This document shows positions 1-64,000 of a stretch of DNA of 64,000 bases, piece after piece. Made by a program: the position numbers and the translations under genes. The stretch is taken from the NCBI GenBank assembly GCA_965655095.1, contig OZ296648.1, positions 84,258,001 to 84,322,000 of the forward strand, written 5' to 3'. Source of the stretch: Haplodiscus bocki. Its lineage: Eukaryota. The number at the start of each line of letters is the position of its first letter. The first letter of the stretch is position 1. Under the pieces are notes generated by a model that did not search any database, was not told where the DNA came from, and saw only the letters and a list, made by a program, of their open reading frames with translations.

Positions 1-1039
1 ATGCATAAAATGAAACTCGAAATCTAAATTTATGTTGCTCATTTGAATTAGAAAACTTTTTACAATTTTCCTTCACTCATGGGATTCAATCATACTACAC
101 ATATCATATTTCTCTTTGAATAATTTTAACTCGAAGAGAGGTATTAATAGAAAAAGGTTAGAATGATTTTATTTGTTTTATCTTTCTGTAAATCACTGGA
201 GTAAGTTGATCATTTATTTTTCGTGCTTCAATTTTCTGGGGTTTTCTTAAAATCCTAGGGTGTATTCTGGATTTCTTATGTTTATCAACGTTCATCTACT
301 TGACATATATAAACATTACAAAATATTCTATCCGATTCTGCTATTTGATATACATTTTTTAAATGTTTATTTTTGTGCTTATCTTTATATCTGTAAGATT
401 AATCTTGCAAACTTCACAACGTGTTTTTTTAGACTCCCGGGAATGAATGAATTGCTTTCTATTGCAGATTCCACATTATGCTTTTCACCTGTAATAATTA
501 AAAGGGTTTTCGATTTTAAGTGTTTTTTAAAATTCTTCAAGGTTTTTTTTGCCTTTTTAAGTTTTTTTCACAAGTATAACACAGTTTCATACTTGTGGTT
601 GTCTTTGTGTCCATTGTTTGTATAAAGAAATTTCATTTGAAGAAAAATTGATTTCATTTTTTACGTGAAAATTAATTGTAATATGTTTTTCCCATTCAGT
701 TATTTCAATCCGTACACTGCCATAGCTGCATTTAACTTTTCAAAAACGATTGGTTTTCTTCAATATAAAATTCCTTACAAATTTCATATTTTGGTATTTG
801 ACAAGCTTTTAGAAAATGGTTGATTGACTTTATATATTTACAATATCCAGTTCTCGTAAAACTTTTAATGCAAAAAATAGAATTTTATGTTAGTTTTCAT
901 CGTCAATTAAAATTCAAAAATCATTCACATAATTATCTAAAGCTGTAGATGTTGCCATTAATTAGGAACTGATAATTTGTTCGAAAATTTTTTCAAAAAA
1001 AATTCACTGGTCAACTAATTTAGTTTCACTCTTTCAAGT

Positions 1040-1230
1040 GTTCCCAACATAGCTTTCGCGGCAAAGTTCCTCCTTTATCTAATCGTTTGTTTCGGAGAGA
1101 CTTACCGGAAGTTCTTCCAAGAGCAAGTACGCATGTCAAACACTTGGGGGTACGTTGGTTAGGAATGAAACCCGAACTTTCCGGTCACGGCCTAAAGTTT
1201 TGTCAATGACATTACCTCTATGCTAAAGGA
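1040..1230 (-). repeat. tRNA-derived SINE-like relic
   Basis: The - strand reads TAGCATAGAGGT (A-box-like) ... GGGTTTCATTCC (B-box-like) at tRNA-like spacing. No complete cloverleaf; boundaries approximate. Confidence 0.35.
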
Positions 1231-1414
1231 TGCGAAATTGATGATTACTCAACGCTTAAATAACCTTGTTAACTTCAAAGAGTATATATGCAGTCTTTCG
1301 CGCAACGAAAACATGATCTATTTTACCATTGGTATATACACTTTTATAGAGCCTTTCGCGTTACAAAATACGGTCTGTTTTACGCTTGGGATATAATCTT
1401 TTAGACAAAAAAGC

Positions 1415-1777
1415 ATTTTAGTAGTGTGCATATTCCGATTTGAGATCAGGCATCTTTTTTTTTCAGAGCATGGCACCAAATATTTATACTTTCATCCTTA
1501 TCAGTTGGGGGCGTTGTGGAAAAGCTTCACAACTTAAATAAAAACTTCACACTCACATTCTTATAATTACATTTGAATATACATATAGTGTATGGATATA
1601 TATTTTGAAATTTTATTACATTATTATATTTTGGAAGGTAAATGTAAAGTTTTTATTTAGTTTTTCATAATTTTTAACAACGCCTTAACTGATAAGAATG
1701 AAAATACAAACAATTGGGGCCCCATACTCTGAAAAAAGATGCATGGTCTCAAATCCAAAGATGCACACTACTGAAAT
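1415..1777. mobile_element. MITE-like non-autonomous DNA element with ~95-bp imperfect TIRs
   Basis: 1420-1516 (agtagtgtgcatattccgatttgagatcaggcatc...cttatcagttgggggcgttg) is the imperfect reverse complement of 1678-1772 (caacgccttaactgataag...gatgcatggtctcaaatccaaagatgcacactact). AT-rich core; no TSD found. Confidence 0.7.
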
Positions 1778-4687
1778 TCAATTGCAACCGAAGTGTTACA
1801 TGACAGAACCTTGAAAAAAACCGTTCAAAAAAGTCGAAGTATAAAACATTATGATCGCAAAGCCAACGCAATACCTTGACCACCGAATATTATTGCTTCC
1901 TTTTCGGCCCAACAGCTGACGCAAAGGTTACTAACAGGTTCTTCCACGGATCACAGACTGGTTGATACTCACACAAGGAAAAAGTTTCAGACAAACAAGA
2001 ATTACACTGTACGAAGGCTAGGCACAAAAAAGACACTGATCTTGCATCATATCCGCCAGGGACAAATAAACAGTGACAGCTGCTCTGCCTGAAATTAAAA
2101 CAGGAAAAAAAGATTGGCGAAAACACGATCAAAAGCAAGTATCACAAGAAGTTACATACGCAACCACTGGATTAAAAAATTCTTTAAACTTCTTCTGACA
2201 TGAAGCATCATGATGAGACGAACTCATGAACTGCTGACAGAACAAAACTAACATGAACTGAAGCCTAATGGTGCTACAGCAGATTATTATACAAATCAAA
2301 CAAACCACGGACCATCTCAAACGCCTGAAACTACCCCGCAATCCAAGCAAACACCATGCCTTTCCCACCAAACCTAAGCAACACCAAGGGCAAAACAATG
2401 GAAATCGGAAATCATGAGATTCGGGAAAATTATTAATAAACCAAGGAGGATGAAAATTCAAAACCCTATAACACTGGAGAAGGACCCAAAATATATTACG
2501 ACCCAAAATTACGCTGCATTACTCTGACTGAATCTGATACTAAAAAACAATTAAACTTTGAGCTCCAGTTTCTCTATTTACAAAAAAGTCCAAGTAAGAC
2601 CAAAACCACGGACAAGATTTCTCTAATGACACCTTTTGTCTACCTTTTTTCCCAAACTTCCGGCCTCGTCGAAGCTGTAAACATATGTTCAATTACATGA
2701 ACATACATCTGTTCAATTACATATGTTCAATTACAAAATCGAGTATCCGTCTTTAGTTCTTTGCCTTCTTTGCTAGAGGTTCCTCACAAGACGATTACGA
2801 TGTCAAAAGCTGAGAATCCGTATCAGGTTGCAGGCGACTAAAAACACGAGAAGGACTCGAAGCAGTTTCGGACTTTTTGGAGATATCACCATCAACCTGC
2901 GACTTGGGCACCTTTGTCCTTTTGTAACATTTTTTGGAACGGTCTCTTCTTTTGTCTTTTTATTGTTTTTTTGTTTTGTCTTTTCGCTCTTCTTAACATT
3001 CGCATTTTCGCTATCTTTACTCTTCGCTTTCTCTTGCATTTTGTTACAATCTTTGTCAACTGGCACATCTGCTCCTTTATCGTTCAACATGACACCAGTG
3101 AATTCACTAACTCCGGGACACAACTCCTGATAAACTGCAATTGTGAATTCCCACAAGTCGTTCCGCTTTCATCATAATTTTTTCCCATGCCGAATGTCCA
3201 AGAGTGGTATGATGTCTCAGTAATTTCCAATTGTTTCGCAACAATTGAAAAACATCCATTACCTACGTGCCAATAATCAGCATTAAGCAAGAATTGTGCT
3301 GATCACTGCGGAAAATAATCGATTGAACTCAAATGCACCTCGAGCATGCCCATCGAAGTCATTTCTGCCAGTGACTCATTTCCCTTGCTATCACCAAAAC
3401 CAGCAAGACGATACATACAATGCACGTGCGGTCTGGCCATCATGACCCAGGAAATTGGTAAGAATTCGGTTGAGTCGTTTGGAATCTGGTCGTCCTTAGC
3501 GATAAAGTTGGGAACAAATGAGTGGTACTCAATGATGGCCACAGCGCTACCATTACAAAAAAGGTAGCATCACACGTAATTAAATTCTTCACTGTGAAGT
3601 GCTGTGTGGTGGTGTAGGGTGGTAGTGGTGTTGTTGGAGATAGCAGTGGAAAGTCTCAAAAGCCACTCTATTCCAGCTTAGAAAACTTACCTAAAACTCG
3701 AGATAAGTCTCCTATTTCAATTTTGCGAATGTTGCCTTCGTACACTTCAACAAAAGTTATCTCGGGCGTGAGTTCGAAAGGAAGGGCTTTTACTTATCTA
3801 GCAAATCAGGTGAAGAAATTTGATATTGGTAAATAGCTAAATTAAGAGTTAGAATAATATCAACGTTTTGATTTACGATGGAAATGGGAAGATATAAAAA
3901 CGAAAAAGGATTATAAATATCATGAACACAAGGACATCTAGATAAATATTGTCGTCAAGAGAATATATCATGAGTTAATTTTAAAGTTTTTTCAATTTAA
4001 TCTCTCCCTCAGACTGAGTTGTCAACTAAGGAAAAACCTGACCAAAAAGTTCTTTGATCAGCAAAATTCCTATGGTTATTTTATGCCTGCGGAATCACTA
4101 AGGCTTTCTGCTTTAAGCAAAGATTTCTATCTTAAAGTAGAACCATCAGATCCGCAGTAGCTAAGATCAGTTCTATCCTTCTCTTAGATCAACGAGATTG
4201 CTAACGTTTTCTCCTCCGCTCGTGGCTAGGACAATCTCAGGAGAAAAGAGTTTTAGCTCTCTAAAAATGAGAGGAAAAAAGGCAGAATTCACAGAGTTAC
4301 AAAAATCTCAAAAAAAGTTTTGATTCTCTCAAATGAGAGGAAAAGCAAAATTATTAAAGTCTGAGTAAAAGCGAGAGTTGAAGAAAGAACCTAAGTTTAG
4401 TTTAATGATTTTACTGTTTTTAAATTAGAGAATAGACTTAGTTACCGAAATATTTAGTTTACATCAAACCCCAAAATTAAAGTTAAATTATGAAGAAAAT
4501 ATTATCAGAAAATAGTTAAAAGTGAAAAGATGAACGAATACATTGTTTGACAAATTGATACTGCTCAGAAGCACTGCAGTGGTTCGATCCTTCTACGTCG
4601 GAAAATGGCTGGTATGAAATTACGGGTGACTTGACATATGATCTGAGCTGGTGGGGATTGCGCGCTGCTCGGGTGCAATTCGTCCGC

Positions 4688-4920
4688 TATATATACTAAA
4701 TTTCGTTCATTCGTAAGCCAATCAGAATGAGGATAGCATGGAATTGGCTGTGAACATGGCGTCAAGTCACGTAATCAATCACGTGACTTCGGAGTCGCCA
4801 GTATTCATAATGGTAATACATACATGACGTCAGATGACGGTATTGTTTCGAGGGCAGATACTATTGTTTCGGTAGATGACGTTATTGTCCATATAAAGCA
4901 GGTGAGGGAAATAATGACGG
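4688..4920. promoter_or_regulatory. Dense Pol II promoter-like motif cluster, possibly bidirectional
   Basis: TATATATA 4688-4695, CCAAT 4718-4722, ATTGG 4743-4747, TCACGTGA 4779-4786, TGACGTCA 4825-4832, TGACG half-sites at 4835, 4877 and 4915, and CCATATAAAG (CArG/TATA-like) 4889-4898. Confidence 0.45.
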
Positions 4921-4985
4921 CTGTAGTTTTCAAGTGGTTGTAAACAAATGTTGAACATGTTCGGGCTTGTGCAACGACGAACTAA

Positions 4986-5366
4986 ATGGCAAAGACAAAT
5001 TACAGATTAATACAGTTTCAAGTTTTAGTTTTTCTAAGTTTTTCTTGTTCTATTCTTCTTTGCTGTATGTCGAACACGACATCACTGAATAGGTTATCAT
5101 TTTCGGGTTTACTGAGACATCACCAAACATCATTGGAGCCATATCAAACGCAGAGAGTCCTCGGGGAACCCATTACTTCCTTACTGCTTGTCCAAGAAAG
5201 GTCTCACCGATTGCCACGGAAAACAAGAGATTTGGCTCATACAATATTGCGCTTCGATATTAGATCATCAGTCATAACAACGGACGGAGTGCATCAATAT
5301 CCGACAAAAATTCACACAACTATAAAATTTCAGTCCGGTTCTTTCAAAAACAGAAAAGAATGGTGA
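4986..5366 (+). CDS. Putative small secreted precursor or first coding exon (126 aa), product unknown
   Basis: ATG in AAATGG context ~90 bp after the TATA-like box; hydrophobic N-terminus VLVFLSFSCSILLCC; RKTR convertase-type site. No family recognised. Confidence 0.3.
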   Translation: MAKTNYRLIQFQVLVFLSFSCSILLCCMSNTTSLNRLSFSGLLRHHQTSLEPYQTQRVLGEPITSLLLVQERSHRLPRKTRDLAHTILRFDIRSSVITTDGVHQYPTKIHTTIKFQSGSFKNRKEW

Positions 5367-5731
5367 TAAAACCCGTTTCTCCAGCTTTTCCTTAGGCGCA
5401 TTTGGCAGATGCTCATGTCGGAAGCGTGCTGATAATACTTCCGGCAACAAAAAAAATCACCTTACACCAGTAAACAGCAATAGGTCGTGCAACGTCAGGG
5501 AAAATCTATTCAAAAATTCCGCATAAATTCTCATAAGTTTCGTGAAACTTTTCGACACTTGATTAATGCCATTGTTTTTGAATCGACTAAAAATACGTTA
5601 AACAAGGCTGCCTTGAATTAATGACATTCACTGCAGTCTAGTGAAGAGAAACGACACCGAACTGAAAAAATCTTCCCTCCCTGTAATGTTGATAGTCGGC
5701 ACACGATCAACTTCGCTTAAAACAAACTCTT

Positions 5732-5777
5732 TAGGCATCGGAAAAGACGAACAATAGGCATCGGAAAAGACGAACAA
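5732..5777. repeat. Perfect 23-bp tandem duplication
   Basis: taggcatcggaaaagacgaacaa occurs twice in direct tandem. Confidence 0.9.
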
Positions 5778-6399
5778 TATTCTTCATCTTTTCTTCTTCA
5801 TTGAATCGAGCACTTTAGCAAGACTGATAAACAAACTAAAAGTGGCGCCAATATGGTTTTAATGGAATAGTAGCAGAATTCAAGATCATTTCCCGTGTTG
5901 GAAACAGAGAACAGCGATCATGGTAGGGAGCACACCACTGAAACGTTACGGAATTAACTCAAGCATTAAAATAGAGATGTGTATTAGCGTCATGATACAC
6001 CACATCAACAAATCAGGTTGAAATATTTTCATCAAAGTTTGGCAATAACCAAAAAAACGCACTCTCTAAGGATCACAGTTGGAGACTGTCAATGTTGGAA
6101 TACAACCGCGAATCAAGTACACCGTTCCTACATTGACGTTGAAGATTAACCTCCTCTCTTCCATTCGTTCAAAAAGCTATTTGCGATTTGGTTGAATCCT
6201 CAGGATTGACATCAGCACCAATCAGGGAATTTACATTTGACACGCCAAAACGTTTTTTTTTTGGTGGGGGGGGCAGGTTTGGTGGTTCAAGGATTGTCAA
6301 AATATGATGTTCCTCCTCAAGTCATCAATAACTTCTAGTTGTAAATGGTGTCACCAGGAGGTGAGAACCGTTACCTTTGATCCCGCCGCAAATGTGCTT

Positions 6400-7050
6400 C
6401 AGATTGCGAATTCATAAAAATAGATCAATATCCACAAGTTTTGAGACGAAATTGAAAATTTAACGTCGGCAATGCCATTTGGTTGGGTCTTTTCCAAGAT
6501 CTCTGGGACCATTCCCAAATATCTGCATTAAGCGTTAACGGATCCGCATCTGCATTGTCGACAAAACTTGATTTCCCAGCATTTTTCAACACCTGACCAT
6601 GCTGAAACACCAAGCAGAGAGCCAATTTTCCACGGTGTTGATTGGTGCACATTTGAAAACAGATGTCCCATCTGAGGCGAAAGCACCTCATGATCGTTAG
6701 AAATTTCCCCATGCGTTGTTGTTTGGCATGGCTTAAATGTATTTGACGTAAATGGAGGACCTTGCGGATTAGAAACGAAACCATCGTTGGTAATGGATGC
6801 AGAGAGTTTTGAGAACAGCGTGCAGCAGTGTCCTTGTAAGGATCATCTACCCCGGCGCTTTGTTCCAAGCAGTAATAGTCCAATGAACTCCAAACAAAAC
6901 TAAATCATGTTTTCCCAAGCCAAAGTTGCTGTCAGTAGCAATGCTTTTTCGTTCGCCTTCGGTCTAGTTTACTTAGGGCTTACCATTACTGACCCATCGA
7001 GCTGAATCACTTTCACCAATTCTATCGCCAGTCATATCCAAATATCATTC
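6400..7050 (-). pseudogene. Possible decayed fibrinogen-related domain (FReD) pseudogene
   Basis: Across frames on the - strand, in the expected order: IQLDGSV, LWLG, KFLT, KCA...SAWCFS. These resemble the FReD motifs DGSV, FWLG, FST and CA..GAWWF. Heavily disrupted. Confidence 0.25.
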
Positions 7051-10000
7051 ACAATTCATCAAGGTTTCTTTAAATGCAAGTCTGAATATTCTTTGGCAAG
7101 ACTTATTATCAGCAGGCTACTGAACACATACACTGTTCCATCCATGCTGCCCAAAACCCAGTGGAAGATGTTAGTGAACAAGTTTTCTGCGCACAAGGTT
7201 TTTTCAATGAAACAGAGGCTGGGTTGTCAACCTTTCTAATGGAGACTGTCGCCACTACTGTCTAGTGGTTGCCCTGGAGCATAAAGTTATGACTTAGGCT
7301 GAACACCAGCCGCCTGAATTGTAAGCCAAAACTGCATAAATTCCACGTTTGATCACAAAATCTAGCTCTTTTTACTAATTTCAAAAGCACCAAAAGTACA
7401 ACAATGGATAGAACAACAAGAATTCTTGAAGGAACAATAAATTGAGATTCTTTGCATTCAATTCTGATGGAGATGTAAATACTAAGTCGACTGGGAAAGC
7501 AAAGGTGTGAAAAGCTATGAAACAGCAAAGAAATTTTCATCGACTTAGAAACTCACATCAAAAATCAAATTTTTCTTGTAAAGTGCCTATAAAGTTATGA
7601 AACCTAGCTAAAATTGTTCCATCCTATCAGATTTTGAAGTGCTTTTAGCAAGTAAGAAGACAGAAAGTCAGGGAGCCATAGAACTAGCTGTTTTTTTTGC
7701 ATACTTTAAGTCACCGATGAAACATATGTTATGAAAAAACTAACCATTCAGCCATTTTTTGATAAAAATTTTTTGTAATGTTTTGCTTGCGACAAGTTGC
7801 TAGAAAAATAGAAGACTACGCGAAATTGAGACTGCTGAAAAACCGTAAAACTAGCTGTTTTTGGCTATTTGAGGCTCCGAAAATCATTTTCGAGAATAAA
7901 TCACTAGTTTAGAAAAATGCATCGATGTTCTCCGTTCTCTACCGGTATTCATCGTTATGTTAGTTTTATGGATAGGAAATTGAAAAAGCAAAAAGGGTGT
8001 AAATTCCAAAAGACTCAACATAGATATTTTCAGATGATCTAAAAAAACTTCTTCCCAGCAAAGAAGCCACCGTTTCGCAAGTTGTACGTTTTCGATACTT
8101 TACTCAAAATTAGACCTGAGAGTCTGTTTAGTTCGCAAAAATATAAAAACTCAGTTGAGAGTTAGAAAAAAAAACTTCTCGCATAGATTCACAAAAGTGA
8201 AAACTGGAATAATTTGCAAATTCTACTTTGTTTACTCATTTAGACTATGTTCGTAATTTTTACCTTCATTCGTTCATGTGCAGGATGCAAATTCTGGCAC
8301 TAGAAAAGATCACGCAAGAACTTGCTTTTTCTTTTGTCCTTGCACGCTCAGGGCGTGGAAGGTCAGACTTAAACGTACGCAAACGTTCCTAATTTCGTGA
8401 AAATGAATTGCTTACGGTGAAAAAATACCTTTGTAAACGCATTCAAGACGCCTGCTACCGCAAGTATAAATACAGAAGCAAAAATGTACTTCGCAGGCAC
8501 TCCCGACACAGAAACACCTCCTATAGACAATTGGAAAAAACTCCTGAAAAATATAACACCAAAACTAACGAAAGCCCATAAATTCCTGAGATTCAAGGTG
8601 CAATACATTCAAAAAGTATGAGAGATGAACTGTTACTGACAAACACGTTCAATTTTTTAGAATAACGAGCATTGATTGACAACTATTGATTAGTCTCCAT
8701 GAAATCTTTCGCGATTCACTTTTTTAAAACACCGAGGGCGAAAAACGTAAAACAAGTTCCATTTTTTAAATATAGCTTGATTATCAATGGCAAAACTTGA
8801 AAAACACCAACTCACTTAGCGTGAGCAAGCTCCAAATATGAGAAATCAAACAAACGCTAGATGGACAGAATGTGCGGAAGTTTTCACAATAAATTTGACA
8901 AAAAAGAGCAAGCTTCTTAAGATTTGATTACAACAAACTAAGACTTTTTACCACAGAAATTTGAACTAGACCATTTTTGCCCTTTGCACTAATCTTACAG
9001 TCAAAGATTCGTTATTTTTCGACAAAATCAGATAAAAATTCTCCACAAAAAAATCCATCAATGAAAGACTTTAACAAAAAAATTATCTAAATGTCTATTT
9101 TTCGCTACAAAAATATGAAAAAGTTATTCCTGTTACTTCACAAAACTTCTAAGTATTGACAGAAAGAGTTAACGCTAGACGGACACAATTTGCAAGAGTT
9201 GTTACGATAAAGCACGGCCAAACACAACTACAAACTTTCAAATTTTTGAACACAAGATATTTCACGATAAATGTTGAAAACAGAAAATCTTAGTGGTTTC
9301 TCAGAACATTCAGTTAATGACTAGTTTCATGAACCATATGCAGACCCATTCCGACCAATAGTCTTCAATAAACCCCTACTGAAGAAAGACAGAATTTAGA
9401 AAAAATCGATTGCAACATAAAATAGGACCTTTCGCAAAAAAATTGATGAGTCCTTTCCAGTAGCTCATCAGACACTCCGGGCTGCCAGTAAGCACCCGAT
9501 TGACCCAATCTCACAATTAGTCATTGAGAACAAACTTTGAACAAACCAAGCAGATGAAAAATTGTTTGATTTTTCAGTTCGAAGTCATAAAGTTCCGTCA
9601 GAATATCATTAAACAATTGACCTCAGCCATTCCTCCGTACATCCAGGTAAAAAAATTCAATTGATCACTGGTTTGATGCACTCCGTGAGAAGGCAGAGTA
9701 TTGAAAAATTTTGACAGGCAGGGACGCCGCATGAACAAACTAACCTTAGAGGGAACGGATACTTTTCCCACCAGAACGCAAATTAGAGACGTATGGAAAA
9801 TAATTGAGGGCCGCCCTTAGTACACTTCGCTTCTCTCCTTTGGTTTGCTTACTCGCAGTAACCGTAATCGAGCGGGTATTTCCGTCGTCAATAATTTTAC
9901 TCTAAATGGTACTTGGTTGTTCAGTTGAAAGCCAAGTAGATCGAGCAGCACTGCAATTGGCACCAAATCCGAGTTGTGTACGATACAAAAAATGCACGTT

Positions 10001-11836
10001 TATCCTAAAGGGTTAACGTTGCCAGCTTAACCAGAAAAGTAAGTTTATATATGATGACGTCATGTACTGTTCAGAAAACTGTAAAGCAATTTTTTGAATC
10101 ACATGAGCCACTTTGATTACAAAGTCATGATTGATTGTATTTTAGGATCAAACGTCATCATCACGCAACCGGACATCATTGGTGGTCAAGCAATAGGAAA
10201 ACCCCAAGCCTTCCTACTTTATTGGTCACAAGATCTCAGTTCTTTTTGTAATACGATACTTTTGCTATTCAGTCGTTTTCCTCGTTTTGCAATGCTCTAG
10301 CGTTATATAAATCTTTCAATGCGATAAATTCTAATACGTAACTTTAACAAATAGAAATCAACTTCTTTATATAATAACATTGTTAAATTCGGAAAAGGTT
10401 TTTAAGACGAGAAAGATAGTAAGAGCGAGGAAGTTGAAACAAGATAACCCCAAAATAGACAAAAAACAAGTGGAACACTGAGAGGCTTTGGATCTTCAGG
10501 AGTCAGCCAAAACTTCAGTTGAATACTAATGAAGACCCAACAAGCACCAGGAGGCTGCAGGTAGAAAAACTTTACAACTCTCAACGAGTTGAGAGTAAAA
10601 TCCAGGAGACTCACAAATTTTTACTTAATTTGAAACAAGACTTAAAACTGCTTTAGTCTGACGGAAACAGTGAAGTCAATTTTTGAATTCTAGGTCATAA
10701 ACTAGAACCGAGTTGCTCAAAAAGTATGAAGAAGAATCTTCCGCCATTTCCACAACTGCGGCAAACATTGTTGCTATACGTTTTCAGTTTATTGATTGTC
10801 AAGTTACCAAAATTTACATTCGGAAGGCAATTGCATACGAAGTCTTAGTACACCGGTTAATCATCACAACGCCTACAGTTGCAGTGATTGGTGGTCGACG
10901 AATAAATTTTCATATTCAAATTCCATGAACGCGCACGCACATTTGTACTTGTGCAGCAAAATGTAGTTTTCAACGCTTTGTGTGAAAATCGAAACAACCA
11001 CTAACTTCATAACTTTCTCATTTTATATCTGCATATGACTATATGAGAGTGAAAGTACCGTAACTCAATTGTTTTTGAAAGAAACAAATTTTTGATTAGT
11101 TTGCAATCTTTGTTAGTTATTTTGAGAGGTTATACTCATTGTACTCTATATTCCGCCGTATCTAAAACACGCAAGCAGATCTTTCTCTAGCAGCGCGCGT
11201 TTTTTGCAAGTTTGCGGCGAAGTGCGACATCAAAATTTTTGATTGAATTACAGCTAAAGGCCACATATTACGATTGAATTGTAGTTAATCAAAACAACGT
11301 GTGTATGGCAGAAATTTGGTTTTTGGAATTGGTTTTCCTTTCTGGAGCGTGCAAGTAAAACCAGGCAAGCTACCAAATTTGAGTATCTAAATTAGTTCTG
11401 CCTTTTTATCAAGTGGATTTCAGTGAAGGGATGGCCAGATAATGATGGCTACAGGTTAAGTTTATTGTCTGCTTCTCAGCAGTCGTAGATTACTAGATAT
11501 AACAAGAGATGCGGCGGCGATGCGATTGTTTCCAGAGACAGGGCCTCGAAAACGGTGGACAAAACACATCAAAGAAAATTGACAAAAAAACCAGCACATT
11601 CTATAAATGCGATTGTGAAAACAAAAAAGAATGCCGATTGGAAATACTGGAAATTCTGGCCTATGTAGAATTCTCTTCAAAAGACAACCGAAAGTATTAC
11701 CAACGAACAACTGCAAGTAGAAAATTGTCGATCACAATCTTGATGGAAAAAATCTAGCGCTTTGAACTGGAAGTGAATTTGAACGCGATAAATCATTATT
11801 TATCGTTTTTTGGCGTGTTTAGCCCATGAGACATAC

Positions 11837-12256
11837 TCTAACGTTAGCAACGATCTTGTTATTTTAGAGTCAAAAATGCTCTTGAGTCCAGAGCGATTTT
11901 AGACAGATAAATTTTACTTTCAGGTTCAATTTTTCTTTGATGCGAGTTCACCTAGTGGATTCCAACGAAGTTCTATTCAGCAGCGAGAGCCGAAATTGGT
12001 TAGCTTGAGCAGTCAACTTTTTCATTCAAAATCTAATTTTGTAGTGTCAGAGGTTGAAAATTATCTATTTAAATTCGAAAGGTTAAAGTCCATTAGTTTA
12101 TCATATTTTGTGAAAAGAAAATTTGACATAAATATCTTTCTCAGGCATCTCTCTGGCGCCCAATTAAAATGTCAGTTTTACTTAGGATTTAATTCTTGGG
12201 GTTCTTTCTGATAGAAGTTTCTTTCTTCAGCTGTCATCGTAATATGGAATGTTACA
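11837..12256 (-). repeat. 3' LTR of Gypsy element (420 bp)
   Basis: Direct repeat of 25718-26123 (~89% identity by hand count, plus one 14-bp indel). The - strand starts TGTAAC and ends GTTAGA. Confidence 0.93.
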
Positions 12257-12271
12257 CTACCCTTCTTTCTG
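12257..12271 (-). other. Polypurine tract
   Basis: CAGAAAGAAGGGTAG on the - strand immediately precedes the TG of the 3' LTR. Confidence 0.85.
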
Positions 12272-12949
12272 TTATTCGCCGCCGGTGGAAATGTCCCACT
12301 GTTTGAGAAGGCGAAAATAGGAGTGCCCACGAGACCAAAAATTGACCCAATTACCAACAGTAGTGGTTATACATCCATGCACAAAGTTTGAAAGAGAAGC
12401 GAGATCCATGTGGTGGTCCCAGAAAGAGAAACCAAGTTCTATGTTCCAAAAAAAATTGAAGTATCCAAAGAAATGATGGGTTGTCAAATCGAAGTAAGTC
12501 CAGAACATCCAGAGTAGAAAATGTTTAAAGTTTGGCAGCACACAGCCATCCAGTCCAAAGAAGTGTCTTTTCTATTTGATAAAAACAAATATGCACTTAA
12601 AGTTTGGGTGAGAGAAAAAAATGATTTCAGCTGGGCAACCGAAGAAAAAAGATTCATGATTAAACAAGTTAATAAAGGAAATGAATACATCTGGTCCCTT
12701 TTCCAAGGATTGGAACGGACCTCAAAAGAATGAGATTTTTTGTTTTCTCCAGGACGTAGACCCGGGGTAGCTTTTGCTGTCATAACGTGAACTTGAGAAG
12801 TCGAAAAAGACGCTTGGACGTAAATGACACCTTCTTGTTGAACAGTATCGTAAGAACGACATTGAATTTGCTTGACTATTATGAAATTGTTGCTTCCGGA
12901 AATTAGTGTACATATTTCCAGAGCAGTGCGTTCGATACCATTGCCTGTT

Positions 12950-15110
12950 ACATTTAATGCAGTCTCCAAAGTTGTTTCTTGTTCATCTGCCAAGGGCAAT
13001 GAATTTTTCTGTATGCTTGATTTTTCCACGTCCAGGAACAACAGAATCTTTTTGCGCAAAATAAACCGCACCATAAAGGTGTTTCGCGGTGCTTGTGTTT
13101 ATGACGATCATAGATACAGACAAACAACATAAAAAGAACCATTGACCCCAAAACTGATTTCAGGCTCATGAAAAGGGAGTTCTTAATATACAATTAAGAA
13201 ACGAATTGCTTTGAAAGTGACGGAGGCAGTTAAATTTCAACTTATCGGTCGTGCTATTTCCTAGTTTTTCCAGGTCTCGAATTTTAGGACTGTCAAGTAG
13301 ATTGTCTGGGAATTCTTTCAGCAATGCGACACCAGCTGCCGATTTAGAGGAAAAGTAAGGCATATCATCTACTTCAGGAAGTTCACTATAGAGTTGCTTC
13401 AAGGGATCTGGGAAATTCACTTCATCTTTTATTTTTGGAAGGTGCTCACATGTACTAAGGTACTATTTAATTTTGATATGTGGGCCCACTAACGGTTTTC
13501 CGCATTCCTGTCTGATTCTACAAATTCGGCATCCAAAGTATTTATTAATTCCCGATGAAGTAGTTGAGGCTGTATCGGATTCAAATAGCGTATAAGCGGC
13601 AGTTGCTGACATTATAAGCCAAACTCCATATCTTAGGTTTACAGCTTCTTCAGTCACTGGAAGCGCAATTTGTTCGTTATCGCTTATCTGTAATGTTTTT
13701 ACGCTGCCTTCGAAGAAAAGTGTTGCTATAAAAGATCTATGTCCTGTTTCTGTTGCAATCATGTTTAGGCATATTTGATACCGGGGGGATCCGATATAAA
13801 GTGAGAGATCGTATTCCGTCAGGTAGCCTGTTTCCATGTTATCTTCCGATACTGCTAAATATGGCGCTTCTGAAATCCATTGCCAAGTCCGGTTCTCGGG
13901 TTGAGGCATAGGGACCGCTAATGATCGAAAAACTGTAGATGCAGTTTTTCATGCCAAAGGAAAAGCAATTCGCATTAATAGTCCTTGTTCGACAGTAATG
14001 ACATCTCATGAAAGTCTTGATTCGTAAAAGGTTATTATTTCTATCATGGGAGCTGCTAAACAAAGTCCATCTTTCCAGCGACTTTGTTCCACTGCGACAT
14101 TTTCCAGAATGGTCAGGAACGACTGTCTAGGATTGATCGACACTGGTACTCTATTATTGGGAAGCGGGTGAATTGAGTTCATCATAATTTTTCGGTACGT
14201 CTAAACTGCGTCTCGATAAATTTTTATATTTGCGAAAGCAATAGCAAGCAACGAAGAAAGAAGGTCATAATTGGAATTGATCTGCTGGCAAGAGAAAAGT
14301 GACTGATCATTATCTCTTCAGTCAAGAATATCATCTTGAAAAACTTTGAAGCGCTCTTCAATGAATTGCCAGTTACAGTTCTGAACTTCAAGCATCTCCT
14401 TTTGAACAGATTTGATTGCAGCAAGTTCGGACGTAACCATAAAAAAATGTCGTTTACTTCGTTTCTTGATTTAAAAACGTCTTCTGTGAAGGCTTCTGGG
14501 AACTCACCCAATTTTCGAAAATTTTCTGCATTGCTTTTGGATTTATCATAGCAAGAGCCTGAATAGCCTTCAATTCCACAGGATCCACGACTAACCGCGA
14601 TTCCGGATGCAATTAATCCGACTGATGCAAGCGCCATCATTGCAAAAAGCGCTGCCCTCGGTGGTCGATGAACATCCTGTGCTGCAGCTGTTGCATAATT
14701 CACAAAAGATGAAGTATAAATGCGAGGAGCGTCAAGCTCTGGCTCTGCAAGGGTAACTTCATTTTCAACTTGTTGTAGAAGCCAATCAACATCAAAGGTT
14801 GACTCGTTTTTCTAATAATTTCTCTAGTAATCTAAATGACACTGCCAGCCAAGGGAAGCCCAGAGCTTTCCAAGTTTTTCTATGTAGGCACCTAACTCCG
14901 CACATTAGTCAAGTTCAAACTTCGGAAAGGAGACCAGAAAGTCAACGTTGATGAATTTTTCAGCCAGTAAAAATTTTGTAACATGGTTGAAGCTGATGCT
15001 GTTTTCAAGTACTGCGCCTTGTGATTGTTGAGGAATGATATTCGAAGTACATTTTAATTGATATGCAAGAATTGTTGCAATGCACGTTAATAGCACTAAA
15101 AATGAAAAAC
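12950..15110 (-). pseudogene. env: Envelope-like (class I fusion, F-type) ORF, frameshifted
   Basis: Signal peptide LLTCIATILA (ORF 14905-15096). Cleavage site plus fusion peptide HRPPR/AALFAMMALASVGLIASGIAV (14224-14703), then a heptad-like region, a Cys-containing ectodomain GYLTEYDL..RYQIC..CRICRI..CGK (13463-13909), and a TM segment VLGSMVLFMLFVCIY (~13100-13170). Confidence 0.75.
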
Positions 15111-18100
15111 TTTTCTAAGCGTCCGAGAAAAAATATTCGGGGAGAAGATTATAAGGGAAGTAAAGTTGATCTAGTACTTTTTTTGTATTGATTTCTTTTT
15201 GCGTCTTTTCATTTTGAGGTACTTTGTGAGTTTTTCCTTTGTAATGGTACAGGTTTGTTCTGTGGTCACAGCAAAAAAAGCTGAGTTTTCAGTTTTCTCG
15301 AGAGTTTTCAATAGTGTCTAAAATAGGTTTCCAAAAAGTTATTGGCAACTTCATTTTTACCTGTTGTGAGGATAAAACTTGTGCGGATGACCACTGTGTT
15401 TCCCAAATGTTGCGAATGTGTACGCCTGGGGGTACGATGCCGGCGAAGAGTCGCCAAGAAATTGATTATTTTGGGTCATGTTGGCTTTACTATTCAATTT
15501 AATTGCCCGACGCTTTTTCATGAGACGACAGTTTTAGAATCAAAAGGGGGAAATCTGTTATGGACGCAACATCAAAACCAACATTGAAAAAAATGATACC
15601 GAATGTGTGTATTTGTTAGTTGCTCAAGTGCTTCAGCGTAGAATTCAAGTGAATGTAGTTTTTGTTTGCATGATCTTTAGGCATAATTGGAAACATTTGA
15701 AAGATCACGATCCCAATGGTTACTGATTTTCAGAGTAGTGATGGTTATCAAACACCTTATTTTGCAACATCGTTACTGGTTAGCTGCTATTTTTGTGTTC
15801 TTCTTAAAAAGAGCTTGTATTATGGAAACGCGATGTGATGAATTGGATTTTATTATCAATTGGGAAGATAGTTTACAGGAAAAAAATTGATTGCAATGTG
15901 CTCGCAGGCAGTGCCAGCTATTGATGGATCCAAATGTGCTACTTGGGACTTTGCTACTGAAATGAAATCTTGTGGCCTTAGTTTATTCGTGCAAAGAGAT
16001 TGAGAGAAACAACCACTTGTCAATAGGGATCAATCTCTATCCACCATGCACGCTGGAAAGTTTAAAAATGTATCGAGTGTATCAACTGGAGTGAGATTAA
16101 TATTAAATACTCGTATAATTTGAAGAAAACGGGGCTAATAATGCATGCAAGGGCCTATATCTAGTTTTGATACAAAAATTAGAGAGAAATCGCATGGTCT
16201 TTTAATTTGGACGGATTAGTGGAATACAAGGTTCCGAATGCTGTCATGTTCACAAAAATATATGGTATTTGCTCTTTTGGCCTTTGGTTTACTGCTGGTC
16301 TTATTGATAAACGCGTAGACGACAGCATTACCAGTGTTCCGGTCGGGAGAGAACTAATGCTTTTTGCTAAACGTGAGAGAGTGTCTCGCCGTTTTGAGGC
16401 TTTGATTACCTCGTGGACCGCTATTGCGGACTGCTTGTTCAAACCACCTTCCAAGTTGATGAAAAGTAAGGTTAAATTTGTCAAATCATCTCCTGGTGCC
16501 CTATAGATCCAACCTGCATTAAATGCTCGAACTGCTGTGGCTCTGGGAAAAGGGTCTGCTCTTGTAAATGGACTTTAGGGTAGGGATGAATGTGATATAA
16601 CACAGTGGAGGCATTTTTTAAATTAAAATTCCAATGTGTGTGGGAGGTGAAATGAAGATGTTGCCGCTGAAAAAATTCAGGAGCAAGTTTTCGAGTTCAA
16701 GCACCATAAAACGAAAACAGCCCTATCGAACACTTGGAATGCTTCCAGTATTATTAAGGAAGTTCCACCTCCTCAACTACAGCAAGAGATGTAAAACTCC
16801 CGGAGCGAAAACGGAGAATGCTCTTCCTTTTTCGTGTGAGGGCAAAATATAATGAAAAAACTGCTCTCAAGGACAAGTTACGGAATTTATTTTACCTCCA
16901 GAAAGATCAATAGTTTTTATTCAGTGATAAACGAGGTTTTTTCCATAGTCCAATTGGTCAACTGGGAGGCTTCTGTCAAAAAACAATATCAACCTGTAAG
17001 TACTAAGTTAGGAAGTGACATGGCGCTCAGTGTTCGAAAACTAAAGCTGTTTATCACTGTTACAATATCTGGTTCTTCTTGTGCACAATCATCTGTCTTC
17101 AGCCAGACAGCACCTCATGTAAAAAACAGGTCAAGAGGGATCAAAGTTTTCAAGAAAACGGAGTAGTCCCGTAAGTAATTCAAGATAGATAGAATTCACC
17201 GGTTAGTATTCTGTATTTTTGTAGGTTAGAATGCAAGGTAAACTGGGACGATGTTTCAAGATGCTTGAAATTGATGCTAAGTAACTGCTACATCAATTTT
17301 CGTGCTGTATTTGACTCGAGTATACCAAAATCTCAATTCTCAGATAAAATCTCATTTCATAGGCCAATCAAAAATTGGAAATTGGTCTCGCTGAGTGTGT
17401 ATTAACCGTAATTTTGGGAAGAGTACCTTGGTTTCAAGGAAAAAATCATTTGGAACAATGGTGTCGCGGGCGGTTTTTGAATTTCGTTCAAAAAGTTGAG
17501 CAAAAAGGCTGAATTTTTTTTCTAGTGGATATCGTCCACGTTGTATCGAATAAGTCACAGGTTACCTAACAATGGGACTTCTACAAGTCTTTTCAGCTGT
17601 CCGCAAACCAAGTTCTAACCTGGGCGCTTTTATTTGAAGGTATAGGTCTTAGAAACGTTGAGAGCATAAAAAGGAGAAGAGAACGAAGCTGTATGATCAA
17701 GCACTTCGCTTTTAGAAAACTACGTTGTCCAAATCTATATCAAGTTAGTATTTTCGTGAAGGTCGAGGCTAAAAATTGAGAAGTATTCACTATGAAGTGT
17801 GCAAACAGTGGTTAGTCATGGCGTCTTGGCCCTATAGTCTCCACCGACACTTGCAAATATAATGCTTCTAGATCATCCAACGCTTAATCAATCGCGACAT
17901 CTAGCAGGGATGCCCACTCAGCCGTCTTTGGTTAGAAGTAGAGATCATCCAGGGTCAGTTATCTTCTTCCCAGTAGCTGATTGTAACAATCTGTGGAGGA
18001 TCACGAAAATGGGTCCAGATATCGTGAAGGCGTATGTTGTCGTAAAAGTCACACAGATTCGCCGGAAGCCATAGTTTCCTAAACAAATGGTTCACTGTTG

Positions 18101-19847
18101 AAGGATTTGCAATAGCGTCTGTAGAACTTCTCGGAAGGGAAATTGGGTTTGAGATTCGTTTAAATGAGGAGTGTACGACTTTAGTATGAAAGCGTTTTGT
18201 GTTATGCTGAGTTGCTGCATTTTATATTGATTTTTTGATCAAACAAAATTGGAGTAAACTCAAGTGTCAGTTCACAGACAATGAAAAACAGGTTTCGCGC
18301 CTGTAGCTGATCCACCTCGAAAAGCCATTGTCTAAATTGTTCTATATAGTCGTTATCAGCAAATTGACTTGCAGAAGCTATCAGCTCTGTCCAATTGAAG
18401 ATTTCTATTATTTCATGGATCAAAATTTGATGCTGATAACGCTGACTATACAGCACAAGTCTTGGAGGCTCCAAAAAAGTTCAGTCAAAATGTTTGATGC
18501 TAATGCCATTGCAAATTTCACAGGCCAAAACCAGATGCGCGTAAGGCCACTATAAGTTATTCAACTTTGCATCTGATTTTGAGCGTCAGTTAAATGCATT
18601 TGTGGAGTAGATGAGTAGATGTCCATTTGAGTGATTGGTGATAAGAATCTCAATTGGCTACTTTGCCATACTACTGGCGCCAAGGAACTGATAAGATAAA
18701 CAAAAATGTCAATCTTTTGACAACAGTTCAGAATTCGGTGTGTCACTTTTATTTGGGTTACCAAGGGGGCAGATTTTGCATCAACCCTTCAAAAACTAAT
18801 TTGCGAGCAGTGCAAAAATGGAATAATCTTCTGCTTGTCTCTTCGGCATTATTGTAATGTACAGCAATTATCAAAATTTCATTCAATGGATTCCTGTGCC
18901 ATTTTCTTACAGAAAAGTTTACCCGCATTCCACTGTTTCCAATTTTGAGGATTATATCAATCAATACTTATTTTCATTCGAGTTTGTCTGATCCACACCC
19001 AATTGCGGTAAGTTATTTTCTGTTATTCCGAGTTCTAGCATTTGGTGTTAGCAAAATAATGTCAATATAATTTTAAATCTGATTGAATAGAAAATTAGAT
19101 GAATGGACATGAGAAGAGGATGGCAGTTTACCTCTATTTGATCGAACGGGGTAACAGTTTTTCAAAATCGACTTTCACAGTGTTCGCGTTGAATTAGGAG
19201 CTGATGATGTTGTTGAAGTTTTTGTGCTGTTGTGGATGCGACATTTCATAACATAGTTCTCTTTGTATCCACTGACGGTGGAATCGTAGCTTGCTGCTCA
19301 AGATAAGCATAATAACCCTCTTTCGTCAAGTCATGACGCGATGGAAGTCCGCGATGATAATCATATCGAACAAATCGAATTATCGGCGATCAAAATGGGG
19401 TTAATTAGGCACCGCTAATTTTTTTCCGTATCGAAGATGTTCGACTAGTTGCTTTGATATCAGAGGATTCTGTTCTGGTCATTGATATTTCTTGGTTTAT
19501 GTTTGGTTTGGGAGACACACCGTGCTCAAGGTTGTCATGATGTACCTGTACTGGAGCCACAGGTTTATATTAGCTCGTGGAAAAGCTGATTTTCAACTTT
19601 CGGCGGAGCTGGTTCAGGTGCGAGTTGTAGCGTGTGTTGATGCTCCTCTAGCACTGCATTTTGTTCTTCGAGGTGTAATTCATCTCCAGGTTCGGCTGGA
19701 ACAAAGGCTATACTTCCAATCAGCTTAATTCACCTCGTTTTCCTTCAAAACTGGTTTTTCAATGTAAGGGTCAAAACTTTCATCCTCTCGTAGTTAGGTC
19801 TTCCAAAGCGTCGTCGAACAATTCATGCTCCAACCTATTTTTTCTCC

Positions 19848-21010
19848 TCAACTAGGGTCTGGTTTAAAGTCATCTATAGTTAAGTGCATGTCCTCAACTT
19901 GATAAGTAGGTGTACTAGGTCGTAAACGGACTCGATGAACATTATGCGTGTACGGCGTACCAACTATCCTAATCAAGTTTTGAAATTTATTATTGTTTTC
20001 TCCACTTTGTATAAAGGAAACCAAATGGTATTTGATTTTGCAGCAAAACCACTCTGTGTAAGTAAGGATGGAATCAACCATAAGCAAGATTGATGTTGCA
20101 TTAAAGGTTTTACCGCTGCTCTTTTGTTATAATAGCTACGATATTTGTAATGCGCATCCAATAGTCTATTTTGTACGTGCAAATTGTTCCAATAATGAAA
20201 AATGCCAAACGACTAAATAGTCAGACTTTAGTTCTTTTTGAGCTAATAAATGGCCTCTAAAGCGTAGTTCAATTGGTTTATTGGGTTCACATCCATAGAA
20301 CAATGAGCGAGGATTACATCCAACTGCAGAATGGTCAGACGTGTTATGGATAAATGTTGCTAAGTCAACATATCGATACCACGTTGTCCATTTTTCAACA
20401 GTGTTCAGTTTCAGAAATCGTTCCAAAGCTCCATGTGATCTTTCAACAACTCTAATTGTTTGAGGGTGTTTTTTTGAAGAATGTTCGGGTTTTATTTCGA
20501 GAAGTTTTGATATTTCACGGATGATTTCAACGACAACTGGTACCTAAGTCAGATAGGGTTTTGGTAGAAAAGTAACTGTGTTAAAGTATATTGAAACTGA
20601 AGCTTTTGCAACTGTACCTGCATGTGCTGATATTAACGGAACTGCGAATAGATAATTTGAGAAAGCGTATATTCTTGATAACGCATTTTTGTAAATTGGT
20701 GAGTGGAAAAGTCCATTTAGGTCTATTTCCTTCATGTCACCCGGAAAAAATTCTTCCAATGAAATTGGTTGGAGTCGTGGTTGCAATTATTTATGACTCT
20801 TTTAGGAGTTGAGCCAGAAAGACAAATTTTGATGGTCAGCCAAGTATTCGGAAAAACCAGGAAAATAGAATCGTTCGCGAAATTCTTTCGCTGTTCCAAC
20901 AATACCAAGAGGTCTTCCGGAGGGAGAATTATGTATTCTGTAAATGACTTCTCGCAAATGTTCTGGGACACAAACTTGTGAGTGTGATATTTTTCCAAAA
21001 CTTTCAAAAA
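19848..21010 (-). pseudogene. Gypsy integrase (zinc-binding region, core and C-terminal), disrupted
   Basis: PRLQPISL..PGDMKEIDL..YLFAVPL; WYRYVDLATFIHNTSDHSAVGCNP..LFYG; VHRVRLRP. Confidence 0.85.
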
Positions 21011-21243
21011 ATTTGTTGCATTAAACTCCCTTTTTGTCTGTGTAGTCGCATCAAATGTTTAGGATAGTTTTTCAGTTCAAACGAAGCATAGATTCTGTCA
21101 CCAGTACATCCATTTTCAATCCCATCCAATACTGTTCTAATAACTGGATATTTTCCTGTTCATTTCGGAGATTTAGCGGTTTAGCGTTAGTAGTTGAAGT
21201 TTCAAAGTAATTCACTGGATCAAATTGTTGAATTGAATTGACT

Positions 21244-22950
21244 TCAGGTGCCTGTTGTCAGAACATCTGAAATGGTATCTTTTGATGTATATGCCAAAAG
21301 ACCATTCAAATGAGGAATTGGGCTTTGTAGGGCCTGACTTGAGTTGATGATATTTATAATATTTTCTGATAAGACGTGAGGCTGAGGTCCAACTTGTTCT
21401 GGTTGCTCAGGTTCTATTGCTAACATCGATTCATCAGGTGTTTTTGCTTTCATGTCCATGTCAATTTCTTCCATTGGGATGTATTTGTGGAGTTTTAGTT
21501 CCAAGCTTTGAGTTGGATCGGTTTGCATTGTTGATAGGAAATCTGATGCGGCAACTGCTCGACCAGAAATGTGTGCAATAACTATATCGTAGGCAATGAT
21601 TCTGTCCAGGAAATTCCACAAGGCTGGATGAAGTGATTTTCATTGAAAAAACTCAAGCTATTGTTGTCTGTCGAGACTATCACTGGTTTTTCAGCGCTCC
21701 GGATGAAAAGAACGGAGTACTCTAATGCAAAGTATAGTGCTAGGAATTCTTTGCAATACGTGGACATTTTCAATTGACTTGTATTAATTAATTGTGATCC
21801 GTAGGTTACAGGTGCGTAGGCTTTCTTCCTTCCGTCCATTTGTTCTAAGTAGTCTTCAATGAATAGAATTCCGCTACTAAAAAAAAACTTGCGTCACAAC
21901 TGCTCACTGTTGTTTTGGTTTTGCTAAACGTCAGGTCGTTTCGGTTGCTTTGAGCAAATCTTTCTTTATGTTGTCGAAACTTTTCAAAGGTTCATCTAAA
22001 AAAATTCAACAACTTTTCTCGGTAATTTAAATCAAAGCATCAAGTTTTGCGCAAGATTAGGAAGAATTGGCCGAAAAAATAACGTGAAGCCAACTAACTT
22101 TTACACTTGCTTCACAGTGGTTGGAAGTTTTGTCGCATTCAGAAACTTCTGAATTTTATTCTCTGGTTAGAGTAATTTCCATAAAATCGTGTCACCAAGA
22201 AAACTTATCGAAGGCATTCCAAAATCACATTTATGAGATGTCAATCCTAGTTCTGATGTCGTAAGGCAATCAAAGATTTGTCTCAGTGTGGGTACCATTT
22301 GTTCAAATGTCTCCACTCCACATCCGAAAGCGTCCATAAATTGTTTACATAAGTTTGCTGCTAGATAGGAATCTAGATAATGACAAATGAGCTCAATCCT
22401 GTCAATGATTTGTTCCATCCTTGCGCTCATCTGGTGTAGGAGTATTTTCGTGAGGCAAAGTTAAACGAAAGTAGTTCCATTGATAAGGGGTCTGTCATTT
22501 GTACTCAGTGATCAGCTTGACAGTCATCTAACTTTGTAAACATAGTCTTTTCCGCGAAGTGATAAACGGCGTCTGTCATGTCAGATATCGGAAGTTATTG
22601 TTACTGAAATCTTTCCGAAGCTGAATACTTCGTCTAAGATCAATGAAACTTCTTCCCTGATGACTCGCAATGAGCAAATAAGGAGCTACTCCTTTTAGAA
22701 TGTGGTAGGAATATCACGATACCATAATATTGCATTAGGGCAAGATCAACTAAGATTTCATCTCTCAAATGAATTGGTGTTGCCGGACTTTGAACATAAA
22801 CAGGAAAATCATGCACAGAAATTAATTTGACTTTCAAAACAAGAATAAAGCCAACATCAAATCTATGTTTTGCAAAAAGATCACAGTTTTCAACTAATAA
22901 ATCTGGCATTTCTTGAATCTGTTCTGCTGTCAGGACAGACCGTGACCAGT
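21244..22950 (-). pseudogene. Gypsy reverse transcriptase and RNase H, disrupted
   Basis: DLFAKHRFDVG..PIHLRDEILVDLALMQYYG; FASRKYSYTR*AQG; CKQFMDA (FMDD-derived); RNase H APVTYGS..MSTYCKEFLALYFAL..TDN; AHISG..ASDFLS. Confidence 0.9.
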
Positions 22951-23599
22951 CGAAATGTTTTAAACATGTTGCTCGATCGCCTGATTTCTTTTGAGGATTT
23001 TAAGTATCTTTTTTGTAACTCTGTAACGTTATCATAAATTTTTCTCTGTAAACTTGGCAAAATTTCAACATTCGGACCGGTTTCCTTCGTTGGAAACCAT
23101 ATGTTGTCGGAATCGGGTGGTGGACGATTCGATTGGTTTTGTCCATGCACTTTTCCTGTACTCCAAATTTGATTTTTCCTGGCGAGAATTTCTCCATTTT
23201 TCATTTTGTCCAAAGCTAAAATGTTTGGACTAATTTGAATCAATTCCTCTTCATCTTGCGGTGAAGGAAATTGGAAAACCGCAATTTGTTTGTTTATCGT
23301 AATCGTTACATTTTTCATTTATATTTATTGCAATAACTGATAAATTGCTGTCTTCGTTAACATTCACTACGACTGACTGGAGCTTTAGGTCTGCGCATTC
23401 TTCAACTTTCCATCTGAAATTATAATTCCTGTGTGACCTTCCAGCTTTTTTGGAGCAAAGTTTTGCCTGAAGAAATTCTTGTTGCTCAGGTTTGATTAGA
23501 TTTTTTTGTAGTAGACAGACAGGATATTTCAGTTCTGGAATTTTCTTCCTCCCTTGACTAGGACTTTTGATTTCATTTAATTGATACTTCATATTAAAG

Positions 23600-23920
23600 G
23601 AGTTCAAGTAAGTTCACTCCAAGACTTATCTCAATTTTATCTTTTAAAGAATAGGTTGCCTAAAACAACACTATTCATTGTATGAAAAATTAGAAAAACG
23701 TCGTTGGATTGATGCTCGATAAGTTTGAATTGGACATACACTAGTTCTAAGACTTTTACTGTACGTCCTGATGCTACTTTCACATTTGAAAGTGATGCTT
23801 GTTGTAATTCTCAAATTGAGTTTGTGCTTTGTTTTCAATTTTTCGGAGAAAATCTGCTTGCATCGCATTTGCACATGCTCCAGTATCAATGAGTGTTTTT
23901 CGGCGAATATCGTTTCCAAA
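23600..23920 (-). pseudogene. Retropepsin aspartic protease, disrupted
   Basis: LIDTGACAN at ~23870-23893 (alternative frame), VKVASG flap and VVLGN C-terminal motif. Confidence 0.8.
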
Positions 23921-24129
23921 TTTGAATGGACTATACATCAAATTTTCTTCAGCTGAAATAAAAAAATCAAGTGCGTTTGAAAATTTCCTGACAGTGACAC
24001 TTCCGTCAATGGATCTGTGAATAAAGTGTTAAAATCTAAAACGCAGACTCCATTTTCAAAAGGTAAGTTGTCAAAATTAGGTTCATGCATGTGTGAGTTT
24101 TGGAAGTTAATGGAACTGGCTAATGTGTG

Positions 24130-25117
24130 TGGCTTCAAGTAGTTTTTGGTTGAAGTTGAACGGAATCTGTCCACCTCGAGCTATTTCTCTCCTTTATTTC
24201 GCAATTGCGTGCTGTATGGTTTGGATAAATATACGTGTAGGAGACTTTTTGAAAAAATGCGGTGGTTTCGATGTGTCCGTCAAAATTTCCAGAATTTAAT
24301 GTTGTGTCATCATTTGATCAAATTTGTCTGAAGCTATCGTTGCTATAGTTGTAATTACTATTATAATCGATTGAATTTTGTCGACGATAAATTCCTTTAT
24401 ATTTATATCTCTTCCACGATCATTCGTTATGGTTAGTTCCATACCTGCCGCCATTATAGCCTCTACAGTTCTTTCCTCTTGTTGTACCTACCTCGATAAT
24501 TACCTCTACCTCTCTCGTTCTGATAATTGTTCTGGTAGTTTTGTCCCAAAGTGCCTGGTGATTTTTGGGTATTAAATTTTTCTGTCAGAGCATTCGGTTT
24601 CGTTTCTAATGAGGTTTGATTTTCTGACATTTTGGTTTTAACGTGCAAAATTTTCTCCGTAATTTCATACTTCATTTACTTGCTTCCATCTCGCAACCAG
24701 TCATCTACTGGACAGAGTTCTGTCAAAATCATTTTATCTTGCTTCCGTACACAGGTCTTGGATTGTGGCATTTTCTGGTTCTTCCAGAAGTTTAAGTCTG
24801 ATAAAATTTGGCATTGCCTTCTTGAATAGTCCAAGGACATGTCTGTTCCTTTCCATTGTCGCAAAAACTCTCCTATTCTGGTTTTCTTTATCAACTGTGT
24901 TGATCATTCGCTACATTTTCATTGAGTGGTTCTACAGGCAACCCCACAGATGGCGGATAAGCTTTCAATGGTAAATTTTGCAATGTTACCACAAAAACTA
25001 GTATGCGTTTATATTTGCCACGTCAACTAAGCTACGGAAAAGTGACTCAAAGTCTGTCCAATTTTCTGTTGAAGAACCTCCAAATTTTCGAATAGATACG
25101 AGTCAAGCTGCTGCCAT
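24130..25117 (-). pseudogene. gag: Gag relic with internal deletion
   Basis: ATG at 25117 (MAAA*LVSIRKFGGSSTENWTDFESLFR); FKKAMPNFIRLKLLE; N/R/G-rich linker; degenerate zinc knuckle YPNHTARNC. Confidence 0.7.
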
Positions 25118-25706
25118 CTGTGAATATCGCAGAAATTGACAATACTTTTCAAATTTCGACAATAAGCTTACCGAAAGCGTTCAATTTAATTAAAATTGGC
25201 AAAAGTCAGAATTTTGTGATGCCAAAAAATGAAGATTAGGAAATAAATTGAATAGGTAATGAGAGAAAATAACTACTTCTTCAATACCAAATCACTGCTT
25301 ACGCTTCGTAATAAAGGGTGATAGGCAATTGATGAATTCAGTTTTAGGAAACATTTTGTGCGCGTAAAATTTTACAGCTTCTCAGGATCCTAAGAAGAGT
25401 TTTCGTTGGACTTACAGGCTGCTAGTTTTTTAATCGTCACCGGTTGTAGTTCCTATGATAAAAAAGTCACGTCACTTGGAAGTATCCGAAAGTTCCGCTA
25501 ACTTAGAATAGCCTCTTTTCGTTTCGGGAGTCGTCCGGGATTATGAGAGTGTTCGTCTTGGAGACTGTGTTCTAGGCCTAGCCCTTCTTGTCGTCTTTTT
25601 CGCTGTTTGACAAGATCGTACTGCGTCTGTTTTGTTTTAGACCAACGTATCCAGGTGTATGCTCACAAGCTGCCGTTGTTCACAATGTTGGAAGTTTTCA
25701 TCCAGG

Positions 25707-25717
25707 AGCTGTCACCA
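25707..25717 (-). other. Primer-binding site (tRNA-Leu-like)
   Basis: TGGTGACAGCT lies directly after the 5' LTR and is complementary to a tRNA ending AGCTGTCACCA. The tRNA identity is inferred. Confidence 0.7.
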
Positions 25718-26123
25718 TCTAACATTAGCAACGTTCTTGTTATTTTAGAGTCAAAAATACTCTTAAGGCCAGAGCGGTTTTAGAAAGATGAATTTTCCCT
25801 TTAGCCTTTATGTTTCTAGGATGCGGGTTCAGCGAGTGGATTCCAACGAAGTTCTATTCAGCAGCTAAAACCAAAATTGGTTAGTTCGAGCAGTCAACTT
25901 TTTCATTCAGTATCTAATTTTGTAGTGGCACAAGTTAAAAATTATCTATTTAAATTCGAAAGGTTAAAGTTCATTAGTTAATCATATTTTGTTAAAAGAA
26001 AAATTGACATTAATATCTTTCTCAGGCATCCCTCTGGCGCCCAATTAAAATGTCACTTTTACTTAGGGCTCTTTCTGAAAGAAGTTTCTTGCTTCAGCTA
26101 TCATCGTAACATGGAATGTTACA
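25718..26123 (-). repeat. 5' LTR of Gypsy element (406 bp)
   Basis: Direct repeat of 11837-12256; followed by the PBS on the - strand. Confidence 0.93.
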
Positions 26124-26879
26124 CATCCCTTTCAGGGAACAAAACCGGAAGTAATTTTTAAAAACCTCAGGCAATTAGAAAACCTTGAGTGAAGAAAGCC
26201 AGTCGGTAGTTTAAGAGACTGGGTTCGATTATTGGAGAAAAATCCCAATTGCATTTTGATATCAGGATTCCAGAGCAAGCAAGAAAACGCAATTTTTTCT
26301 ATTGAATTACCTACAAATTGAAAGCTGCCGGCTCACCTCGGTGGAAGACGATATTCAGCAATTACTTCAGTAAAATAATTTTTTCGAGGAATATCATTAC
26401 ATATAGCCACTTTTCCCCCTCAGGGTTTGCGATTCAAAAAACAAGGCCGTGATTATCGAGTAACAACCTGTCAATCGGCAGCTTTCGCTTGAGACTATGA
26501 TGGAAGAAATCAAGTGGGTCATTTGGATGAACATGACTTGAACAAGAGAAGTCATTACCAATTGAAATCTTCGGTAAAATATTAAACAAGATGTTCCGGC
26601 AAACACATTTTTGAATTGTTTCCGTTATTTTGAAACCCGGAAAAAGTAGTTATTGGGAATTTCATTACTTTTCGTCTTTTAAGTTCTGGTTTATGAATAC
26701 AATTATAATTATAAAGTTCTCGACTTTTTCGGAACACTTTGACAGACATATGAGACTTAAGTAAATCTATTCCCCATTGCTAAAAGACATCAAATTGGAA
26801 AAGTTTTTGCAAAAAATTCTCCAATACTTCAATATTTTATAATAGTTGTAAAAACGCGATATATGTTTAAAAGACTTTA

Positions 26880-26952
26880 ATCGTAGTGGGGATCGAACAC
26901 GGACCTTCGTAGTCACAACTTCGCCTTTAGCGTTTGACCACTGGGCCTAAGA
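26880..26952 (-). repeat. tRNA-like SINE head or tRNA pseudogene
   Basis: The - strand has TAGGCCCAGTGGT (A-box-like) and GTTCGATCCC (B-box) within ~70 bp. The acceptor stem does not pair. Confidence 0.45.
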
Positions 26953-27329
26953 AGTAAGATTTAAAATTCAGAAAGTAAGCGAAAAGTTACTTCAAATAGA
27001 CAATTTGGCGGAGACAGAGTTCCTTGTAGAATGTTTTACGACGTAAAATATAGAATGATCACAGCATCAAATGTCAGAAAATCAGATTTTTCTCAACCTT
27101 CGGAAAACGTCGAATTCCTTATAATAAGTCAATCTATTTATTCTGAGGGGCTTTTAGTAAATATTTGACTACTGCTTACAGGTAGTGAGAAAATGCGCAG
27201 CAAAAATGAAAGCATGAAAAATTTCATACAAACTATCTAACAACTTTTGAAGCATTTTAGATTATTCATACAAATCTTTACGTAATTAACTTTGAAGCGT
27301 TGATATTTTTTCTTCTTGCAGCATATTGT

Positions 27330-27945
27330 TCTACTTGGTGGGCTTGCGAAAAGTTTTTAATAAGTGGCATGTAGATTCGAAAAAAAAATTAGTTTATAAT
27401 GTTCTACATGCGACTGAAATTATTTTACATGTAGCATACAACTTTCTAATTTAACATCGGTTTCCATCTGATATTTCTCCGGTTGAATATATAGTCAAAC
27501 CTACGAATACTGCACGAAAGGTATCAAAATGTATAGGCTAATCAATATAAAACAGAAAATTCAGATACTCGGCATACGTGTATTTTGAAAGTTTTGACAG
27601 CAGCATTAACAGATTGTCCAGGTTCACAGGTGTGCAGAGAAAACATATCATAGTGAACTCGTTTGTTATTTCCGTAAATACAATGTCGCCCTTGTTAGTA
27701 CTTTTTACATAATTGACACGTGACCGCTATTCTAAGATTTGTTCATAAGCGACGCCTAGTTGCCCAATATAAACTGAGCCTAAGGTATGTCTGGTGAAAA
27801 TCGCGGTAAAGCCGGGAAGATGTTTGCTACATGTAAAATAACATCAGTTGCAGTAAAAACTTGAGAAATTCCAATGAATTGTCAAATTTTACATCAAATT
27901 TTACATCAACTTAGAAAGCCTTCAATGATTTTGCAAATTTCATCA
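27330..27945. mobile_element. Old MITE-like inverted repeat element
   Basis: ctacatgcgactgaaattattttacatgtagcatacaac (~27404-27442) pairs with gatgtttgctacatgtaaaataacatcagttgcagta (~27819-27855). Weaker pairing extends outward; boundaries approximate. Confidence 0.45.
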
Positions 27946-28624
27946 AAAATTGAAAATTATGATGGAGCCTTGTGCAGAAACTTTGAATCTTTCACAATTT
28001 CTAGTCTAGTATTGAATAGTTAGATTGGATGTTGGTGAATCTGTGAATGATGAGTCGGCAATAGAGCACTACATCTAATCTACTTTCAATCTAATCTAGA
28101 ATGTCACAACAATTAGGCTACATGCAAGATTGAGGCATGGAAAATTTTGTTTGAATAAAAACTCTTCCCAGAAGTGTTTGGTATCATATTAAATCAAATC
28201 GCCAGGGAAGACTTAAAAACAACCTAGCTTTACGGTCAACGCGTCAATCAAAAAAGAAGTCCCATCTACTCTGAAAAGTAATAGCGCTAATAGAAAAGCG
28301 ATGTTTCCTATTTTCTCCACGTACTGTGTAAAAACATTAGCAAATCTTCAAAAATACATGCAAGCTGATTGTCTATGTTTCAATAATTATTCCCTCAACG
28401 CATTAATGCAGCATTGTAAATTATCATGCAGCATCGATGAGGATGAAATGTGACAGTTTGATATTTTGTAGATTTGGTGACAACATTTAGCTTGAATTTC
28501 ATTGTGAAATTAGACTCCTGAACTTGTTGCAAATCATTGTAGTACAGAAATATAAATCATTCTCTTCAAAACTAGAAATATTTTGTGACATTAAAAAATG
28601 TTGATGGTTCTGACATGCTTCTCA

Positions 28625-29263
28625 TCATCGAACAATCTGGTTTCTTAGCTTCTGAAGAATGAACACAGTTCCCCTGTTGAGCTCAGCAAAATTGGGTCTC
28701 TTGAAACCATTTCCTAATACGGATAAGTTTTTCAGTTGTTCACAAAGCCCAAGTTCAGGAGGAAGTTTTGCAATTGCGTTGTTCTGCAAGTCCAACGAAG
28801 TCAAGTTGTGCATCTCTCGAAGTTTGCTGGCATCAATGTCCACAATCTGATTATCGCTCATGGATAAATTCTGTAAACTCACCAGCGAATAAATTACAGG
28901 TGGTATTTGCGAGAAACTATTAGCACCGACATTCAATTCCACAAGTTTTGATAAATTCATCATGGTATCTGGCAAGGTTGAGAGTTTGTTATTGTACATT
29001 TTAAGACTCTGCAGGTTGTAGAAATGAGTCACATGGTCTGGTAGAGAAGTGAAACAGTTGCTGGATAGGTTCAGTTCAGTTACGGTGTGCTTGAGCATTG
29101 TCAAAGCAATAGAGAGAGTTGAGAATTTGTTGCCTTCTAAGTTTAACGTCTGGACCTTTCTCACTTCCGCGTCTACCAAAAGTTTTTCAGGAATTTCAGT
29201 AGCTTTTTGTTTCGAGTAGTTCAGAATTTTACTGTCTGTTATGAAAGTTTCTTCAACTGTTGC
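28625..29263 (-). CDS. LRRC40: Terminal coding exon of leucine-rich repeat protein 40-like host gene
   Basis: Uninterrupted ORF with ~7 LxxLxLxxNxL repeats and an LRRC40-type C-terminus LDLQNNAIAKLPPELGLCEQLKNLSVLGNGFKRP...GTVFILQKLRNQI*. Phase-0 acceptor ttgcttcag|GCA at 29264/29263. Confidence 0.85.
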   Translation of the reverse strand, partial: ATVEETFITDSKILNYSKQKATEIPEKLLVDAEVRKVQTLNLEGNKFSTLSIALTMLKHTVTELNLSSNCFTSLPDHVTHFYNLQSLKMYNNKLSTLPDTMMNLSKLVELNVGANSFSQIPPVIYSLVSLQNLSMSDNQIVDIDASKLREMHNLTSLDLQNNAIAKLPPELGLCEQLKNLSVLGNGFKRPNFAELNRGTVFILQKLRNQIVR

Positions 29264-29867
29264 CTGAAGCAATTTGGATTTTAATATATTCTAGGATTTT
29301 ACGAATCTTTTAAAATCAAATCAAAAGTTGGGAACATTTCTTGGAAGCGCCAGGACTTAAGCATCGTAGAAAACGTTTTGTCAAACATTATTTTCACAAG
29401 GCTTTTACGAATATAGCCCATGATCACAGAGGAATTTCATCCAAGTTTGTATATCTTCAAGGTCTCTCAAGGTAAAAAAATCCACAGTGTGTTCATTAGT
29501 TTAGCATTTAATGTTTCCAAATCATCATTTAAAACATTGCGACTAGACGTTAATAAAAAACGTCAAGTTCAAGCTCGAATAACTTCGGGAATGATCATTT
29601 TGAACAAGAGTAGCAGAAACAAAATATTCATGGAAAATTTTAAAGAATATGAATGGTGCTTGTTTGAAAAAATCCCAGCGAAAAGAGCACATTTTTCCAA
29701 AACTTCAAAACATTTTCAAAAATATTTTCCGAATGTCTTATTTTCCCAACTTCCTATGACAGCTGATATCATTTGTCGGCAGAAAAATTTCAAATACCAT
29801 TCAAAAATCCATCACGCTCTGACCAAAGATTGAAAACCAATGTAATAACTTTTAAAAACAATGTCAA

Positions 29868-29905
29868 TGAATATCTTTCGAATTTACACTCATCATCAGA
29901 AATAC
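29868..29905 (-). ncRNA. Minimal hammerhead ribozyme motif in Penelope pseudo-LTR
   Basis: The - strand reads CTGATGA-tgagtgtaaattc-GAAA-gatattc (CUGANGA and GAAA cores around a short stem II), just downstream of the PLE ORF. Confidence 0.55.
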
Positions 29906-30042
29906 AGTCTAAAAATACACAATAAAATAGAGCATAAAGTTAGTTATTCAAATCAGTCACTAAGATTTTCAGTATGAGGTGAAATCTATGCTCACAACAA
30001 CATAGCAAAAGTGGTTTTCATTTGCTCACGCGACTCCAGGTA

Positions 30043-32600
30043 TCATATTCGGATGGTGAGTGGGCGCTGTCCGTATTCGTCTCGAGAATTCTGAGCAGGT
30101 TTTTCTTTTGCTACGTGGAGAGCCTCCATGGTTAACAGCTTATTTTGGTAGTTGCTCGCCGCGGGTACATCAACTGTCCCATCTTGATTTCCGTGACAGC
30201 CTTGAAGGCGTTCACCAACCGGCGCCGATGTCCTTTGGTGCTCAGAGAGTCTGGTTTTGCGATGTCGTACCGTTTGGCCGACATGGTAGGAATTGCATCT
30301 CGAACAGACGATTTTGTAAGCAACCCTAATTCCGACTTCTTTTGGAATCGGGGCGTTGAGAGATAGCAACGCTGTCTCAAGTTTTTTCGTCGTGAAGATT
30401 ACTGAGCATGCAGCTATTTTTCTGAGTCTGGCAGACAGTTTATCAGATATGCGGCCTCGGTATTGAGTCACAAACCAAATTTGAGCTGGACGCGCTTCTT
30501 AGTGTTGCAATGTGGTGTCTGGCAGTGGCGCAGCCTCTTTCGATAATATCTTCTCGATCGTACTTCTGACAATAGGTGAGTAGAAAGATGGAGGATATTG
30601 GCTGGTTTCAAGGCATGTGGTAAGCTCATTTACTGCAGTGTCAAAATTGCCCCAATTCGACGTAGAATGGTGGATACGATGAATTGCGCCTTCTACGATC
30701 TTTCGTTCGCATTTTGTGGGGGAACATGCATAATAGGATAGGTAAACACCTGTGTTAGAGGGCTTGGTGTACCGGGATATGCTCAACTTGTTTTGGAAGC
30801 TGGTAACCAGCAACTGGAGCGATCCAAGTTGACTATTTGTTTCATGCTCAATTGTGAATTCAAGATTCGGATGGAGTGAGTTAGCTGTCCTGAAAATCTC
30901 GTCGCGTCTTACCGAGCGTATAATGTCGTCCACGTATCGTGCAAATATCTTCGTCAGCTCCGAAGGAGGTTCGATCTTGTTCGAGTGATGTGTTGTTGGA
31001 GAGCATCCACACGTCCTTTCGACATTTTAAACTGCGAAGTTCAGATATCGAGAGGCTAGTGCATCGGCGTTGAAACGAAACACCGCAAATTTGATAATGA
31101 ACTGAATTACGTCCAACGTTTCCGCTGCATGCCCTGCATGGAAAAGGCACATCTGCCACGAATGGAAAAAATGTCCCGGGTCTATCACTCCGCATGAAAT
31201 TTCCTCTTCATGCAAGAACATTTTCAAGCTGTTTCATCCAAACGTTTGCAAGGTAAACGACAAGTTTTGACCCCATTGCTAATCAGTCTATTAGCCTGTA
31301 CCAGGTTCCACCACACAGTATGTCTACGTTTCTGACTGCTAAGGATTGAGCTCAATAAATGTTCCCTCTGAGGTCAGGGGTGGTGTCTCTGGCGTATACC
31401 AATCAGCAGCCATGCATATGGATTCTACAACCGGTGTGTTCGTGTACAGCGATTTTACATCTAAAGACATCAGCACCCCATCATCCAGTGTTGTAGACAC
31501 CAGCTCATCCTTAATCTTGCTTGAGGTCGTTACTAACTGTGCCTCAGGTAGTTTCTCCAGCCATTTCGCTAGAGCATTAGCGGGTGGTTCAAAACAACTT
31601 CCAGGAGGGGATAGATCAGGACGTAAGGGAGTGTCTTTCTTGTGAACCTTTGTTAGTCCACAGAGGCGTGCAGGCCGTGCACCGGTGCTGCGGACTTTGT
31701 TATAAAATTCCTTATCAATAATTCCCTTCTCTTGTCAATTCTTTTAGCCTGCTGAAATTCTATTCGATCTTGCTTGTAATGGACTTTCTCGTGGTACCTG
31801 AAGGAAAAGTGTTTGACTTTACAATTTGCGGGGGAGCATGTACCCTCCCACATCCCTTTAAATTGTTATCCTCTGTCATAATGCAGTATCCGATTCCCAT
31901 ATCAAAAAGTACCGACTTCAAGCCATTTTTCTTCAGGTGAGCCAGTCTTGCTGAGGGTAAGATCAGAAGGCTGTCGTTTCGCACATTTTATATACCAAGT
32001 TGCAATAGCATTGAGATCGTCACGTATCTCAGCATCCGTGTTCTGAGAAAGAAGGAGGTCCATGTCAGCTAAGAGGTTCATATCATCAAATCTGTCTCGA
32101 ATAGGGTGTTTCGGACCGAACGATAACAAGTACAATACATAATGAGGACGGTTGATGTACAATATTCTCACAGAATTCTTGATGTCTCGTAGCTGTTTCC
32201 CCTGTATTCTAGAAAGCTCCTGGAGTTTCCTCTAATGTCGTGCGGAAATTTCCACAATCGTAAAACGACAGTGGTAGCGGATCAACAGGATAACAGATGG
32301 CAGCAACAAAACTGGACAGTTTTCCTTGAATGCACTTCGAGCATCGTTAAGCCGGTTTGTCGCATGCTCAAAAATGCTGCGAGCGTTGTTCAATTCAGCC
32401 TCAAGAGGCGTCTCTTGAAATTCTGCACAATGGTGGACTTCGAACAGCCGTTCTCTGGGATCCAGAATCTAAGAAAATTTGGGATCACATCATTGATCAA
32501 ACACTTTTCCAGAAAACCGATGCGCAGCCCAGTAATTTCAGTTTTCTCGATGCACTTGTGATACGCCAAGAAAAACCTTCACGCATTGTATAGGATCAAT
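30043..32600 (-). pseudogene. Penelope RT/GIY-YIG ORF, frameshifted
   Basis: ORF fragments 31902-32171, 30881-31195, 30499-30933 and 30043-30471 lie in collinear domain order. Confidence 0.88.
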
Positions 32601-33469
32601 GTCTTTTTCAGAAGCCAAAAGTGAAGAAACATCGACAAAAAAATACCTGAAAAACAATGTCAATTTATTAAAATACGATGTTAAAAATATACTTTTTCGG
32701 AAAAAAAACTTTTCAGAAAATGATACAGATGCAAGTTTTCAGGAACAACGGAAACTAACAGTCCATCTAATTTCTTGCTATCTTGCATCATTGTCACGAA
32801 TTCATACGAAAACGGCCGAAAAATAGTCAAACTATGCAACGCTTGCCTAGTTTAGTTGATCAAATTTGAGAGGCAATTTTTTACCACTTTGAAGTACTTC
32901 CTTTGCCAAAAAAAACACCGGGCGTCATTCGGGCACGAAGTAATCAGTTAATTTAGTCAATTCCTCAAAAAATGCTTACTTTTGAGACGTTTTTTCCTGC
33001 CCGTTCTATTCAGAATGATTTTGTTCAATCGTAAAGAACAGCGGTAGTTTGTCTGCTTTAAAGATGACCCGTTTTTTTAAGAACAGCAATTTTTATTCTC
33101 CAAAAATAAAGAGGTCAGAATCAATGAAACACGGAGTCGAACCGGCATTTTGCAATTGGCAGATTCTGACTTGTCAGCAGAGATCAAAAATGAGACTGAT
33201 ACACCAAAGATCCTGAGAGACATGAACACACTGTCAATCACATCCTCGATAATGTGTTCATGTCTCAGAAACACTTCACTAGCTGTCAATCAAAAGTTTG
33301 TTCGAAAAACTCAAATTGAGAGAAATACCTGTAACAAGTGCTCAGACTCAATATTAAAATCTCAATTGTCTTGCCAGGTTATGCCTTTTTTCTGCCCAAT
33401 GTTGACGAAACTTTCTCAGTAAACGACTCGAAATTGAACAAACACCTGCTACCCTGCCGCATTCAAACG

Positions 33470-33733
33470 ATTGATCAAAACTTCATCTTAAAGATTTTCT
33501 GCAACTGCACTAAAAAACGATTGATCGTCAAATCATCGCCTGGCTATTGACCACATTTTAACTGGTAGGCTTCAAGTTCAAGAAAAACGTATTTTCGGTA
33601 AGGTCAAAACATTAGGTTCGCCTTGGAGCTTTTTCCATTTTCATGATTGCACTGCAAATTTCTTCTCATTCACTTTGGAGGTGCGCAACTGACATAATAT
33701 TTTTACGGAGATACTCGGATTAGAGGCCCAACA
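33470..33733 (-). repeat. Candidate BEL 3' LTR (alignable part)
   Basis: Starts TGTTGGGCCTC after purine-rich AAAAGTGAGTCGGAGA. Aligns at roughly two-thirds identity to ~63375-63645 (e.g. GAAGAAATTTGCAGTGCA vs GAAGGAATTTGCAGTGCA). Confidence 0.55.
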
Positions 33734-33891
33734 TCTCCGACTCACTTTTAGTCCCGGAAAGATTCGTAGAGTAAAGGTGCAAAATTCATCATGGGTCGTC
33801 TGAGCTCTCTATTCAGTTTTGTATTTATCACGTCTCACAACTTCATCATTACCCAAGTAGACTTTCATCACTCGAGCCATCTTGTATTACC

Positions 33892-33996
33892 AGTAGTATA
33901 GGGATTCACATGGTTTTTCGCACCCCAATCCTAAGATTATGTCAATCTTTTCGCCGGTGAATCCCTGGACCAAAACAGGTATTTCGCGGATGAATC
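33892..33996 (+). repeat. Polinton left TIR
   Basis: The first 30 bp are identical to the reverse complement of 56749-56778; similarity continues for ~105 bp. Confidence 0.9.
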
Positions 33997-34750
33997 CTGG
34001 CTTGTAAACAAATTTGACATCTAGCCTAGGCTAGACCACTGGTATTTCAAGCTTGTTTACTTAGCGACCTAGGTGAAGAAGAAGCGTCCATTTCCGCGTC
34101 TATTAGTCTCACTCCATTCGAAGTTGGACTGCGATTCTTCTTCTTTGAAGTCGTTTTGTAGACATAAATGCAATATCTGGAACCTAACTTTTAACAAAAG
34201 ACTTTTCTACTACTAGTAAAAATTTACCGTTCTATCGAAAACTCTCTACATTAGTCAGTCTCGTGTTTCAAGATTCTTGTTGAAATTACTGCTAAAAGCG
34301 TGGATCCAAACCAAATATACACTTCTAACCAAAACTGTCAACAGTCTCATATTATAAATTTCTTCCTGAGTTTTCCTCTAAGAATGTGGTTCCAATTAGA
34401 AAACTTCTGAAAACTCTATCTCGCACAAAATTTTTGTACAAACAAATTTTGTCTTTCAGTTTTTTCAACCAACTGGGTATTATCATTTTTCATATTTTCA
34501 AAAGTTTTTCCTAGTTCCTATTCTGAATTATTTGGATTAAAAAAATTGCTATTTTCAATCGTAAAGTTTTGAGAAAGGGATTAATTTTCAAGTTTTTTTG
34601 TTTTTCAAACCACTCTCTTGGTTCCACAGTTTTTCCAACGAACAAAACAGCTAATTTTCAAACTTGAGATGGAAGAGGTACTCCTAAAAGTAAAACGACG
34701 CGTCAGCCAGACTTCAGCGGGCACAGAGAGTTCGAAGGCGGGCAACTGTT

Positions 34751-35146
34751 ATGCTAGCCGATCAAGCCGGAGATATCAAGTTTGGAGAGAAAACTAAAAG
34801 AATGGAAACACTTGCCGTGACGAGAGCTACTGGAAGTGCCTACCGGAAAAGATTCCATATAGTTTTCGGATCTTGGGATCTACAGAATATACACACTGTG
34901 CCTTTTTATGTGATTGGATTTCACGCAGGAATTAGGGTACATATCAAGCCACCACCCGAAGGAACGAGAAACCACAGTCCCTCCCCAGGAGATCAGATTA
35001 CTCCCCTCGCGCGTAAGATCTTCAACACAGCCGGCGTCGAAGACTGTTTACTTCGAAAAGAAGGTATTTGTATTTCCTCTACTGATTTGAAGTTGATAGA
35101 TGCGTTTATCCATGCATTTATGAAACTGAATGCTTCACGATTCTGA
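34751..35146 (+). CDS. Polinton accessory ORF of unknown function (131 aa)
   Basis: ATG-started open frame inside the element. Only weak PC4-like words (GIRVHIK, KEGICIS). Confidence 0.3.
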   Translation: MLADQAGDIKFGEKTKRMETLAVTRATGSAYRKRFHIVFGSWDLQNIHTVPFYVIGFHAGIRVHIKPPPEGTRNHSPSPGDQITPLARKIFNTAGVEDCLLRKEGICISSTDLKLIDAFIHAFMKLNASRF

Positions 35147-35589
35147 AGAAACATGTATTCCTCTGAATTCTGTCTTGAAACAAATTGATTTTTTATATAT
35201 AAGGACCAGACTTAAGTATAAAGCATCATTGAGGTTTAGATTGGGATTATATTCAAAAAATAATTTGAGGAAACTAAAGTTCATTTTTTTCCATTTTCCG
35301 GAACAAGTACAGGGAAAGGCTTAGTTAATGGTGGAAACTGTTAAAGTAATGCACTTCTATCAACTAATTTGTCTCTTCTTTAAGCATATTTTTCAGCACG
35401 ACTCATTTCGCAGATGCAAAAAAAACGACAGCTATCTGTCCGAAAATTTCGCCCTTGTGGTGTGTCCGGATTCGCAAAACACCTACCATTGTCATCCTCG
35501 GGGCTCTTATGCCGGATCTGCCTCGAACAATGTTGTGTAAGGCTGGAGATTTTGAAATCTTTTTTAACCGATCATCCAGTCCGCTAAAG

Positions 35590-38500
35590 AACTCTGCAAG
35601 TTCTTTTGCACAGGCTTTTCCTCAGTAACGTGTTGCTGGGGCTTTTTCCGTGCGTTGTTTCGCAGGGGCTTTTTCCGTGCGCTCTTTCGCAGGGGCTTTT
35701 TCCGTGCTCTTTCGCAGGGGCTTTTTCCGTGCGCTCTTTCGCAGGGGCTTTTTCCGTGCGCTCTTTCGCAGGGTTTTTTTCCTTCCGCTCTTTCGCAAGG
35801 GTTTTTCCCGTGCGCTCTTTCGTAGGTTTTGTTTCCGTTCGGTCTTTCGTAGGGGCTTTTTCCGTGCGCACTTTCGCAGGGGCTTTTTCCGTGCGTTGTT
35901 TCGCCGGGGCTTTTTCAGTTCGCTCCTTCGTAGGTTTTGTTTCCATTCGGTCTGTTGTAGGGGCTTTTTCCGTGCGCCCCTCCCCAGGTTTTGTTTCCGT
36001 TCGGACTTTCGTAGGGGCTTCTTCCGTTCGGTCTATCGCAGGGGCTTCTTCCGTTCGGTCTTTCGCAGGTGCCTTTTCCGTGCTCTTTCGCAGGGGCTTT
36101 TTCCGTGCGCTCTTTCGCAGGGTTTTTTTTCCTTCCGCTCTTTCGCAAGGGTTTTTCCCGTGCGCTCTTTCGTAGGTTTTGTTTCCGTTCGGTCTTTCGT
36201 AGGCGCTTTTTCCGTGCGCACTTTCGCAGGGGCTTTTTCCGTGCGTTGTTTCGTCGGGGCTTTTTCCGTTCGCTCTTTCGTAGGTTTTGTTTCCGTTCGG
36301 TCTGTTGTAGGGGCTTTTTCCGTGCGCTCCTCCCCAGGTTTTGTTTCCGTTAGGTCTTTCGTAGGGGCTTCTTCCGTTCGGTCTATCGAAGGGGCTTTTT
36401 CCGTGCGCTCTTTCGCAGGTGCCTTTTCCGTGCACTCTTTCGCAGGGGCCTTTTCTGTGCGCTCTTTCGCAGGGGCTTTTTCCGTGCGCTCTTTCGCAGG
36501 GGCTTTTTCCGTGCGCTCTTCCGCAGAGGCTTTTTCCGTGCGCTCTTTCGCAGGGGCTTCTTCCGCCCACTCTTCCGTAGCGGCTTTCTCCGTGCGCTCT
36601 TTCGCAGGGGCTATTTCCGTGCGCTCTTTCGCACGGGCTTTTTCCGTGCGGTCTTTCGGAGTGGCTTTTTCCGTGCGCTCTTTCGCAGGCGCTTTTTCCG
36701 TCCGCTCTTTCACAGGGGCTTTTTCCGTGCGCTCTTTGAAGGGGCTTCTTCCGTGCGATCATTCGGAGTGGCTTTTTCCGTGCGCTCTTTCGCAGGCGCT
36801 TTTTCCGTCCGCTCTTTCACAGGGGCTTTTTCCGTGCGCTCTTTGAAGGGGCTTCTTCCGTGCGCTCTTTCGGAGTGGCTTTTTCCCTACGCTCTTTCGA
36901 AGGGGACTTTTGCCGTGCGCTATTTCGAAGGGGGCATTCTCCGTGCGCTCTTTCGCAGGCTCTTTTTTCGTGCGCTCTTTCGCAGGGGCATTTTCCGTGC
37001 GCTCTTTCGTAGGTTTTGTTTCCGTTCGGTCTGTCGTAGGGTCTTTTTCCGTGCGCTCTTTCGCAGGTTTTGTTTCCGTTCGGTCTTCCGTAGGGGCGTT
37101 TTCCGTTCAGTTTTTCGCAAGGGTTTTTTCTGTTCACTTTCTCTGGGGCTTTTTTCCGCGCGCTCCTCCGTAGGTTCTGTTTCGGTTCGGTCTTTCGTAA
37201 GGGCTTTTTACGAGCGCTCTTTCGCAGGGGCTTTTTCCGTGCGTTGGTTCGCAGGGCCTTTTGCCGTGCGCTCTTTCGTAGGTTTTGTTTCCGTTCGGTC
37301 TGTCGTAGGGGCTTTTTCCGTGCGCTCCTCCGCAGGTTTTAATTCCGTTCCGTCTTTCCTAGGGGCTTCTTCCGTTCGGTCTTTCGCAGGGGCTTTTTCC
37401 GTGGACTTTTTCGCAGCGCTTTCTCCATGCGCTCTCTCGCACGGGCTTTCTCCGTGCGCTCTTGCACAGGGGCTTTCTCCGTGCACTCTTTCGCAGGGGC
37501 TTTTTCCGTGCGTTGTTTCGTCGGGGCTTTTTCCGTTCGCTCTTTCGTAGGTTTTGTTTCCGTTCGGTCTGTTGTAGGGGCTTTTTCCGTGCGCTCCTCC
37601 CCAGGTTTTGTTTCCGTTAGGTCTTTCGTAGGGGCTTCTTCCGTTCGGTCTATCGAAGGGGCTTTTTCCGTGCGCTCTTTCGCAGGTGCCTTTTCCGTGC
37701 ACTCTTTCGCAGGGGCCTTTTCTGTGCGCTCTTTCGCAGGGGCTTTTTCCGTGCGCTCTTTCGCAGGGGCTTTTTCCGTGCGCTCTTCCGCAGAGGCTTT
37801 TTCCGTGCGCTCTTTCGCAGGGGCTTCTTCCGCCCACTCTTCCGTAGCGGCTTTCTCCGTGCGCTCTTTCGCAGGGGCTATTTCCGTGCGCTCTTTCGCA
37901 CGGGCTTTTTCCGTGCGGTCTTTCGGAGTGGCTTTTTCCGTGCGCTCTTTCGCAGGCGCTTTTTCCGTCCGCTCTTTCACAGGGGCTTTTTCCGTGCGCT
38001 CTTTGAAGGGGCTTCTTCCGTGCGATCATTCGGAGTGGCTTTTTCCGTGCGCTCTTTCGCAGGCGCTTTTTCCGTCCGCTCTTTCACAGGGGCTTTTTCC
38101 GTGCGCTCTTTGAAGGGGCTTCTTCCGTGCGCTCTTTCGCAGGGGCTTTTTCCGTGCGCTCTTTCGGAGTGGCTTTTTCCCTACGCTCTTTCGAAGGGGA
38201 CTTTTGCCGTGCGCTATTTCGAAGGGGGCATTCTCCGTGCGCTCTTTCGCAGGCTCTTTTTTCGTGCGCTCTTTCGCAGGGGCATTTTCCGTGCGCTCTT
38301 TCGTAGGTTTTGTTTCCGTTCGGTCTGTCGTAGGGTCTTTTTCCGTGCGCTCTTTCGCAGGTTTTGTTTCCGTTCGGTCTTCCGTAGGGGCGTTTTCCGT
38401 TCAGTTTTTCGCAAGGGTTTTTTCTGTTCACTTTCTCTGGGGCTTTTTTCCGCGCGCTCCTCCGTAGGTTCTGTTTCGGTTCGGTCTTTCGTAAGGGCTT

Positions 38501-41385
38501 TTTACGAGCGCTCTTTCGCAGGGGCTTTTTCCGTGCGTTGGTTCGCAGGGCCTTTTGCCGTGCGCTCTTTCGTAGGTTTTGTTTCCGTTCGGTCTGTCGT
38601 AGGGGCTTTTTCCGTGCGCTCCTCCGCAGGTTTTAATTCCGTTCCGTCTTTCCTAGGGGCTTCTTCCGTTCGGTCTTTCGCAGGGGCTTTTTCCGTGGAC
38701 TTTTTCGCAGCGCTTTCTCCATGCGCTCTCTCGCACGGGCTTTCTCCGTGCGCTCTTGCACAGGGGCTTTCTCCGTGCACTCTTTCGCAGGGGCTTTTTC
38801 CGTGCTCTTTCGCAGGGGCTTTATCCGTGCGCTCTTTCGCAGGGGCTTTTTCCGTGCGCTCTTTCGCAGGGTTTTTTTCCTTCCGCTCTTTCGCAAGGGT
38901 TTTTCCCGTGCGCTCTTTCGTAGGTTTTGTTTCCGTTCGGTCTTTCGTAGGGGCTTTTTCCGTGCGCACTTTCGCAGGGGCTTTTTCCGTGCGTTGTTTC
39001 GCCGGGGCTTTTTCAGTTCGCTCTTTCGTAGGTTTTGTTTCCATTCGGTCTGTTGTAGGGGCTTTTTCCGTGCGCCCCTCCCCAGGTTTTGTTTCCGTTC
39101 GGACTTTCGTAGGGGCTTCTTCCGTTCGGTCTATCGCAGGGGCTTCTTCCGTTCGGTCTTTCGCAGGTGCCTTTTCCGTGCTCTTTCGCAGGGGCTTTTT
39201 CCGTGCGCTCTTTCGCAGGGTTTTTCCTTCCGCTCTTTCGCAAGGGTTTTTCCCGTGCGCTCTTTCGTAGGTTTTGTTTCCGTTCGGTCTTTCGTAGGCG
39301 CTTTTTCCGTGCGCACTTTCGCAGGGGCTTTTTCCGTGCGTTGTTTCGTCGGGGCTTTTTCCGTTCGCTCTTTCGTAGGTTTTGTTTCCGTTCGGTCTGT
39401 TGTAGGGGCTTTTCCGTGCGCTCCTCCCCAGGTTTTGTTTCCGTTAGGTCTTTCGTAGGGGCTTCTTCCGTTCGGTCTATCGAAGGGGCTTTTTCCGTGC
39501 GCTCTTTCGCAGGTGCCTTTTCCGTGCACTCTTTCGCAGGGCCTTTTCTGTGCGCTCTTTCGCAGCGGCTTTTTCCGTGCGCTCTTTCGCAGGGGCTTTT
39601 TCCGTGAGCTCTTCCGCAGGGGCTTTTTCCGTGCGCTCTTTCGCAGGGGCTTCTTCCGCGCACTCTTTCGTAGCGGCTTTCTCCATGCGCTCTTTCGCAG
39701 GGGCTATTTCCGTGCGCTCTTTCGCACGGGCTTTTTCCGTGCGATCTTTCGGAGTGGCTTTTTCCGTGCGCTCTTTCGCAGGCGCTTTTTCCGTCCGCTC
39801 TTTCACAGGGGCTTTTTCCGTGCGCTCTTTGAAGGGGCTTCTTCCGTGCGATCATTCGGAGTGGCTTTTTCCGTGCGCTCTTTCGCAGGCGCTTTTTCCG
39901 TCCGCTCTTTCACAGGGGCTTTTTCCGTGCGCTCTTTGAAGGGGCTTCTTCCGTGCGCTATTTCGAAGGGGGCATTCTCCGTGCGCTCTTTCGCAGGCTC
40001 TTTTTTCGTGCGCTCTTTCGCAGGGGCATTTTCCGTGCGCTCTTTCGTAGGTTTTGTTTCCGTTCGGTCTGTCGTAGGGTCTTTTTCCGTGCGCTCTTTC
40101 GCAGGTTTTGTTTCCGTTCGGTCTTCCGTAGGGGCGTTTTCCGTTCAGTTTTTCGCAAGGGTTTTTTCCGTTCACTTTCTCTGGGGCTTTTTTCCGCGCG
40201 CTCCTCCGTAGGTTCTGTTTCCGTTCGGTCTTTCGTAAGGGCTTTTTACGAGCGCTTTTCGCAGGGGCTTTTTCCGTGCGTTGGTTCGCAGGGCCTTTTG
40301 CCGTGCGCTCTTTCGTAGGTTTTGTTTCCGTTCGGTCTGTCGTAGGGGCTTTTTCCGTGCGCTCCTCCGCAGGTTTTAATTCCGTTCCGTCTTTCCTAGG
40401 GGCTTCTTCCGTTCGGTCTTTCGCAGGGGCTTTTTCCGTGGACTTTTTCGCAGCGCTTTCTGCATGCGCTCTTTCGCACGGGCTTTCTCCGTGCGCTCTT
40501 TCACAGGGGCTTTCTCCGTGCACTCTTTCACAGGGGCCTTTTCTATGAGCTCTTTCGAAGGGGGCCTCTTCCGTGCGATCTTTCGTAGGTTTTGTTTCCG
40601 TTCGGTCTTTCGTAGGGGCTTCTTCCGTTCGGTCTATCGCAGGGGCTTTTTCCGTGCGCTCTTTCGCAGATGCCTTTTCCGTGCACTCTTTCGCAGGGGC
40701 CCTTTCTGTGCGCTCTTTCAGCGGCTTTTTCCGTGCGCTCTTTCGCAGGGGCTTTTTCCGTGCGCTCTTCCGCAGGGGCTTTTTCCGTGCGCTCTTTCGC
40801 AGTGGCTTTTTCCGTGCGCTCTTTCGCAGGGGCTTTTTCCGTGCGCTCTTTCGCAGGGGCTTCTTCCGTGCGCTCTTTCCCAGGGGCTTTTTCCGTGCAC
40901 TCTTTCCCACGGGCTTTTTCCGTGCGCTCTTTCGCAGTGGCTTTTTCCGTGCGCTCTTTGGCAGTGGCTTTTTCCGTGCGCTCTTTCGAAGGGGACTTTT
41001 TCCGTGCGCTCTTGCGAAGTAGGCTTTTTCCGTGCGCTCTCTCGCAAGTGCTCCTTCCGTGCGCTCTTTCGTAGGGGCTTTTTGCGTGCGCTCTTTCGCA
41101 AGGGCTTTTTCCGTGCGCTCTTTCTAGGTTTTGTTGCCGTTCGGTCTTTCCTAGGGGCCTTTTCCGTACGGTCTTTCCTAGGGGCCTTTTCAGTTCGGTC
41201 TTTCGCAGGGGCTTTTCCGTTCGGTCTATCGCAGGGTTTTTTTCCGTTCATTTTTGCAGGGGCTTTTTCCGTGCGCTCTTTCGTAGCGGCTTTTTCCGTG
41301 CGCTCTTTCGTAGGGGCTTTTTCAACGCGCTTTTTTTCGCAAAATCGCAAAGGCTCTTTCGGTGCGCTCATGCGCAGAGACTTTT
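35590..41385. repeat. 27-bp GC-rich minisatellite, ~5.8 kb (~215 units), with higher-order blocks
   Basis: Consensus TTTTTCCGTGCGCTCTTTCGCAGGGGC; common variant TTTGTTTCCGTTCGGTCTTTCGTAGG. Confidence 0.97.
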
Positions 41386-41549
41386 TTCAATGCTCACTTC
41401 CAGGTTTGAGTGTTATCTACGTGAAAAGAATAACACTTCAAAACTTTTTTTTCATCGTTTGATGAAAAAGGTTTGCATAATGTTTGGCGCAAATCCTTTC
41501 ATACGATAAAATATTACTCATTATCGCTTGAAATTATTACAACTCTTCC

Positions 41550-44500
41550 TCACTTGGGTTGGGAAACATCCGAAAAGGAGGGAGACGTCAGCGGCGAAAG
41601 GTCATTTAAGGGACTACAGTTGATTGTCACATCATCATAGTGTGAATCGAAATCTCGAAAGGAATCTTCTTCAGCTTCGTCCTCAATGAAAGGGTTTCTT
41701 TGTCTAGGAGTTGAATATTCCGGTTTGTTCATCGAAGTCAGTGACTTCTTCCAGTTCACTTTCAGACAATCTCGATGCAATCCAGGGTCAGGAGGAGTGA
41801 ATATCTCATTTAAAATTTGTGTTTCAACTTCATGGTTGCTTCGTTCACGGTCAGCATCATAATTTGAAATCGACGGAACCTTGATACCAGGGGAAACTGT
41901 GAAGACCCGGATAAGAGTAGACCAAGTCGGACTAATTTCTGGGGCTTCCTCTCGCTCTTCATCTCCCCAGTCATCGTCCTCCAGGATTTCCTCCAGGATT
42001 TCTCTATGCAATTGCCAGTCTCTTATTTCAAAGTGGCCAAAAGGTAGACAAGGTATGCCATCGTTTTGTATAAAACGCTTGTCATCAAAAGCACTTAACG
42101 ATATTTTGTTGTTTCGAGTGGTTTGGTGATGTTTCGAACAGCCAATTCGTATGTTGTTTGACCTCATGTGCTGACCACTTAGTAGAACACGTATGTAGAC
42201 ATCATGTTTCAGTGAAGTTTGAGCGAAGCGAGATACGCCTTTTGCTGACAATTTTTGCTGGTTCTCATAAACTATTGAGTACAATTTGGGTTTGAGACCA
42301 ACGAATTCTCGGATGATTTTCCCTGCCATCTCATCTTTGAATTTGAGTATGATCATTTTGTTTGTCACAATAAAGAGGACTGTCGTTCGGATAGTTAGAA
42401 AAGTGGAAGTGGTTTTGTAGCATGGGGTCATTTGCTAATTTCTCATAGAAATCCGGTCCTCTGATCTCATAAAATAGCGAGTCGGTATAAAAAAGTGAGC
42501 AGTCGAATGTCTTCTTCATTACCAGTAAACAAGAAGCTTTTTTAATCGATTCAGACTCTTTCAAAAACCCAAGCGTCGGTTTCGGAACGTTTCATCGTTG
42601 CATCTAGACCATTTCGCTGGGACGCCTGATGAGTATCGGTATCGATTCAAACTATATCGGTGGAAAATACACCAACTCCTTTGTTTTAGTCTTAGGGGTG
42701 AAAGTAGTGATTTTGACGTTTTATGCTTACCTTGTAATGGAATTCATACATAAGGAACTTGGCAAGATCGAGTAAGCAAGCGCCCACGAGAGTTGGCGTA
42801 TCCCAGTAAATTTGTCCTCGGCGACTTGCAATTGCTACCAGATTTTCATCGAAGATGTTGATTGATTTCAACAAACCTTTATCAGAGTTTTCAAGGATGG
42901 CTTCTCTTGTCTCAACTAGTTTTACGTTTACCCTGCTTCGTTTGCTTTCAAGAGTTTTACCGTAACAAGAATTGTTCATAAGCTTATATAATGACCCTTC
43001 GAACTTATTCTTTGACTGAGTTCGCATTCTGATGTTCAAGCTGATGTAGGGATCCAACCACTTTTCTTGTTTGAACTGAAGGACCCGATGTACTTTAGTA
43101 ACTTTGAGACCAAGATCCACGTAGAGCTATAGGGTAATGTAATGAACGGTGTAATTTTCCTTCGCGAATAACGTCTGTACAAGCTTTGGCGTGGTAACAC
43201 GTCCATTGCATGCTTGATCCAATAGACCCATCTGATACCCGGACAACATATTGCGATCAATTTTCTTTTTCGTTGGAGCCAGTGGAAAGTTTGTGCATAT
43301 TGTGGAGGTAATAGGGATAGTCCAAGTCGATTTCTAATACGAAGCCAAGTTCCGAGTAGTTTGCGGTCTTAAGAACTGTGCTAAGTTCAATATCCACGAT
43401 CTCAAACTCGCCCAAAGGCAGTGGAAAATTTTGCAAGATTCCAGCGTAAAGATTGTTTGCATCCACGAGGAAACCATATGTTCTTGCTTTTGTCTCGTCA
43501 AATCCTTCCAGGTACTTGTTCATCGTTGCCAAACTCTTTGAAAACACTGAGGAGACACCCCCGTTGATCAAGTTTTCATCCATCTTCAAACGACTACGGT
43601 CCGTGAGCAATTCCACTCTTGCTTTACTAACTTTTAGGAAAGCATCGCCAGAAAGATGAGAAAACGTGTAATAGTGAGCACCATCCAATCCGTAAAAAGA
43701 GTACGTAACTTTTCGAAACTGCTCGACCACATATGCAAGTAGCAAAGTGCACGTTATTAGGTAAAGGTCGTGATAACTACCGAGGTTATCGCACCCAAAC
43801 TTTTGGAAAACTTTTGCTGCATGTTGAAAGTTCTCTGGAGTAATTGACACCTGAACATCTTGGAGAGAGTTCGTCCATTTCTCTACACTGGGCAAGGATT
43901 TTTCCTGAAATTTCTAATGTGAATCGAAAGAGTAGGGGTAAAATCCCTTTTGATGGAGAAGTTGCAAGTATTCGGAACAATGTTGAGGAAAGTATTTTCC
44001 AATAAACTGAAGTTAGCTGCAGGTGTGTAACTCACCAGTTTGTCCAGAGACGAGGCTATGAATCTAAAGGAGTCGACGAAACGTAAAAAATCATAGATAT
44101 ATTTTTCAACTCCTCGACGGTCGGTGTAAGACGCAACTCTAAGATCAATCAGAAGCGAAATGTATTTTTCATCGGTTATAGGAATGACTTGAATTTTACT
44201 ATCTTCTGGGAAAAGGTGCCGACTTTTGCAAACAAAATGTAAATCACAATACGAAAGATTATGAGCGAGTAACGGAATGTAGTTTACCGTGCGTCGTTTA
44301 AGGTTGCATTTACTGTGTGCGAAACCCAAGAACTTTCCGCTGGCATGACAGTGATCTAAAACTCTTTCGCTTTCAGCTAAACCTCTTTCACAAACCCAGC
44401 ACTGATCGGAAGGAAAGTGAGGTGACCTGTGTACACTCGACGTAATTGCTTCATTTCGTAAAAGTCTTTTGCAAGTTTTTAAGTTTTCGACGAACCTTTG

Positions 44501-45976
44501 TATAAAATTAGACGATCTTTCCAATTTGAAAAAGACAGGTTCCGGGTTGTTGTGCTCGATAACAACCAAGCAAAATCCACAAGGCTCGTGTCTCTCTATA
44601 ATGTCCCTTGAACTTCTATCAGAAGTGTGGTAACATGTTGCTGCAGGTCTGATGAGCGTTTCAAAGTCAAAATACATAACATAAGGTGCGAACCATCTGG
44701 ACTGGTAATTTCGAATATGTAGGTCATTTTTAGTTTCATCTGGTAGTTTAATAAAGGCTGCCTTGTTTTGCATGCAAGTCTCAATATGTCTTCCGTAAAC
44801 TTCAGCTGTGCAGCAAATAGAAAAGCAGTTACGGCATATTTTGCTACTGGATCGTGGGACTTGTTTCAAATTGCTGACCAAAATTTTCAAGTCTTTGATC
44901 AAAACATAGTGGTAAGCTTGACCATCGCTAAGAAGAAGGTCTAAGATGAATGGCCATTCCTGTCGTTTTGATATTCGCAGTGGAATGAGATCTTCCTTTT
45001 GGTAACGGAATACAATAACTTGAACTTTGTTGGTTGGTTGAAAGCCATCGGCATTTCGAAATCGCCAAATGGTTGTGTCATTGGTGTGGATGGACTATAT
45101 GTTTCTGGGTCCGTTCCCATTCGCCAACAAACATTTTCATACAGACTCTGAGCAAAAGTAATATGCGACGCGGCCACGTAACAATAGAGGAAGCAGTTAA
45201 TATCCTCCCGACTCCTTATGTTCAACAGGCAGTTCATACTTTGCAGGTCATTTGGCAATGCAAAGTAGGATGAACCTCAAATGGGGACGTACGACACTAG
45301 TTTACCGTAAAGACCATTGATATCTTTGAGCATCCACCCACTTCCATGGGAAGTAAAACTGACCAGAATCGATAACAACTGATCCAAAGTCGTGAAAAAA
45401 GCGTCCCCTGTGTTTCTCACCGAGATAGACTGTTTACATTTTGGAGTTCACGTGAACCGTGAGATCAGTGGCATCTTCATCCTCTGAGGCAGGTTTTTCC
45501 AATTTTACTCTTGCTGATAGCTGCACTTTTTTCGGTTCGGCTTGAACAGCTTCTTCTATAAACTCATCAATATTTTGCTTTCGGTCTACCATGAACTGTA
45601 GGAAATCATGATCACCGTTTGCTTCTAAGCAGTACATTTGCACTGCACCACCAAAAGCAGATGCTTGAGGTAGCTTGCGTTCCGAATTTTGGGTTTGCGT
45701 AAATGCAGGCAAAGATTGAACTTCTTGTAAAGGTTTATTGAAAATTTCTGTATGAGAGAAGAGACTGTTGCAGTAAATGCAGAGCTTCTGTTTTGTTGTA
45801 CCATGTTTTTCTTCAACGTGTTTTTTCATTACTGCCAAAGAGCCATTTTTGAAAGGACATCCCATGCAGTTTCCCTGCTCTGACTTCAACGTTTCAATGT
45901 TATGAATATTGTGCAGATGCCGATATAAGTTTTGCTTGTTCGCAAATGTGTTACTGCAATTATCACAGTTTATCAT
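41550..45976 (-). pseudogene. polB: Protein-primed family B DNA polymerase with N-terminal C2H2 fingers and an endonuclease VII-like insert, frameshifted
   Basis: C2H2 fingers (45434-45976); GSSYFALP..CFLYC; YFDFET (ExoI); CWVC..DHCH.SGKFLG.AH..CNL (EndoVII-like); HNLS.DLH; FVDSFRF; DANNLY (motif A); KLMNNSCYGKT (motif B); YTDS (motif C); KFKDE..FVGLKPKLYS..KGV..FDDKR. Confidence 0.95.
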
Positions 45977-46623
45977 GTTTTCCGCTGCTGAGTTTATTGA
46001 ACTGAATTTGAAAATTTGAGAAAGTATTTATGTTCTCCCATTTTGTTTACGATCTCTGTTTTGTTGACTAACGCTGCAAGCTAAAAGTGGGTCATCTTAT
46101 CAAATGCGTAACTACTGCAGAAGTTCTGAGTGTTTATGATAGTGTATTTCGTCTTCATCTGGAGACAATTACCTCTCGTTCTTTTCTTTGTTCAAAAATA
46201 AACTTTTGCTGATCGCTTTTGCTCTCCAGTCACCACCTTTACTACTCTGCACCTCAACTATGACTAGCTTCACACGCGCTATTTCTTTGAAGTTTGTTTA
46301 TTCTGATTTTACTGCCATCCGCTTACTGTAAAATACGCCTGAGTGGCTGCATTTTTTTGTTTTAGCGGAAGAGACACTAATTGTTTTTATACTAGTAATC
46401 CTCAAAGTGAAAATTAATCTAACTGAGGAAATCAAAAAACGTATAGAAAAAATTTTCTTGTTGAATATCGGATAATGTAGATGACAATCATGAATGTATC
46501 TATCCAATATAAGATAATTCAGAGTTCGGAAAGATCTACTGTCTTTACTTCTGGTGAGAATGTGGAACGGTATTCTAATTTCTTTTTTGGCGCTGGAGGA
46601 CATTCAGGAGAGTAGCAAGGCCT

Positions 46624-47052
46624 TCATTTTACAGGAGTTTCAAGATGATTGAATTCTGTACTGTCCTCATTATAATCTTGATATGCAGGTATTGGAAATG
46701 GAGATGACGGCGTTACTGCTCTCAGACGTGGAGACTGCGAGCTGCTAACTATCTCCCAAGACCACTCTAACGTTTCTAAGTCCGAAATATAACCCAACTG
46801 GTTCTCGGATAGGGGTATGTCTCCACAATCGAAACGGAATAAGACTCCGCGAACACTAACAGGTAATTCGAAACGGTCAACATTTGTACGTACATGAAAA
46901 TTATCCTCTGCAAGAGCCACACTTCCCAAACTGTTTACAATGTTAGGTGGGACGCTCTTGCTCTTCAGCAAACCAAATATGTCTTTAGGTACGGATATGC
47001 AGTTTTCGACGCTCCACTCCACATTCGATTTCTTTTCTCTGACAATCATCAC
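46624..47052 (-). CDS. Polinton accessory ORF, unknown
   Basis: 142-aa open frame upstream of polB; no motif recognised. Confidence 0.35.
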   Translation of the reverse strand: MMIVREKKSNVEWSVENCISVPKDIFGLLKSKSVPPNIVNSLGSVALAEDNFHVRTNVDRFELPVSVRGVLFRFDCGDIPLSENQLGYISDLETLEWSWEIVSSSQSPRLRAVTPSSPFPIPAYQDYNEDSTEFNHLETPVK

Positions 47053-47750
47053 CGATTCATTAAACCAAGTTTCGTAAAAAGTTTAACGATAGGAGCAAAA
47101 AAAACTAGTGAAGGTTTGAACCTCTAGTTTCATTCTGTGAATAATAATTGTATACAATCTTTAATATTTGAAGTTAGATTTCGTGTAGTATCGAAAGTGT
47201 GAAATCACTGTAAAAAGAAGAAATTTTTTTAGAGGTACCGAGTTATCAATTTGACGACTTATTGAAATTTAACTAGTTATCGAGAAAGGGAAATTAGAAG
47301 GGTGACAAAATGAAATGGGTTTTTTTACTTTACATGTAATGTCTAGACAGTAGACATTTTTTTTGCATGTATTGTCCAGACCTTCCAGGTTTAAGTTGTT
47401 ATAGATTTGTTTACCTGTCGTATAACGAATAATGGTCCTGATTCTGTCATTTAATCACAATCAAGGTTTTTGTGTAGGCGACAGAAGAACTTTTTCAAGG
47501 AGTAAAACAAGTCCCGGCACGTTCCTGTTTTCAAAGTATTTTGACCTAATTTTTTTTCCATTTTGTTTGCCAATTATTATCGCTGCTTGTAAACAAAATA
47601 ACGGTTCCCTTCTAACATTAAAGTTCCAGCCCTATTTATCAAACATTCTCTGTCTGGTTTTAATTTAACAGCTTAGGTCATTTAACTTCTCACGTTCCCT
47701 AGAAAACAGTTTCCTGTTCTAATTTGCTAATTTGCCCAACTGCTCATAAA

Positions 47751-48077
47751 ATGAATCGTCCATTCTTTGCCGTCACTGATAAAGATTTCGGAGATAGCTG
47801 CATCCATATTTCGGGAACTGAGAGGCGTCTCATACCAGTTACCACGAAAACCTATTCCAACAGGGGGGCCTACTTGTTTCCGAAACTTTTCAAAAAAGGA
47901 GTTGATGATGAGTACTATCTTGATCAACGACTTACACTCACTGCTTCTGAGTTTCACCAGTTGACTAACAATGAAGAGAATATTGGAATGCAACCAGGAC
48001 CCGAAGAGGAGGATGTAATGCCAACTATCAAGCGAGCGGAGCCATCTAACAAACAATTTCTTAAAATGCCCAGATGA
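47751..48077 (+). CDS. PC4-like ssDNA-binding protein (tentative)
   Basis: ISGTERRLIPVTTKTYSNRGAYLFPKLFKK..YYLDQRLTLTASEFHQL matches the PC4 beta-strands-then-LTxxEFxxL pattern. Confidence 0.45.
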   Translation: MNRPFFAVTDKDFGDSCIHISGTERRLIPVTTKTYSNRGAYLFPKLFKKGVDDEYYLDQRLTLTASEFHQLTNNEENIGMQPGPEEEDVMPTIKRAEPSNKQFLKMPR

Positions 48078-48640
48078 TGTTCTTCTGGCAGTAACTCTAT
48101 ATAATATTTCATTTAAACGTTTTTGCCAGTGAACATACATCTTCTTTCATCAATTCATTTTTAAATGCCAAGAACATTTTTTTCTTTTTGAGACGGTAAG
48201 TTCGTTCCGTGAATGTTACCAAATGTGAATTAGTTTTTTCTCAGTTTCCCAAAAATGGTTGAGGCTATGTACGAACAAACGCCCGATATCTTCATGAAGT
48301 TTCGGAAAAACTTTCGTTATCTCATTTGTTTGGAACAACCGCGTGTGGAGAAAGATTTCGAAAACGACATCTGTTATGCCTTTGGTCTGCACTCTGAAGA
48401 AAGCGAATACTGTGACATTGAGCAAAAACATTATAATCTTCTGGAATCAAGCTCCAAATTTCAAAAGCAGGGAAAAGGGTAGGCTGTGCCATGTATATAT
48501 TCAACTTTCTCGTCCCTGATACACACTACTAATTATTTAGAGTTGAACGGTGATACAACTGAAAAACTTAATCGAGCTGTATCAAATAATAAGAATCCGG
48601 ACAGCAGGAGCCCATTTTTCAGAAAAACGAAATGAACACG
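48070..48640 (+). pseudogene. Polinton accessory gene, probably spliced, with LxCxE motif
   Basis: ORF 48255-48482 is flanked by GT-AG intron candidates at 48196-48244 and 48479-48540. LICLE is encoded at 48321-48335. Confidence 0.4.
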
Positions 48641-48903
48641 CAAACGAGTCCCCGTAGTGAGAAACTGTAACGAAAAATTAGCGCAAACCAGCGACTTGTC
48701 TCGAGTTCTTCTCAGTAGACTAAATCTGAAACTTGATTGTCATCATGCAGCCTTATTTTATGGAAATGTTGATATTTTCAATTCTGGCTTTGGTACTAAA
48801 AACAATGAGTTTCTAGCCTTTCATTTTGATTCATCCTGTCCAGCAAAAAAACAAGATTTTGAAAACTGGGTAATTTTAACGTGAGTGAAGATAAGTATAA
48901 CTT

Positions 48904-49323
48904 TTATAAAAGTTTTACAAATCTTAATAAGCGTTCATCATCGATTAGCGTTATTACAGGGTAGTAACCACTGGAAACATAATGAGCAATGTATATACAA
49001 TAAAGTCCATATAAGTTCGATGTAGGCTGTTGAAATGGTTTTTGAATTAGTTTGACAACTGAAATCTGGATAGGTAAGGCGCTCATTAACTTTCTTGAAG
49101 GCATCCAGGAGTAAGCCCAATGGGTCACCGGATAGGTAGATTGCGCCTTTGTTGCATATCGAGAGCCAATGCTTCCATTCCTCAAAAGAATTTTCGGAGT
49201 TCACAATAAGGAAAGTGTCGTCCTTGAGAGGTATAGGAATTGTATCTGCAGAGAATACCCCCAGGAGTCTATGTCTAGGTACCTACATTTCGTTATCTGT
49301 AGTAAAATTGCGGTACGATCCAT
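48904..49323 (-). pseudogene. Adenain-like cysteine maturation protease
   Basis: LGVFSAD..FLIVNSE..KHWL (His), DPLG (Asp), QQPTSNL(Y)GLYCIY (Gln/Cys motif with the catalytic Cys mutated). Confidence 0.88.
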
Positions 49324-50447
49324 CAACGCCTGGTTTCCAGCTTTGTGTTCAAGAAAGTATTTTTGGAAACCTTTCGAGAGGAGTCAATGTAAAGAGTAGA
49401 AGAACGTTCACCTAGCAAAAAACTTGTTGTCCAAAAGCTAGAGCTTCGAGCAAATTAGGGTAGAGTTTCTTATCATTCTCTGTTTGAAGAGGAGTTCCGG
49501 CAACAGGATAACCGTTAAGATAAACTGTAATGCTGTTGAGATTGAATTTGTGGAAATGGAAAAGATTTACACGCTTGGCTCCCAGAAAGCCCTCGTTTGT
49601 TGCCATAGCTATTGCAAACCTTCGAATGGGCTCCCTGGTGAAAACATCTTCGTGACTTCAACTCTGCACACCCTGTGGAAAGGAGAAACGTTTTGGGTAT
49701 GATCTCAGTATAATATCTCAATAGCTGTGTAAACGTTGTCACTTACTGTCATTTTTCGAACGTATAAATTGGCTTGTAAAATCTCGATTTTATAATCTTT
49801 TGTTTCATCATCGTAAAATAATGCATATTCTGGTCGGTTTCTGAAGAACGAGATTCTCAGTGTAACTCCACTTATCAGGTGTTTATCACATGAAGAAAAG
49901 TCCGACGCAATTCTTCCAATGAAAGATAACTCTGCGGACTCCCGAGTTTCAGCTGCCCTTGTAATGAAAACTGTTTTGGTTGAGTCATCAGGTTGCTTTT
50001 CATAAGAATATCCCTGATATTTCAACCAAGTATCTTTAGTTTCCTTGTTGTGCGAGAAGTCTGTTTCAATTAAAACTTTTTGAGCGTAAATGCCATTAGC
50101 AGAAATTTTGATGCCATTCGCAGTAACACTGGGCTCAGAGAAAAGAGAATGTAGAGTATTATTAACAAAGAATGGTGCATCAGCTGCCGCAGCATTCCTT
50201 GCATCGTATTCCAGTTTGTCACCATTAGGTCTGAGAATCCTACATTTTACCTCGAGATAGATGTTTGTAAATTGATGAAATGGGTTCGATCTCCAACCAC
50301 TTCAAACTCTAGTGTCGGTCCATTTGGAGCATATACTCGATCAATTTTCAGCTCGAATGATGTATTGAAAGTAATCAAGAGAGGGGGACGTTCGAAAACA
50401 TTCTATGAACTGTGTGACGCTTCAACGGGTAATACGTTAGGTAACAT
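49323..50447 (-). pseudogene. Major capsid protein (double jelly-roll), disrupted
   Basis: PTLEFEV..IYLEVKCRI..FVNNTLHSLFS; YQGY; DKHLISGVTLRISF.RN..ANLYVRKM; FHFHKFNL..YLNGYPV. Apparent deletion before the C-terminal GERSSTLYIDSSRKV. Confidence 0.88.
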
Positions 50448-61700: not shown

Positions 61701-63374
61701 GCATTCAAATCTGATATTAATTTTCGACGATGCTGGCTATACAATTCTCATAGCATACTTCCGTGAGTCAATCAATTCGCCAAAAAACTTTAAGGAAATT
61801 CCTAAACAGCAACTAGATTCCTCCAAGTTAAAACATCATTCCACTTCAAGTAAAAGTTGTTAATTGACTGTAAGCTATTGATGGCTATCTTACAAATGCC
61901 GAGCTGATCAGTATAACTCGTCCACGCGGGCAAATCACGCGAATTCTTTGAACTCCTCGTCCTCCTTGGCTCGCGATATCACCGAAGAGCCCATTGAAAG
62001 AAACGTTTCACTACTTGTCCACTGGTTCAGTTCGTAGAGTACCTGCCAATCGACATTCGATGAAGGGCAAAAATAAGCAACACCATGAGGGTCTGAGTCG
62101 GCGGATCAAAACTTACGGCTGCTCGAATCTTCAAAAAAATTTCATACCAGCCTAGGTGTGAATTGCTTGTGATCAACCTCAAGACAGTTTGATAATCAAG
62201 GACTATAAAAACATTTTGGCGGAATAGTCTTCAACTATTCCCACGTTTTTGATGACATCGATCTGTGTCATTTCAAGTTTCAATTCCTATGAGACCAAGC
62301 ACTCTGGTGCCACTAATTCATTTGTCAATTGAAAATCGACTTCCTTAGCTCGAATTAGAAGCTATTGTTAAGATGAAAATAACTAGGTAACAACCACCTT
62401 CTGCTCTCAAGATCAGAACTGTCTCAGCCTATATTTGAAATTTGACTAAATCTGTTCAAAGTTCACTGCATTCAGATTGCTAAGTTATATTTTGAATAGG
62501 TAATATTTTCAAAAAAGAAGGGCATGTACTGCAAATATCACTCAAGGATCAGATCATGAAGCACGTTGGATAGAAATAAATTTACCAAATAACTTAACAA
62601 ATTCGTAAGTATGTTGGTGGGTTTGTTTTAGTAGGCAATAATTTAACCACGGAAGCAAAAGTAATTCATTCCAACACCAATTATTTATGTTCAAACACTA
62701 GCAGCACCATCGAAGTGCGATACCATTTTATTCGCTATCATGATTTACATATGCCAATTAGAAAAGTAAAAAGATGAAATTTGAAATGTGAAGATTATAC
62801 GAGAGATTAGTTGTTTCTTTTGAGCTAAGAGGTTACTTTTAAACCTAGCTTGGAAAAGATTGCAATAGCTATTGGAGGATTCCATTCTATTGAATTATTC
62901 AGGAAGAAAAATGCATAAAAATCCTGGAAATGGTTTCTATGAAACTCGATTCGCTAGTTATCAATTTCATCCACTGAACGCATAAAGATCACTAGGGAAA
63001 GCATAAATGGAGAAAACTCCATAATACAAGTTCGGGCCACGATGTGAGAAGAGTGAAAAGCTAAGCTTCACGTCTTAATATTGATTTTTAAGAAAGGGCT
63101 TCATATTTAAACATCGGAAGCAGCACCGCTTAATTCAAATTATTTACGATAAAAAGCCCAAAAACATACTTATGCCAAAAGGTAAAGTGGAAAAAAGCCC
63201 CATGAGACAAGTTTGTGCTAGACTCTGGGTTTATAAAATGTGTATGAATCAATGCTAACTGGGTATTGTTATGGAAACGATCTGGATTTCCGATTCTCAA
63301 GGTAGCTCCGAAATTCAAATTACGCATCGTTAAAGATCTGAAAAGTAATATTTCAATGCGATCATCGGCGAGCA

Positions 63375-63645
63375 AAAATCCTTCTTACGAATTTTCAGCA
63401 GTTGCTCTGAGGGAACGTTTGATTCTCAAATTACCGCCTGGATCTCGACCACAATTTTTACGGCTAGGCTTTAAATTGGTAGAGACTTCTTGGTAAGTTC
63501 AAAGGATTAAGTTTACATTAAAGTTTTTTCATTTTCAATCTTCTGCACTGCAAATTCCTTCTTAATCACCCTAGAGGTTGGCAATATTCTCGCATTTTCA
63601 CGAGGACACTTGTACAATACCGACGTTTAGTTTGAGGAGCCAACA
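63375..63645 (-). repeat. Candidate BEL 5' LTR (alignable part)
   Basis: Starts TGTTGGCTCC; same-orientation similarity to 33470-33733. Confidence 0.55.
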
Positions 63646-64000
63646 ATCCTATTTTCAGGTTACGCCATATGACTGCCCAATGTTTTCGCAGTGAACAACG
63701 CAAAAATGAACAAGTACCTGCCTAGATGACTACAAAATAAACAAGTACACTAGATGACTAGACTGTCCCATGACGCCAAAAAAAAGATGGAAAAACTAAG
63801 CACCAGCCGGTGTCCAATACACATTCTTTGGTATTGTGTAATAACCATGACAGCTTTTTTAATAAACTTTGTCAGAGTAACTTTAATTACTCTGATCTTA
63901 TTATTTACTTCTCCATTTAGGATATTGTAGAGCTTATTGTACTTGCTTAGTCACATTTTTCTTCAATCATGACTGTAGAATACTGAGCATTCATCTGTTC

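Follow-up and report, generated by a model that had tools for sequence, protein, structure and literature searches.

The element and its polymerase gene

The window (the whole stretch of 64,000 nucleotides analysed) holds a Polinton on the minus strand whose protein-primed-type family B DNA polymerase gene (pPolB) is interrupted by an insert. Terminal inverted repeats (TIRs) and a target-site duplication (TSD) delimit the element, and the features used below are:

33892..56778, minus strand: the complete Polinton, about 22.9 kb long, bounded by TIRs that start AGTAGT (33892-33950 and 56720-56778)
33886..33891, again 56779-56784, plus strand: 6-bp TSD ATTACC in the flanks of the element
52107..52529, minus strand: integrase fragment, also part of this element, from a match to Pfam rve
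42731..45976, minus strand: pPolB exon 1, with zinc fingers, an endonuclease-VII-like stretch and the DNA_pol_B_2 region to motif B; frameshifts and stops in the window copy
42956..42985, minus strand: KLMNNSCYGK upstream of the insert, from the translation, which we take to be motif B of family B polymerases
42725..42730, minus strand: donor-like GTAAGC directly 3' of the exon end AAG, from the copy alignment
42523..42730, minus strand: phase-0 insert of 208 nt (184-208 nt across the family), likely a U2-type intron, in a decayed copy
42523..42537, minus strand: pyrimidine tract and acceptor position, from the copy alignment; the window copy has a CTG end
41517..42522, minus strand: pPolB exon 2, beginning VMKK and holding motif C; frameshift near 42365 in the window copy
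42478..42489, minus strand: motif C site, YTDS in the window copy; homologs and less decayed copies have YSDTDS

The window copy and three sister copies are bounded as Polintons (Mavericks) are, by TIRs and a 6-bp TSD, and the family has the protein-primed-type family B polymerase and the retroviral-like integrase of these elements. Pfam DNA_pol_B_2 matches the upstream piece of the window copy with an E-value of 7.6e-06, just under the curated cut-off, and the less decayed copy L063 with 1.2e-15 (PF03175); the integrase domain PF00665 is found in a sister copy (E 3e-09), as is a Pox_A32 match that stays under its cut-off (E 2.6e-04). Two ORFs of 439 and 140 aa have no Pfam match, yet they resemble ORFs of another element; where we call Polinton ORFs capsid or protease, these labels are presumed from gene order. 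The core genes other than pPolB are single ORFs in the copies on C4 and C6. Intronless core genes are a descriptive and not strictly defining Polinton trait, from which this family departs by its split pPolB.

The insert is located between motifs B and C at phase 0. Its borders on the minus strand read CATTACAAG|GTAAGC ... CTTCTTGTTTACTG|GTAATG, its 3' end being TGTTTACTG, and the coding sequence runs FLMYEFHYK before it and VMKKTFDCSLFYTDS after it. The three frames of the insert contain 5, 5 and 1 stops. The original prediction, made from the letters of this stretch, of a stop-containing phase-0 insert of 208 bp just before motif C is borne out, as intronless homologs (P0012, P0015-17, P0019-24, P0026-28 and others) cross the junction with a gap of 0 and the insert ends match their collinear coding sequence, as those of a U2-type intron would. 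The prediction mentioned neither the minus strand nor the state of the gene: compared with a less decayed copy, the pPolB of the window copy carries 5 frame changes and 5 stops and is dead. This copy is a fossil in decay, and its TG end arose either in it alone or in a sub-lineage.

Given the local composition, GT and AG would occur at two fixed ends with a chance of 0.0034, and GTRAG plus YAG with a chance of 5e-5. The recurrence of the splice signals across copies and families is a stronger control than these figures.

Candidate splice signals in sister copies

Sister copies were sought in the same genome (G000), where 40 of 93 candidates were scored and the best 30 fetched. The insert is spanned by all 40 scored copies and ends in AG in 27 of the 30 fetched ones, so that the alignment of sister polB genes proposed with the original prediction turned out in favour of an intron. 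At the 5' end, GT is found in 28 of the 30 fetched copies (GTAAGC in 24, GTAAAC in 3, GTCAGC in 1; two are non-GT), in keeping with the GTRAG-like donor of U2-type introns; the weaker donor GTAAAC belongs to subfamily B, described below. The 3' end is CAG in 26 copies, AAG in 1 and CTG in 3, the inserts ending in TG being those of the window copy and of a tandem pair (L012/L013). With a pyrimidine fraction of at least 0.64 in 28 of 30 copies, a tract followed by YAG characterizes the family but not the window copy. A CTCAA located 23-33 nt upstream of the 3' end in 25 of 30 copies is a weak, uncontrolled branch-point candidate, and a second AG lies within 30 nt of the insert end in 10 of 30.

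The insert lengths leave a remainder of 0, 1 or 2 on division by three in 10, 12 and 8 of the 30 copies, respectively, and every frame contains stops. Short internal repeats of the insert were taken as chance. The hexamer GGTAAT at the acceptor, invariant in 30/30 copies against 0/920 other 6-base windows, was likewise judged to be within chance. A GT-AG intron is present in one ribosomal-protein gene of the host.

Selection and recent activity with the insert in place

Two young subfamilies, each represented by copies on three contigs, were compared: subfamily A (L004-L006) with an insert of 198 nt and subfamily B (L009-L011) with one of 184 nt. Fixed differences between them comprise 14 synonymous and 14 nonsynonymous changes in exon 1 (dN/dS 0.26, p 6e-4) and 15 synonymous and 14 nonsynonymous changes in exon 2 (dN/dS 0.25, p 3e-4). 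Both exons are under purifying selection in these subfamilies, with a dN/dS of about 0.25. Between L005 and L009, the 750 exon codons are free of indels; the insert has two, one of 12 nt and one of 2 nt. Within the insert, 5 of 182 sites differ between A and B (0.027), which is below the pS values of 0.041 and 0.074, although numbers are small; this low divergence counts against over-reading and would also fit a regulatory element.

In L005, L006 and L009, at least 576 open codons precede the donor and 337 follow the acceptor. The three least-decayed copies are flanked by distinct 6-bp TSDs of their own, and the intron was therefore copied along with the element. Since L004-L006 differ mutually by only 0-1 synonymous changes in 750 codons, this activity was recent. 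The gene, though split by the insert, was thus functional.

Diverged families and a probable single gain

Among the 120 homologs of the exon-1 piece that were listed, ten from other assemblies (P0001, P0003, P0004, P0007-P0011, P0013 and P0014; 66-92% identity) end 10-49 residues past the junction in unrelated tails. These tails start with V-S in 8 cases, V-G in 1 and M-S in 1 before they diverge, which is the translation expected from GTRAG-type donors. The C-halves of the split homologs each form an ORF of their own, about 336-360 aa long and starting at the same Met; N- and C-halves are found on contigs of equal size, which suggests that they share a contig. The DNA itself covers the window's family only, and intron ends and lengths in the other families were deduced from proteins. 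Fitting the two frames to each other gave 115 nt for P0004, P0135 and P0137 (20-nt overlap), 91 nt for P0142 (62-nt overlap, with the first residues assumed) and 67 nt for P0167 and P0170 (20-nt overlap), and CAG is allowed in each of these. Such fits of at least 20 nt were obtained for 6 of 18 pairs; the other 12 either lacked the motif, failed to fit or fitted over 7 nt, as happens by chance. P0369 reads FLFQ|VMK, which fits a pyrimidine tract followed by CAG.

A tree of the N-half was built from the 380 residues before the junction of 43 hand-picked homologs and two ORFs from the window's genome; split and unsplit labels were set beforehand, and fragments and frameshifted homologs were left out. 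The 11 split rows are nested among 34 unsplit ones and are accounted for by one change, with a support of 100/99. A quick tree of the C-half (10 split versus 18 unsplit) agrees, with an SH-aLRT of 98. Both trees were midpoint-rooted. As several successive sister groups are unsplit, a single gain is the simplest reading. The intronless sister family is also present in the window's genome. No full-length protein of the split clade was found among 15 matches (of which P0401-P0405 are off the tree) or among the 120 listed homologs; this absence is weak evidence against an intron.

A scan of IMG/VR with the exon-1 piece confirmed no relative. A metagenome scan with P0246 kept 80 of 107 loci, all distant, with best segments of 29-59% over partial matches, and no member of the intron clade was recognized among these 80: most cross the site ungapped and the rest are partial or give no match, with the exception of L137. 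The P0246 family itself is not evident in the window's genome, where its best matches are the window's family, at 61-62%.

At L137:146-251, a distant metagenomic pPolB carries a different GT...AG insert of 106 nt in phase 2, four codons upstream of the site discussed here. It is likely an independent intron, and such gains thus probably recur. Separately, one intron-bearing family (P0135-P0139 and P0344-P0348) is represented in several assemblies by stand-alone contigs of 15,258-15,348 bases, which are either unit-length free genomes or collapsed repeats.

A probable inherited spliceosomal intron

Together, these observations indicate that the insert is likely an ordinary spliceosomal intron of the U2 type, with GT-AG ends, and that the ancestor of this Polinton clade likely acquired it in one event (probability about 0.9). 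Of the two alternatives offered by the original prediction, the comparison of copies, the selection on both exons and the single clade split at the same codon favour the first, a true intron. That the insert is spliced is inferred from sequence evolution. The element would be transcribed in the nucleus by host RNA polymerase II, and the host spliceosome would join HYK to VMK, yielding a polymerase collinear with its intronless relatives. An unspliced message is predicted to reach a stop at most 49 codons into the intron and to lack motif C, the aspartates of which are catalytic in family B polymerases. After the single gain, the interior of the intron would have drifted freely between families. 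If the polymerase can be made only after removal of the intron, the clade would depend on splicing in the host nucleus.

As an intron it looks unremarkable, and it shows no sign of regulation. We consider it unlikely that it serves, like the IVS3 intron of the P element, as a host-controlled switch, with tissue-specific or piRNA-guided retention, in a nucleus-transcribed lineage that may still spread as a virus; one member family does occur on the stand-alone contigs of 15,258-15,348 bases. This idea has no direct support, and the unconserved unspliced tails argue against a repressor product. If it were true, retention would give a polymerase without motif C and would confine the replication of this Polinton clade.

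Origin of the splice sites

Compatible with an inherited intron is a more specific proposal, namely that an ancient insertion duplicated the 6-bp sequence AGGTAA and thereby created both splice sites, an introner-like gain. The original prediction had noted GGTAA at both junctions, extending to AGGTAA if the acceptor AG is restored, and AGGTAA indeed stands at both ends in most copies, a pattern compatible both with a target duplication of 6 bp and with a proto-splice site. The junctions of the family fit the arithmetic of a duplication exactly, and in L042, a diverged member of the intronless sister family, the junction is AAG|GTAATG. However, the exon ends in A and not in G in 23 of the 24 sister-family copies that span the site: most read AAA|GT, AAG|GTA occurs in 1/24, and two more are split matches. 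L042 is 86-88% identical to the other copies of its family, most of which read AAA|GTT. Moreover, in other intron-bearing families the first codon of exon 2 is deduced to have C or G at its third position, neither a donor element nor a TIR is left, and a Lys-Val-Met site combined with the usual donor would give the 6-mer by chance in roughly 1 of 10 cases (a rough estimate). A duplication of AGGTAA is a tentative explanation that we hold to be somewhat less likely than not. The sister-family sequences likewise do not bear out the suggestion in the original prediction that the intron was gained at an AG|GT proto-splice site.

Alternative explanations of the insert

A split polymerase would do without splicing. 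The insert would then be an intergenic spacer in which the N-half terminates, the C-half would be made separately from the ATG at codon 2 of exon 2, and the two chains would associate. That ATG indeed lies 3 nt into exon 2 in 30/30 copies, and in other families it starts the C-half ORFs that were called; selection on both halves would be expected either way, and the insert does not diverge more than synonymous sites. Yet the same Met (VMK) is present in intronless relatives, so that it is ancestral and needs no special reason, and a Val precedes it wherever this is visible (the window's family and P0369). The N-half tails, unrelated as they are, nearly all begin with V-S or V-G. The pyrimidine tract and CAG adjoin exactly the codon at which collinearity resumes, what is conserved is precisely the set of splice signals, and no TAAATG-type start is seen at the exon-2 ATG or at the other gene starts examined. 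With these points against it, we regard a split polymerase as very improbable. Poxvirus-type TAAATG starts are absent at the gene starts listed for the window's family.

Still less probable is the second alternative of the original prediction, a transposon-like insertion with a target duplication of 5-6 bp that inactivated the gene and mimics an intron. The dead window copy with its TG end would suit it, as would the AGGTAA found on either side of most inserts, but the insert is neither private nor dispersed: it is carried by 40/40 scored copies, including young ones with long open exons, and both exons are under purifying selection with the insert present. A search with the insert alone, in which 40 of 62 candidates were scored, placed 40/40 scored matches inside pPolB (37 coincide with the list of sister copies and 3 others lie in a pPolB context). 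This result, with 22 candidates unscored, answers the question raised earlier of whether the 208 bp are an independent repeat: among the 40 scored matches, no dispersed copy at an unrelated site was found. TIRs were absent from the insert ends of the two copies examined, and a pattern for the insert-free junction had 0 matches among family members, compared with 16 for a control acceptor pattern.

Translation of the insert by stop read-through or ribosomal frameshifting, for which the 3n length and single in-frame stop of the subfamily A inserts might speak, and self-splicing are equally remote, as the net length change of 14 nt between subfamilies (three copies and three contigs each) combined with the selection on the exons excludes read-through and any single frameshift, subfamily B being 3n+1 and other copies 3n+2 so that no single recoding rule fits, and as Rfam gave 0 matches at E up to 5 in 661 bases, hence no ribozyme structure, while introns of group I or II are longer than 67-115 nt.

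Comparison with known systems

The statement in the original prediction that Polinton core genes are normally described as intronless agrees with the consulted parts of two sources: no introns are reported for 134 intact vertebrate Mavericks (PMC8097293), and the core genes of nematode Mavericks are called intronless, with introns in cargo genes only (10.1101/2022.07.12.499685). Vertebrate and nematode Polintons share with the window's family TIRs, a 6-bp TSD, pPolB, an rve integrase, a putative A32-like ATPase and other core genes that are single ORFs. As far as those parts go, their core genes are intronless, whereas in the window's family pPolB is split in every scored copy, the youngest included.

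Introns are known from other settings. Dinoflagellate maverick-polinton-like elements contain, according to the sections of PMC11957031 that were available, mobile, high-copy introners, mostly inserted after integration. They resemble the present case as spliceosomal-type introns within Polinton-like elements; unlike these mobile introners, however, the intron of the window's family is non-dispersed, confined to one codon and inherited through the diversification of the family. The DNA polymerase gene a185r of chlorovirus PBCV-1 has a spliceosomal intron (PMC7019647, in part), and, as presumed for the clade described here, this dsDNA virus needs nuclear splicing to make a family B polymerase; PBCV-1 differs, however, in being a giant virus that lyses algae, and its polymerase is of another class. 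Ginger1 transposases have 1-4 introns (excerpts of PMC2836005), and the third intron of the P element, IVS3, is regulated, its retention truncating the enzyme to a product that acts as a repressor (excerpts of PMC7776569). As described there, both are DNA-replicated mobile elements that keep GT-AG introns in a key enzyme. The splicing of IVS3 is regulated, while the intron of the window's family is without sign of regulation and its unspliced tails are not conserved.

Among the openly accessible article texts covered, none was found that describes a fixed intron in Polinton pPolB, and the portions consulted of PMC10748475, PMC12220804, PMC8502044, PMC11296320, PMC6431247, 10.1101/809541 and 10.64898/2026.10.13.758929 mention no such intron. 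What we describe is likely an intron of a common type, well supported by its evolution, whose unusual aspect is the gene in which it lies. Annotation pipelines call an element intact by its intronless ORFs, as stated in the consulted part of PMC8097293, and clades with a split polymerase would consequently be filed as dead. A required intron, if true, would imply nuclear transcription and host splicing and would provide a sequence marker for the site of Polinton expression. It would also offer a single, datable gain of an intron by a gene of viral type whose intronless sisters reside in the same genome, and reads across the junction would serve as a copy-independent RNA assay of polymerase expression.

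Other features of the element and its surroundings

The right end of the element (window 56573-56768) is an inverted repeat with arms of 49 nt that are 96% complementary, a possible hairpin. Tandem repeats that are richer in GC and strongly skewed occupy about 6 kb within the element (window 35500-41450), with several open frames (KKPLRKSAR, KERTEKAPA-type); these repeats are shorter in sister copies. Beside the element, window 30043-32231 holds decayed fragments that we take, from our own reading of the translations, to be those of a reverse-transcriptase/endonuclease-type retroelement.

Inside the element TIRs, an ORF for a uS5/RPS2-like ribosomal protein (PF00333 and PF03719) is found at L063:5266-5769 (minus strand), at L067:3583-4149 (plus strand) and at about 34694-35146 of the window (plus strand). 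It is about 35% identical to the host gene, occurs in many copies of the element and differs strongly between subfamilies. At about 2.236-2.315 Mb of C6 in the same genome (L162-L165), tandem units of about 2.45 kb each carry a uS5-like piece.
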